A stretch of 63,884 nt of DNA, filler included, from Folioceros fuciformis (lineage: Eukaryota): NCBI GenBank assembly GCA_049999805.1. It is 7 parts of 7 records of this genome, joined end to end, with 100 filler letters (N's around TTAATTAATTAA, not from the genome) between each part and the next. Parts side by side here need not be neighbours in the genome. Positions count along the whole stretch, not along the records: positions 53,135 to 58,993 come from JBNGIO010001063.1; 6 more parts are not named here. One strand, written 5' to 3'. The notes under the pieces were generated by a model, which searched no databases, was not told the DNA's origin, and was given only the letters and a program-made list of their open reading frames with translations. Both the position numbers and the translations under genes were made by a program. This document shows positions 1-63,884 of the stretch, one piece after another. Numbering within the stretch: the stretch's first letter is position 1; each line of letters opens with the position of its first letter.

Positions 1-288
1 CGTCTCCTTCCTTCCTGGCCAGGCACCGTTCTAATCATTCGCCATTCTGACCCTTCATCACCTGGCCATCGGCAGCATTCCTCCAAGGTACAACGTGATC
101 TCATTAGAGGTGGATCTGCCTGCAGTCGACGCCGAATCCCACACTACTCCGAATCCGAAGGTGGGTTGGGGGCCAGCGGAGGTGGTGGATTGTGGTGGTG
201 GGTTGTGGGGATTTGGGGGGGCGGGGTAGAGGATTGGGGTGGGATGTTGGGTGACGTTGTGGGCATGGAGGCTGGCAGGAGGGACTGA

Positions 289-1593
<1,305 letters not shown>

Positions 1594-2761
1594 ATTTGTG
1601 TGTCGTGTGAATGGCGGGAAGTTGTATGTTCGGTTTGTAGCTTGTACAACATGTACAAGCAATAAGCTTTGTGGGGACGAAACTTAGCAGCTATCGTAAG
1701 AAGTTGCCTATTCTTGCAATAAAATATCCTTCGCAGAGAAAATTTCTGTCACGCCGCTACTTGATGTGTGCACACAAATATGCAAACGTGCGTGCCACAC
1801 GCCTTCGCTGAGAAGATAAGGAATCCGAAATGTATACTCTAACAAATGGCAGCGCACATTCCGCTGTCTTTCTCACAGCAAAGCGACACTGTAACAACCG
1901 GATACTGGTTGTGTGGTGGTCGCTTGGTGCACAATTTCCTCAATTTTTGACAGCACGAGGAAAGATGCTTGTCGGATCCTATGGACAAAAACATTTGAAC
2001 CGTCCTGAAACACAACCAAAACCGACGTAAGCCAGCCTCCGTCGGAAAAAGACATCTGTCCAAAGGACCAGCTTTTTCCATACGGCCCTCTGACGAAGAG
2101 TGGCCTTTCGACTCTCGGAGGCCCTGTGATGTTTGGCGACCGCCTGATGCATATCTCTGATATATCTGCTGCTTCTAGACCTCCAGGGCACCCTGACAGA
2201 CTTCACGCTCCTTGAGACTGTCTAGGAATCCTGATCTGCCACTGCTGTAGAGCCCACCCCACTTGCGTTCCTGGGAACAAACCTGTCCAAAAGCAATGGG
2301 CCCCAAAACCTGTCCAATGGGCCTCAAAACCTGTTGTCCCTTGGATGCTCACTGGAGAAAGCCGATTCACAGCTGGGAAGTACGTACTCAGTTCTGTGGC
2401 CTATGAGAGGAATGGGCATATCGCATGCCTTACTTCGACGATATCCTCTCGCTTCCGAAGTGACAATCACAGCTCCCTCAGCTGAGGCTGTGTTGATAAG
2501 GTTGTGTACAAAATCCCAAGTGGATATCATAACTTCACCACTCCTATAAACAGTCCTAAGAATGCCTACATAACTAAAGGTTAGCTTAATAAGCGAGAAC
2601 AGCCAGCCAGGAAACAGTACCCCGTGAGAACAAGCATCCGCCGGGATAGTGTCCAACACCTATCGACTCGACGTAGGTACTCCACTGTTTTACCCTGTCC
2701 AACACTTCGGGTCGTGGTATAGCGAAGTGACCTGCCCTTCTGGACAGCGTTTACACCCTCC

Positions 2762-5548
2762 TTAGGCAGGGAATGCAAGACGTTTCCGAATGCTAACGAC
2801 GTCGACTGCCTTGGATATCCTGTACAAACGGTCGCCTGTGAGAGATGTTTTCATAGATATCCAATCTGGGGCCAGCTCGAGGAGGAGTTGGAGCTTCTCT
2901 TCAACCTCCACGGAGTCCGACAAATCTCCACGTGATGACATGACCTTGGACAGTAAGACCTGGTGTGGCAAGACAGATCTACCCTGGAAGATCTGACGAA
3001 CAGTACTCAACAGTTTTGGCATGTCTGCCTTCATCTTATTCAGCTTCCTCAGGGCAAGCACACCTTCGTTCTGTTCTTCCAGAGCCCTGCGTTCTGCCTC
3101 CCGCACCGACTTCACAAGCCCTGCTGGGAGGCACTTGACGATTTCAGCATCTACCTTAGGGACTGGTTGGGATGTGCCTTCAGCCATCTTGCACTTACTC
3201 CTCCTCCTTTCCATGAGCTGAAGCTGTTGAGCACGTTCATCCACAGTCCCCTCATCTTGCACTTCGTCCTCCGATGTGGCATGCAGCTTTGTCGATGGTC
3301 TGGTGCAGGCCTCTGCACCTTCGTCATCCTGCACGAAAACCGGCCCAAGGTTTACTCTTGAGCGCTTCGGCGTTGCGAAATCCTTCGGTCGGGCAGGCAA
3401 CCCAGGTGCAGGGGAAGCCTCATGCGGTGCTCTCGGAGTAGCATCATCCTGCACCTCATCCGCCGCCGACAAATGAAACTTTTTCGATGGGGACTTGAAT
3501 GTGGTGCGGGCCTCTTTGCCTTCGGATTCCTGATCAAAAATCAGCCCAAGGTTCACCCTTGTGCGCTTGGGTGTTGTTGACTCTTTCGGCCGGGGAGCTA
3601 ACAGACCTGCCGGTGAGGAGAAGTCATTCTGTGCTCCCGGGATCGCCTCATAAATACGCAAGGGAGTACTACAAGACGGAGTTCCGAGAGGGACTCCAAG
3701 GCAGTCAGGAGTACCAACTAGGGAACAGGAAGGGCTGCCGAACGAGACACCAGGAAGGTAAGGAGACTCATCCAGACCATGGAAAATCCGGGACTTTGCA
3801 GGAGTTGCTGACTCGTCCACACACCTTCCAGAAGAGACTGCTCTTGGCAGCTGTGACTTCCCGGCATCGTCTTTACAGGCGGGATCGCAGTAGTCCTGAG
3901 ACCTGTTGAGATCAGTAACTGCTGAAGGAGCAGGTGTACCGAACCTCAGCTCCCTTACTGCAGTCTGCTGCCTGACAGGAGGTGTGGAAAACAGTGGCTT
4001 TGCAGAAGCCCGCACAGCAGATGGCTGTACAGGAGTCGAGGATGAGTTCCTTGCCACGTGCTGCTGACTGTAACCGACGAAGGGGGAGGGTTGGAAGGGA
4101 GTAGTAGGGAATGGGGAGGCACTGACCAGATCACGGGAAGCACTTGGGCACGGAGACATGTCAGCAGCAGTCTGGCATCTAGCTGAATCAGATGGCCTAA
4201 GGGAAAAGGGAGAAGATTTGGCTACATTAACTAGAGGAGTTTTCTCACAAACTGCACTAGGAGTCTGGGACAAATCAGGAAGAGATGGACACTCCGAGAA
4301 AGCATTAGACTCCAGAGACTGGACTGGCAGCTCGAGGTGTGAGACGTTGTCCGGATAGACACGGGGTTCTGTGGGAGAGGAAACTGCTTTCCTGACAGAA
4401 AAGAAAGGCTTAAACAAAGGTTGAAAATGTGAAACATGCACATTAAACTCTTCCGAAATGGACTCTGGAGCTGACTCAGGGAAGGTTGGGCAATTCACAG
4501 ACTCTGCCAGTGGCTCAGGAGGAGGGGAGGACAGTGTAGACTCTGTCTTCACAGAAAAGAAAGGGCGAAATAAGGGTCCAAAATGGGACATGTTAGGGCT
4601 GGGCATCTGCTCAACGTCTTCCTCCTCCTCCTCCCTTGCAGCAGACAGAACCTTACTCCCGGCACCATCATTTGCAACCGTGAACCCTGAGTCTTCGTCG
4701 TTTGACAGTCCATAATAGCTTATCTTGCCTGGCTGCGATGAGACCTCCGAAGACAAGGCCGGGGACTTGGGTGAGGAAGGACCCCGGGGAGCGCCATTCA
4801 ACTCACCCTCATCAGCAGCAGAATAGTGTTGTGGCAAAGCTGCCACCGGAATTTCCTCATCCCTGCCATGCTCTCTAAGGTGAGCCAAAAGTTTCGCTCT
4901 AAATTCTTCCTTTCTTGACACCTCCTTCGTCCTGTACTTCTCCTTCCCTGGACTTGCATCCACAGCACCTACTCCACGAGCCGACTCCACACCAATTGGC
5001 AGCAAACTCAGCTTCAGGTCCCTCATTGTCCTCTCAGTGTCCGGATCCTTATAAGACACGAGCTCCAAGCCCAACACCTCCGGAAAGACATACTTGATCT
5101 GGCCGAGGTGCTTCCGAGTGAACCTCCTCCCAGTCATCGTCTCCACAGTCTTGGCCACGGCGCTGAAGGTGCACATTTTCCGCCTGGTGCGAAGCAGTGA
5201 CGACGCAGCCTCCAAGCACTCGAAGTACTTCTCCAGGAGCAAGAAATCCGCAGGCAGGCTCTCACAAGCAGCCGCCTTCTTCTGCGGCGAGTTCTTCCTA
5301 GTCAACTCCTTCGCCTTCTCCACAATGCCCTGCCTCCTCTTCAACGCCTGCTTCCCAACGCTTTCCACCACCTGCTTCCGCAAGCTCTCGTGGAATTGAG
5401 CTGGCGTGATGGAGTTCTTCCTCACGCTCCAGAGCTGCGACAGTTTCCCCTTGCTCGACTGGGCCCCCTGCGGACCCTCCACACCAGGACTTCCATGCCC
5501 CCGCTGAGCTGGAGCAAGCGAAGCTTGCTCGATTCTCACCTCCTTCAT
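2762..5548 (-). CDS. CDT1: DNA replication licensing factor CDT1-like protein, single coding exon
   Basis: Open frame of about 930 aa. Geminin-binding-like N domain (LEKYFECLEAASSLLRTRRKMCTFSAVAKTVETMTGRRFTRKHLGQIKYVFPE), C-terminal winged helix (EVEEKLQLLLELAPDWIS) and a long S/P/T-rich linker with many SP/TP sites. First ATG is at 5548. Confidence 0.9.
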   Translation of the reverse strand: MKEVRIEQASLAPAQRGHGSPGVEGPQGAQSSKGKLSQLWSVRKNSITPAQFHESLRKQVVESVGKQALKRRQGIVEKAKELTRKNSPQKKAAACESLPADFLLLEKYFECLEAASSLLRTRRKMCTFSAVAKTVETMTGRRFTRKHLGQIKYVFPEVLGLELVSYKDPDTERTMRDLKLSLLPIGVESARGVGAVDASPGKEKYRTKEVSRKEEFRAKLLAHLREHGRDEEIPVAALPQHYSAADEGELNGAPRGPSSPKSPALSSEVSSQPGKISYYGLSNDEDSGFTVANDGAGSKVLSAAREEEEEDVEQMPSPNMSHFGPLFRPFFSVKTESTLSSPPPEPLAESVNCPTFPESAPESISEEFNVHVSHFQPLFKPFFSVRKAVSSPTEPRVYPDNVSHLELPVQSLESNAFSECPSLPDLSQTPSAVCEKTPLVNVAKSSPFSLRPSDSARCQTAADMSPCPSASRDLVSASPFPTTPFQPSPFVGYSQQHVARNSSSTPVQPSAVRASAKPLFSTPPVRQQTAVRELRFGTPAPSAVTDLNRSQDYCDPACKDDAGKSQLPRAVSSGRCVDESATPAKSRIFHGLDESPYLPGVSFGSPSCSLVGTPDCLGVPLGTPSCSTPLRIYEAIPGAQNDFSSPAGLLAPRPKESTTPKRTRVNLGLIFDQESEGKEARTTFKSPSKKFHLSAADEVQDDATPRAPHEASPAPGLPARPKDFATPKRSRVNLGPVFVQDDEGAEACTRPSTKLHATSEDEVQDEGTVDERAQQLQLMERRRSKCKMAEGTSQPVPKVDAEIVKCLPAGLVKSVREAERRALEEQNEGVLALRKLNKMKADMPKLLSTVRQIFQGRSVLPHQVLLSKVMSSRGDLSDSVEVEEKLQLLLELAPDWISMKTSLTGDRLYRISKAVDVVSIRKRLAFPA

Positions 5549-5782
5549 CTCGTCCAAGACAGGAGAATGCGGCAAGCATTCAAGAGCCCGTCCAAGGCTA
5601 GGGAAGCCCACTTTTCCTCACGGCCAGACATCCGCTCGTGCAGAAAGAACGCATGCTGCCAGGATCGACCGTGATGAGCCTACCCCCGCGCATCGATCAG
5701 CTCTGTGGTCCGCCATCGCCTGGGTCTCTCGTGTCCCAGGCGCCAGAAATGCACACCGCAAGCTGGCCAGGCGAGGCCGCGC

Positions 5783-5803
5783 TTTCCCGCCCGTCGTTCC
5801 CGC
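5783..5803. promoter_or_regulatory. Paired E2F-binding sites upstream of CDT1
   Basis: TTTCCCGC at 5783-5790 and GTTCCCGC at 5796-5803, about 240 bp upstream of the CDT1 ATG. CDT1 is a known E2F target class. Confidence 0.7.
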
Positions 5804-6117
5804 CTCACACGGGACCCGGGTTAACGTTAACTAGAGCTAGTCGACAACGGTTGGATTGCGCTATCATACATCACATCAAAGAATATGTACTCAAATAAAA
5901 CCAAACGCTCAGCGTCTCTACACTCGAAAACATGTTGTCGACCTTTGTAAATCGACTTCGGATTTGGGCCAAACTAAATTGATTCAATTCAACCCCATAT
6001 GCAGCCTAAGCTTCCTCTTCTCAAAACATGACAAATAATCTAGGACAAATATATTCATGTCCTTCCTAAATTACATACAAACATAAAAAGAAACACACAC
6101 AAAAAGATTTAATCATC

Positions 6118-6337
6118 CACGATCCACGAGATTAGTGAACTATTAACATCTTATTATTTCTGTCGCGGATGTCACAACCACCTCGATTTCTTATTTTCTC
6201 ATGATCTTTTGATGGGTGGATCATAATCACGATCCACGAGATTAGTGAACTATTAAGATCTTATTATTTCTGTCGCGGATGTCGCAACCACCTCGATTTC
6301 TTATGCTCTCGTGATCTTTTAGTGGGTGTATCATAAT
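6118..6337. repeat. Tandem duplication, 2 x 110 bp
   Basis: The unit CACGATCCACGAGATTAGTGAAC...TCATAAT occurs at 6118-6227 and 6228-6337 with few substitutions. Confidence 0.95.
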
Positions 6338-7914
6338 CCTCTTTACTCTGAGGCAACTCTTCAAGCTGGCCCAATAATCTCTGCCACAAATAATAACCAA
6401 ATCAGAAAAAAAATAAAAATCTATACAAAAACTCACTCCAATTCTTAAACCCATTTAACACACCTTAAAGCTTGCTGCGTCTATTGATACACATTTACAT
6501 CGACTAGTTGCTACAACAGTTGCTGCTCGTGGGCGATTATTAATAAGAGCCAATTCGCCGAAATAATCACCTCGTTTATATCGTTTTACAACGTTACCAT
6601 TAGAAACAGCTTCCGCTTGTCCCTGTTCAAATCACAACATAAACACAACAACAAAATTACCATCGCCAAATCGACTATTATTAAACACCACGATAATAAT
6701 ACCTCTTCGAGAAGGTAAAATCTTTCGCCGGGTTCACCTTCCACGATAATTTCGTCTCCTTTTTCAAAATACTCCGCTTCCAGAACATCCGCGATAGCTG
6801 CTTTTTCGTACTTATCTAAACTCTGTTTTTGATTCAAATTTACTAAATCACATGAATTTTATTTTTTTGAATATTAAAATTCAATCACCCTCTATCCATA
6901 CCTTCAATATATCCACTTCATCTAAGAACTTTTCATATAGCTCTCTTTTGGCATTTGTGGTATGCATAAGGATTGTACGGAATGTTGTCCTATCCATTGC
7001 CCATAACAAGCAAGGGGTAGTAGCCTATTTGTGGCACAGAAGAAACTATCTATATTAGGTCATACATTATTGTTATAATCAGATATATTTTTAAAGAAAA
7101 ATATACTCACTTACCTTCACTGTTGCTGCACGAGGAGCATTGTAAAGAAGAGCAAGTTCCCCAAAACTATCTCCAGCCTCATAAGTTTTAACTAACTGGG
7201 CAGCAGAATTAGGTCGAGCTATCCAAACTTCTGCATTGCCTGACTGTGTTCACACATATTTTAGGGGTCATTTATATTTATATATTATTATAAAAATCTT
7301 GTATTATCTCTTAAACCTACCTCCAATAAATAAAACTTGTCGCCAGGATCACCTTGTTTGATTATAATGTCACCAACAGCATGCTTTTCTTCCTCCACAG
7401 AGTCTACTACCTACATTCCATCCACTCCAAATATGATATTTTCAACAATAAATTATCAAAAAAATGTAAAATAACAAGGATTACCGTTTGTGTTTGTTCT
7501 TTATCCAAGGATTTGAAAATGTGGTTTCGGTGTAATGCATGTCGTATCCTTTCCTTTGCATCTTCACTTTTTGGGATAATCTAGGACCCATTGTCCAGTT
7601 CATTGAGCTTTGTGGTTTTTTTTTTTAATAAATGAAAATAAATAAAATCAAGACACGTACCTTAGCCACAAATTGGTTGCCTTGGCTAATGGCTTGGCAT
7701 TCAGCACTAACACCTCTCCTTCTTAAGGGTGTCTTTTGTTCCCCATTTGTCACAGCTACCTAATAGAGTACATTATTTTAAAATGAGTTAAACTTATGGC
7801 ATAATTTATTCTATATCTTTAGCAGCTAACAAATTAGTCCTATACAAAGTAATTATCTTTCTAAACCCTTACCTTAAAACATAACATTGTTGCAAGAGAA
7901 TTGAAAAAATGCAT
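6264..7914 (-). CDS. PKAR: cAMP-dependent protein kinase (PKA) regulatory subunit; exons 7661-7759, 7485-7580, 7321-7410, 7115-7243, 6902-7024, 6703-6822, 6464-6622, 6264-6380; probable first exon ends at 7873, start uncertain (7914 or 7977)
   Basis: Manual splicing at GT-AG sites gives 310 in-frame aa from the eight listed exons. It contains inhibitor site RRRGVSAE, linker IIPKSEDAKERIRHALHRNHIFKSLD, CNB-A cassette GDSFGELALLYNAPRAATVK, LWAMDRTTFR, SLDKYEKAAIADVL, CNB-B cassette GDYFGELALINNRPRAATVVA and SFKRLLG. Confidence 0.92.
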
Positions 7915-8961
7915 GATCTTTATTTGAGCACTTGTATATGTTGATAATGAACAATCAACACAACTTGAAAGCAACATTGAAAATCTTGAAGGTTGTGTGT
8001 ATTATTGTAACTTAAATAACAAAAAACTATTTTAATATATTATATAATCTAGAATGATTAATAGATATAGAATTAGGATTTTAGCAAATATTTGGAGATA
8101 AGAAGTCCCATCTTCTCAAAAAAGTAGAGAGGAAGCTCTATAAATGATCCCATGTTAAGAAACACTAATCCATGAATAAATAATTAAATTCAAATATATT
8201 AATTAATTAAATTATATATATTTCATGAGACTAGGTACCTAGGAGTTACTACTATACAAAGGTGAAGCTATTTTTTAATATAATATGATATAAGTTAAAA
8301 AAATAATATGATATGAGTTATTAGATGGTTTAGGGTACTTGATAAATGTGCTTTGAGGCTTTTAATAATTGCTGTGAATAGCTCTAGTTATTTGAGATAG
8401 CCATTTTTGGATACTTGATTATTTTAGATAGCATTATGACCTGCCTTGAAGTCTCATAACAAAACACTAAATAGATAAATAAATAAATAATACTAACATT
8501 TTATAATAATAGTAAAATATGCTAAAGCTTGGCTAAGGCAAATTTTAATTTTAACACCATGTTGTGAGCTTCCTTGTGAACTAAAGATAAAACCGAATAT
8601 GGGGTGTCTGTCTTCTAACACAGCCTTAGACCTTAGGTACTAATAACCTTTAGTCTCTGTCATGATAATAGCCGCACTGTGAAGCCATGGCTCCCATGTT
8701 TTGGAGTGAAGAGAAAACACCAGCAGTTTGGAATTTTCTAGTCCTTCGTTTGTTAGACGCGTCAGAGGATTTGAAGTATGTAATTACATGGCAAGACAGG
8801 AAATTGCAAGCTCCTAGTATACATAGGGGCTGGTGATGAAGCACAGAGATTGCATGATGCGGAATGCTCTCCCCACAGGAAGGTAGAGACCATAATTTGT
8901 CCAAGACTTCAGGAGAAATGACGCTCAACATAACGACTGCACACGCAGATTCACTCGTTTC

Positions 8962-9921
8962 TCAGAATTCATCCACTTCAACACCATCGCGAACTGTATC
9001 ATATGCGACTTTAGGCCTGCCCTTCCTCACGCCAATATGGAAATACACTTTGTCAGCTGGAGGATCATCCATTGAAACCATCGTCACCTTTATCCAGAAC
9101 AGCAGCTTCGTCTTCAGGCCCTCTATGTCACTGAATTTCCCTTTAGACAGTATTCCAGTCACTCTGGTATTGTATCTCACAATAGATCCATCCCGAAAAC
9201 CGACCTCAATGATTGCTGGTATGAAAACAGTTAACTTCCCTGTGGATTCATCAAATTCGTAGTTGGTGGCAGTGCGAGGGAAAAGACCCTTCGGGAGGTC
9301 AAAGCTTTGTAGCAACTCTGGCAAGGGTTTCTGAATTTTGCCTGCGATCACACACAACTTCTCAGCATCTTGCAATCCAAGAGCGAAGGGACCGTAGAGT
9401 CAACTACTGAAAGTGTTCCTGTCCTCAGCAGACAAAGAGCTGGCTGGAAAGCAGGACTGAACAGAGCCCAGAGTCATGTTTAATTGCTTTAGTCACAAAC
9501 GCTGTAAGAGCTGTCAAGATGACATCTACTACTACCAGGTGGCACTACACAGACCAGCCCTAGGGCTACTGAAGAGACACACACCTTTCATCCTGTTGAA
9601 AAAATTCTTTGCGCTGCTCTCCAAGTTTGTGGACATGGACTGAAACGCAATCCAAACAAATTCCATGATCTCTTAACACAGCGCAAGGACTCGTCAAATC
9701 GAACACGGCAAAGCTAACTGGTTGTGTCCGATCCTCAAGATCTAACCGTGCGGCAGAACTGGATCGGCATCAAAGCACATGCAACAAAAGGAGCGACATC
9801 CCACGGTCCAATCATCCAAGCTGCAAGTCCTTACGTTGATATCATTGGTGAAGGAGTCCATCTCCTTCTTGGCTCGATTTGCAAACAAGAAACTCCCAGC
9901 CTTTCCCAGCATGGCATCCAT
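8962..9921 (-). CDS. DUF538 family protein (At5g01610-like); exons 9835-9921, 9585-9639, 8962-9341
   Basis: The spliced product MDAMLGKAGSFLFANRAKKEMDSFTNDIN|SMSTNLESSAKNFFNRMK|GKIQKPLPELLQSFDLPKGLFPRTATNYEFDE...VDEF matches this plant family from end to end. Confidence 0.92.
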
Positions 9922-10245
9922 GTTGAAGAGTCTTGCAATTCCTTGACCTCGCAGAAGCCAAACCCGCTAACCGACTGACCACCAGCCTTCCCCCGCCGCT
10001 GTCAGGCTTCGAGCGGCGAATGGATTCGGCGGCTCCCTGGAATTCGGACAGCTCCGGGGCAACATCGACGGTGGCAGAACCGCTGGTCGCAACCAGAAAT
10101 CTGATCGCCTAAAGTAGATGCCACGTGAACAGTAATATTCCTAAGCGAACTCAGCCACTAAAATAGGACTTATGTTGACGCTGAAGGTAGGCCGCGTAGG
10201 AATCCATCGGAGTGCTAAGCGTTGAAGCCGATTAACAAGTCAATC

Positions 10246-13153
10246 CTACTGTTGGTAGTCAGTGATTTTGCGCTGCTTCTTGGAGGAGGGTGGTGAGCTA
10301 GCATTGCGCTTGGGCTTAGCCTTAGCCTTCTCCTTGGCCTCCTCGTTAGGCTTGGCAGGGTCTGCATTGTCCTGGAGTTCTCCATTGAGCATATCCAGCT
10401 GGTCATGTGAAGGACGCCCTCCTGTGGTCTTGTTCAGTGCATAGGCTGCACCCATTCTTGCTCGACAATCCTTGTTTGCAATTGCATGATCTATCACTGC
10501 ACATTGACATTAGGGAAGAGATGAGACTTGATGATGGCAGAGAGGATACCAAGAGACAGGACCGAGTCAAGAGGCGGGGGCCACCTGGCTTGGGATAATC
10601 CTTGCCAATAATGCACTTTGCTTTCCTTTGGACTTCAATAGGTGCTGTCCATGGCTCATAGATGTAGTGTTTCGGAAAGTCTGCTCAGCATGCACCAGAA
10701 GATGTCATGAAGTCATCCAGCTCGTAACGGTGAAGTCTGGTGTTTTGTGCCCCACCTTTAAGGATTGGGAGGAAGTGTTTGACGTATTTGCCATCGGGAT
10801 CGTACTTCTTCCCAAATGTTACTGGGGAGTATATCCGATGGTACTGGTGCAAAACATGAAGAGATAAGTCAGTTCCTGTTTGCATCGGGGTCCTGTCAGC
10901 CTTAGAGAGGTGTGGAAAGGAATATACGTTTGTGTACCTGAAAGAAAAATGCGGAGGCTGAAAGCCACATCCAGTTTCCGTTGTTGATGGACCAGTCGGC
11001 ATCAATCAACAGCCTGTCGAACACATCTCGACCCAATTCCCACGACACAAACTGCACGAAGAGCGAGACAAAATGCTCAGGGCTAAGGGTAAACAGGTCT
11101 GAGTTTGTTCCTTAAGATGCAGTACTTGACGTACCAAGTCCCCACGAGTAAGGAAGCAGGCAACAGCATGCCGAGCAAGATGATGCATCCAACCCCACTT
11201 CCTGAGCTGCAGGACGCAGGAGAAATCAACTGTCAGATCTCTCACTGATGAATCTTGCAATATCTGAGCTGAGGATTCATACCTTCAGAAAAACGAAGTC
11301 CATTACCTGAACCATGGCAGCATCTATCCAAGGATATCCAGTTTGGCCATCTCTCCACAAGCCCAGGAGATGATTGTCGTACTTCCAAGGAATCTGCAAT
11401 GACGTTGTTGGTAAGGAAGAGAGGTGCGCGAAAAGGAACACACATGCCTAGGACGCGTGAGCAGTTCTTCAAGGTACTCCGATCCAGCTAAGTAGGATGT
11501 GAACCTGCTTGCAGATGGCATTGCCTTCCATGGAGTCAAAGTGTGGCGTTCCGTATCCAACTGTGTAGAAAAACTCACGCCACAATAACTGCAGCACAGC
11601 ATCATACAAACTTGAATTCAAGTACAGAAAGGCAAAGACGGCACCCTGCCTGAGACAGAGGAAGGGAGACTTACTTGTCCTTCAAGGGACACAGGAGGTT
11701 TTGTGTGCGCCTTAGCATTAGAGTAAACTTCCTGGAGCCGTGAATAGAACAAGCGAGAAGAGAGACAGCCAAACTGCACGACAGAGCAAGATTATTTCAT
11801 TGAGTAAAACTACCTTTACAACACCACACATGGCATGGGTGTTAAGATTCTCAGATCAACATGAAGTACCTTCAGATAAGGAGACAAGACGGTGGTCGCC
11901 GGTTTGAGGAACGCAGTTGGGTCCCCCTTTGGCTTCTCAAACTTGCACACCCAATTCTACAGACACAGCAAGCTGAGCAAGCCAGCAATGACGACACGGG
12001 TTTCAAACACTACCAACCCCCAGCAACACGTCACAGGTGCAGAAGGGCAGTGCATGTACTTTATCAGCTAGGCTTTCCTCCAGCCTCTTCAAAGCCTCCG
12101 TCTCTCCTCCATGGAATGGGGTGAATTCCTGACACGCTCCACGATCAGAGGGTAATCCTGTTTTATAAAAGGAGCAGCAGCAAATAACATCACAACCAAA
12201 AGAATCACTTCTTCCTCACCCAGTTGAGATCACGATAACCGAGATCCTCCAAAGTCGGAACAGGGACCATGTCCACATCACTCAAATCGTCTGGGAGACC
12301 GGGCATACTGGCTGGAGCATCACCGATGGGAGGTGGCGGCTTGCCAAGCAGTTTGCAAAACGCTTGATATGTCAAAGGAGCGTGTCCACCATTCTACACA
12401 ACCACAACAAACTGTACATCAACGTACTCGTTCTCCTTAGGATTGAACGAAGACGCCTCCCATTCTTCACCACAAGATAGCACTCGGTTTGACCTTTCGG
12501 ATGGTGTCATTTGGATCGAAGAGCGTATGGCTCACAGGGCAATGTAGCTCCAGCCCAAATTTGCTTGCCATGTCCTGCAGGAAAGAATTGAGTACTGACA
12601 CACTGTGGACAGACTCATGACTGATCCTGAACGAGAGTCTGGCTAGCCCACCTTGATTTTGCCATCTCGTGTAACTGCATAGGGCTCCGTATCGTACTCA
12701 AAGCACAGTTTGCTGATCCTCCACTGCAGGAATCGTTCAAGAAAGCCGTGCCCACCAATCCCACTGCATTAAGTTCTGAGATCCTACGCAAACTGGCAGT
12801 GGTGAGCAAACAATACCGCAAACTCCCCGTTTCAAAGGAGGAAGCAAAGAGCTTACTTTCTCGATGAGAGTCGGAAGAAGTTCCACCGGATTGCCATGCA
12901 GGCAGAGAAGGCGCGACCCTCGCGTCTGCAGTCTCAATTCCAAGTCCTTTAACGACTCCAAGAGAAATCGAATACGGTTCACCCCACAATGCTTTGAGCC
13001 TGGGGACGGTGCTGTGGGATCCGGAGCCAAGAAGTAGGGGTCCAAGATGAAGAGAGGGAACACATGCTTGGTTTCATCACAAGCGATGTGTAGAGCTGGG
13101 TTATCATGTAGCCTCAGGCCCTTGCGGAACCAGAGTATGGCTCTCGACTCCAT
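10246..13153 (-). CDS. UVR3: (6-4) DNA photolyase, multi-exon
   Basis: [87 protein letters not shown] and YIYEPWTAP, linked by GT-AG introns. Confidence 0.95.
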
Positions 13154-13785
13154 GTCTCACATTTCGTGCTGTCTCTGCTCCATCACCCGGGGAAGCTGTG
13201 TCAGATTCATTCCCCCTCAAGTGAGAGCTTGCGTACACCCCGTATCAAGAAGCTCGAGGCAGGCTGTTCATGTGGACGTGATCAGCCAGGTGAAGAAGAC
13301 ACAGCCACAAAGGGCTGGGTTGAGCTATGCGCAATTCTCGGAGAGCTCAATAGGAGTGACGTAGCATCCGCGGATCCGGGCAGGTTGGCATGTCACTAAT
13401 TGTAAAGCAATGAGTGCTGGAAAGTGATGCAGGAATGTGTGCTTAGAGTCTACTGAATGCCCAGCTGGCACCAGTAGCAGATGCAAGTGCAGTTGCAAAT
13501 CATGACACCGAGAGACCATGTTGCATAAATGTGTATCCACTAGTGCCTCATGCTGTACATATTCTTGCAGGCCAATTCTACACAACACCCACACGATTAT
13601 CGCAAGAAGTCACAAGCCATTGCAAAGTTCGGAGTGAGAATTTCTAACCATGCCCACCGTGGGCACTGACAGTGCTGCGAGTCTCTTCTCTTTGCTTGAG
13701 GCTCTTTCTTCTTGCCTTCCTGCTACTACACTGAACACAAAACTGGTAGGATGGATTCTGGTTTTGGTTCCCAACTCCACTTCCC

Positions 13786-14394
13786 CTACAAAATCTCAGG
13801 AACACCTCCTTCGGTCAGCAGCTTATGCTCCGACGGGTTCGCCACGGCCTCGTACACAATTGTGGTGACAGCATCCCTCTTGTTCTGCGTTCCTTCCCCT
13901 TTCAACCCGATGAAGTGGATGCGGGAAGATGCAGCCCCATAATTTTCCGGGAAATGCAGAGTGATGTTGGCCACTCCCTGGAAGCGAGGGTACTTGGTGG
14001 GGTACTCTAGCTCCCCTCGCAAATTTTCCGCAATCTCCCACTCCTGCACCGGCGTCAGGTCCCAAGCATTGGAGAAATCAATGTCCTGCCTGTTCAGAAA
14101 CGCTCTCATCTTGGCAGGGCTGCTGCCCTCTGCACCGCCCACCACAGCAATGCTCTTGATCTTGACGTCGCTCGTGAAAGGGATGAAGACGATGAGCTCA
14201 GCGTCGTCCGCATTGCTCTCCAAGGGCGCGGAACCCAGGTCCAGCCGCTTCTCCCACGGCTTGATCACAGACTTGGCGCTGCCCTCCACCGCCTCGTTCA
14301 GTGCCCACACCTTGGTCTTGTCCACGAACTCGTAGAGCGACCACTCCTTGGCACACTCATGCTGCGCGCAGTCATGCTGATGGGTGCAGGCCAT
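13786..14394 (-). CDS. PITHD1: PITH domain-containing protein 1, intronless
   Basis: 202-aa ORF with N-terminal H/C motif MACTHQHDCAQHEC, LESNADDAELIVFIPFTSDVKIKSI and VYEAVANPSEH. Confidence 0.92.
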   Translation of the reverse strand: MACTHQHDCAQHECAKEWSLYEFVDKTKVWALNEAVEGSAKSVIKPWEKRLDLGSAPLESNADDAELIVFIPFTSDVKIKSIAVVGGAEGSSPAKMRAFLNRQDIDFSNAWDLTPVQEWEIAENLRGELEYPTKYPRFQGVANITLHFPENYGAASSRIHFIGLKGEGTQNKRDAVTTIVYEAVANPSEHKLLTEGGVPEIL

Positions 14395-14781
14395 GGCAGC
14401 TGGATCGAGTCAATCCGGTAAACCCAGATCAGGATCGGGTGGATTCTGCAGAAACACGCATGAAGACAAAAATCAAACGCTTCCAAGCCGGAGCCGAAGG
14501 ATCCAGAAACTCGGTTTTGACCTAGCGTTGCCCTAGGCCTGCGAATGCCACGGTCCGCTACCGTCGAAATTCAAGGTTGCTGAGTTTCCATACTCCGGCA
14601 GGAGTGGGTGGGAGTCGGCAATTTCGATATGAGCTGCTCCTAGTTTGGGGCGCGCATTGCTTGACTCGGGCCTCCATTATGGTGTTCCACGAGTCTGCAA
14701 CCTGCCTCGCCTCCTCTTCCGGCCTCCTCTGTTTTAGCTCCAACAGATTCTGAGCACTCAGAAGTGTGTTCGAGTAGGAGG

Positions 14782-17700
14782 ATGAAGATGGATGTGACTG
14801 GGGCTGTTCCTGAGGTGTTCTCTGTGAGCTCATGTTGCAATGCAGCTGCTTCCATCAGCTCGAAGGAGGTGTCCGTTTTCGTGAGGCCTATAGTGGCTGG
14901 TTTGGAGTGGAGGCAGCGGAGGACTCCCTGGCTGACTGTAAATGCATCTCACAGACAGGGAGGCAGGCTGAGACTTGCAGCTTTCCCTCGCCAGAAGATG
15001 CGACAGGTGCAATGGCGGAGACGTGGGATGCACCGAACTGTGTTTGCCGCCGCCTCTCCCCTAGGCAAGAAAGAATTTGTAAGCGAGATTCCGCCGGAGG
15101 AAAACGATGTTTATGCACAGCAGACTTGGCATAGGGTGTCTCTGGAGAGGTGCTTCCATCCTTCTGCACAGTGTTTGATTTCAAAGGAATGTTGTTCAGT
15201 GCTTTTGTTTGTGGTTTCTGAGCAGAGTTTGATGTGCGTCTGTTGTTTTTCTCAAAGGATTCCTGTTGTTCTGGATGTGTGATTTTTTGGCAGTCCAGGT
15301 TTGAAGAGCCGCTGCTCTTGGGTCTGCCTGTGAGAGTGTTCGTTGATGAGGAGTTGAAGAGGATTGTCTCGGAGGATCGATTGGAGGAGGGTTTACTACT
15401 TTTGCACGAGAAAGGTGCGCAGGCCTCTATCAGTGTGTTTGCCCACCTGTTGCAGCTGTGTATCAAGTTGGCTGACGTGCGCAAGGGCAAGAAAGTGCAT
15501 GACGCCATCGTCAAGAGGGGCTTGGAAAACAATGACTACTTGATGAGCACTCTTGTCCGCATGTACGCCCAGGCTGGTTTGATGAGAGATGCTAACCTGG
15601 TATTTGAGAAGACAGTGAAGAAGAGTGCGTTTTGCTGGACTGCACTTGCTGAGGGTCATGCCAAGCTTGGACAGTTTGAGGAAGCTATAAAAGTGATTGA
15701 GAGAATGGACGCGGCGGATGTTGAGCCGAATAGTTACAGTTTTGTCACGGCGTTGAAAGCCTGTGTTGGGATGGGGGCCTGGGATCGAGGGCAGCAAATT
15801 TATGAGATGACGGTGGGCAATGAGCTAGAAACGGATGCGCACGTTGCGTCTGCTATCATTGATCTGTATGCCCGGTGTGGAAGGATGCAGCAAGCACAGG
15901 CGGTGTTCGACAAGGTTACTGAGCGGGATGTTGTGTTGTGGAGTACTCTGATAAGAGGATACATAGATCATGGGAACCCTAGGAAAGCTCTCAGCCTTTA
16001 TGATTCGATGATAGAAGCAAAGACAAATCCAGATGCCTACACCTTTTCTAGCCTCCTGAAAGCCTGTGCTATGTTACAGGATCTTGACCGTGGGGTCGAA
16101 ATCCATGAAAAAATAATATCCTGTGGCATGGCAGAAGATTCGTTTGTCGGTGGTGGACTTGTGGATATGTATGCCAAATGCGGGAGCTTGGAGAAAGCTC
16201 AACTAGTGTTTGACAATCTACCCAGCCAGAACGTGTTTGCTTTCACTGCGATGATCTTTGCATTGGCAGAAGAAGGTTTCCCTGAAGCAGGGCTGACTCT
16301 GTTCAAGGAGATGCACAAGAACGGCCCAAGGCCCAATGAGCTGGCATTCTGTAGTGCCATTAAGGCTTGTGCAGAACTTGGTAAGTTGCGAGAGGCCAGA
16401 CAGGTTCACTCATGGATCAGGGAGTGTGGGTTGTATGCAAGCTTAGTCCTCGCTTGTCCGCTCATTGACATGTTTGCGAAATGCGGCAGCCTGAGAGATG
16501 CATACAATGTTTTCAACAACATGACTGAAAAGAATATGATGTCCTGGAATGCGGTTAATGCCGCTTTTGCTGAGCTGACCGATCCTGAAGCAGAGCTGAA
16601 GAAGTTTGAGGAGTTGCGGCAAAAGGGTGGAGTGCCAGATAAGTTCTCCTGTTCAATCATCCTCAAAGCATGTGTCACTCTTGATGCAGATACCTATGGA
16701 AGGTGGATCTCTGAACACATACACAAGCAGGGGTACGATTCAGAGCTCTACATCAGCTGCACCCTTATAGAAATGTTCTGCAAGTTTGGTGACCTGAAAG
16801 CCGCACTTCCTGTTTTTGAGAAATGGCGTGATGGACATGTAGCCATTTGGAATTCAATGATTGCTGGGTATGCACAACTGGATCAGGTGGAGGATGTTAT
16901 TAACCTGTTTGATCAGATGCAAGTCAATGGTTTTAAACCAGACACGATGACCATGATGGCTGCCCTTAAAGCGTGTTCAAGCGCACAAGATTTGGAGAAA
17001 GGCAAGAAGATCCAGAAATATGTCGCAGAGCATCCTTCTTTGATGGATTCTTACGTTGGTAATGCCATTTTGGATGTGTATGTCAAGTGCGGGGCCATGG
17101 AGGAGGCGAAAGAAGTTTTTAACAGCCTTGGCCAGAGGACTGTTGTATCTTGGACAACCATGATCTCGGGACATGTGAAGGATGATAACCCTGAGATGGC
17201 ACTGAAACTGTTTGACGAGATGCAAGCGGCTGGCATTCGTCCGGATGAAGCTACGTTCGTGAACGTTATCAAAGCTTGCACCCAGTTGTCACTCCTGGAG
17301 AAAGGCAAAATAGTGCACGCCGAAATACGGGAACGCAACTTTGAGTCGAATATAGCTGTGGGCAGCACCCTCATTGACATGTATGGAAAGTGTGGGAGCA
17401 TAGAGGATGCCCAGACTGTATTTGATTTGTTGCCTGAGCGAGACGTGGTGGCTTGGACCGCATTGATCTCAGGCTATGCACATCAAGGTCAGTTAGAGGA
17501 TTCTCTGATATTGTTTGCGAGGATGGAGCAGGAAGGAGTGACGCCAAATGAGGTCACGTTTACTACCATCCTCTCAGCCTGCAGCCATGTAGGGGAAGTT
17601 GACAAGGGCTTCCACTATTTCAAGCAGATGATGGAAGTATATCGTCTGCAGCCGACGGTGCAGCACTACGCCTGCCTGGTCGACGCCCTGGGCCGTGGGG

Positions 17701-18494
17701 GCCATATTGTGGAGGCTTTGAACCTGATCAAGAGCATGCCCCTTGACCCTGGTCTCCCTATTTGGATGAGCCTGCTTGCTGCTTGCAGGAAACACTCAAA
17801 TGTGGAGATCGGGACCCTTGCATACGAGAACATCCTCAAGATAGACGCAACAAATCCGTCTCCTTACCTCTTGATGGCGAATATATATGCCTCGGCTGGG
17901 AGATTGGATGACTCTGCTAGGGTTACGAAGGAGATGGAGGATGTGGCAGCGAAGAAGGAGCCAGGCTCCTCCTGGATTGAGTACGCGGGACATGTGCAGT
18001 CATTTGTTGCTGGAGGGATGACATATCCGGACTGTGAGTGGATATATGATTCGTTAGACGAACTGAGTAGCCAATTGGAGGGAGGGAGAAAACTCGAATC
18101 CGGCGGTGCAAAGAGCGGAGACGTGAATCCTGTGCAAGTTGAGGCGGAGAGTCGGGAACCAGACGATTCGCAAAGTGATGAAGAAGCAAACGATGCGGAA
18201 GGGGAGGTAGCAAATTCGGGAAGGGAGGTAGAATCAGATGATGCGGCTGTGGAGGTAGAAGCTCTTCAGAAAGAAGGGAAAGCGGACATCGTTGAATCAA
18301 CCAGCTCCGAAGAGGAGACCAGTGACACCAAGGTAGGTGATAAAGAGACGCCGGTAGAAAGAGTTGAATCGGACGAGTTGCAATTGAACAACGTGCAGCT
18401 AGAGGTAGGAAGTATTGACTTAGAGCGTCCACGAGTGAAGATTGAGAACCTAGACTCAGCCTCGGAATTGCAGATAGAAAGCATTGCGATCTAA
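14782..18494 (+). CDS. PLS-class PPR protein, E+ type with acidic C-terminal tail; exons 14782-15149 and 15299-18494
   Basis: Repeated P-L-S motifs (VDMYAKCGSLEKAQLVFD), P2-L2-S2, E1/E2 and PG box KKEPGSSWIE, with no HxE/CxxC deaminase. Exon 1 is Arg-rich and transit-peptide-like. A phase-2 GT-AG intron restores the frame. Confidence 0.92.
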
Positions 18495-18757
18495 ACATAA
18501 TGTATACGGTAATAATACACACGTTAGTGAGTCACTTCCGCGGATTAGTGTGATAGTAACTAGTTCTGTACCTCCTCTGTGCCAAATTAATGTTCTAGCA
18601 ACCCAATTTCCACAAACTTAACCAGGAACATTGATTAAAAAAGTTCTCTATCGATTTTTAGGCTATAATAATAGGCAAATGCAGGAGAACGCGTGCGAAG
18701 ACATGAATCCGTCTACACAATCGAGTGGTCTCGACAAAAGCACAGTTCTGAAAGATG

Positions 18758-19888
18758 TCATGTAGACCCCAATTCTTTTAGCTTGCTCCCTATCTTCAGA
18801 TGTAGTGTCTCCCAAAAGGATGGAACCATGCCAACCTCTGGTAGTTGCTCTGGTTGCTCTGCCTGTTCGGATTTTCTGGAATCAAATTTAGGCCTTACGA
18901 GGCCCCCCTCCCATCCCTCGATGATAGGCTCCTTGGGAACTGCGATGTCTGCATCTTCCTCAGCATCACTCCAAATAGGACCCTCCCATGCTCTAGTATG
19001 ACTCCCTCCTTCTTCCATTAGTCGTCTCCCTCTGAAATTTGTGGATCTCTTCTTCTTCTCAGTCTGCTTATGGACCTGCTCAAGGGAAGCACGTGCCTCT
19101 GCTAGCTTTGCGCCTGGACTTCTCTCTCCTGCCTTGTGCACCGAGTTGGGTCTCTGGAGACCTGGGGGCCTCCTCAGTCTCGGAGGTTTCTTTCCATTGA
19201 ACCTGGGGTCGATGACTTGCTCAGGATTTGCGATTCTCAGCTCTGCAAAAACTGGCTCACAAGTCCCCTGCGCATACTTGATGCAACTCTCCTTTGAAGC
19301 AGCCAGGCAGGCCATCATCTCCCTCTCCTCACAGGCCTCCCTCTCTGACTCCTCTGCAGCAGAAATTTTGTAAAATGGGAGCATGGTTTTCCACCACGGG
19401 GGTTTGCATATGTTGGCTGCACTGATTGAACAACCCATTCTTGCTCCAGTCTGAAAAAACTGTAGAGTTAAGGCACAAAACTGCAGAGCTGCGAGAAGTT
19501 AGTGACTTCAGAACCAAATATCAAAAGCTTCCACCCCTCTCAGGGAGGATACCTCGCACTGAGCAGCCACTTTGTCCTCACATCTGCGCCAAGCTCGTCG
19601 CCAGCTGTCCTCGTCCTTGAAGGCAAGCACATAGGGCCCCTTGTGAGGATCATCATCCTCACCAGCAGGCAATGGCACTCTCAGCAGGGGGAGCACAGTC
19701 TCAAAAGCAACAGTCGTGACTGCGGGTGAAAGATCCACTGGCCCTGATGGCAATTGCTTGATGTCCTCCTTCCCTGCACACTCCAGTCTGGACCATGACG
19801 ACTCAAGACCATAACGCTCACATCCACAATAGAACTCAATTTGGATTATGTACGAGGACTAACCTGGCAGATCAGGAGGTCCAGCCAT
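18758..19888 (-). CDS. Conserved plant protein of unknown function; exons 19864-19888, 19553-19773, 18758-19450
   Basis: The spliced product includes PYVLAFKDEDSWRRAWRRCEDKVAAQCE|TGARMGCSISAANICKPPWW...CEEREMMACLAASKESC, a Cys pattern I recognise from an uncharacterised land-plant family. Confidence 0.75.
19451..19552 (-). other. U12-type (minor spliceosome) GT-AG intron
   Basis: Donor GTATCCTC, branch point GCCTTAAC at 19474-19467 ending 16 nt before the 3' splice site. Removing it keeps the frame. Confidence 0.8.
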
Positions 19889-20788
19889 CTACGTTGTCCA
19901 GGACTTAGAGCTCCATTGCCCGGTTGCGGATCCAGCCCTTAAACCCTAGGTCTTCCAATCCCGCCAGATGGAAGTGATAACAATTGGAGGCCACGTGCCT
20001 CCAGCCCTAAAGGTCTATACAGATTTGGTGCGATTGGCAGCTGGCAATGCCAACCTATCCTTGCCCCCCTCCTCATTCCTCATGCGAGGACTCTGTGACG
20101 ATCGCTGAAGACATGTTCCTTTGATATCTGTCCATTCTTTGAATCTGTAAGTTCTGGCTTCGTCCAACATTTGTCTCCCAGGCTGGTTGCGCAGCTGCGT
20201 CACTGGCATGTGCCCTCGTGCGAGGAATTCATGTGTCTTGGATCTGGGCTCAATTATGTTGGCAGGGTGCTCTGCTGATACTGGACCATGAGCAACTGGG
20301 GGACACTTCGGATCATTTTGGGCACTTTGGCTGGTGGCGCCATTGGGTTCAAAGTAATGCATAGCGTTGAGGAAAGTTACAAGGTACCCCCTGTCTGCGC
20401 AGCATCCTGTGTTTTGGTCAGTCAGCTTCAATACCAGGAAGGCAGCTTTGGTGTTTAGGAAGGACATCACAAGCCTGGCGGCGGAGTCCAGCTGACTTAT
20501 GTGCATCCAGTTGCAGTAATCAGTACAAGGATTGTGGGTGGAATTCTCGGGAGCCCTGTGTCATCGAGGGTTACTAATGGTTTCCATTCCGATTGCTGCA
20601 GGAGAGGATAAGACAAGAGATTGCCAAGCTTCCGAAGGAAGACGTTGTTGAGGATAGGCCGGTAGAAGGTGACGGAGCACGGCTCTGACCACCGACTGCT
20701 TGGTCCTAGTCTTGTTTAGAGGAATTCTACAAGTATATCCCAGAGTGCTGGTGTCGTTGCACAAGTGCGTCCGTTGCATGTGATCAAG

Positions 20789-22590
20789 ATGTTGCTTCAT
20801 TTCTCAGATCCTGCGAAGTTGAAGACACGGAAAGTAATGCTCTTCATTCTTTTTCGTCAGTTCTGCAAGTTTGTTGCAAAGTGATGTAGTGGCCCTCTCA
20901 TGTCTTCCCAAAAATCGAACTCAAGAAATGAAGGACTGGTTGTACCCTTCTGCAGGTGGTCTTCGAGGAAACGTACTATGCCCGAGACTCTGGTACCCTC
21001 GAACAGTTGAAGGAGCTAAGTAGCAAAAGAAAAGCGATTGAAGAATCAATTAATGGCGTCAGTCAAATTGCAGCTGCCATAGCAAGAGAAATGGCAGGTG
21101 GGGTCACATCTCCAGTCTTGCAGGTAGGTACTTGGCCTCGGCACTTATACATTGGGAGAGCTCCAATCAGTTCTTTCTTTGGCTGAAATGTGAAGTGCTG
21201 AAATGAGCTAGTGTAAAGTCTTCCCGCAAGTCTACCCTGTTGCAAGTACGAAGCATGACTTTTGTGGTGCTCCCTTGTAGGACATTCAGCGGGTAGAACG
21301 CTACCTGCCACACATGGAGAACCTGCTCGTGCGAGTTGAGGATCAAAAGGAAAACGAGCAAATACTTCAGTGGACTATAGAGTTGAGAATCAGGTGGACA
21401 AGTCCTTTGAGTGGTTACAGTGGCATGAGCCTGGGTGGCCCAAAGTATTTCCGCGTGGATGACCTTCGATTTGAGCTGGGGATGATGTTGTTTCTATATG
21501 GAGCTCTTCTGAGAGAACGGGCAATGGAAGTGCTTGAATCAGGTGGTGGATCTGCAAGGCCTTTTTTGTCCTTTCATTGTATCGCCCTGAACAGCAGACA
21601 ACCATCTGAAATGGTAGGCAATCCTGATGTCAGATTTGGGTTCTGTTCCAGATTTGGTGGAATCTGCAGCCTTGTTTAGACGGGCGGCTGGTGTTTATCA
21701 GCACCTGGCGGAGACTTTGTTACCTGTCCCGCAGTCGGCTTTGTCTGGTGAAAGGCCCCCAGAAGCAACGGCGTCGATGGCCTCCATTATGAGCTTAATA
21801 TGCTTGGCAGAAGCACAGGTTTGCCCTTGTGTCCATGGGTTCTTGCAGCTCAACAAGGCATGTCTACGGTGGTGGTCTGGTTTTCACAAGAATGTATCTA
21901 CTGTTCCAGGCTGTTACTGTACGAAAAGCAGAGGAGAAGGCAACAAGTGGGGGCCTTTTAGCAAAGCTGCACTATGGGGTGGTACAAATTCTGGAGGAAG
22001 TGAACCTGGTGCTGCAGTCCAGTGCCTCCGACTGGAACGACGTCTCGGACAAACTCCGGGTAGGCTTCATGTATTTGTTTTATGAAACTCTACATCTCTT
22101 GCCGGAGATGCTTCTGGATTTGACTTGGTATGCTGTAGCTCTAGCTAACTTCTGCTTCCAGAGATACATAGCCATCTGCTCTGCTTTGCACGAAGCAAGG
22201 AGCCAAAGATACATCGCTAATGAGCTGAAGGAGCAAGAAAAGTTGGGAGTAGCAATTGGGGTCCTGAGATATGCCATGAGCAGGATACAGCTACAAAAAA
22301 TTCCGGGTCTGTGGCTGTCGATGAGCACTAATTTCTGGTTTAACAGTCTCACGTACACAGGAACTGAGAATCGTACTCCTGCAGGTGAGGATGACTGGAG
22401 AATAATCTTGAGGCAAGAAACGGATGCCCTGGCCGAGATGTGCCGCAAATTTGAGCATGAAAATGACTTCGTATGGCGAGAGAAGATCCCCCTTCGAGAT
22501 GATTTGCCCGTCCTGGAAGGCAGAAAGATAGTGAACCCGACTCCATACCAGCCGTGTGGTTTGGACAGAGAATTCATTTTCGTTACGTGA
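20789..22590 (+). CDS. BRO1-domain protein (BROX-like), multi-exon
   Basis: MLLHFSDPAKLKTRK|VVFEETYYARDSGTLEQLKELSSKRK, DDLRFELGMMLFLYGALLRE, SAALFRRAAGVY, SLICLAEAQ|AVTVRKAEEK, KLGVAIGVLR and FEHENDFVWREKIP. Confidence 0.88.
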
Positions 22591-23142
22591 CGCTAATAAA
22601 CAGGAAAGTATCAGGCCGTCTTTATAGACATACGTGGGATGTGCGTCAAATGTAGTCTTGGAAATACATATTTCAATACTGAAGAGGTGTACGGATGGAC
22701 CTCAATGTGCTGGCCGCTGGCCGCTGGCCGCCGGACATTGTCGTAGTATTCGGCACGCTTGATGACGCACTATAGACAACAGGGCCCCATGTCTGGCTCT
22801 CCTGCCAAACCCCTCTCTCCGACGTTGTGATACGGAAGCGTATTATGCACAAATGTGGCCTGAGGAAGTTCATTGATCGGCCGACCAGATCCGACATCCA
22901 ACTAGACACATGCAGAAGTGAAAGTCCTGGCTGTGGAGAGCAGCCGCTCGAATTAGAGCCGGCACTGGGCCGCAAAAACGATGAAGAGGCTGATAGAGAC
23001 CAGCGCAGCAACCAGCTTGGTCATGCCTGCCATGCCAAGCGGCTCCAGCAGAAGTGAGGCCGTCGGTGACTGCACATGACACAAAGCGTTGGACGTAAGA
23101 TGAAATCCTCCCTCGAAGCTGGCGGTCTTGTGCTGCAAATTC

Positions 23143-23413
23143 TCAATCACAAAAGCGTGAGCTGTAATACTCTGCCCTTGACCATAGCGACATTCTCTCC
23201 TCCGCCTCCCTCCCTGCACGCACACATGCAAGCACAAGTATTCAGTTCCCGCGTAACTTGGAGCGCAAGCAGAGATTATAAGCAGGAGAAGGAGATCGAT
23301 CCACTTCTTGTGCGCTCCAGCTGCTTCTCGTAGTCTGCCACCGTGTTGGACAGCGCGCGCGTGAGGATGACAATGCACCAGCAAACGATGAGCGCTATCG
23401 TGAATTCCCTCAT
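23143..23413 (-). CDS. Putative 59-aa microprotein with N-terminal hydrophobic helix; exons 23305-23413 and 23143-23213
   Basis: MREFTIALIVCWCIVILTRALSNTVADYEKQLERTR|RREAEERMSLWSRAEYYSSRFCD*, joined by a 91-nt GT-AG intron of typical local size. No homology recognised. Confidence 0.4.
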
Positions 23414-24773
23414 TATGCCGGTCCCAGACTTCCCTTCCTCCAAGAATGCATGCACCGAGCACAAACCTTCCTCCTGCTCTCCCTTCTCCTCCTCCTCAGA
23501 CCTCCGTCACATTCTCCCTCTCCCGAGCCTTGAGACTACATACTGCTAATCGAACAGTTCATTCCGCCGGCCGCATTTTGTAGAGCCTGCACGCAGCTTC
23601 TGCCGAGCTCGTCCAAAGCAGCGGAAAGTGGGATTGTGGCAGGAACAGCGAGTGCGGGCCAGGCCACGGATACCGCGGCGTACCGAAGGTTGTAATATGA
23701 TCGTTGTATAGTGACTCAAGCCATCCCATCAGCGACAGTGCACGCAAGCCACCTGTTGCAAGGAAAGGTACCCTGGGGCAGAGACTGGACTGGAGCCCAC
23801 GCACTGACTGAGATGCACACAGGAAGACGACAACTTGCTGCTAGTGCTTTGCCTTCCGGAAATAAGCGGTGAAGCCTTTTACTCCATGAAAGAAAAGTGA
23901 AGGTCATCGAACTGCTGTAACAAACAGCCATGCATGAACACTGAAGGTATCTCCCCATCGTACGGTGTGTAGTTCGAAACAAGACTTGCACCTCAAAAAA
24001 CTTTCCCGCACTTCAAAAGGTGGTCTAGCACCTCACTCTGCTACAGACAGCCATGCTTGAACATCTCCCATCTCATCCGTGCAACGAACAGCCAATGCAT
24101 GCATCGATACGGACGCCATTGATCACCTGTCATCAAACTGTCACATAATGCGGTGTCTCGGCCTAGGTATGACATTGTGAAGAAGATGAAGAGGGAGTCA
24201 GTAAATACAAACAAGAAGGCATCGAGAAGGCAAAGAAGCAGTCCAGGAAGCGAGAAGTGTATCGCTTAGCCTACCATCTCGGAGTCTTGCACACACAGAC
24301 GGATTAGAGGAAATTTCAGCCACAAGTAAATGCAGGGATAATTTTTTATCACGATATTTACCACGATTACAGTTTACTTGGATAAAAGTTTCGAGCACAC
24401 GATTATTGGAGGCAAAGCCCGATTCAGGTAGCGGGCTCCGCGGACTTAAGTTATCGTCCGCGAGAGAGGTGGTCCAACGAGGTAGCCTGAATGCGGGCAG
24501 CTTGGCTGCTGATCGTTTCCGGGTGGTTAAGCAAATGTGTGATGCGAGAATGCGGTGTTTTGCAAAGCAGCTGTAATCACGATCTCTGACAGCGCTCATC
24601 AGAAGACGCTTTGGACAGTGGTGGGACAGGAGTGGGGTATCTGGCAAGGCAACAAGTGAGTCCCCACATCGGGAGGCAGACTATAGATCACGCCGCACAG
24701 CTGCGCTGTCTCGGCCCAGCTGACACCATCCTGTGAGCAACATGACAAGTGTGAGACGCTGAGCGAGGTGTAG

Positions 24774-25153
24774 ATGACGGAGGAGAAAATGGATGTTCTT
24801 CTAGCCGTTTTCAGGACTCGCCAGTTCCGCCTTGGGCTCCTAGGCGGTGCTGCGCTTCTGTTCGGCTGGACCTGGCGCAGAAAGGCCACCAAGGGTAAGG
24901 AAGGTGAGGAAGACAGCCGGAAAGGCAAGGGAGAGGGGAAGGAGGAGAAGAAGGGGGGGAGGAAAGCGAAGCAGACGAAGGAAAAGGAAAGGGAAACAAA
25001 AGAGGAGACGGTGGGGACTTCGGAGGATGGAGCGGGGAGTAAGGACGCAGAGAATGAGGAATTTATGTGCAAGGTTGCTGATGATGGATTGAGTGGACGA
25101 GCCGCTGATGTGCAGGAGGTTCCAACAGCCGGAGCTGAGGTGCATGCTGTAGC
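24774..25153 (+). CDS. 5' part of an unidentified gene (N-terminal membrane anchor, then K/E-rich region), cut by spacer
   Basis: ATG, then LGLLGGAALLFGWTWRRK and a charged low-complexity run that stays open up to the gap. Confidence 0.5.
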
Positions 25154-25253
25154 NNNNNNNNNNNNNNNNNNNNNNNNNNNNNNNNNNNNNNNNNNNNTTA
25201 ATTAATTAANNNNNNNNNNNNNNNNNNNNNNNNNNNNNNNNNNNNNNNNNNNN
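25154..25253. other. Artificial contig spacer N44-TTAATTAATTAA-N44
   Basis: Exactly 100 nt with a central linker giving stops in all six frames. Confidence 0.97.
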
Positions 25254-26760
25254 GAATGTATGCAATATGCAAGGCCATTATAACCAATTGTGGATTTGAA
25301 AAGCCAAGCTACAACTCTCATAAATGGGAATATAGGTGGTGGAGATTTTGTGGTGTTTAAAGCAAGGAAATGCTTCACTTCCACAAGCTTACAAAGCTAA
25401 GCCCACCACCCAAAGCCACATCTTGCTTAAACAAAACTTCGTGTAATAAGGCATCTAGAACTTCAAGCCTAGCATTGTCTTCATATTATACTTGGAATGA
25501 GATGTCAACTTGAATTTCGTGCATGCTCACTCTCTCAATGCCTCCGTTGGCTAACTTTGCATACAACTTTGTCTCGTTACTGAACCACTCGACGCATGGT
25601 GAGTCCCTTGCTATTGCTTCTTGTACGTAACTATGTGTTGAAGCTCCATCAATTGAGCAAGGCACTAGCCTATCACCCAAGATGCCCTCTATACTCATGG
25701 ATTGTTACTTCAAATGCTCAATAGTCGTTTCTTCCATCTGCTTTGAATTTTGCAAGCTCTTGATGGTAAGTGGTTGATTGAAGCTATTCTCGTCCCAAGC
25801 TCTTTCACTAAACCATCGTACTTGATACCGTTCTACCATTTACCATACATGGTGTTGTAAGAGCAAGCCTTTCTCGCGTGATCTAGCTTCGCACAAGTGA
25901 AGTAAAGGCCCTTGGTCATGAATTCCTTTTTCTCTTCCTTACTTCGTTGCTTGAACTCAATGGACTTCAATTCCTTTTATTGGCTGATCGGTGCAACTAG
26001 CCTTACAAGTTCACCTCCTACGCCTCTACATAGGGGCAACTTGATACCTTGCTCCTTGAGCATGGTACGGCTTCTACTAATGGTCCGTGGCCCCTACCAT
26101 TGTTAATTGCACTGTGGATGAGCTTAACTCATCTCGAGCCTTCATACCATAGTGTTCAATGTTCATGACAACCTGCATAGCTTCCTCTCTTATCTTGCAA
26201 TACTGTTGTTTGATCCCCAACTTATACTCAAGTAACTTATACCCTAGCCAATTTGGCTTCCTGCTCTAGGCTTGCTAATCTCAACACGGCATTCATGAAT
26301 AACAAGCGAAACTCCTCCAACAAGCCCATGTATTTCAAACCATATCAAGCTGAGGAATGTTGCTCTTAATGGTCTTTAGGCAAAAGGCCTTGCACCAGCT
26401 TTGCCTTCATCACCTCCTTGGACATAATAGGTACTTTATCCCCATGTTTGCTCGCCTCTTTTCAATTTTTCCACCAACCTCTAGCCAAATGACTCATGTA
26501 GTGTGCAACTAAATTGATATTTTTCATCTTTGACATGCTCATAACTTTAAAGTACACCTTGATTTACTTAATTTACTCGTGGTTTTCTTGGTCCATGGCT
26601 CTCATGACTCAAGGCTGGCCTTTGGAGTGCTTGAATGAGCATGTCTCTCAAGGCTTGCTTGCACTCAGCATTTTGTGCAGGCAGTTCTAACACCATCTTG
26701 TCAAATTGAGCCCTTTGCTCTTCTAATGTACAATGCAAAATTTCTTAGGTCTCGACTTCC
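25254..26760 (-). mobile_element. Degenerate Ty3/gypsy LTR-retrotransposon gag-protease relic
   Basis: Gag-like YFKVMSMSKMKNINLVAHYMSHLARGWWK near 26470-26560 and aspartyl-protease-like SIEGILGDRLVPCSIDGASTHSYV at 25486-25698. Many stops and CpG-poor composition. Confidence 0.65.
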
Positions 26761-26829
26761 ATACGAGATTGAATTCTACTACACTCTATTCTCCCCAAAG
26801 TGTTAGATTCAAAAGTCGTTGCTTGTGAT

Positions 26830-27300
26830 GATCTTTAGTAGTGTAGGGTTAATAAAGCCCAATTTGCTTAGACTAATGTGTTTAGTCTAAGATTAGTGTC
26901 TAGTTAAGTACCATTAATTTAGATTAGCTTAAGCTAATCTATAGGAAGCTTCTTGCGCAGCTTCCTGTGCGCTTCTTGTGAAGCTTTCTAGGGAGCTCTC
27001 CTAAAGGGTATAAATACCTCATTGAGCTCCCTTGCTATAGAGACATTGAGAGTGTGACCTCTCTTTCTCCTCTCCTCCTTGCCTCCTCCTCTCCTCCTTC
27101 ACCATGCAGCTCCTCTAGCGTTCCTTCAAGTAGGAATCTCCTCTATCACGAGTGTCGGCTCTCAAGCTGGTTTAGATTCTCTTTTTCCCCTATTTATAGC
27201 TCTAGACTTCCCTTTTCTTGCTCTCGACATCGTCGCAACATGTTCAAGCTCCATTAACGTTATCTTCTACTGCCACCGAGGTTTCTTGATGCCTTCAGTG
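26830..27300 (+). mobile_element. Possible LTR-like segment
   Basis: TATAAATA near 27009 followed by a CT-rich leader, a 20-bp palindrome AGATTAGCTTAAGCTAATCT at 26921-26940, and location among TE relics. No second LTR copy seen. Confidence 0.3.
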
Positions 27301-28988
27301 GTTGCTAGTCCTCCCCTTGTCCTAACTCCACCATCTTCAAATGCAGGACTCAGGTTTAAGTGTCCCATTGTAATTGTGGGCATAGTTCTTGTCCTCAATT
27401 GCCAAGAAATTTCACCAGCCCTTATGATCTTGCAATTGACCGTCTAATAGATACCCACTTCCAAGCATATGGCCAAGCCTCTTGGCACTCACGAGCTCCC
27501 TTGTTGTTGATCTTCCCAAAGTTCTTTCCCTCGCTTGCCCTCATGAATGGCAATTCCAGCTAAGCTCAAGTTAAAGGATTTTCAGTTCCTCTAACTTAAC
27601 CAATAGATTTAACAAGAAGAACCTTGTATCATATGAGGAGAAGCAACAGGTATCCATAACGCAACCAATGGCTAGTGCCGAGCATCTAGGCAACATTAAT
27701 GCAAGCTCCTAGTTGGTTGGCATCATTGCAAACACCTCATTGCTGGAGGATCTATCACTTAGTTATCCCATCAACGTGTACCCGAGGCTTCGAACATACC
27801 ACTTGGGCCATCAAGAAAGCTCCTCTTGTATCTAGTAGCACCAAACCGCGATATGTCCAACAAACATACTTCAAATGGGCAACTAAGGTTGTCAAGATAG
27901 CTCCTTTAGATACTAGGAGGGGCCGCAAGCAATGATATCCAATAAGATAGCAAAATGATAGTACACTGTAAGTTAAGACGTGGCAGGGCCTCTCCACCCC
28001 ATCATTCTACTATCACTGGAAACCCATCATCTACAACCGTTTATGGCACTTTCCTCTTGTTCCCGATACTAGCAGCACCTCGCCCAAGATTGCTATTGAC
28101 TTCCCTCCACCCGCGACAAGCCTCATGCTTGCTCATACGTCCAACTTCAGCTGTTTTGGCCTCTCAATTTCATGCTGCCTAGTTAATTTTGGGAGTGTGG
28201 AAAATGCTCTTTATTTTAGCATTTTGAACAAGGGGCCAAGGTCGTTATGAATCGTTTGCTTGCAACTCAAAATTCTAAATCGCGAAACTGCAATGTGAAA
28301 ATCCTTAAACCCACTCACTCTACAACAATCCTCCTCCTTGTTGGCTCTCTCGACTCTAGGCTCCACGGCTGAGGCCTCTCGAATTGTGTTGTCTAGTTGA
28401 TTATGATACACAAGTCCAGTGCAAGCCTCCTACTCATGTAATAATGTTTTTGCAATAAGTTTCACTATTATGGCAATTAAGTGGTTGGTATCGACGACTA
28501 GGTTCTATCTAGCACATTGATCTCGCAAAAAAATGTTATTTGCAATGTCATGTTCCTTATGGCTGCCCTCTTTCCCATTGGAAAGTAATAAGTATAGGTT
28601 GGCAATGTGGTCATCTTGAATCCTATCAAGAATTGCATCCACAAGTACACTATAATCAACCCTTTGGATTAGGCGATGGAGGGATGCAGGATAGACAAAG
28701 GTTCTCAAGTTTAAGTTCCGATACTTGTGGTGAAAACAAGATCAGCCCCAAAGGAAACCCTTAGCCCGTTATCATAAATACTGTAAATGTTTGAGATATT
28801 TTATAATAATTTACTATTAGAAATGATCTTACAAATGCTAAAAGGAAGTAGAACACTTGTAGGCCTTGATAGGAAGGAAACCTAAAGACTTTATAGAAAA
28901 AAAAAAAAGATGGGAAGTTTCATCCAACTCCTGACTAGAGAACGAGCAACCCGCAATGGGGAAAAGCCAAGAATGGGGCCTAACCCCT

Positions 28989-29260
28989 TCGTCCGTCTAG
29001 CATGTGACTCTCTATAGTCCCTAAGATGTCACACTCGAGTATGAGGTGTCGTCCGTCTCGAGTCACATTCGAGTATGAGGTATCGTCCGTCTAGCCTGTA
29101 ACTCCCTATTGCCCTTAAGATGTCACATTCGAGTATGAGGTATGGTCTGCCTAGCCTGTAACTCCCTATTCCCCCTAAGATGTCACATTCTAGTATGAGG
29201 TATCGTCCGTCTAGCCTATAACTCCCTATTACCCCTAAGATGTGTCACACTCGAGTATGA
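28989..29260. repeat. 60-bp minisatellite, about 4.5 copies, one internally deleted
   Basis: Unit approximately TCGTCCGTCTAGCCTGTAACTCCCTATTNCCCCTAAGATGTCACATTCGAGTATGAGGTA. Confidence 0.93.
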
Positions 29261-29716
29261 AGATATAGCCTATTTACCACCATGGCTGTTAAAGTTACAT
29301 TCTCTGAAAAATCGCCCTTTGCCAAGGCCTTTCCTAGAATACACTGTGAATGTTTAAGATATTTTATAATAATTTATTATAAATAATAGTATAATAGAAT
29401 TATAATAATTTATTATTAAAAATGATAAAATGAATGCTAAGAAGGAAGCAGAACCTCCTTGATAGGAAGCAGGCACAGGTTAAAGCGGGAAGCAGGACAC
29501 AAGTCGCTCACGTGACCGGACTCCTGTGTATGGCGCAGGCGCGTTTATCTGCTCACGAGATGTAGGAGACGAGGAAGTGGAGAGTTGCACGTTTCTTTTG
29601 GAGGACGGTGGGTCGTAATAATAATTGAATAAGTGACGGTACAAGTGAAATGTGGTTTACGGCAGTGACAAATTCCAATACCAGGGCCGGTCTGGATGTT
29701 TAAACAGGTTTAGGGT

Positions 29717-32700
29717 TTATGGGTTTATGGAAGCCAGGAGCTCAATGGCAAACATGTCTTGTGCCGAGGCAGAAATTCCGATCCCACTGACAGGAACCAG
29801 GGTGGCCTGAGAAACCGCTGACAGGTATTGGGTCGTGGCAGACGGGAAAGTGTGCAAGGATGTGCGGACATTGTCCAATAAGAGCTGTGATGTGGATGAA
29901 TAGATTCGGAGGACCTGCAAGCAGTGGAGGAGGAGGGGTCAGGGGAAAGGACATGTGCAGACTCTGGCCAGTCATGCATGATAGATGGGTGCCTTACCAG
30001 GACATGCTCCCAGGATAGCTGGGCACTGTGCAAAGTGGAGGACAGGGATGCCAGACATGAATGAAGCACAGGTTGGAGCGTCTGGAGCATCTCAGTATCT
30101 GTTTTGCGCCTCATCGATAGGATTGCGCGACAGAAGCTCCCAGGGGAGCACACGCTTTGCACAGCAGCGGAGGCGAAGTAACGGGGAGATGGGTCCTCTG
30201 GGTGGTGTTGGACTCGTGGCAGGATGTGCTCGTTCCACATTGAGGATCTTGATAAGCTGCTGATTGCTTCCACCCCGTTGTGGTCATGAGAGGTAGTGGT
30301 GACAGACCCGTCCACCAGGGTGAAATAGAGCAGGTAGCTACTGTACCCGCACACAGTTGGGGTATGATGGTCCGAAGATGGAGGAGGGAGGTATAGTAAA
30401 GGTTCCACCTCCACGCGGGCTCTACACATCAGGGAACATGCTGCAGGTGAGAGTCGGACGGGCAGATAAATGCATGCGAGAAATGGACAGGGTTCGGGAA
30501 AGGAGGCTTCACCCTTTCGGTAATGCAGGAACGACGACATACAGAACCAGTCTCCTGGAATCTGAGAGCTGAGAATCCGCCACACTTTCTTCACCAGATG
30601 CACTTGACGGAGCCAAGTATGATTCCAGCTTGGTTCTAATGACCCTTCTCTCAGATTTCCCTGCTACAGCTGCGCAGTACACAGTGAAGCTTGCAGCAGA
30701 TTCAACCAGGCTCACACCGAATGCGCCTGCCACAGCCTCGCAGTTCAAGAGGGACTGCCAGGCTTCAGTCCCGGCACCTCCAGCCACTATTGCCATGGTT
30801 GGGGGATCAAGTCCGAGCTGGCCTGCAACGTACACGAAGCTAGAATGGTGTGTTCCCTGCATCCATGAATGAACTTCTGCGTCAATGTCATGAATTGCTG
30901 AGAACTTCCGAGGGACATCAGTACGTGGCCAGGCAGAACACGCATTCTAACCTGGCTGTATGGGCCAATGCAGCTAGGTGCCCAGCACGAGATACTCTGC
31001 ACATGCAAGACTTGCTTCCACTCATTTTTGGATGCAATGACTTCCACCAGAGCCAGACCCATGTTGTTGGCAACAAGAGGAACTTCGACGGTACACCTCG
31101 ATGGCACACCTTTTTCACATTCCTTCTCTGTTATATGATGCATGTACACGTCGTTTGCTTGGGAAAAGTTCTGCATGCTGTCGAGGTATAGATGTACAAA
31201 GAGGACATTAGCCCATCCCATTTCCTGTTTCTTCAGCTCTTCCTCTATCGCCTTCAGAACCATCGCCAGTTCATCTGCCACACCTGTGAAAGCATCTCCA
31301 CCTTCATTCAGCATCTACACTTAACATGATTATTGGCCAATGACTGTGAAAATGGCGCAGACTATGAACAGCTCAAAATCAACTACACAGTTGGGTTTCA
31401 ATTGATCCTGAAGACCGGTAATTCATTCCACATGAGGGTGAAGATTCTAACCAGGGGATGGATTGCCTGGTTGTCTCCAACAGTTTATGGTGAACATTCC
31501 AGGACTCTGCTTCATGACCGAGACATACGACACCCCTTCGACATTATTTGCGTCATCCGCACTAGCCACGTTTGTGGCCCCATCTGCCTCTTCAACCTGC
31601 TCCTCTTCCACGTAGAGCCTGTTGATGTTGTCACCCACTTCCAGTACCCATGTCATGGACCCAGATTCGATACTTGCATAATCCTTAAGTTGCATGGATT
31701 TGCTTCCTTTTTGCTCCAGTCGATATTTCTTGGGATGAAGAATTCCGACTGACGCAATGTTGTCCGGTGAGTGGAGAACTATATCGTACTCTTCCAGAAC
31801 AATTCTTGCGTTCTGCAGCGAATTGAAACCTCAATGCTTGCTGCCATGTTCAAACGTCCAGCAAGACAAGTGCAGATTGTTTGCGTAGCATTTGATCCGT
31901 GCTTGGGGAGAGAATTATACCTTGAAAAGAGAACAGTCAAGGGTAAGACTCTCGTATTCGCCACCCTCACCGCACACATTGCAGCCATATTTTCTGCACG
32001 AAGAAAACTGATCCAGATTCGTCGGCAGAATCTAGGCTGGCTTGATTCCTAGTCAACTGATTGAAAAAAACAATGAAGCTGCAACAGACAGAACATACTT
32101 GCTGAGATCAGTGAGATGTGGCTGCATTTCTCTGAGGTCCTTGCCTAGATGTTTTTTAGGCTCCAAGCCCAGGGCAGCCACCTGGAAAACCAGCGAACAT
32201 GGATGAGCACCAGAAAGCCAGGCTCAGCGATCAGAATCAGCCGCGCCAGCAAGGCCAGAAATCCAACCTTCACTAGTATCGCGTGAATTCCACTCTCAAT
32301 CTTTACAGCAGTCGATCGCCAGTGCAGCAAAGCAGAAACGTTTAAGCACAGCCATTACACTGATAAACATATCTAGCTAGTTTGAAAAAGACAGAAATTT
32401 GCGACTACATATCCCACGATGCCTAGATATGACAAAATGCCCGTATTGGTGGTGGTGGTCATATGCAAGAAGAGAAGGACAAACAGAGTTGCAAACAAAA
32501 GACAAGGAGTCACCATTTGCTGAAGTAGCAAAGCTTGATCTTGTTTCCACAGAAATGCCAAGGAGACAAGTCCTAACCTTGAACAGACACTCTCCACCCT
32601 TAGCCTCTGGTAATCAGAAGCAATGGCACCAGATGAGACCCCAGTGATAGTGGGAAAGTGTGCCTTCACTGTGCGCAGAAGTATTTCCAAATCTTCAACT

Positions 32701-33315
32701 TCATCCCCTTCAGTCTCTTTGTATTTCAAATCTTTAACTCTGCAGCAGAAAGAATCAGTTGCCCGCGCTCCACAAAGCCCCCTTTTCCGCGAGCCGCAGT
32801 TCCACAAATCTTGTGGAGCAGAAGCAAAGCTTCGAGACAGATTGCACACCTTGCCTTCCCCTTGATACGCCTTCGAAACAAAGGTAAGCCCATGCACTGG
32901 GCATAGGCCACAACGATTTGATGACCCACCTACAATCACGGTAATAGACATCTGGTCCATCAATTCTACCGCAGACAGCTCTGTCTCGATATCTGTTTCC
33001 TCAATTCAACTTCTCAATTCACAGCTCACCGTTTGATACATGTAACTGTCCAGCTCGTCCACCGAATCATCCGAAGGTAACAGGTTTGCAAGAGCTACAA
33101 TCTGCCAGAACCACATGTGAACAGATGAGCTGGGCATCTCAAGTCGTTCCACGTACATACATAGAGCCCATGCATCTAGCATCAGAACAGCATTACAGCC
33201 CCCCCAAGCCGCCACAGTAGCTGCGATAGACCTGTACCTCGTGGCCGTATTTGATACACTGCTGCATTGCGAAGCAGCTGTCCTTGCCTCCGCTTACCAG
33301 AGCCACCACCTTCAT
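29717..33315 (-). CDS. DPH6: Diphthine--ammonia ligase with C-terminal RidA/YjgF-like domains, multi-exon
   Basis: MKVVALVSGGKDSC, DELDSYMYQT|VGHQ, GDEVEDL, SGAIASDYQRLRVESVCSRLGL, NVCGEGGEYETLTLDCSLF, PSRCTVE and LHVQSISCWAPSCIGPYSQ. Confidence 0.95.
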
Positions 33316-33591
33316 GTTGGCAATGTATTCTCCACCTTACTCGAGGTCCCTTTGAAGCTAGGCTTGTAGAATATTCGGGATGTTGCTCAAAATCTCCAGG
33401 TGCAATGAACGTATCGGGACTCTACCACCCAGATGCTAGACAACTGGAAGTAAACGCGATCTCCAAGAAAGGAAAGGATCGTTGTTCTTGATCTTGTTGA
33501 TAGCTTTTATGTTGTACAGCCTTTAGGGCATTGCTTAGAATTCCGACAGCCCGGGAGTGTTGGAAATTGATCACTCAAGCTGCTGTACTAG

Positions 33592-35281
33592 ATGGCGCTG
33601 CCGCTGCCTTATGGCTGCGGTGTACGCGAATCTGTCAGAGCTCAGGTCAGGTCCTTGCTCGAATTTGAGAACCAGAATCGCCTCTCCTCACTGGTTCATT
33701 TCTGATTTTTTACCAGCTTGCTGCAAACATTTCCGTCGTGGGTTTGTGCTCATAGGCCACGAATGATGCAGGTGGGCAGCGCTGTAGCTGGATGCTTAGG
33801 ATGTTTGGGGAAATTGGATGCCGGGCATCGCACTGTGATGGAGCAGGCAGCAAGACTGGGACCTTATACGTACACGTGCGCTGGAGTGCCTGAATTTCCA
33901 ATCTGGGAGAGGAGGTGAGATTTTTGATGTGCTACCAGGCTCCGTCCGCTTTCCAGAGGTGTTGCTTGGGATCGTTCATGAGTTGGATCAGGCAATTGCG
34001 CTTGCTTGGATTGTTCATGATCGTTGCAGCTCCAAGAATTGCCAGTCCTTCTTCCGGAAAGCCAGAGCACTAACCGGCTTGGAGCAAACAAGCGAGGCTA
34101 GCTCTAGCCTGCGGGAACGGCTTATGGTTGGGAACAACAAGGAAGAAAAGGAGAGTCAGCTACAGTACCTCGAGTACGCACAATGGGAGGAGAGCAAATT
34201 GGCGAAGGAAGAGATGGTGCACCCTCCCACATGCACTTTCTCGATTGACGTTTTTGGTAGAGGATTGTCAAGAGCCACTGCCCTCCCTGCCACAATTCTC
34301 TGGTTGCACACCTTTATTGCCTGCATCATGCATATGCACAGACGTAAACTTGGCTTCGTTTTACTCTGGTAGGTTCCGTCTTCTGTAGCGGGAGGCATTG
34401 TGGCTTTGGGGAAGTTTGATGCCTTACACATTGGACATCGAGCTCTGGCCCAGCGAGCAGCAAAGATGGGAACCCCGTATCTAGTTTCATTTTCCGGCAT
34501 CGCCGAGATTCTTGGATGGGAAAAGAGGTAGGTTTTTTTTTTCTCCGGTTGATGCGCTGCAATGCCTAGGATGCCTGTCAGGGTAAAAAAACTTGATGCT
34601 CTGTTTGAGTAGACAGCAGAGTGCCGTAGGGGGATGACAGCAACCATGTTTTAAAGCAAAAATTGTTGGTGTAGACTGCCAGTTGTGGCTCCCAGTGACC
34701 GAGTTCGAGTGATGTCTCTCTGGTCCACTTACTGTGGTGGTGCTTCAGTCCGGGAATTTCCTCTCGAATTTGGACTCGTTCGATCATTAAGCCCCCAGGC
34801 GTTTCTACAGAAGCTGGCTACTGAATTGAAGGTCAAAGGAGTGGTTGTTGGTGGGTATTTCTGCGCCATGCCTCTCAATTGATGGTCAACTCAGTCAATG
34901 GCATTGACCGGAATCAATTGTGTAGGTGCCGACTACAGGTTTGGATACAAGGCAGCAGGAAATTCATCAGATTTGATGCGAATTTGCAGTGAGCTGGGTC
35001 TCCAAGCATCTGTTGTCGATTCTGTCATGGATCAATCAGAAGGATCAGCATGCGAAATTAGCAACAAAAGCAGGGAAAAAGGGCAGGTTTCTTCAACAAG
35101 AGTTCGAAGGGCACTGGCGGATGGGAATATGAGATCTGCCACAGAACTGCTTGGCAGGATGCATCTTATTGTCTTGAACTTAGAAAAGTTGGTTGTTGTC
35201 AAGAATGATTTGCATTTACCTCTGGCCAGTGCTCAGAATCAGTACCCTGGGGTGGGGACGTATGCGTGCACTGTCATACAG
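33592..35281 (+). CDS. Organellar FAD synthetase (RibF-type adenylyltransferase), start approximate, 3' end cut by spacer
   Basis: [61 protein letters not shown] and [13 protein letters not shown]. Divergent from DPH6 across about 280 bp. Confidence 0.9.
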
Positions 35282-35381
35282 NNNNNNNNNNNNNNNNNNN
35301 NNNNNNNNNNNNNNNNNNNNNNNNNTTAATTAATTAANNNNNNNNNNNNNNNNNNNNNNNNNNNNNNNNNNNNNNNNNNNN
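35282..35381. other. Artificial contig spacer
   Basis: N44-TTAATTAATTAA-N44. Confidence 0.97.
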
Positions 35382-35788
35382 CTTCCTTTCTTCCCTCCTT
35401 GGTAGACAGTCTCTCCTCTTCCTCCTCCTCCTCATTTGTCTTGTCTTGTGTGGGTAAAGCAAATGGGGCCTTAGGGCTTCCATGAGGAGCCTTGCACGTC
35501 CCAGGCCATCCCGTCCCGTTCCTTGCGTTGCGGCGCGAACGATGGTGCGTGAGGTCAGGTCAGAAAATCTGGTGTGCGCCGTTCCTCTGTCAGGCCCACT
35601 GCCACGCCCTCCGCCCTGTCTGCGGATCACACATGCATGCTTCGGATCATCACACACAAAGAGAGAGAGAGAGGGACAGGGAGGGAGAGAGAGAGAGGAT
35701 TGTGAGTCAGTGAGACCGGAGGCTGATCGAACAAGCCGTGTGGACTGGTCATCACATCACACGCTTCTTCTTCACACTGCCAAGTCCC

Positions 35789-35836
35789 GGTCTGGGTCTG
35801 GGTCTGGGTCTGGGTCTGGGTCTGGGTCTGGGTCTG
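35789..35836. repeat. (GGTCTG)8 microsatellite
   Basis: Read directly from the sequence. Confidence 0.95.
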
Positions 35837-36250
35837 TCTTGGCCGGGCCCTCGGCGGCTTCTGTGCTCGCTTTCTCTGCTTCCTGTCCTGTCCTCGCCCT
35901 CCCATCCCTTAGCTTCCCTGCGCTTCCCTTCCCGTCCCTTCCCTGCAGCAGGCTACCCTCACCTTGGCAGGCAGGCAAGGCAGGAAGGCAGGAAGGCAGG
36001 AAGGCGGCACACGCTTTCAGGATTCCTGCACCTCTCGCCTGCCAGGGCACGCCATTCTATCCTCTCGAGACATCATCATCACCCACTCATCAAAGATACG
36101 CCACGCCACACCCCGCCCCACTCGCCAGCAACTCACATCCCAACCTCGACTCGCCTGCAAACTGAGTTCCTCCTCTCTTCTCCTCTACTCTCCATTTCCT
36201 CCCTCCTGTCTCCCACACCACCACTCACCACATCATATCTCATCTGCCCC

Positions 36251-36314
36251 ATACATACATACATACATACATACATACATACATACATACATACATACAT
36301 ACATACATACATAC
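36251..36314. repeat. (ATAC)16 microsatellite
   Basis: Read directly from the sequence. Confidence 0.95.
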
Positions 36315-37003
36315 ACACGCATTACCATAAAGCCATTGTACTGTACTTGCGACAACCCAAACTTGAAGCCCAACACCAACACGAAGCAGAAGGCAAGAGA
36401 AGGCAACTACACACTCTTTTGTCTCCACGGGATTGCTTTGGATTGAATTGGATTCTGTACGGTATCAATGACCATGTACACTTCATGCCCACACGATACA
36501 CGTACCAGTTGCACCCACTGAAACTCTGCAACGCAAACAAGGCAGCCCAGCCAGGCCACCACTTGGAGGTACCCCAAGTACAGCACAAACTCGATGACAC
36601 CCAAAAAAACAAACAAACAATAACTAACAATAACAATGATGATAAGGGCAAAAAGGTCAGGGTGGTTACAATCCCCGCACTACTATATTCATACATAACA
36701 AATCGTGCCACCGCCACACCCGCAGAGTAAAAGCAGGCAGGGAACAAAGAACATGCATCTGGATTCCAGCTGCCAACGAGGAGAGGACGGGACGGGATGG
36801 GACAGAGCGTGCAATTCCAGCAGCCACCACTGACTGGCCAAAGCGCTACCGCTACACAGGGCAGGGCCCATACCCTACCAGGCAGGCTACCTAGCACACA
36901 GAAGAAGCTGAGGCAGAAGCCGCCTCGCCAGCTTGCACAAAGCATGCAATGCATGCCTCCCTGCACGTGTCACCACTTAGACTGCCGACAAAAGCTGCCG
37001 CCT

Positions 37004-40000
37004 TCAGTTGGCGGAACCGCGAGATCTGGCCCTCTCTACGCTCTGCGTGTACAGCCTCACGTACTGATCCGCCGACGTCCGCCAGCTGAAGTCCATCCTC
37101 ATGCTTGTCCTCACCAGCTCCCGCCACCACGCCGGCCTTTCCTGGTAGTACCGCACGCACCGCTCCAGAGCGTAGTTCAACCCCTGCGGACCCACAACCA
37201 CCATCCCCACTCACATCCCCGTACCAACCTCGCTACATCTACATCGGCACCCAACCCGCACTTGTTGACTCCCTAACCATGACTACTAAATACCACACGG
37301 CCGCCTCACTTAAGGGCACAACAGCACAGGGAAGGTACGAGCCACCAACCTCCTCGTTGGCTGCCGTGAAGGTGAACCCGTTCCTCCGATCCTCACCGAT
37401 GCTCCCATCGTCCACATCAAAAACACTGCGCACTCCAACCACACACACCAATTCCATGTCACTCTCACCGCGCGCCAAGAGGCAAAACACCAGCGGCGAG
37501 CACGAGCGACGAAACAAGCCCACCTGTCGGCCAGACCGCCTGTTTTCCTGGCAACCGGTATGGCTCCATAGCGCATTGAGATCATCTGTTCCACACAACC
37601 ACACAACACCTCCGTCACCCCCCCACCTTCACAAACGCGCACAACCACCAGCCAGCCATCCAAGGCTATCGCCCCCCTTCTCCAACAGCCACATGAACCT
37701 CAACTGCTAACGCACCGCACCTGCGTTAGCCCACAAGGCTCAAACAGCGACGGTATCACGAATGCATCCGAGGCCGCATAAATCGAGTGCGACAATGTCT
37801 CATCGTACTTCAACACCAGTCGCACATGAGGATGATTCTCGAAACTGCGGGCTATGCCTTCAAACTCCCTCTGCACACACACGCAAACACCCCACGCCAC
37901 ACTCAGATCCCCCCCGCCCCCACCCTCTCCTCTACACCCTGGCCCGGCCCGGCCCGCCTCCGAGGGGCTTGGCTTAGTCTGCCTAAATCACAACCACGTT
38001 ACCTGGATGTCCGCCACTGGACTGGAACCCAAAAGAACGAACTGCCCGCCCAGCTCCAAAGTTCGGTAGATCGCATGTCGTATGAGATGCACGCCCTTCT
38101 GTGGCACCAGCCGCGTGATGCAACCCACCTGACAAAGACCACCAAACACTCCCGCCTTCAATTCCTACAAGTGCATCAGCCACACCCGCCCGCACCCAGC
38201 AACCCCTTCTTACCAGCGGCCTTCCCTCATCCGACCCAGTTCCAGCCAGCCCCAAACGTGTTCTCAGAGACTTCTTGTTCGCTAGCTTGCCGCTCAAGTC
38301 ATCGGCACTGAAGGGAAAATCCAACAGCGGGTCATTGCAAGGATCCCAGGCCTCATCGTCGATACCGTTCAGGATGCCCACAAACTTTGCAGCGTGGCTC
38401 GCGATCGTCACATGGAGGCCACGACCGCCCTGTTGCGAGGATCAACATCGATGTAAAATTCTATGGGGCGACAAATACCGCTTGAAGAGAAGGTGAACAG
38501 GACAAGCAAACTTCCCAAGCGCGCGGAACGAGAAATATGCTACCTCAGGGCCTCGGACCTCTTCCGCATACGTGGGTGACACAGTCGTGACGATGTTCGA
38601 GAAAACTATTCCTCCCTGCACAGCATCCAAAAACGACCAGAAGCAGACCCGCTTCAGAAAACCATATCACTCCGGACAAGCCGACCCCTTTCCATACCGC
38701 ATGCCTACCTTCAGGAGATTAATCCGATCGTGAAAGAAACTGTCTTGCATCCGATCTTGACGGTGGTGTTGTTGGGGCACCAGTCCACAGGCAGCTATTC
38801 CGGCAGGAGACTCTGTGCCTTGATATTCAAAGTTGTGACACGTGAAGGCAAGTCTCGCAGAGTCCAGCCCCTGGGGGACATAAACATCCCAATACAAAGG
38901 AGCCTGCAGCATCGCAATGTGCATTAAAATCACAACATCCAGGAAAGATTGACAAACACACAGGAACCAAACACAATAATGCCTCATGCTGGACCTGGTT
39001 CTGAGGCGACAATGCCTGGAAGCTTGAAAAGAACAACGCAACAAGCCCACTGCAGTCACAGCACGACACAACGCACTTACTCTGACAGAGGACAACACGA
39101 CAACAGCTCGACGATGTACAAATGTCAACCAACATGAATTTCAGAGACCAACAACACACCGACTCCCAAGTATCACATGACACCTTTCGGCAACGACTGT
39201 TCTACGTAGTTGCACAGAAGAGACACCACCAACAAGGCCTTGCAACAAGCACTGCACGATGTCCGACACATGAAAGGGCATACCACAATAGCCGTCTGCC
39301 AATCATGGCTGTGAATTATATCAGGTTTCCTGCCTGCTTGGAGTATGAACTCCAAAGCAGCGCGACAAAAATATGTGAATCGCCTGAAATCATCGTTCTC
39401 CCCGTAGAACGCTCCTCTCCAAAAAAACCTTTGATGGTGCAGCGGCTCTATAAAATACACCGGAAGACCTGGACGAACAATCAAAGCATACATAATGTGC
39501 CGTTACTCCGGAGGAAGAACAAGAACTTTAAAATAGAATCCACTCCCAGCCAAACAATTTTGTCCGGGTGACTATGACAACGTGCGACAACACACCTTCA
39601 ACAATTCCATGCCAAACTCTGTTTTTGTGCATCTGGCCATCGAAGTAGGACAGAAGCTCCATGTCCAGAACCTGCCGAGACAAGTTGACACTGCATAGGT
39701 AAATTGAATTGGGGCACTGGCAAATGCGGTCCCAACAGCCAAACAAAGTCAAACAAGGGAGCTGCTGGAGTCCGGAGAGTGACAGCATCTCATCGGCAGA
39801 GGACACATGCTGGAAGTACCTTGAGAAGTTTAATTCTACTGTAGTCCATACAATTGTATTTCGGAAGAATAACCTCCACCAAGTGACCTTTGGCTTGAAG
39901 GGCCTTACCCAGACCAGTCACCACATCCCCTAAGCCCCCAACCTTGCAAGAGGGGGTGCCAAAAGAACAAAATCAGTACAAACAAGTCACGAATGAAACT

Positions 40001-42173
40001 ATTTTTGCAGCAGACAGGAAACCACAATACCTTTGCAACTGGCGCCATCTCAGCAGCAATATGCACAACATGTAACCCAGGTCTGCAAGACGCAACACAG
40101 AATACTGTTCAGTCAGGCAGATGAAGGGTCGCCACCACACAAGAACAGAGCACAAACGAATTCTGCTGACTTCAAGCACAGGCATGAGTCAAGTCACGAA
40201 GTCATAACTCAGGCAGCCAAAGTGACATCCATCCAAGAGAGCAACCCACTTTTGCCTTGCCTTTGTGAGCTGCAACAAGCTGGCTATAACACGCTCATCA
40301 CTTTCATCCTCAGCAACCACGAATGCATCCCGAATACGGGCCTCACGCCTCCAAGCCATAATTCGTAGCTCCCTACCCTCTTCAATGGAAATCTGTTTTG
40401 AAAGCATCAAGGCATCTATCCGTAACAGCATCCTAGTCCAAAAATCCCAAGGCATCTCCCCGACAGGAACCTCGGCTGCACCTCCTTGTTTGCTCTTTAC
40501 CCTTTGCAGACTGGTTTGAAAAGATTCCACCTCAGCCTGGTACTGCTCAAGCTGGGATCTTATTTCAGCGTCAGATTCTTGGAGTCTTTGCTCCAACAAC
40601 TGCACCTGGTCCCGGAGTCTCACGTTTTCAGCCTGACTCTTCTCCAGGACGACCCTATCTTGCTCAGCCTGCAGCAACGATATCTGCAGCTGAGCCACCT
40701 TGGCTCGGAGACTGGCAACCTCTGCATTAGATGCAACGTCCCCTTCCCGATCAGCACCTGCTTCGGTTCCTGTGAGATCAGCAGCATCCATCATGAGATC
40801 CTCTCCGATGCCAAGAGGCGGAAGCTGCAACAATTTCGCCTCGGCTACAGCTAGCTTATCCTCTAGGTCGTTCACATAATCCTGCAACTGCGCATTGGCG
40901 GTCTGCACCTGAGCGTTGACTCTGTCTTTCACCAACAGCTCCGCAGCGCTTGTTGACCTGACTAGTTTAAGCTGTTGCTCCAAACTTTCAGCCTGGGACC
41001 TGAGCGAGCTTACTTCCTCGGCAGAGGCTTGGGAGGCCTGCAACTGGGCTTCCAGATTCAGCACCTGCAGCTGCAGCTTTCTGTAATCAGCTTCTAGATT
41101 CGACTTCCCGGCTGCAGGGCCATCTCTGTCCGCTAACCTACTCCTGACCAACCCCAGTTCCTCTTCCAGGACTTCATTTTTGGCCTTGGTCTGAGCGGCC
41201 AGCTTAAGCTTAGCGTCTGCTTCTGCTAGCCGTGTCTGCAAGATATTCACTTGGCCCTGAAGAAATTCCTTGTCACTTCGTGCTTTGTCAAGCTCTTCCA
41301 GAGCACGTGCCCGCACCTGGTTGAGCAACAGGATATCTTCGAACAAACAAACACCACCAACCACGGCACGTTGTGAGGGTTAGAATAGTAGCGTAACCAG
41401 CTGTAGAAAGGTAGATTCTCAGCATCAATCCAACCAGAACAAAAGATTGCAGGCGACATAAGGAGTATACATAGGAAGAACCAGTAAGTCAGTTCCCTCA
41501 CTTTTCTCAGCATCCTTGATCATGTCCATGAGGTCATCCACGCTCACACCCCTGGTAGGAACTTCCACCACGCCCGCCTTCTGCGACCCCTGAGGCAGGC
41601 GATGGATAGATAGAGAGGGCGAGTGAGCGAGACGGTGGAGACGGTACACAGAGCGGGTGGAAATTCCATTCACGACACAGATGACAAGGCTTGGAGGAAC
41701 CTAGTGCGAATAGAGTACCAAAGGCTGCACAGCGGTTTGCACGGACAGGGCCTGGTCCGCGGTGACATCGACATCCTCGTCGAGTTCGAGGCCGGCCGAG
41801 CCTCCTTTCCCGCTTTCCTCCTCGGCAGCGGGCGGCCGGTCGCTCAGACTCTTCCTGGACTGCTGCTGCGCTTTCCTGTGGTTGCCGCTGCGGGGAGACA
41901 GGGAAATGGTAAACCTTGCTTACAGGTAGGGCACGTCAGAGCAGAGCACTGCCACGGCGCAGCAAAGGGCGATGTCTCTAGCAACCTGGAATGCCGAGTC
42001 CGAATTCGACAAGACGGTGAGACGGCCGTAATGAGAGGCCGGGACGCAGCCTTGGGAGCGTGATGCGTGTGCTCTCGAGAGAGCCTAAGAGGGTGCAGCT
42101 TGGGTTGCTGGCACCCGCAGCTGCGCCAAGCCACCAGATCGCCCAGGCGCGCGCTGGGAGCAGCAGCCGCCAT
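37004..42173 (-). CDS. SS4: Starch synthase 4, chloroplastic, multi-exon
   Basis: Transit peptide, long coiled coil (40250-41337) ending in the SS4-specific [22 protein letters not shown] region, [57 protein letters not shown] and KTGGLAD. Confidence 0.93.
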
Positions 42174-42620
42174 GGCCTCCGCGTCCGCGCCCGGACCGCT
42201 CGCCTCGCCTCTCCTCCGCTAGAGCGTTTGCATCCTCCACACTGCCGAGAGTCGCCAATTCGAATTTGCATTCGTCGAGTCGAGCAACGCCAAGCAACAG
42301 CAACAGCAACAGCGTGTTATCCTATCCCTCCCAAGGAGCGATGTCCAGCACACATAATAAATACCAGATAACCAACGACATGCTTGCTTTATGTGAAAGA
42401 ATATACTACTACAATGCCATGTGAATAGGCTGTCCCGGGCCGTTTACAGCCCCTGCTAAATGTACCTGTGCGCAGTGCAGACTAGGGCAGGGTAGGAACA
42501 CACCATACAAAAAGCCTTCTTCCCTTTCCTGCATTGCCTTGCCCAGCAAGCGTCTCGTCTACGATGTGTGCCAGAAATATGCGACGCCATAGAAACTGGA
42601 CCTAAGTTCTCATGGTGTTT

Positions 42621-44412
42621 CTATGCGGCGGAAGCGGGCGCTGGAGCCGGAGATGCATCTTGAGCTACAAGCCGCACCTCGTACACGTTGGCGTCAGCGG
42701 CTTCCACTGCCACACAGCGCCAGAAGCGTTCAGACGTTGCTCGACAAGAAAGATGCTCTAGAGAAGAGATATTGTGAAGGGATGCACGGCCGTGCTTACC
42801 GATGTCTGCCCTCACGCCGGGTCCAAAGAAGGACGTGAATTTGGCCTGCCAAGAGCCAACCGGCAGACAGACTACAAATCAGCAGTGGACTCCGAGTCCT
42901 CTCCTCACAAAGTGCTCGACTTTTGCACTCGGACAGACTTCTCCGTAGCTGAGCTCCGTACAGCAGCTAGGACAAGCTTACCTGTCGGGACACGAAGTCC
43001 TCCAATTTGAGCGCTGTGGCTTGGAACACCAGCACCAGTGTATAATAGCCATTCTCACTAACCTGCACTCACTTCATCTCACTGCACTTGTAAGCATGCT
43101 CGGAAGGATGCTTGCAAGGTGAGGTGTAGTTAGAGGGCTAGCTAACTTACTTCTTCGCGGATTGACTTCAACGTAGGCGCGTTTCTTCTCTGGATGCCAC
43201 CCGCCTGCAAAGGGGAAGACGCGAAGGAGGCTGATTCAGCTTTGGTGTCTGTCTGCTGAGACATCTCTGGAGGATTTTGTCACCAACCCTAGCTAGGTGG
43301 GGTATGCCATGCCTTAGCCTTCGAACGTACCTGTCCATACCGGAAGATACGTTTCAGAGCCTCCTCCAAATGCTGTTCGTCTCCATATCGGTACCTGGTA
43401 ACGTCGCTCCTAACCTGCGTTGCGCTGGTGCTGGCTGGAGTGAGTGAGACGAGAGCCAGAGGGCAGAGCGATAGCACCAGGGAGGATCTGAACTCAAGGT
43501 TTCACGTCATCTTTGAACCAAAATTCACACATTTCTGCTGCTACCTGAGCGAGGATGGGCGTGGCTTGGGAGTTACGAAGAGCATAAGCATCCGCGTAGG
43601 TGATGCAAGGCACTGGCTTCAGCTCTGCATACTGCACCAGACCAAACAAGCCGGGCAAGCTCCGTGAGCTCACAGTGAGGTTAGGTTAGATTGAAGCCAA
43701 GGTTAGGGAGTGAATAGAGCAAGCCCGAGTCCCGCGGACTGGTTTGATGAATGATGACCTTGAGAGCCATGCCGATGATGGCAAGAGGAAAGCCGTAGGT
43801 GAGCATGATTGCAGACCATTCTGCACCGGGCAAGACTGTGAAGTAGGCTCCGAAGCCGTAGCTGTGAGCAGAGAAGAGCAAAATTGAGGACACAGGTATT
43901 CAAATGTGGAGACAGTGACGGCGCCCCGGCCCCGGAGATCGCAAGAGTTATCAGTACTGACCCGAGCAAGGAAGTCCCGAGTGCGAGTCCGATGGATCCG
44001 AACGAGGTCTGATGGCCGACAAGAGAGGAGCAAGCTGAAGGCAATCAGGCGCTGAGCTGCTCAAAGGCAATGCAACCGAAATGGCGATGAAACGCAGTAA
44101 GCTGGCCCTGACAGTGCGCACCTTGGTGATGGAGAGTTCGGTGTCTGGAATGACGGGCTTGGCGGAAAGCGGTGGGGCGGTGTCCGGCTGAGCGGCGGCC
44201 CGAGGCTGCCACTGTCTGCGACCATTCCGACTCCTACTCCGGTTCCCATTCCCTTCGGGATTGCGAGCTTGAGGGAGGTGACACAGGGCGAGAGTGCGAT
44301 GCTGGCAGGAGGGAGCAAGAACCCGAAGACTGCACACGGCCGGTGTCCATGCCACAGGCAGCAAGACAGCAGCTCCAACAGCTGCTGATGCTGCTGATGT
44401 AGCCACGGCCAT
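42621..44412 (-). CDS. APE1: Thylakoid DUF2854 protein (slr0575-like), Acclimation of Photosynthesis to Environment 1
   Basis: Transit peptide, YGFGAYFTVLPGAEWSAIMLTYGFPLAIIGMALK|YAELKPV, VRSDVTRYRYGDEQHLEEALKRIF and KFTSFFGPGVRA. Confidence 0.9.
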
Positions 44413-44767
44413 CCTTCGGAGTAGCCACCAGGAGCCACGCCAACCCAGGTATATGGAGGTAGCCTACCTTTGTAGAGTAAGCGGATATGGACAGACGGTA
44501 GTGATGTGCATGTATGTAGCGGCAGCTACCCATATCATGCCTGCAGATACAGTACATCACAAAACAGCCTGAATCCCGGGCTGGACATTCTTCCTACACC
44601 TGTCCGGTTGCAGGTATCACTAACCAATAATAAAAGTCCGCATGGGTATGTATGTATGTATGTGGGTATGTGTATGTATTGTAGATGAGCAGCACACTTA
44701 TCTGCTTTTCTTCTGGAGAGCTAAGAGCCAAGCCAGCCCCGGCAGCTGGAGCTCGCGTGGATTGTCC

Positions 44768-45505
44768 ATGGCGGCAACGTTGTCCATGGCGGGTTGTCCT
44801 TTGGCCGAGTCTTCCTCGTTGCCGCAGGTCTCCATTTCGTCCTTCACCGTCAGCCCCAGCTTCACGCCTGCCAGGTCATGGCTGAGGATGAGCAGCACTA
44901 AGCCGGCTGTGGTAGCTGTCCCAGGTACCATTCGATTGAGCTGCATTGGCCTCCAACGCAATGCCGATCCATTGTCGTGCGGCAGGGGCTTCCATGTCTC
45001 TGCCTCTGCTGGTTGTTGACACCGCGCACTACCTTTGTCTTGGGCAGGTGGTAGTGTACTGCATTGTGATCAGGCAGCTGCTGCAGGATGTGTGAGGCGC
45101 AAAGGACGGATTTTCCAAGTGACCTGCCTCGCCACCGAGAGCGGGAGCGGGAGCGGCAGCGGCAGCAGCAGCTGCATCCAGTTCATCCGGGGAATCGACG
45201 AGCAGAGCGTGCCGGATGTGAAGCTGACTCGATCCCGGGACGGCAACTCTGGGGTTGCCACCTTCGTGTTCGATCAGCCTTCGGTGTTCGACTCGTCGCG
45301 GGAGCTCGGGGAGATCACGGGAATCTACATGGTGGACTCGGAGGGCGTGCTATCGTCGGTGGATGTGAGTGCGAAGTTTGTGAACGGCAAGCCTGCCAAG
45401 ATAGAGGCTAGGTATGTGATGCGCAATGTGCGAGAATGGGACCGCTTCATGCGCTTCATGGAGCGGTATGCAAATGAAAACAATCTGGGCTTCGTCAAGA
45501 CATGA
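44768..45505 (+). CDS. PSB28: Photosystem II assembly protein Psb28; exons 44768-44924 and 45048-45505
   Basis: Ser-rich transit peptide, then IQFIRGIDEQSVPDVKLTRSRDG...AKFVNGKP...EWDRFMRFMERYANENNLGFVK. Confidence 0.96.
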
Positions 45506-46026
45506 CCTCTGCTTTGCTTTGCTCTGCAGCCTGCTCTGGCACTGGCTCAGCTTTGTAAGTACCATCTTCTTCAACTGGTGCACATTGCACTCCTCTTCCT
45601 CTCCTTCTAAGTCTATTGTGCAACGACTGCGGCGCACAAACCAGTAGACGGGTGTTGGATAATAGCACGCTTTTGATTCTTGTACAGCGCACAGCCAGAT
45701 ATGGCTTCGGCCAAACAAACAAGTTAATCCAACGTAGCCCTGAGTACGCCTAGACTACCTGGTACGTTTCCGGCGTGGTGGTGCAACAGCTGGAGCAGGA
45801 GCACTAGGATGCACAGCAGGGGTTTATCTGACGTGCCGAATAACACCAACCTCATGAGCGGCCTTGAACACGCTCTGCACACGAGCCATCATAGAACAGG
45901 TTCGCACTGCAGTCGGGGATGTCACACCACAGGCCTGGTTTTCCTGATTTTACTCAAGCTTGCGTCACGCCTAGAAGGCAGGAAGGTCAGCAACAGCAAA
46001 GGTCCAGCTATGGCATCCAGGTGTTG

Positions 46027-46912
46027 TTAGGCATGGCGAGGAGGTTCTGAGCCGTCCTGGTGGAAGTGGGGCACGGGATGGGGCTGAGGATGAGGCTGGG
46101 GCTGCAGACTTCCACCGCGGGAGGGTGCAAATAGAGTGGCGGATACATAAGTGGCATGTGGTACCGGTGTGGACTGAAGGGGGCCCATGGAGGAGCAGAC
46201 AGGAGACTCATGGAGGGGTCTCGTTGGCTGCGCGTCCAGGCAAGGGATGGAGGAGTCCCAAAGACAGTGGGCGCCAACAGGAGCAGCAGAGGCCGAGGCG
46301 GCTACAGATGACTTCGCCGCTGCTAAGCCCTCCACCACCGACTGCTGCGGCTGCTGCTGCTGCTGCCGCTCTTGGCGCACAACAAGGCCTAGGGTCGTGG
46401 AGCAGAATGCGGAAGGCAAGACTGGTGTTACGCCTCCCAGGGGACCACCTGGCATCAGCAAGCAAGCGAGCGCGTTGGCGTGAATCGAAAAAATGGATGA
46501 AACCAACAAGGGCAGAGCAGAGAGATGCAGGGCTGCGTGCCTGACAGCTGCCTCGTCCGGACGACCGGAGCCTTCAGGCTGTGACCACTGTTGTGGTAAA
46601 GCGCATCAGACGGGAAGGTCACGCCACAGTCGCCGTTGGTCTGGGAACCGGAATCGGAGGTTGAGACTGAGGCTGAGAAGGAGGCAGATGCGCCTTGTTG
46701 TTCCCGATCCCTATCCCGATCGCGAGCTTCCTTCTCCCTGGCGCGCTCCCTCGCTCTCTCCCTGGCTTTCAATCTCGATTCCGTCCTCACATCTATCGTT
46801 GCGGTGGCCGCCGCAGCTGCTGCTGGATCTGTTTTGGGGGAATGAAAAGGCGGCTGCGAGGCAGTTGGAGCGGGAACGGACGCGGATTGCGAAGGGGGAG
46901 CAGTAGCAGACG
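46027..46912 (-). CDS. 3' part of a class II (CIN-like) TCP transcription factor; TCP domain lies beyond the spacer; probable intron about 46449-46540
   Basis: R domain RTESRLKARERARERAREKE, Q- and A-rich tracts, and the GPLQS motif that encodes the miR319 site in CIN-type TCPs. The intron donor is uncertain and may be GC. Confidence 0.72.
46169..46189 (-). promoter_or_regulatory. miR319-type target site in the TCP coding sequence
   Basis: The plus strand reads GTGGACTGAAGGGGGCCCATG against miR319 UUGGACUGAAGGGAGCUCCCU. Positions 2-13 would pair perfectly with the minus-strand mRNA. Confidence 0.65.
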
Positions 46913-47012
46913 NNNNNNNNNNNNNNNNNNNNNNNNNNNNNNNNNNNNNNNNNNNNTTAATTAATTAANNNNNNNNNNNNNNNNNNNNNNNNNNNNNNNN
47001 NNNNNNNNNNNN
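46913..47012. other. Artificial contig spacer
   Basis: N44-TTAATTAATTAA-N44. Confidence 0.97.
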
Positions 47013-47044
47013 ATGTAATGTTATCATTATTATTATTATTATTA

Positions 47045-47686
47045 TTATTTATATTTAAATGTCCATGGAACTCGTTCGGGTGGGGGTATTATGTCACAAT
47101 ATCGAACAAAGCAATCTGTAGAATATACAAAACCTCGCACTTTGTTTTTGCAAACCACTCTTAAGAGCTCCTCAGTCAAGACACCAATGCAATACCTGCA
47201 GTGCTCTTGTGTTCTCATGGTATCTGAGTACTTGCATCCAGATCGAGCAAACACTCGTTTGTCTATATTAGCGTTAAACGGCATGTAACGTTGTACATTC
47301 GAGTTGTTAATAAATCTAGTGTGTGTTTCATGTACTACAACAGACATAAGACGCTCCAACAAGACGTGATATATCCCTCCAGGTTCATAATCATCCGTAC
47401 TACACCATTTCCTACTGATACCTGTGTCAGGAACATTTGGAAAACTGTCATCAGATTCGTCGTGTATAAAACCGTCGTTGCCTCTTGGTAATATGGTATC
47501 CAATCTTGGGTATAAGGGGTCCAATGCAGACTCTGCTGATCCTAACCATGAGTAAGCTGACTGCCAAGGTTCACAATAAGAGCAAGAACTTTCTTCGGAT
47601 TCTATCTGCTGAGCTATGGTGAGAATGTGTGAACAAACATTAGCTATGATGTACAGAAATACTATTTGTGATAGTTTGGTTCTCAT
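47045..47686 (-). CDS. Secreted protein with a single divergent DUF26 (Gnk2-homologous) domain
   Basis: Signal peptide MRTKLSQIVFLYIIANVCSHILTIA, then WCSTDDY, VFARSGCKYSDTMRTQEHCRYC and VCKNKVRGFVYSTDCFVRY. Intronless and AT-rich. Confidence 0.72.
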   Translation of the reverse strand: MRTKLSQIVFLYIIANVCSHILTIAQQIESEESSCSYCEPWQSAYSWLGSAESALDPLYPRLDTILPRGNDGFIHDESDDSFPNVPDTGISRKWCSTDDYEPGGIYHVLLERLMSVVVHETHTRFINNSNVQRYMPFNANIDKRVFARSGCKYSDTMRTQEHCRYCIGVLTEELLRVVCKNKVRGFVYSTDCFVRYCDIIPPPERVPWTFKYK

Positions 47687-50019
47687 TGTTTCCTCTTGTG
47701 GGTGATTAAATGAAAGTGCACATTTCTCTAGAGCAGAGACATGAGTAATGGGTCTCAAAATCTGTAGCTTGTTACCTCAAATGAAGTCTAATTCACACAT
47801 GGTGAGGCTTGTTGTCTCACAATTCATTCACATGAAACAAAGTGGGCTCTTACACAAAATTCGTCAAGTAGAGTCGAGTGCTCCCAAGGTTAGGAGGGCC
47901 AACATATCCATCTCTTTTTAAGCTTGTTTCCTATTGATGCGTAAGAACTTGAATGTAATCCAACATTAGCTTCACTCCATATTGATAAAATATGTAATGC
48001 AAAGTTTGGAAAGTCATGCTCTTATACTTTTTAATTCTTGATGGAAGTTGCTGTAGTTTTAAAATCTACATCGAGGTTTGTGCCAAGTTGATCAACCATA
48101 GTTTGTCAACCAGAAATATAACAATTAGGAAATTTTTTGCCATTTGATGAACACCTTAATATCATTGCATATTCTATTCTAATAGTTTTAAAATAATTTT
48201 ATGTAGGTGATCAATGCATAAAGTTGCTTTTGTTCTTTTGACTATCGGTGTTATGGGCACAAAGATCGAGGTGAAGAGATGCTTTGATGGCAATCGTGTG
48301 AGGTGAAGCTAGATCTTGTTTTAAGTGGAAAATGGAGTTGATTTTGGCTGTTGTGTGACCTTTGTTTGCCTTATCGAGGGCAAGCTACTTGCCCATGTTG
48401 AGGAGGAGTTCTAAGTAGTGTTGCCTTTGAAGTAGCTATTGTCTTTATATGAGATTGTTGAATGAGAGCACTTGCAACGAAGATTGAACAAGCTCCTTGC
48501 TAGGAGACAAAGGAAGCAGATAAACTACATCACTTCTTCTTTGAATGATTCTTCAAACCTAATGGGCAATTGGCTTCGACCCATTTGTCATTGTTTATAT
48601 GAAGCTACATGAGACTTTGGAAAAGCGCAATGCTTTCAAAGTTTTGTGAGTGTTTTCTCCATGCTTCTTTTTTTGCTAGTGGGACTTCCCAAGGAGAGAT
48701 TTGGATTTCAAACTTATGCTTTGAACAATACTCTTGAGCTCGCACACCTTCAGGCCATCACCTTGTGTCTACATCCTGACAATCAAGTATTCTAAGGTTG
48801 CAAGCCTCCGATTCTCAAATGCATCAGTCTTCTTGAATTTGAATACAACTAGATCATGTGTGAAATGTTGGATATCAAGTGAAGTCAAATTTATCACCAA
48901 TAAGCCAATCAATCTTCAATCAATCCATGGGTTGATACTGATGAGAGCTTCGATGAGCTTTTGTACTGCACTGCCAGTGTAAAGTATGATCTGTTTGATT
49001 TACACTTAGAGCATGCTCCACAGGGTTTTTTTTCACTTACCCTAAATTAGATTGTCATTGCCCTAAATCTTGTCCAACACATAATCCCAAGTCTTGATTC
49101 GAAGTCACCTACTCGATTCGCGAAGTGTTAGGTAGGTACACCACCACGGAATGGATGACGAGATGGGGACCGGCCTTCCGTGGGTGGAAAAAATATGGCG
49201 AGTCCTGCTCGCCTTGCGCTGGTCCCAGTTTGCCCTGTGTGACGCTCCTCACAAAGTTGGCCCGATGGGAGCGAGGTCCCGGGCCCTGTTCTCTTGTCCG
49301 TACGTGAGTGCAGTACGTTTGAAATAAAACCGGGAAATGGAAAGGTCAAGTGGTGCCGCGGAAGAAAATTAATCTCCACCGTGCGATGAACCCGCGCGGG
49401 GAGCCTGGCGCCGTGGGATTGAGCCGATCCGGCGGTCCAGGAGTGCCCGGCTGGATCCTTTGAAACGCAGTAGGAGAGGCTCGCCTCAAGAACATGGCGG
49501 ACGCGAGACAGGCGGAGAATCGTGACGGCGGTCTGCGGAATTTCTGTCCTCGGACTCGGGATCTAATGGAGGAATTGGAAGAGCTGCTTGACGGAGAATT
49601 GGAAGGAAAGGAGGCGGTCACGCAAATTCGGTAGCTGATGGCAGTGGGGGGAAATGCGGGAGGCAACAGTGAGCTTCGGCCTCGGAGCGAAGGACTCGTG
49701 CAACGTCCTGTACTAGAGGAGGAGGCAGGGAGATCGGGAAGCATGGAGAGAGGCTATGGGAGCAGCAGCAGTCTGTGAGCATCTGCTGCTTCTGCGCACA
49801 GGCAGCTTGTGGTGATCAGCGGGGTAGGTGGTTTGCAATTCAGCTCCACCAGAATGGAGGCTCAGAACGATCCGACAAGCTTTTCTCCCGGTCAAGGTTT
49901 GCTTCATCTCCTACCTAGCTTAAGGGAAGGGAGATGGGACGAGTGCTGGTCGCGTTGAGAATTGTTCATGTCTCGTGGCAGGGCATCGACAGTGGTTTGA
50001 CATCAAGGGAGGCGGCGAC

Positions 50020-51946
50020 ATGGTCAATCTCAAGCTCGTCATGGGGCTTGTGCTAGGAATAGGAGTTGCCGTCATCTTGCTCATCATGACAGGAGTGTGC
50101 GTCGTGTTTTGGAGGCTTCGCAAAGGGCCTGAGGACAACTTTGTGGTTGTTTGTGAGTCCGCGGCCGACGAAGAAAGGGAGGATCAGAAGTTGCGTGGTG
50201 AGCACGCGTGGGAATGAAATTCTTTTGAGAAACGGCAATTCGTATTCTGGGAAGGGAAGAATGTCCTTCTGAAATTTGTTGTCTCTGTGTCTGAACGACA
50301 GCATCACAGAAGCAACTTTCTGCGCCAGAGAAACAGAAAGAGGTATCCGGTATCAGGGGAGAGAAGCCCAAGCTTTCGAAAGAGATCCTCCTCCAGGAAC
50401 TGCGGTGCATGAACAAAGGGCGTGGTAAGCAATCGAAGAAATCATCGCGGGAGAAGCTATCTCGGGACATGTCACAAGAGAGAGAATCCGATGTCTGTGA
50501 GGATGCGCACTTACAGGACCTAGAAGCAGGGGGTGCACCTCGATGGAACTTTTATGAGGCTCACTCTTCAACGTATCAGGCTCTGCTTGATCGAAAAGAG
50601 GCACTGAACCCGATGGAAAACGGCGACGTACAGGTCTTCTCTCTAAAGTACCTTCAGATCGCAGCCAACGGCTTTGCAGACCGGAACGTGCTTCTGCAGA
50701 GAAGCTTTTGCCGGGTGTTCAAGGTGAGTCGCTTTTTCGAAAAATTAATCCTTCCTCCACATGTTCAACTCGATCACGAATTTTGTTGGCTCTCCAGGCC
50801 TACTTGATAACGGGGGAGCCTGTGGTAGTGGAGATGTTGTACTGTGGGGGAAGGTTAGAAGCAGACAAGTTCAGGAGGCATGTAGAGACTCTCAGCAGGC
50901 TCCAAAGCCCCTACCTTGTCCGCCTTCTAGGTTACTGCGCTGAAGCTGACCAGCGTCTACTCATCATGGAGTACATGCCAAAGGGGAGCTTGAAAGATCA
51001 ACTCCACGGTAAAGAGTTTTGCACAAGGATTGTCGCTCTGAGACGCACGCTTGTGACGCTACTGACACCGTAGTCTTGAAGCAGGGGCTTCCATCATTCA
51101 GCGGCACGCCCTTACTTGGCAAAGACGCCTTCACATCGCGTACTGTGTTGCCCAGGGTCTAGTCTTTCTGCATGAGACAGTCGAACCCCCAGTGTGCCAC
51201 ATGGATTTAGAGTCGGGCAACATCATGCTGGACTCCTACTACAACGCGAAGGTAAGAGTAACGATCTGAATCTTGAATCAAAGTTGTTTCGTGTGAGGCA
51301 ACTGATGCTCTGTTTCCTTGGTCAACAGCTAGTGGACTTCTGCGTGACTGCACTTTTGGAAGTGGAAACAGGACGAAATATGTCCAACAACGTGCTGGGC
51401 TCATTCACTTACCAAGCCCCAGAGTTCCGAGCAAACGGTGTCCGGACCACCAAGAGTGATGTTTTCAGCTTCGGAGTGGTGATGCTCGAGCTTCTGACGG
51501 GGAGAAAGCCCATTGACACAGAGCGTCCCAAGGGCCAGCAGTCTCTCGTCTCTTGGGTAAAAAGCAGCTACACATTGGCCGCGAACATGTGCCCTTCGGC
51601 GTCAAATCCATCCTTGCTGACATCAGCGTCTGTTCTCTGGCTGCCTCAGGTGCTCCCGCAGATTGAACATCCGCAGCAGCTTCAGAATATGGTGGACCCG
51701 CCTCTCAAGTTCAACGGTGTGGTAGAACCTGACTCGTTTCTGGAGTTCGCACAGATCGCCGGAAAATGCCTGGAGTACGACCCACAGGAGAGGCCCAAGA
51801 TGTCAGAGGTCATGAAGTTGATAACCAAGCTCATCGCCAGGCAAATACCCCATCAGACATCATCCACCGGTAGTGTCAGCAGCTCAGACAGTGCAGCTGC
51901 CCTGGTATGCAGTCGACCTCACTACTGTGAACATCTTCAGACATAA
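50020..51946 (+). CDS. Membrane-anchored RLK/Pelle-family kinase (At3g58690-like), predicted pseudokinase, multi-exon
   Basis: N-terminal TM helix with no ectodomain, VQVFSLKYLQIAANGF, LSRLQSPYLVRLLGYC, YQAPEF and KSDVFSFGVVMLELLTGRKPID. Catalytic motifs are degenerate. Confidence 0.88.
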
Positions 51947-52566
51947 CAAGCAGCCTAGCACGTACTGATGCCCCTCACACTTGTAGGACGATGCGCAGCA
52001 CAGAGCCACCAACAGTGCGGGAGGAAGCGGAAGTGAAGGCAAAAACATGTTGAACTGCGAGTCAGAATCTTCAGACCCGAGTAACAACACGCAAGGGAGC
52101 AACAGAACTGCCCCATACCCACAGAGAAGTACCGCAAACAGCCTGAGAGTCGACCCTGCTCCCTTGAAGATAAGTGGAAACCTGGCTGGGCGAAGGAAGG
52201 CCCAAAAAGGCCTCGAAGGTACGTTCAACAACTCACCACAGGTTCCTCTGAAAACCCGAACGGCATGCCTACTATGCACTGAATTTTGGTACCTAGTTCA
52301 ATGTTTTTGTTGACTCCCCATCCTTCCTCACAGGTAGCAAACACTGGACCTGCAACGAGGAGAGAAGTCCCGGGGGACCTTCGCTGTATAGACCAAGCCA
52401 CTGAACCTCTCACCTATACATGACTCTAAAATAAGCTGCATGTCGGCAGACAGTCTGTAAACTACCATAGCACTTTGGAGGAAATACATCAACGTATAAG
52501 CATGCATGGAATCCACAAACTTTCAGCCTGAAGCAAGCTGACCTTTCTTGTTCCGCCAACAAGCAA

Positions 52567-53034
52567 TCAATGCTTGTGCAGGAAGGCAACGGTAGCGACG
52601 CGGCTCCCCTCCCTTCCTCCAAATCTGAAGACCGGATAGTTACGAATATGATCAATATACTGCAGCGAAGGCCCGTCACCTTCTTTGAAAGAAGCATCAT
52701 CCGATGCCGCTTCCGCCTCTGCTACCAACTCGTCCTTAGTATGGTTGCAGGAGGTGACAACGAACACGCCCCCGGGCGCAAGCAAGCGCAGCACAGACTT
52801 CCAGTAGAGTGAGCAGTGCGCGCGGCCATCGGGGTGTAGCCCGATCGCATCCAGCGTGCCCTTGTCCGTCACCAGCCGGAATTGCCTCTCCAGTTTCGAC
52901 TCCAACACATCGTCCACGAGGAAGATAAGGGTGTCCAGCCCCTTCCGATCCGCCACGGCCCGGGCCAGCTCCACGGCGCCATCGCTGTAGTCCGTGCCGG
53001 TAAGATCTGTAAACCCTTGCTTCGCCAGTGCGTG
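52567..53034 (-). CDS. METTL10: eEF1A lysine methyltransferase 2 (Efm4/See1 family), 5' end cut by spacer
   Basis: LAKQGFTDLTGTDYSDGAVELA, DKGTLDAIGL, VVTSCNHTKDEL and YPVFRFGGREGS. Confidence 0.9.
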   Translation of the reverse strand, partial: HALAKQGFTDLTGTDYSDGAVELARAVADRKGLDTLIFLVDDVLESKLERQFRLVTDKGTLDAIGLHPDGRAHCSLYWKSVLRLLAPGGVFVVTSCNHTKDELVAEAEAASDDASFKEGDGPSLQYIDHIRNYPVFRFGGREGSRVATVAFLHKH

Positions 53035-53134
53035 NNNNNNNNNNNNNNNNNNNNNNNNNNNNNNNNNNNNNNNNNNNNTTAATTAATTAANNNNNNNNNN
53101 NNNNNNNNNNNNNNNNNNNNNNNNNNNNNNNNNN
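53035..53134. other. Artificial contig spacer
   Basis: N44-TTAATTAATTAA-N44. Confidence 0.97.
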
Positions 53135-53891
53135 GGCATTTTCTCAAACCTTGTGGCAAGGACGATCTTCTCATACACCTCGAGAGGCAAATCTGTTCTC
53201 GATCATGAGCTTCGCAACAAGAGATGCCCCATGCCCTTGCCCGCCTATTCCTCGCGAGACGTGGCAGACACCACAAACACCTCGCAAGAAGATAAGATGA
53301 GCGACAGCGCAGGAGGCTTGGGGAGAAAATAAGTGAAAGGATGTGGAGGCTTTCAACCTGAAAAATAGATGAAGAAAAATCCCATAAAACCGTGTTGACC
53401 AACTCTTGTTGGAAGGTGATGGCAATCTTCGCTCGTGAAGCCGTGTTGGCCATTGTCTTGGGCAAGGCGATGGACAGCCGTCACCTGCAAAGTTACACGC
53501 CTTGATAAACCTAGAAAATGCTTTGCCCATTCTCCCTTGATGACGAGGGAATGAAAATATCCAGGCCTTAGAAACCTTGCTATGGTCCATCCCACTACTA
53601 CCCACCTTGCAGGATTGAGAAGCTTGAGGCCATGAACCCTACTCTTCAGCAAGGGAACTTAACAACAACTTCTCAACTTAAAAACAACTTGTCTCCCCAC
53701 CTATTTAGGTCCTACATTGTTCGTCTGTGGTAGGCTTTCCTTATTCCTCTATCTTTGATATTTTTTTTTAGGCCTTTTCCAATCTTCTTTTTATGTTCTT
53801 CCTCTCCTAAGATAAGATGTCATGGCTAGAGATGGAGATAGTGAAAAGCCACCTTGGGATTGGTCTCCTTTTTTATGTCACACATTCCTTA

Positions 53892-54222
53892 GCCACCACT
53901 CAGCTACCTAAAGTGGAGTGTTGATAATGAAAAATGACATATTCATAAATAGGGCCACCACTCAGCTACCTAAAGTGGAGTGTTGATAATAAAAAATGAC
54001 ATATTCATAAATAGAGTCCGTAATAGGATTTGTGATATACTCACAAAAAGAGAGTTCCTAGTAGGATCTATGATGATAATGACTTGCTCATAGATACCTA
54101 GAGTCCTACTAGCCCTACTTAGGGATATGTGATAATGACTTGTTCATACATAGATAGTCTTACTAGCCCTACTAGGATATGTGATGATAATGACTTGTTC
54201 ATAGATATAGATAGAGGGCCAC
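53892..54222. repeat. Degenerate tandem array of roughly 55-62 bp units
   Basis: Two near-identical 62-bp units start at 53892 and 53954. Related units with core GATAATGACTTGTTCATA and CTACTAGCCCTACT follow. Confidence 0.85.
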
Positions 54223-54868
54223 ATAGACACAACCACATTTGCAACACAATTTTTTTCACCCCTATTTAAAAAAAGACTGGAATATATGTAGCTGTGTCTC
54301 TACGAGCGTCTTAATCCATAATCACCTCTTTGCCGAGGAGAAAAAGTGAAGGTACGTGATCAAAACGCTTTAAAAGAGTCTATTCCTCCAGTATGCTGTT
54401 CTCTGAATGGGATGGAAGTCTCAAATTGAGTTCCGTGGGCGATCCTGATTTAATGATCGTGGAGCTGCCATGTCGTTCAGCGTCGCTTCAACAATCCGGT
54501 GTGATCTCTGGTGGAAGCTTTGAACAGCTTTCTTTGTTCCGCGGGTAGTGTGCAAACAATGGAAACATCCCATTCAAGGCATCCGAATTTGATGGTCTTT
54601 CCGACTATCGCAGGGAGCGGATTGCTGTAAGGTGTTGAAGGATCTCCGACTCACGCACATACAACTAAAAGCTTGGGTTACCATGTCGTTTCCAGGTCTA
54701 GTCAGGCTCGGTCCTAGCAGCTTGCTTGATCCTCAGTTTGGAAGATCCGCTGCGGGGTACGAGATTCAACAAACGGGAGAGACATTCAATATGCATCGAG
54801 ATGCCCGGCACTTTGCCTGTCGATTGTTTAGGTCAGGGGCATTCCGGTGAAATTGAAACACGCACCTG

Positions 54869-57800
54869 ATGAGGAAAGGTGGCAAAGTTGGGGGCCATTC
54901 GATTGTTGGAAATAGGTCCAGTCATCTAAGCAGAGCAGGGGAGAGATGGTGGAGATACTTGTCGTCCTTGCGGGCTGCAGCGGAACCGTGCACAGTAGTG
55001 GAGTTGACTTCCACTAGTCGTGACTCAGCTCATGAATTTGGGAAGGGGGCATTGTGGATTGAGTCCCAACTCGCGTGGGTTCAAGGAAAGCTTCTAACCG
55101 CACGAAGTGCCGGTGTTGCCCTAGCTCGGAATCGTCCTGTCCTCCATACAGCAAGTCAACATGAGCAGTTGGAGAGGTAGATTTCTTTCCCCTGTTCCTC
55201 AAGCTCTCTCTGGACGTGCAGAAATGTGTGATGACACTCGCCTGGCCTTGCCTGTCCAGAATGTGGAGTCCGTCACAAGTCGGGACTTGGAGCAAGTTAT
55301 CCGAAGAGGGGCAGCTCAATGACGCTGTGGAGGCCTTACATGTTCTCGTGGGGCAAGGATCGTATGTACCTGATGCAGCTTTCTACCGTTTGCTCAAAGG
55401 CTGCATCCTGGAGAAGAATCTCACTGTTGGCAAACGTGTTCATGCTCTTACTGTCGACAGTGGCTATGAGTGCACGACGTTCTTGGCTAACCACTTCATC
55501 CGCATGTATGCTTCCCATGTCAGGCTGGAGGACGCCATGGCAGTGTTCTCCAAACTGGCCACACCCAACGTCTTCTCCTGGTTTTACGTCATATCGGCAC
55601 ATGTCGAGCATGGACAGCCAGGGAATGCCGTACGACTGTATCAACAGATGCGACGGTCTTCTGTGACGCCTAACAATCATGTATTTGTTGCAGCCCTGAG
55701 GGCATGTGCAACTACTGCCGACTTGGAATCTGGGAAGCAGGTCCATGCTGATGTGCTGGGGAGTAAGGTCAAGCCTGACTTGTTTGTTGGCAATTCTTTG
55801 GTGGACATGTATGCAAAATGTGGGAGCTTGGAGGATGCCATCCAAGTATTTGACAGTTTGAAGGCCAAAACTGTCGTGACGTGGACTTCCATGATTGCGG
55901 GCTACGTGGAACATGGGCGTTGTAGAGAAGCTCTTTCTTTGTATGCCCGTATGCAACAAGAGGACAGCATGTTAGCAAATCATGTCACATTTTCGTGCCT
56001 CCTGAAAGCATGTGCGAACACTGGAGCTTTGCTTGAAGGAAAAGAACTTCATACTCAGATTCAGGAACGAGGACTCGAAGCAGATGTTGTGATTGGGAGC
56101 AGCTTGGTTGACATGTATGTTAAATGTGGAAGTGTTGACGATGCAAGGAAGGTGTTTGACAGGTTGCACACCAAGGATATTGTGACGTGGACTGCAATGA
56201 TTGGAGGCTATGTCCAGTGTGGGCTTGGTCCGGAAGCTTTGAACCTCTATACAAGCATGCAGCAGAAGGGCCTTGCTGTAGCTAACAGTTTTACATTTGC
56301 ATCTCTCTTGAAGGCATGCGTCAGCATAGGGGATCTACATCAAGGGAAAGAGCTTCATCTTGAGATTTGTAAAAGCGGGCTGGAAGATGATGTGGTTGTG
56401 GGCCGGAGCCTAGTGGGCATGTATGCCAAGTGCGGCAGCTTAAATGATGCCCGGTACATGTTTGAAAGACTACCAGCACGAGACGCAGCCACATGGACTG
56501 CCATGATTGCAGGGTGCGCTCAACGGGGACTCGCTCAAGAAGCCTTTTCCCTGTTTGCGAGTATGCAACGTGAGGGATTGGGTCCAGCTAGTAGTGGCAC
56601 GTTTGCATGCCTTCTGAAAGTATGTGCCAGCAGTGGTGCCCTACGTGAAGGGAAGGAACTCCATCGTCAGATTCAGGCACAGGGCCTGGAGACGGATCTA
56701 GTTGTTGGCAGCTCTCTGGTAGACATGTACGCCAAATGTGGGAGCCTCAAAGATGCACGTGATGTGTTTGACAGAATGCCTGCAAGAAATGCGATGACCT
56801 GGAATGCTATTTTAGCAGGATATGCTCAGAACGGCCTTGGGCAAGAAGCCCTCACTGCTTTTGCTGATGGGGAGCAGGAGGCAAGTGAGTTAGCTGATCA
56901 TGTTACGTTGGCAATACTCCTCAGAGCCTGTGCTAGTTTGGGAGCTCTACAGCACGGTAAGGAGCTGCATCTGAAGGTCAAAGAGAGAGGGTTTGAACTG
57001 GACATGGCAGTAGGCACTGCCCTGGTGGACATGTATGCAAAATGTGGTAGTATAGAGGATGCTCGAAGCGTATTTGACAGTTTACCTGCCAAGGATGTTG
57101 TAGCATGGAATGCTATGATGACAGGGTATGTTCAACATGGGCTTCGTCAAGAGGCTCTCACCCTGTTTGCAGGTATGCCACCAGGCATAAGTCCTAATGG
57201 GGTTACATTTATGTGCCTCTTGAAAGCGTGTGCTGGTATTGGTGACATACGTGCAGGCAAGGATCTTCATCTGCAGATCGAGACACATGGGCTGGAAGCT
57301 GACATCGCTGTGAGCAATGGCCTGGTCGACATGTATGCAAAATGTGGTAGTTTAGAGGATGCTCGTAGAGTGTTCGAAAGGATGCAGGCAAGAGATGGCG
57401 TGACATGGAATTCTTTGATCGCAGGGTATGCACAGCAAGGGCTCGGCAGAGAAGCTCTTAGTCTTTACAGACGGATGCAATCCGAGGCCATTACGTTAGC
57501 TGATAGTTTTACGTATGTTTGCCTCCTGAATGCATGCGCTCGCATGGGCGACTTACAGGAGGGTAGGGAGCTGCATCTTCAGCTGCAAGAAAGGGGGCTA
57601 GAAGCTGACGTGGTGGTTGGTAGCAGTGTGGTGGACATGTATGCAAAATGTGGTAGCTTAGAAGATGCTCGCAGAGTGTTTGACAGACTGCCTGCCAGAG
57701 ACTTGGTGACGTGGAATACCATGATCGCGGGATATGTTCAGCAAGGGCTTGGTCAAGAAGCTCTGACTCTTTATGCACGCATGGAGATGGAGGGTATAAG

Positions 57801-58923
57801 ACCTTCTGACGCTGTGACATTCGTGTGTCTCCTGAAAGCCTGTGCTAGTGTAGGAGCTTTACATCAGGGGAAGGAGCTTCATTTACAGATACAGGAAAGA
57901 GGGCTGGAAGCCGATGAGTTTGTTGGCAGCAGCCTAGTGGACATGTATGCCAAATGTGCCACTGTTGAGGATGCCCGCAAGGTATTCGACCGTCTCCCTA
58001 CAAAGAACGTGGTAACATGGACGACTCTACTTAATGGTTATGCTGAACATAACGACGGCAGAATGGGGATCCAGTGTTTCCACGAAATGGAGCAGCATGG
58101 CATCAAGCCTGATGGTGCTGCTTTCCTTTCCCTTCTTGTTGCATGCAGTCACGCTGGACTGGTGGATGAGGGTCAGCAGTATTTTGGCCGCATGGTGCAG
58201 GAACATGGGATCACACCTGGGATTCATCACTACGCTTGCATGGTTGACATTCTTGGGCGAGCAGGGCGTCTTGATGACGCAGAGAAGTTGTTGTACTCAA
58301 TGCCCTTCGAGAAGGACGTGGTGGGGTGGAGAGCCTTGTTGAATGCCTGCAAAAGCCATGGAGATACCAAGCGTGGTGCACGATGCTTTGATCATCTTAT
58401 AAAACTGGAGCCTGAAAACGCAGCAGCGTATGTGCTACTTGGAAATCTGTATGCAGATGCAGGCATGTGGAAGGACGTGGAGAGGGTAGAGAACCTGAGG
58501 AAGAGTTCAGGTGCATTCAAGAAGGCTGCAAGGGCCTGGATTGAGGTGAACAGTCAGGTTCACACATTCGTTGTGGGAGAAGACAGGGACGACACTGCCG
58601 TCAAGCTAAGCAGCTTGAATAGTATGTTGAAGGATGATGGGGGCCATGTGCCACACACGCATTTGGTGCGAAAACGAGTTTCTGAAAGAGAGAAGGAAGA
58701 CGCGTTATGTGGACATGCTGAGAAGCTGGCTTTGGCATATGGGCTGCTGAACACCACTCAAGGAACACCGTTGCTAGTCACCAAAAATCTTCGCATGTGC
58801 AATGATTGCCATAGTGGTACCAAAGTCCTGTCGCGGATAGAAAAACGGGAGATTATAGTCAGAGATGCCCATCGTGTTCACCAATTTGTGAACGGCTTTT
58901 GTTCTTGCGGAGATGGCTTCTGA
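54869..58923 (+). CDS. PLS-class PPR protein with variant DYW:KP (GRP-like) deaminase domain; exons 54869-55176 and 55260-58923
   Basis: About 29 PPR motifs with 36-aa P variants, E1/E2, then KKAARAWIEV...GGHVP...EKEDALCGHAEKLALAYGLLNT...LLVTKNLRMCNDCH...CSCGDGF*. An 83-nt phase-2 intron joins a targeting-like first exon. Confidence 0.93.
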
Positions 58924-58993
58924 GAAGTGACAGGATGAGAAATAGGATCCCACTAACTGAGCTGGCTGCCTGGCATGTGGGCTGCACGTTCCT

Positions 58994-59093
58994 NNNNNNN
59001 NNNNNNNNNNNNNNNNNNNNNNNNNNNNNNNNNNNNNTTAATTAATTAANNNNNNNNNNNNNNNNNNNNNNNNNNNNNNNNNNNNNNNNNNNN
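58994..59093. other. Artificial contig spacer
   Basis: N44-TTAATTAATTAA-N44. Confidence 0.97.
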
Positions 59094-60745
59094 ATTTGGA
59101 GTCGATTGCCCTGCGGCCCGGTGGGAGCTCTTCAAGTATCCAGGTTTTGTTTTCCACGAGGGAAGCATATTCTTCGTTTGCAGCTTTGATCCATTTGTCC
59201 TTCTCTGGACTGTTCATGGCCTCATCCCAATTGAGCGTCCCTGAGACTTCTGATGCTGCTATAGCAATTTGTGCTAAATGTCCCGGATCAGTCTTCATTG
59301 TGGAGTCACTGTCCTGATGAGAGCTAAGAGCCGACACAGTTGCGATTGCAGTACTTGGTTCATTATTGTTCCAATAATCTGAAGGACTAAACGGGGGCTG
59401 TACCCATTCTTGCCTGTTTCTAGTGTGGTGTCTGGAAGACCTCCTTAGAGGAGGTAATTCGAGTTCAGGTACTTTGGACTTCTAATCAGTAGGTGTAGCA
59501 TCAGTGACATCATCATCAGGTGAATCTTTGTGGTTAGTTTGTTGAGCTGAATAATCTCTTTGATTCATAAACTCAGTAGTCTCAGAATCCATGTCAATTT
59601 TGGGGGGTGCGGCTGATGGTATAGTCGCAGATGGTGTATTGACAGTGGGTGAAACTGTCGTAGGTACTGTAGTGGTCGTTGAAGCGGCAATTGAAGATTG
59701 TACTCCCTCTGAGTTTGAAAGAGGTAAGATGTCTGTAGATAGTGACTGCAATAATTCTCCCCTAGGCTCGTGCACATCAGCAGGTTCAAAATGTACATAG
59801 GTTGATTCCGTAGACTGAGCCTAATGGGGCTGAAGTACTACGGCTTCGTTGACAAGCACGCTACGTGCGAACCGAGGGGTGTGTGTGGTAGGATGTAGCA
59901 ACTTGTAAGCCTTCATGACTTCCATGTATCTAACAAGTAAATACTGCTTAGATCTAGCGTCAAACTTTGAACGCAAAGCGGATGGGACATACACATAGCT
60001 GGGTGACCCGAACACACAAATGTGTGCTAAGGAAGGCTTAAGGCCAGTCCATAAGGTAAATGGAATCTGACCACCGATAGCCACAGAGGGTAACCGATTG
60101 AGAATGTAATTGGCTATATCAATTGCCTCTGCCCAGTAGTGTTTGCTTAAACCAGCCTGCAGTAGCATTGTGTGTGCGTAATACTGTAGGACTTGATGTT
60201 TATTTTCAGCCACCCCGTTCATGGTAGAGGAGTGTGGAATTGTAACCTGTTTGACGATACCACGCTCTGAGCAGAATGCAACGAATGTGTTGGAGTTTAA
60301 TTCGCCAGCGCCCTCTGTGCGTAACTGTTTGAGTGAACGCTCTGTTTGTCTTTTTGCCATTGACAGATACTCTTGAAAAATCTGAAGCGCTTGGCTTTTC
60401 TTTTGTAGAAAGTAAGTGAAGGTCATTCGCGAGTAGTCATCAACAAATGGCATAAAATAGATGGAGCCTTCGAAGGAAGGTGTCGAGATAGGTCCGCATA
60501 GATCTGTGTGTACAAGATCTAGCGGCGCTGAGGCTCTATATGAAGACATCTTAGAATAAGGTGTTTGCTTAATTTTGCCTTTTGCACAAGCATCACATAA
60601 CGCAATATCTGTCAAGGTGGGCATCTTATGCCGGTAGAGGTTCTTGTTGGACAGTTCAGCAAGTCGTTTATTGCTCACGTGGCCAAGCCTGGCATGCCAG
60701 AGCACGGAGGGGTCTACGAGACCCTGACTTGCTTGTGAAGTGACT
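59094..60745 (-). mobile_element. Ty1/copia retrotransposon pol fragment (GAG-pre-integrase, integrase, start of RT), inactivated
   Basis: LWHARLGH...CDAC, LVHTDLCGP, FVDDYSR, NGVAE, WAEAI, then WDEAM...EYASLVENKTWIL...AIDSKW. One frame with in-frame TAG stops at 59821 and 59482. Confidence 0.95.
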
Positions 60746-60776
60746 AGGGTTTAAACCCTAAACCCTAAACCCTAAA
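60745..60776. repeat. Short interstitial telomere-type repeat with inverted junction
   Basis: TAGGGTTT followed immediately by (AAACCCT)3AAA. Confidence 0.8.
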
Positions 60777-60897
60777 TTAAAGATATATAATATTAAATGA
60801 TTAAATAATAATATAATAATATTAAATAATAAAATAATGGTTTGAACATAGGAACGGGTATTTGGGTATGTCAGTGTCAGGGGTCAGGGTCTGACGA

Positions 60898-60997
60898 NNN
60901 NNNNNNNNNNNNNNNNNNNNNNNNNNNNNNNNNNNNNNNNNTTAATTAATTAANNNNNNNNNNNNNNNNNNNNNNNNNNNNNNNNNNNNNNNNNNNN
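60898..60997. other. Artificial contig spacer
   Basis: N44-TTAATTAATTAA-N44. Confidence 0.97.
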
Positions 60998-61655
60998 GAA
61001 GGTGTGCGCCAGTAGACCGGCGCACACCCACCTCAAAGCAGTCAGTCCCTTCATTTCTTGAGTGAGAGAGGAAGGTGTGATCCAATGAGAAAAGCCACCA
61101 GGATCAAGCGTCCATCCGAAGCGCGCTTGACATCAAACAGGGTCTGCAAATACATTTCTTGCTCTGTCCTGCACAGGTTTAGAAATCGATATCTCAAATC
61201 CCGAAAGCCTGGTTTGCCTAAGGATCTGAGACACTGCTTTGCACAACACAGTCTTTGGTAATCTGCAAAAATGCGGATCTCAGAACACTTTTCCTCAGGT
61301 ACAGTCGAGATTTTTTTCTTCCGACTGCGTCGATGATCTCCAGGAACTTCAATCAAGGACTCGGATGATGGTTTTAGATTGTATGTTTTTTGCGACGATG
61401 TGCCCGTCGTCCTGACCGGGTCTACGGCCAAGACATCCCTTGCTTCGGCTTTGGGTTGGAAGCGCTCTCCGGTCGATTCTCCTGGTACCCTGTGTCCACT
61501 CGCAATTCTTCTGCATCCGAATCATCAAAGTCCCTGTGCAAGATTGTGCGATCTGCATTCCGCTTCAGAGGTGTTGTTTTCATGGTCGCTGGCATGAAAG
61601 GATACTGGCTTCGCAAAGGGCTTGTCGGCGTATGGATGTCGTCACGAAGACTCAC
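60998..61655 (-). pseudogene. Frameshifted N-terminal fragment of a possible DNA-transposon transposase (Sola-like Cys pattern)
   Basis: CCAKQCL...RYRFLNLCRTEQEMYL and, after a frame change, WVCAGLLAHTF. The family call rests on motif recall only. Confidence 0.35.
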
Positions 61656-62216
61656 CCGTACAGGAGACTGTCAGAAGTTGATGTCGATTCCTTCAGAATC
61701 ATCGGGAACAAAGTAGCAAGACGGGAACAGCGAAGATCAGACTATCAACTTCAACAAACGAAAGCCCGTCTTCAACCGAAGTCGTGGCCTACCTTAAGAA
61801 ATGAACTCCGATGCTTTCGTAGGCACCACGTCGCCTGAGGAAGAAGCCTGCCAATCCAGGCCAATGTCGCACTGATTAACCGCAAAGGAGCTTCCTTGCA
61901 GGATACATTCTCCCGTCACTCACCGATTCATTGAATACATGTTACGCTGACATAATTAAGCCGCATTTTCGATATGAATGTTTGATCACTAAAACAAGTA
62001 GCTGTTATTTATCGGGAATGGTGCCTTTAATCGTTGTTCTAACATAAATGCAGAAGACGTTGCTCAAACACGCTTCCTATTTCAAGCAACACACATTCAA
62101 CTTCACTGTTGATTATAAATCTTTTCGTTCAAAGCTTTAGTCGTTGCTGAGCGCTTCTGCATCAGCTCTGGTCATTTGAAGTTTTCTCGTTCGCTTCCTC
62201 TCCTGCGCAGGTGAAA

Positions 62217-63884
62217 ATGGCAGCAGGCCGGCGAAGCAACAAGCATTTGAATGCAGCTATTGATCTGGAAGTATTGGAGCCAAGGAAACCAAGACAGGGG
62301 GCAAAAGCATTAGCTCGCGCTACATCTGACCCAATCATCGAGAGAGAGAACCAGCGGTGACCATCGATCACAGTAGGAGATGTTACACCACTGCCAACAG
62401 CGCTCGCATTGAGGAAAGACAATTCAAGAGGGAGCGTCCGTGCCTCGAACAGCAAAGCTAGCGAGGTTCATGTTAACCAGGTGCCTGTAAATGTGACTCA
62501 GGGTGGCAGCACTAGTGGTAGTCAGAACCACAATATTCCAAATGCTTACAACTTCGTTGAGCGCTTGAAGCTAAAGAAACTTGAAGACACGCTTGCTAAA
62601 AGGTTCAACACAGACAAAGAGTGGTTTTTAGTGATCGAAGAGGAGCCAGAAGACTAGAGTTTGCGGTGGGTGCCGCTCAGGGCTCTGTGGATTAACAGTT
62701 TCCAAGGCCTGCCAGACGATGAGGCAGGGAGGCCTAGGTGGATTCTCTGTGCATCCGTTGACGGCGTGGAAGACGAAACACACGTCAATTACATTTGCAC
62801 GCACCCACCAAGCCATATCACCGATGACTACGATAGCCACAGCCTGATTGTGGTAAATGTGAACCGATGTGAACCGATGTGGCTAAAAACGGCTTTGAAA
62901 GATTGTCTAAGTGTGCAAGATGTTAGTATATGCTTAGCTTAATCATTTTTTTCTGTTCATTACCCAGCAGTTTATTATCCATCATGATGTTGCTTATTCA
63001 TTTTGGCTTAATACCCGAGCAAACCCAAAACCCTAATTACTGGCTTGTTGTGGGTGTAACAGGGAGGCGAATAGTTCTGCCGAACTGTCTTGCGATTCTG
63101 TGCTGATTGTGTCCTCAAGAACCGCGCGCTTGCATCCAGGGTTGTCGGGGAGCGCCAACAAATTGCGACAATCGTAGATTTTACTACCAGCGCAGGAAGA
63201 GTGACAAGGAAGCAAGTGGAGATGCCACGCCTGCAGCCAGAACTGTCTGAAGAGGAGTTGCGAGAGGTTGAGGAGCTGAGCTTAGACGAGGAGAAGGAGA
63301 TGGGAGGTTACTCCTTGACAGAGTACAACCTCAACGAGGCCATGGAAGGTGGAAGAGGCTCACAGCCTGACCGGGAAGAAGAGGAGGAATCGCCGGTGGA
63401 GATCACGCTCCCCAGAAAGCAGCAGAAGACGGTGCGCCGGCCTACCGACATCCTACTCATGAAGAAGAAGACGGCCATGACCTCTCCTGCGAGGTCTCGA
63501 AAAAGAGCCACGGGTGGGTATCTTGCTAATCGGTCTGCAATGTGGTCGGGTCTGGTTTCCTTACTGTCTGGTTTTTTGTCGTGAATATTTGTTGCAACAA
63601 TTGTTGTGGTGTCATTGCAGCTTCACCACATAAGAGGAAGAGCAGGTCGGCAGGGCCTGCCAACAAGGCCTCTGCGAGGCGAAAGCAGAGGCGGTAGGCT
63701 CAAGGGCCTAGTTTCGAGGACAAGTCGCCCCGAACAGTTGAGACCGATGCTGAGAGAATGGAGAGGGTTGCGCAGGATGAGGACTACCTCAACACTGTTT
63801 GCAGAAGAGCCCATGCGAAAAGGATCAGGTTGACCACGTTCGATCTTCATGTGGATATCCTCCACCCTACAAGCTATATCACAG
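62217..63884 (+). pseudogene. Spliced ORF of unknown family with four in-frame premature stops
   Basis: ATG at 62217 after a splice acceptor. Introns 62922-63062 and about 63514-63620 preserve the frame. Stops are TGA 62358, TAG 62655, TAG 63072 and TAG 63695. Confidence 0.6.

Follow-up and report, generated by a model that had tools for sequence, protein, structure and literature searches.

The DNA analysed here, referred to as the window, is a 63,884-nucleotide stretch from the hornwort Folioceros fuciformis (assembly GCA_049999805.1). It is joined from seven parts, and the locus lies in the first (positions 1 to 25,153, from JBNGIO010001057.1). Three genes follow each other on the minus strand. 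An open reading frame with the Pfam domains CDT1 and CDT1_C occupies 2762-5617, and a DUF538 gene, also recognized by Pfam, occupies 8962-9399. Between them, at 7914-6264, lies a gene that we call PKA-R after its probable identity as a regulatory subunit of protein kinase A. The CDT1 reading frame is separated from the PKA-R stop codon by 646 nt (5618-6263), and the ATG at 7914 is separated from the DUF538 reading frame by 1,047 nt (7915-8961). The initial annotation had described the three genes as adjoining with no spacer, which is incorrect, though no run of N is present between them. The rest of the window is land-plant nuclear DNA, consistent with a hornwort, as is the methylation pattern described below. 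It contains two long PLS-class PPR reading frames, one with a DYW deaminase domain, together with Psb28, PITH and BRO1 domains, a kinase fragment and a retrotransposon integrase.

With exon borders set at GT..AG sites, the PKA-R gene is composed of nine phase-0 exons with 324 codons plus stop. The eight introns are all in phase 0, have GT..AG ends, measure 74-113 nt each and 676 nt in sum, and have a GC content of 0.26. Eight GT-AG exons encoding 310 residues had been proposed previously. These are exons 2 to 9 of our model (7759-6264, 310 codons), to which we added a first exon of 14 codons (7914-7873). The motifs named in the earlier proposal, RRRGVSAE, two FGELAL....PRAATV cassettes, SLDKYE and SKEDY, were all read on the minus strand.

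Exon 1 (7873-7914) starts with the ATG at 7914 and reads MHFFNSLATMLCFK. Ten of its 14 residues are identical to those of P0007, a 351-residue protein called as an unspliced reading frame on a 3,594-nt contig. Exon 2 (7661-7759) includes RRRGVSAE (7723-7700), which is the inhibitor or pseudosubstrate site. The linker and the N-terminal helices of the first cyclic nucleotide-binding domain, CNB-A, are encoded by exon 3 (7485-7580), which is collinear with P0007 and ends at the donor gtaatc after 7485 (acg/gtaatc). The CNB-A β barrel starts in exon 4 (7321-7410). Exon 5 (7115-7243) contains phosphate-binding cassette A, FGELALLYNAPRAATV, at 7165-7118, and exon 6 (6902-7024), again collinear with P0007, the B/C helices of CNB-A. 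Exon 7 (6703-6822) encodes SLDKYE, whose Tyr codon occupies 6810-6808, and the beginning of CNB-B. Phosphate-binding cassette B, FGELALINNRPRAATV, is found at 6562-6515 in exon 8 (6464-6622). Exon 9 (6264-6380) encodes the C-terminal helix, the Tyr of SKEDY (codon 6335-6333) and a basic tail, ..WLRHPRQK, and ends with the stop codon at 6266-6264. Seven exons were scanned one by one with the Pfam cNMP_binding profile (PF00027), whose gathering score is 27.5 bits. Exons 5 (29.8 bits) and 8 (45.5 bits) exceed this score singly, exons 4 (17.9 bits, E 0.0031) and 7 (17.9 bits) give weak matches below it, and the other three of the seven have no match to this profile. The analysis provides a clean nine-exon model for a gene that is largely missed by ORF scans.

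The spliced product is identical to P0007 at 237 of 326 positions (E 2e-175) and is collinear with it all the way from the initial Met to the C-terminal end. The alignment has three gaps of one residue each, all within exons and none at an exon junction. Both exon 1 and the basic C-terminal tail are conserved in P0007. Since the P0007 reading frame is uninterrupted and collinear with the nine-exon model, its simplest source would be spliced mRNA from a relative. The start codon is less certain. The frame upstream of exon 1 is open from 8001, and an in-frame ATG at 7977-7975 would add 21 residues. P0007 also extends upstream, sharing only LSSC with the extension from 7977, so the position of the start, 7914 or 7977, is uncertain. 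At the other end of the gene, two 110-nt tandem copies (6118-6227 and 6228-6337) are 93% identical. The duplication copies the last 74 nt of the PKA-R coding sequence and the first 36 nt beyond it.

The motifs in the product are those expected for a PKA regulatory subunit. RRRGV at 7723-7709, just before CNB-A, has the form of the PKA-R inhibitor site (RRx[G/A/S]-hydrophobic). It is followed by two tandem cNMP-binding domains with FGELAL...PRAATV cassettes, and both cassettes keep the Glu, the Arg and the Ala after the Arg. Ala at this position indicates selectivity for cAMP rather than cGMP. The inhibitor site of P0007, with which the window is collinear there, aligns with RRGGVSAE of the RI-beta chain 4din_B. 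The P-site is Gly, as in RI-beta, and the pseudosubstrate is therefore non-phosphorylatable and type-I-like, as had been suggested. Likewise, through the collinear ortholog P0007, the Tyr of SLDKYE occupies the position of the Trp in the RI-beta motif LEKWER, a Trp that we take to be W260 of RI-alpha. This agrees with the earlier assignment of a Tyr to the Trp capping position. When P0007 is aligned with the Plasmodium PKA-R 5kbf_A, its C-terminal Tyr is matched by a Tyr, following a gap of one residue; the helix preceding this Tyr is one residue shorter in the window and P0007 than in the other streptophyte sequences.

Comparison with solved structures also points to a type I subunit. The best solved relative of P0007 is 4din_B, with an E value of 2.2e-62. 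RI types score 206-214 bits against P0007 and RII types 171-181 bits. Mammalian PKG I (PRKG1) chains score 138-146 bits, and apicomplexan PKG chains 181-188 bits, near the RII types.

No dimerisation/docking domain had been noticed in the gene at first reading, and our searches agree. The RIIa profile (PF02197) matches none of eight streptophyte PKA-Rs at E values up to 1, and both fungal PKA-Rs used as positive controls, from yeast and a chytrid, are matched. A search for a hidden docking-domain exon upstream of PKA-R found none: of 10 ORF fragments read on the minus strand between 7861 and 8639, not one contains RIIa. In the prasinophyte protein P0045 a sub-threshold match to Dpy-30 was observed. 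Judging from these sequences, the plant PKA-R clade as a whole is without a docking domain, and its absence gives no ground for excluding the window gene from PKA-R. The N-terminus that takes its place is short and contains Cys, with 26 residues before RRR (47 with the 7977 start).

The distribution of relatives was probed with exon 8, which gave 450 matches among 615 candidates in a search of 5.8 billion proteins. Over the full exon, among the matches listed, identities are 77% for P0007, 74-75% for Adiantum and 68% for Ceratopteris, Riccia and Ceratodon, followed further down by Marchantia and Selaginella (66%) and Chara (60%). The named best full-length matches among those listed are thus from ferns, liverworts, a moss, a lycophyte and Chara, and no seed plant is found among the 120 matches listed. 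The window's own PKA-R and DUF538 proteins are not in the protein database searched, where their best identities are 77% and 76%, respectively.

Phylogenetic analysis placed the product among land plants. In a quick tree of 52 rows, with P0007 and P0009 labelled streptophyte by assumption, the streptophyte set forms one clade (SH-aLRT 99). A careful maximum-likelihood tree was calculated from 33 rows, with groups defined from named rows only; 19 of the 52 rows were dropped, including four with long branches. In this tree, the window sequence and P0007 are sisters (100/100) within a land-plant clade (97/93) that includes Marchantia P0016. Chara is the sister of this clade (98/96), and six fungal sequences are separate (100/99). 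The end branch of the window sequence measures 0.091, compared to 0.30 for P0007. Together with the ranking of solved structures, the trees group the window protein with PKA-R sequences, not with PKG or other cNMP-binding proteins, and its position in the land-plant clade makes it orthologous to the Marchantia PKA-R genes. The initial annotation had called the gene a land-plant PKA regulatory subunit and proposed a phylogeny against Marchantia, Chara, fern, fungal and protist sequences. The trees bear out this identity, and the product does not nest within fungal or protist sequences.

The whole PKA-R gene is located in a low-GC island (5850-8600, GC 0.327) between the CDT1 and DUF538 transcription units. 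The GC content of the flanks is 0.55 on the left and 0.48 on the right. It drops sharply from about 0.55-0.60 to 0.22-0.40 at ~5850 and climbs again at ~8600. The nine 1-kb segments with the lowest GC in the 64-kb window (starts 6001-8001) are all in this island. The presumed promoter and 5' region (7915-8544, minus strand) has a GC content of 0.22-0.29 in 200-nt segments, and 7915-8600 contains one CpG. GC3 of PKA-R is 0.32, the lowest among 12 coding regions in the window (0.35-0.74 in the others), and its codon usage differs from that of its neighbours. GC12 is 0.46, like that of other genes; the AT bias affects only third codon positions and non-coding DNA. Pressure towards AT at the protein level was ruled out, as the FYMINK and GARP shares do not differ from those in relatives. 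Decay of methylated CpG as the source of the AT-richness was also ruled out, as the observed/expected CpG ratio is 0.73 in the gene and 0.57-0.60 in the flanks. A second AT-rich island, containing a DUF26-like reading frame with a GC3 of 0.35, is present at 46.9-49.1 kb; such islands thus characterize this genome.

Short-read contigs cross both GC edges of the PKA-R island. Those of run X1 cover 5312-6297 and 7410-9585, and one of run X2 covers 8163-9600; this bridging does not amount to independent support, since both runs may stem from the sample behind the assembly. Unrelated GC-rich letters are seen at contig ends near 7398-7439, 6784 and 6297. In a check of these ends for the Hi-C ligation site GANTC, only 7398 adjoins one, at 7400.

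Two further runs bear on expression and chromatin. A lookup of 5400-9100 lists no RNA data set. Run X3, from another study, behaves as RNA, since its DUF538 contig skips 9344-9586. It covers CDT1 (5000-5600) and DUF538 (8545-9343) and has no contig on 5616-8541; this lack of cover is no evidence that PKA-R is silent. Run X4 has the character of bisulfite-type data: in its contig over 5941-6796, 63 letters differ from the window, 56 of them G>A. Among the 40 G>A changes listed, none is in CG context, 3 are in CHG and 37 in CHH. Over 5981-6470, conversion was found at 0 of 12 CG, 3 of 9 CHG and 37 of 37 CHH sites, and the 18 unconverted sites are 12 CG and 6 CHG. As a hint from one contig of one run, this suggests that the 3' part of PKA-R carries CG and CHG methylation. 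The pattern matches that reported for Anthoceros agrestis, where CHH methylation is nearly absent and CG plus CHG methylation marks transposons and one cluster of genes that are not expressed, 9.3% of which are switched on in another life stage (PMC10952607).

We consider it likely that the gene is a native, intact and vertically inherited PKA regulatory subunit of the streptophyte type. The island and its methylation could also indicate a silenced relic that is turning into a pseudogene, still open but unused in heterochromatin-like DNA. This reading draws on the low GC and GC3 of the locus (0.327 and 0.32), the unconverted sites in X4 (12 of 12 CG and 6 of 9 CHG over 5981-6470), the association of the CG plus CHG state with transposons and non-expressed genes in A. 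agrestis (PMC10952607), and the recent 110-nt duplication at the 3' end. However, all nine exons are open, 8 of 8 introns are canonical, and every motif for docking to the catalytic site and for binding cAMP is intact. The end branch of the window sequence is shorter than that of P0007, the AT bias spares first and second codon positions, and the CpG ratio in the gene is not below that of the flanks. Moreover, 9.3% of such methylated A. agrestis genes are reported to be active in another life stage (PMC10952607). A relic is therefore unlikely.

A sensor that resembles PKA-R but works without cAMP or PKA-C, through another ligand or partner, is somewhat less probable still. The short, Cys-containing N-terminus without a docking domain is unusual, and the PKA-Rs of kinetoplastids bind another ligand. 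Against such a function, both cassettes of the window protein keep the Glu, the Arg and the Ala after the Arg, and the pseudosubstrate RRRGV is intact. In addition, Marchantia has a PKA-C homologue beside its two PKA-Rs (PMC11032487).

A foreign origin, by fungal or protist contamination, chimeric assembly or recent horizontal transfer, might explain the sharp GC breaks at ~5850 and ~8600, the short AT-rich introns and the codon usage unlike that of the neighbours, but it is very improbable: the product nests among land plants and not with fungi or alveolates, its nearest relative P0007 is 73% identical, a pattern much like that of the native neighbour DUF538 (76%, with at most 64% for the next named relatives, conifers), X1 and X2 contigs bridge both edges of the island, and the same genome contains the second AT-rich island. 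The initial annotation had likewise argued against a contaminant, and the land-plant placement (97/93), the separate fungi (100/99) and the bridging contigs uphold it.

For the native PKA-R that we favor, a mechanism can be proposed. The pseudosubstrate would occupy the active-site cleft of the PKA catalytic subunit and keep it inactive. cAMP produced by CAPE would fill site B and then site A, freeing the kinase. Without a docking domain, an R:C heterodimer is probable rather than R2C2. The flagellar beating of the spermatozoids would be under PKA-R control as in Marchantia, a role assigned to the window gene by orthology alone. The gene is probably silent in the vegetative thallus. Such silence would fit the absence of X3 cover, the AT-richness at synonymous and non-coding positions and the signature of CG/CHG methylation.

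These features may be combined in one broader model, which is possible but doubtful. The PKA-R unit, from promoter to 3' end, would form an AT-rich compartment that is CG/CHG-methylated and CHH-unmethylated, the heterochromatin state reported for non-expressed hornwort genes (PMC10952607). In the thallus it would be kept as facultative heterochromatin, to be opened again in antheridia alone. Through prolonged silence in germ-line-bearing cells, synonymous and non-coding positions would have been driven to AT, with the protein still under constraint. The subunit itself would be monomeric and free of a docking domain, with its targeting directed by the short Cys-containing motif that is conserved at its N-terminus and that of P0007.

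The novelty of the gene was overstated at first. Both the clade of plant PKA-Rs and their function in sperm motility have been published (PMC11032487), and CAPE has been reported in A. agrestis as well as in every streptophyte that has motile sperm (PMC8115329). According to PMC11032487, plant PKA-Rs form one clade, and Marchantia has two PKA-R genes and one PKA-C gene with antheridial expression; the double knockout of MpPKAR1 and MpPKAR2 impairs sperm motility. A hornwort genome database is among the sequence sources of that study. Our literature search, which did not extend to the gene IDs in its Table S2, found no paper describing a hornwort PKA-R itself. The window gene joins the published plant PKA-R clade and leaves the published picture unchanged. 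Its only mildly unusual points are the AT-rich, apparently methylated island and the lack of a docking domain. With it, the PKA-R of the CAPE-PKA sperm-motility module is recorded from one more non-seed-plant lineage, which fits the module going with motile sperm. The docking-free architecture of the clade raises the question of what localises the R subunit in place of AKAP docking, and the AT-rich, apparently CG/CHG-methylated island that of the means by which this genome silences germline-specific genes.

Among known systems, mammalian RI-beta (4din_B) and RI-alpha (2qcs_B) are the best solved relatives of P0007, with E values of 2.2e-62 and 6.7e-60, respectively. The alignment with 4din_B spans chain residues 83-364 only. 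As in RRGGV of RI-beta, the window protein has a non-phosphorylatable Gly at the P-site, and both cassettes are conserved. Unlike mammalian RI, it contains no N-terminal dimerisation/docking domain, and the capping Trp of LEKWER is replaced by Tyr.

Apicomplexan PKA-Rs offer another comparison. The Plasmodium PKA-R 5kbf_A, which also lacks a docking domain, is the second-best solved match of P0007 (E 1.2e-60) and has the aligned C-terminal Tyr. Among precomputed Pfam domains, the Cryptosporidium PKA-R matches contain only PF00027. Apicomplexan PKA-Rs are anchored to the membrane by N-terminal acylation. In both trees, they form a clade separate from that of the window.

The Marchantia proteins MpPKAR1 and MpPKAR2 are arranged like the window protein, with a short N-terminus, the inhibitor site, two CNB domains, no RIIa and the Tyr of LDKYE. 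There are differences as well. Exon 8 is only 66% identical to Marchantia, the N-terminus of the window protein is shorter (26 residues before RRR, or 47 with the 7977 start), and among 21 sequences compared, its basic tail ..WLRHPRQK is common only to P0007. The Marchantia and window PKA-Rs belong to the same clade in both trees.

The gene for the predicted cAMP-dependent protein kinase regulatory subunit (PKA-R) occupies the minus strand from 7914 to 6264. Introns 4 (7320/7321) and 7 (6702/6703) are located at equivalent places of its two CNB domains, one codon apart. Intron 4 follows FYLLE and intron 7 follows FYLLEE, and both are in phase 0. In the neighboring DUF538 gene (minus strand, ORF 8962-9399), a contig from the RNA-like run X3 skips from 9343 to 9587, which implies that the 5' part of this gene holds a 243-nt intron, 9344-9586. 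The GC content of this intron is 0.49, compared to 0.26 in the PKA-R introns.

The 3' end of the PKA-R gene is duplicated. A 110-nt tandem duplication is found at 6118-6337, and its copies are 93% identical. The unit is composed of the final 74 nt of the PKA-R coding sequence and 36 nt of 3' flank. Contigs from two short-read runs, X1 and X2, have break points inside this duplication. Contigs from these runs terminate at 7398-7439, 6784 and 6297 in a GC-rich run of 23-39 unrelated letters; a GANTC site adjoins just one of these ends.

The bisulfite-like run X4 provided a contig over 5941-6796, and its differences from the window are nearly all G>A. CHH sites in it are converted, with CG and most CHG sites left unconverted. 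This pattern suggests that the 3' part of PKA-R and the downstream repeat carry CG/CHG methylation.

Several additional features are found in the window. Domain matches identified two long intronless PLS-class PPR ORFs on the plus strand (15222-18491 and 55165-58920), one with an E motif and the other with an E motif and a DYW deaminase domain. The minus strand at 59824-60750 encodes part of a retrotransposon integrase, in which the domains gag_pre-integrs, rve and SH3_retrovirus are present. Six pairs of N runs, 44 bases each with 12 bases between pair members, are found at 25154-25253, 35282-35381, 46913-47012, 53035-53134, 58994-59093 and 60898-60997. By appearance they may be stretches that were masked or withheld, or fixed-size gaps; these positions are those of the filler at the joins between records, which is not from the genome. 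Another island of low GC (0.27-0.42), 46900-49100, begins at one of these N runs. It contains a 243-aa ORF (minus strand, 47048-47776; GC3 0.35) with a sub-threshold Stress-antifung/DUF26 match.

At the N-terminus of PKA-R, the frame 5' of the ATG at 7914 stays open over 7915-8001 on the minus strand, with a further ATG at 7977. P0007, a collinear unspliced ORF of a relative, is a close match to the PKA-R product. The N-terminal motif M-x-F-x-N-S-x-A-x-MLCFK is kept in both proteins. P0007 likewise has an in-frame upstream extension, and LSSC is common to it and the window extension.

Follow-up and report, generated by a model that had tools for sequence, protein, structure and literature searches.

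Does the gene at positions 54869..58923 of this window (the whole stretch of DNA analyzed, 63,884 nucleotides with filler included) encode an enzyme that edits RNA from U to C, as the preliminary description proposed, and how unusual is its deaminase domain among proteins of the DYW:KP type? U-to-C conversion has been shown for the designer domains KP2, KP3 and KP6 (PMC9478123). Natural KP proteins are described as being of unknown activity (PMC11845758), with U-to-C editing demonstrated for designer consensus domains only (PMC9478123); a literature search for an assay of a native KP protein found none. Our analysis indicates that the locus is probably a nuclear gene with two exons, from a seedless land plant, that encodes a site-specific organellar U-to-C editing factor with a KP-lineage domain.

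The gene and all features described below lie on the plus strand, and the two-exon model is based on a spliced contig and an open coding sequence. Exon 1 (54869..55176) begins with an ATG and contributes 102 codons plus 2 bases; its ORF (54869..55180) and the long ORF (55216..58923) that supplies exon 2 (55260..58923, including the stop codon TGA at 58921..58923) do not share a frame. The exons are separated by an 83-nt GT-AG intron (55177..55259) that begins with GTAGAT and ends with GTCCAG. A 1381-nt contig of run X2 aligns with 0 mismatches to 54363-55174 and then to 55258-55826, skipping 55175-55257, while a DNA contig of run X1 is unbroken over 54117-55825, i.e., across the intron. An AG dinucleotide occurs on both sides of the skipped segment, leaving placement of the cut ambiguous by 2 bases; the GT at 55177 and the AG at 55258-55259, together with the gap in the X2 contig, set the intron at 55177..55259. 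Splicing merges both frames into a single CDS of 3972 nt, encoding 1323 amino acids and ending in one terminal stop. An alternative intron at 55177..55221, predicted from sequence alone, does not keep the frame, and the X2 contig puts the acceptor at 55259. The start at 54869 in the preliminary description was thus correct, but it is reached through an intron that the description lacked.

An in-frame stop lies just upstream of the ATG at 54869, with the frame open from 54857, and a probable 5' untranslated region occupies 54363..54868, since the X2 contig starts at 54363 and matches it with 0 mismatches. Depth of run X2 is zero in two bins at 54000-54335; DNA run X1 covers the region from 54117. 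Contigs of both runs match the locus with 0 mismatches to 58993, those of X2 spanning 54363-58993. The gene is intact and apparently transcribed. None of the listed sequencing runs is recorded as RNA; run X2 carries an RNA label by a guess, and its spliced contig is the sole sign of cDNA.

The encoded product is a PLS-class PPR protein of 1323 amino acids with 30 PPR motifs, followed by E1 and E2 and, at the C-terminus, a DYW deaminase domain. Pfam E-values for PPR (6e-138), E_motif (7.1e-14, P0001 residues 1048-1110) and DYW_deaminase (5.9e-34) indicate that the match is not due to chance. The product of exon 1 is a leader of ~105 amino acids rich in Ser, Arg, Ala and Gly, a putative organelle transit peptide. 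The PPR tract (residues 106-1122; 55267..58317) was delimited by Pfam PPR, PPR_1, PPR_2 and PPR_3 and by motif segmentation, and comprises nine P1-L1-S1 triplets followed by P2-L2-S2. The P1 motif has 36 amino acids in six of the nine triplets (35, 35 and 34 in the remaining three) and P2 has 35, in agreement with the earlier observation that P motifs are mostly 36 amino acids long; the triplet period is 102 amino acids in six of eight intervals. E1 (34 amino acids) and E2 (33 amino acids) follow at 58318..58518, based on Pfam E_motif and segmentation. With S2 placed opposite position -4 and the PPR code table of PMC10482289, and using the 16 of 20 P and S motifs in which positions 5 and last form a canonical code pair, the predicted target pattern for positions -33 to -4 is 5'-nnYnnn AnGAnn nnAUnG YnUUnG UnAGnn-3', in which 19 of 30 positions read n.

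The deaminase domain, 134 amino acids as cut in the preliminary description (58519..58920), is recovered by Pfam, profile, PDB and AF2 analyses and has 133 amino acids in KP numbering, which counts from the second Lys. Its peculiarities had been described accurately. Translation and alignment place the box KKAARAWIEV, which replaces the PG box, at 58519..58548; its Ala3 and Ala5 correspond to KP domains and its Trp6 to PG domains, and Ala2 stands where KP domains have Pro. The region after the box is short, with 32 residues separating domain positions 14 and 45, compared with 35 in PG rows, and without xHP. In the alignment, the catalytic center (58714..58812) consists of HAEKLA (His65-Ala66-Glu67) rather than HSEKLA from 58714, Lys88 (codon 58783-58785), Met92, and Cys93-x-x-Cys96-His97, with CNDCH starting at 58798. 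The second zinc site (His120, Cys127, Cys129) and the terminal Asp131-Gly132-Phe133 lie at 58879..58920, so that the protein ends in CSCGDGF directly before the TGA. All zinc ligands are kept (Zn1: His65, Cys93, Cys96; Zn2: His97, His120, Cys127, Cys129), as are Glu67 and Lys88. The offsets of the catalytic center match those of OTP86 H892, E894, K915, C920, C923 and H924, and His120, Cys127 and Cys129 are the counterparts of OTP86 H947, C954 and C956 (PMC7611903).

Sequence matches of the domain in the PDB are 9kfx, 7w86 and 7o4e, and a Foldseek search with the AF2 model (mean pLDDT 82.8) returned DYW structures, with 9kfx best (E 4.9e-18), followed by 7o4e, 7o4f and 7w86. Confidence is lower at model residues 71-100 (block means 67, 61 and 62). 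Matches in the ESM Atlas are generic E/DYW clusters labelled Streptophyta only. The domain model shares its fold with the DYW:PG C-to-U factors OTP86 (7o4e, 7o4f) and DYW1 (7w86) and a synthetic PPR-DYW protein (9kfx). These proteins also share with the query the zinc and catalytic residues at equal offsets, the PLS-E1-E2-DYW architecture and Trp6. Unlike them, the query has HAE instead of HSE, a 3-residue deletion that removes xHP, Met92 and Val119, Ala3/Ala5 in place of Gly/Ser, and no terminal Tyr-Trp.

Published criteria for KP domains are HAE or HCE instead of HSE, with Ala or Cys following the zinc-binding His (PMC11845758), a length of 132 or 133 amino acids without xHP (PMC9478123, PMC11845758), and Met at position 92, which is mostly Val in PG domains (PMC9478123). 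The query domain has HAE, Met92, a length of 133 amino acids without xHP, and Ala3 plus Ala5. Ala5 is shared by 30 of 36 KP rows, compared with 1 of 110 PG rows. Met92 is found in 35 of 36 KP rows, while the 110 PG rows have Val (62), Ile (26) or Met (16), and Val119 is found in 26 of 36 KP rows, compared with Phe in 89 of 110 PG rows. Ala3 is not independent evidence for KP, since position 3 was part of the rule by which rows were sorted; positions 5, 92 and 119 did not enter that rule. Two features depart from the KP consensus: Trp6 is present in 75 of 110 PG rows and in two of the 36 KP-type relatives, and the name-giving Lys-Pro pair lacks its Pro (Lys1-Ala2). Because 11 of 36 relatives with the other KP features likewise lack Pro2, this residue can be considered a consensus feature only, with KP membership resting on the other criteria.

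Profile scores and phylogeny place the domain on the same side, with the caveat that the relatives used for both were gathered by similarity to the query. For the domain, the KP profile scores 220.1 bits and the PG profile 161.5 bits (58.6 lower); the papers searched contained no WW-type reference from which to build the DYW:WW profile proposed in the preliminary description. In a tree from a quick search (147 columns, with 30 of the 110 PG rows included and 55 of 102 inner branches unresolved), a branch with 98% SH-aLRT support puts the query among 55 KP and intermediate rows, apart from the PG rows, so that clustering with classical PG domains, named in the preliminary description as refuting evidence, does not occur; a 93% branch groups a short KP set of 41 rows that includes the query. 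The profile difference, the 98% branch and the KP-like relatives uphold the earlier assignment to a non-classical DYW:KP-type domain. Judged by its sequence, the domain is of the KP type and its catalytic apparatus is intact.

Over E2+DYW, identity to the query is 56-72% for its 20 closest full-length relatives (P0002-P0020 and P0022). They have mostly K-K-P-A-x-A boxes, HAE or HVE in all 20 cases, and terminal triplets other than DYW, such as DRH, GRP or, in P0022, DYV; P0021, an exception with a PG box, ranks amid them. The nearest named matches are from the lycophyte Diphasiastrum, the best of which has 54% identity, a PG-type box and the ending DYY. DRH-type and GRP-type DYW:KP proteins, and these endings, are ascribed to hornworts (PMC9478123). 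The highest identity is with the DRH-type, the basis of designer KP1, at 72% to P0002 over E2+DYW and 70% to the DRH-ending P0004 over 142 columns. The DRH-type shares with the query HAE, Met92, the absence of xHP, a length of 132 or 133 amino acids and the pair Asp131 and Lys101, and the DRH profile is the query's top score (224.4 bits). The query differs from this type in ending in DGF rather than DRH, in having the box K-A-A-R-A-W rather than K-P-A-K-A-C, and in falling outside a 95%-supported core of 16 DRH and GRP rows.

GRP-type proteins, the basis of KP2 and KP3, have the KP features in common with the query, and one of them (P0011) has the same 102-aa PLS period. The preliminary description had called the protein GRP-like, which its residues at the marker positions of that subgroup do not support. 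Two traits set the GRP subgroup apart: Gly replaces the conserved Asp in the final triplet, and the Lys partner of this Asp is lost (K103 in PG, 101 in KP numbering; PMC9478123). The four GRP relatives show Gly131, with T, Q, E and E at position 101, whereas the query has Asp131 and Lys101. The DRH and GRP profiles do not separate (GRP, 219.4 bits, close to the DRH score), and in the free quick tree the query falls outside the 97% GRP clade as well as the DRH/GRP core. A tree constrained to join the query with GRP was 3.3 log-likelihood units better (p-AU 0.56), such that membership in the GRP clade is neither shown nor rejected.

A D-x-F ending (terminal Phe) is found in 9 of 36 KP-type relatives, while the exact triplet DGF occurs in none of the 36, and Gly is outside the five commonest residues at position 132. 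Natural D-[MIL]-F KP domains form a separate 98% clade of 11 rows without the query, and the D-x-F profile scores only 168.0 bits. The designer KP6, a fern consensus, ends in Phe133 (PMC11845758) and shares with the query this residue, Val17 and the 133-aa domain; it has Leu6, Asp47, Glu64, Leu113, Asp116 and Ile119, which correspond to Trp, His, Gly, Val, Ala and Val in the query, respectively. The unusual residues of the query fall inside the range of its relatives, and the locus is an ordinary KP-type editing factor gene. Loss of Pro2 and the DGF ending are real, but the special value attached to them in the preliminary description, as a natural variant for mapping editing direction, was overstated, given the 11 relatives without Pro2, the nine with terminal Phe, and a KP6 that already has Phe133.

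By analogy with designer KP domains, the protein may work as follows. The leader would act as a transit peptide directing import into the chloroplast or mitochondrion, where the 30 PPR motifs would bind one transcript stretch, one base per motif, with S2 opposite position -4. E1, E2 and the 133-aa DYW domain would then modify the pyrimidine at position 0, and Lys88, a residue essential for the U-to-C reaction (PMC11845758, PMC11713852, PMC11332814), would attack C4 of uridine, leading to U-to-C conversion. Organelle targeting, the target pattern and the editing direction are thus predictions. Conserved residues do not fix the direction, since KP6 edits both ways (PMC11845758) and Lys88 is also kept in PG domains (106 of 110 rows).

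This bears on the strongest alternative, that the KP-lineage domain works mainly from C to U, or in both directions like KP6, with Trp6, Gly64 and Val113 favoring deamination. In KP6 the changes E64G, L113V and F133H shift activity toward C-to-U and position 6 tunes direction (PMC11845758), and the query carries Gly64, Val113 and, at position 6, the residue of the PG majority. However, Gly64 and Val113 are also the commonest states among KP-type relatives (25 of 36 each), the query has Ala116 and Val119, both of which pushed KP6 toward U-to-C (PMC11845758), it retains Phe133 rather than His, and the residue effects were measured in the KP6 background only. We consider this alternative unlikely. 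A related reading sees a natural KP-lineage enzyme standing between both directions, which might edit both ways or have reverted to C-to-U, because a KP core (HAE, Met92, no xHP, Ala116, Val119) is combined with Trp6, loss of Pro2 and a Gly-Phe end; it appears quite unlikely.

A factor that only binds RNA to confer specificity, or a decaying copy, in which the odd box and ending would reflect relaxed constraint on the domain, is improbable. The absence of DGF from the 36 relatives, a Gly that is not one of the five commonest residues at position 132, the missing Pro2 and the weaker AF2 model over residues 71-100 are in its favor, but the 1323-codon frame is open, eight zinc ligands and catalytic residues are all retained, and a spliced contig exists. 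Contigs from organism B (~93% identical, 159 differences) also speak against decay: among the 40 differences listed, all of them at 55415-56139 in the PPR tract and none in the DYW domain, synonymous changes number 22 and non-synonymous ones 18, which fits purifying selection. A short-fragment search for the orthologous protein in organism B with the 134-aa domain yielded 14 proteins among 23 candidates, none with more than 80% identity; the closest, P0212, is 80% identical over 70% of the query and ends in DRH. That the domain is a classical DYW:PG cytidine deaminase altered by a few random substitutions is highly improbable, for although the same Pfam family is matched and solved relatives are PG-type only, the PG profile is far below the KP profile, the query is on the KP side of the 98% branch with HAE, Met92, Val119, Ala5 and no xHP, and PG-type matches reach only 31-49% identity compared with up to 72% for KP-type ones.

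The reading that we favor remains that of a native U-to-C editing factor of the KP lineage. Since comparable variants are frequent among its relatives, the gene is one candidate among many and no special key to editing direction. Nonetheless, it shows natural differences at positions 6 and 133, which are among the eight direction-tuning positions in KP6, and if the intermediate reading were true, the natural variation at positions 2, 6 and 132-133 would suggest that the switch lies in the N-terminal box and the C-terminal tail. Because U-to-C editing has so far come from designer domains only, an intact and apparently expressed native KP gene whose gene model is clean is a usable candidate for a first assay.

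The DYW:KP domains linked to U-to-C editing differ from the classical C-to-U DYW:PG domains in the N-terminal box (KP or PG), the residue after the zinc His (Ala/Cys in KP, Ser in PG), the xHP stretch, whose absence from most KP domains leaves them at 132-133 aa, and the terminal triplet, which is DYW in PG and varied in KP (PMC11845758; PMC9478123). KP domains also carry Met92 where PG has Val95 (PMC9478123). A search with the E2 and DYW regions of the PPR gene at 54869..58923 (+), here the query, gave 61 proteins from 702 candidates. Twenty of the 21 top matches (relatives P0002-P0020 and P0022) are 56-72% identical to the query, with a box that is mostly K-K-P-A-x-A (K-K-P-G-K-A in P0007), HAE (HVE in P0013) and LRMC (SLRMC in P0019 and P0020). 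Most of them are without xHP, with a longer stretch in P0020 and P0022, and their endings include DRH, GRP, VDH, DHH, DAH, DRP, DSP and DKL, as well as DYV in P0022. The exception, P0021, has a PG-type box, HVE, LRVC, a 136-aa domain and a DYY ending; at 54% identity it is the best of the nearest named matches, which come from the lycophyte Diphasiastrum. The DRH and GRP endings carried by the query's nearest relatives have been described as hornwort variants (PMC9478123). Relatives combining PG, HSE and DYW are 31-49% identical to the query.

Searched exhaustively with HMMER, the 134-aa domain matched 2491 proteins at E ≤ 0.001, the best 150 of which were used. Among 208 proteins collected, 186 with a complete domain were aligned; the 22 left out comprised incomplete sequences, those in which HxE found no match and the second PPR protein of the window. 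Sorting by three features (which residue follows His, how long stretch 14-45 is and whether the box has PG) gave 37 KP-type rows (query included), 110 PG-type rows and 39 others. At positions independent of this rule the query sides with the KP rows: Ala5 is found in 30/36 KP relatives and 1/110 PG rows, Met92 in 35/36 and 16/110, and Cys63 in 35/36 and 46/110, while Val119 is shared by 26/36 KP relatives and 89/110 PG rows have Phe. Profiles built without the query scored it at 220.1 bits for all KP, 174.4 for intermediate and 161.5 for PG domains. A quick maximum-likelihood tree (106 rows, comprising all 76 non-PG and the first 30 of 110 PG; 147 columns) separates 55 KP-type and intermediate rows, including the query, from the PG rows on a branch with 98% SH-aLRT support, and a 93% branch holds 41 rows (the 37 short KP-type and 4 ‘other’); this tree draws on relatives gathered by similarity to the query, and 55 of its 102 inner branches are without resolution. 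The profile scores and the place of the query on the KP side, apart from classical PG domains, support the view of the preliminary description that this domain is of the KP kind.

The same description called the protein GRP-like, a label that the subgroup marker residues contradict. PG and KP domains are reported to share a conserved terminal Asp; only the GRP subgroup departs from this, and there the Lys bonded to the Asp is replaced too (PMC9478123). In the four GRP rows position 131 is Gly and position 101 is T, Q, E and E, whereas the query has Asp131 and Lys101, as do the DRH rows. Subgroup profiles scored the query at 224.4 (DRH), 219.4 (GRP) and 168.0 (D-x-F) bits. In the free tree it belongs to a set of 27 rows with 81% support, but to neither the 95% core made up of 16 DRH and GRP rows nor the 98% clade formed by 11 rows of D-[MIL]-F type. 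A tree constrained to unite it with the GRP rows nevertheless gains 3.3 log-likelihood units over the free quick tree (AU p 0.56), so these data allow more than one place for the query inside the KP group.

Numbering from the second Lys of KKAARAWIEV, which reproduces the published KP positions Ala66, Lys88 and Met92 (PMC9478123, PMC11845758), the domain has 133 aa. His-Ala-Glu occupies positions 65-67; Lys88, Met92, Cys93, Cys96, His97, His120, Cys127 and Cys129 are all in place, and the C-terminal triplet is Asp131-Gly132-Phe133. Counted from the first His, their spacing (+2, +23, +28, +31, +32, +55, +62, +64) is identical to that in OTP86 (H892, E894, K915, C920, C923, H924, H947, C954, C956), in whose crystal structure these residues make up the catalytic and the structural zinc sites together with the catalytic Glu and the Lys that forms an ion pair with it (PMC7611903). 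Judged by sequence, the query retains the full set of residues for catalysis. An AlphaFold2 model of E2 and DYW from a 19-row alignment (mean pLDDT 82.8, pTM 0.74) loses confidence only across model residues 71-100, and its top structural matches are the synthetic PPR-DYW protein 9kfx (E 4.9e-18), the OTP86 DYW domain (7o4e/7o4f) and DYW1 (7w86). PDB sequence matches were limited to these three proteins.

The query had been presented as a natural variant, and it does lack Pro2 and end in DGF, but odd residues of these kinds are common in the relatives. Pro2 is kept in 25/36 KP-type relatives; 4 have Ala (P0006, P0066, P0027 and P0071) and 7 other residues. The last residue is His in 11/36, Phe in 9/36 (D-M/I/L/R/S-F triplets) and Pro in 6/36; the exact DGF triplet occurs in 0/36 KP-type relatives, and the designer domain KP6 also has Phe133 (PMC11845758). 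Trp6 is the PG majority residue (75/110) and is shared by two of the 36 KP relatives, P0003 and P0014. In KP6, L6C, V17T, D47E, D116A and I119V increased U-to-C relative to C-to-U editing, and E64G, L113V and F133H had the opposite effect (PMC11845758). The query has Trp6, Val17, His47, Gly64, Val113, Ala116, Val119 and Phe133 at these positions; it follows the KP majority at 64, 113, 116 and 119, and only 6, 47 and 132-133 stand out.

The rest of the protein is of PLS class. Within a long ORF at 55216..58923 (+; 1235 codons), Pfam identified PPR repeats (PPR, E 6e-138; PPR_2, E 1.7e-125), an E motif (residues 1048-1110, E 7.1e-14) and a DYW-family deaminase domain (residues 1143-1233, 91/93 profile positions, E 5.9e-34), whose HxE...CxxCH site occurs once in a six-frame scan of the entire window. 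A leader of ~105 residues with few acidic residues, which we infer to be an organelle transit peptide, precedes nine P1-L1-S1 triplets, P2 (35 aa), L2 (36), S2 (32), E1 (34), E2 (33) and DYW. The 36-aa P motifs noted earlier were recovered in 6/9 triplets, the remaining P1 motifs having 35, 35 and 34 aa, and the triplets repeat with a period of 102 aa in 6/8 intervals. This period is not peculiar to the query, because relatives also have it, ~3 times as often in KP-type (24/87 measured spacings) as in PG-type proteins (10/112); the lengthened P1 motif may characterize some members of the KP lineage.

The frame opened by the ATG at 54869 is not that of the long ORF and ends at a TAG at 55178-55180. 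Comparison of public contigs with positions 54000-59030 showed that a 1381-nt contig from run X2 aligns with 0 mismatches to 54363-55174 and resumes directly at 55258-55826, and that a contig from the DNA run X1 is unbroken across 54117-55825. With an AG dinucleotide on either side of the gap, the cut can be placed so that the 83 nt missing from the X2 contig form a canonical GT-AG intron (55177..55259, +; GTAGAT...GTCCAG). Splicing unites the two frames into a single CDS (54869..55176 + 55260..58923, +; 3972 nt, 1323 residues) that is open to its one terminal stop; the originally proposed limits of the gene are therefore correct, with an intron that had gone unmentioned. X2 depth is absent upstream of 54336, where X1 is covered. 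Together with the spliced contig this suggests a transcript, the RNA label of X2 being a guess only, and the gene is probably expressed. The transcript 3′ end is not readable because the mismatch-free alignment of the X1 and X2 contigs stops at 58993, where a run of N begins. Blocks of 44 N, 12 letters and 44 N occupy 25154-25253, 35282-35381, 46913-47012, 53035-53134, 58994-59093 and 60898-60997, one starting 71 nt past the query stop codon.

Contigs from run X4, which carries another organism label, are ~93% identical along the gene (27 mismatches/441 nt, 69/936 nt). The 40 listed of 159 differences comprise 22 synonymous and 18 non-synonymous changes, a rough count covering only 55415-56139 of the PPR tract that fits purifying selection. 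Summed contig depth climbs to thousands in bins 55680-55847, 57024-57191 and others in all three runs, and many contigs link far-apart PPR repeats of the query, because hundreds of paralogous PPR genes have near-identical motif stretches; the peaks are uninformative on copy number.

A copia-type LTR retroelement piece (59821..60705, −), with GAG-pre-integrase, integrase core and retroviral SH3-like domains in its ORF, sits ~900 nt downstream of the query; duplicated PPR genes are often LTR-flanked (PMC13386178). The window’s second PLS-class PPR gene, P0063 (15234..18494, +; 1086-codon ORF), combines an E motif with a PG-type box (KKEPGSSWIE). Its deaminase part stops shortly past the box, and a long acidic tail takes its place; HxE, CxxC and Pfam DYW_deaminase were not found in it. 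From its sequence it looks like an E+ type protein, and truncated E+ PPR proteins are reported to be enriched in hornworts (PMC13386178). Together with the DRH and GRP endings of the nearest relatives, this leads us to infer that the sequence comes from a hornwort. Elsewhere, a 949-codon ORF (2762..5611, −) with CDT1 and CDT1_C domains encodes a DNA replication licensing factor, and ORFs at 21829..22590 (+) and 51194..51946 (+), which match parts of a BRO1-like and a protein kinase domain, probably each represent an exon of a multi-exon gene. GC falls to 0.35-0.40 in 6001..10000, compared with ~0.5 in the rest of the window.

Under the PPR code (T/S+N for A, T/S+D for G, N+D for U, N+S for C, N+N for Y), with the S2 motif opposite position -4 (PMC10482289), the P and S motifs predict the target 5'-nnYnnn AnGAnn nnAUnG YnUUnG UnAGnn-3' at -33 to -4. 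The PPR tract would pair with this stretch, S2 lying opposite -4, and the pyrimidine at position 0 would be the substrate of the KP-type domain. U-to-C conversion has been shown in bacteria and in human cells for the designer domains KP2, KP3 and KP6 (PMC9478123), and Lys88 is required for U-to-C editing and thought to attack C4 of uridine (PMC11845758; PMC11713852; PMC11332814). PMC11845758 describes native KP proteins as untested, and a literature search found no assay of one in the titles and abstracts of the papers listed. Mainly C-to-U or dual activity, though unlikely, carries some weight because KP6 runs in both directions and Lys88 is also conserved in PG domains. We consider it fairly probable that the query edits U-to-C at one or a few organellar sites; on the residues compared here, it is an ordinary, intact member of a large natural KP family.
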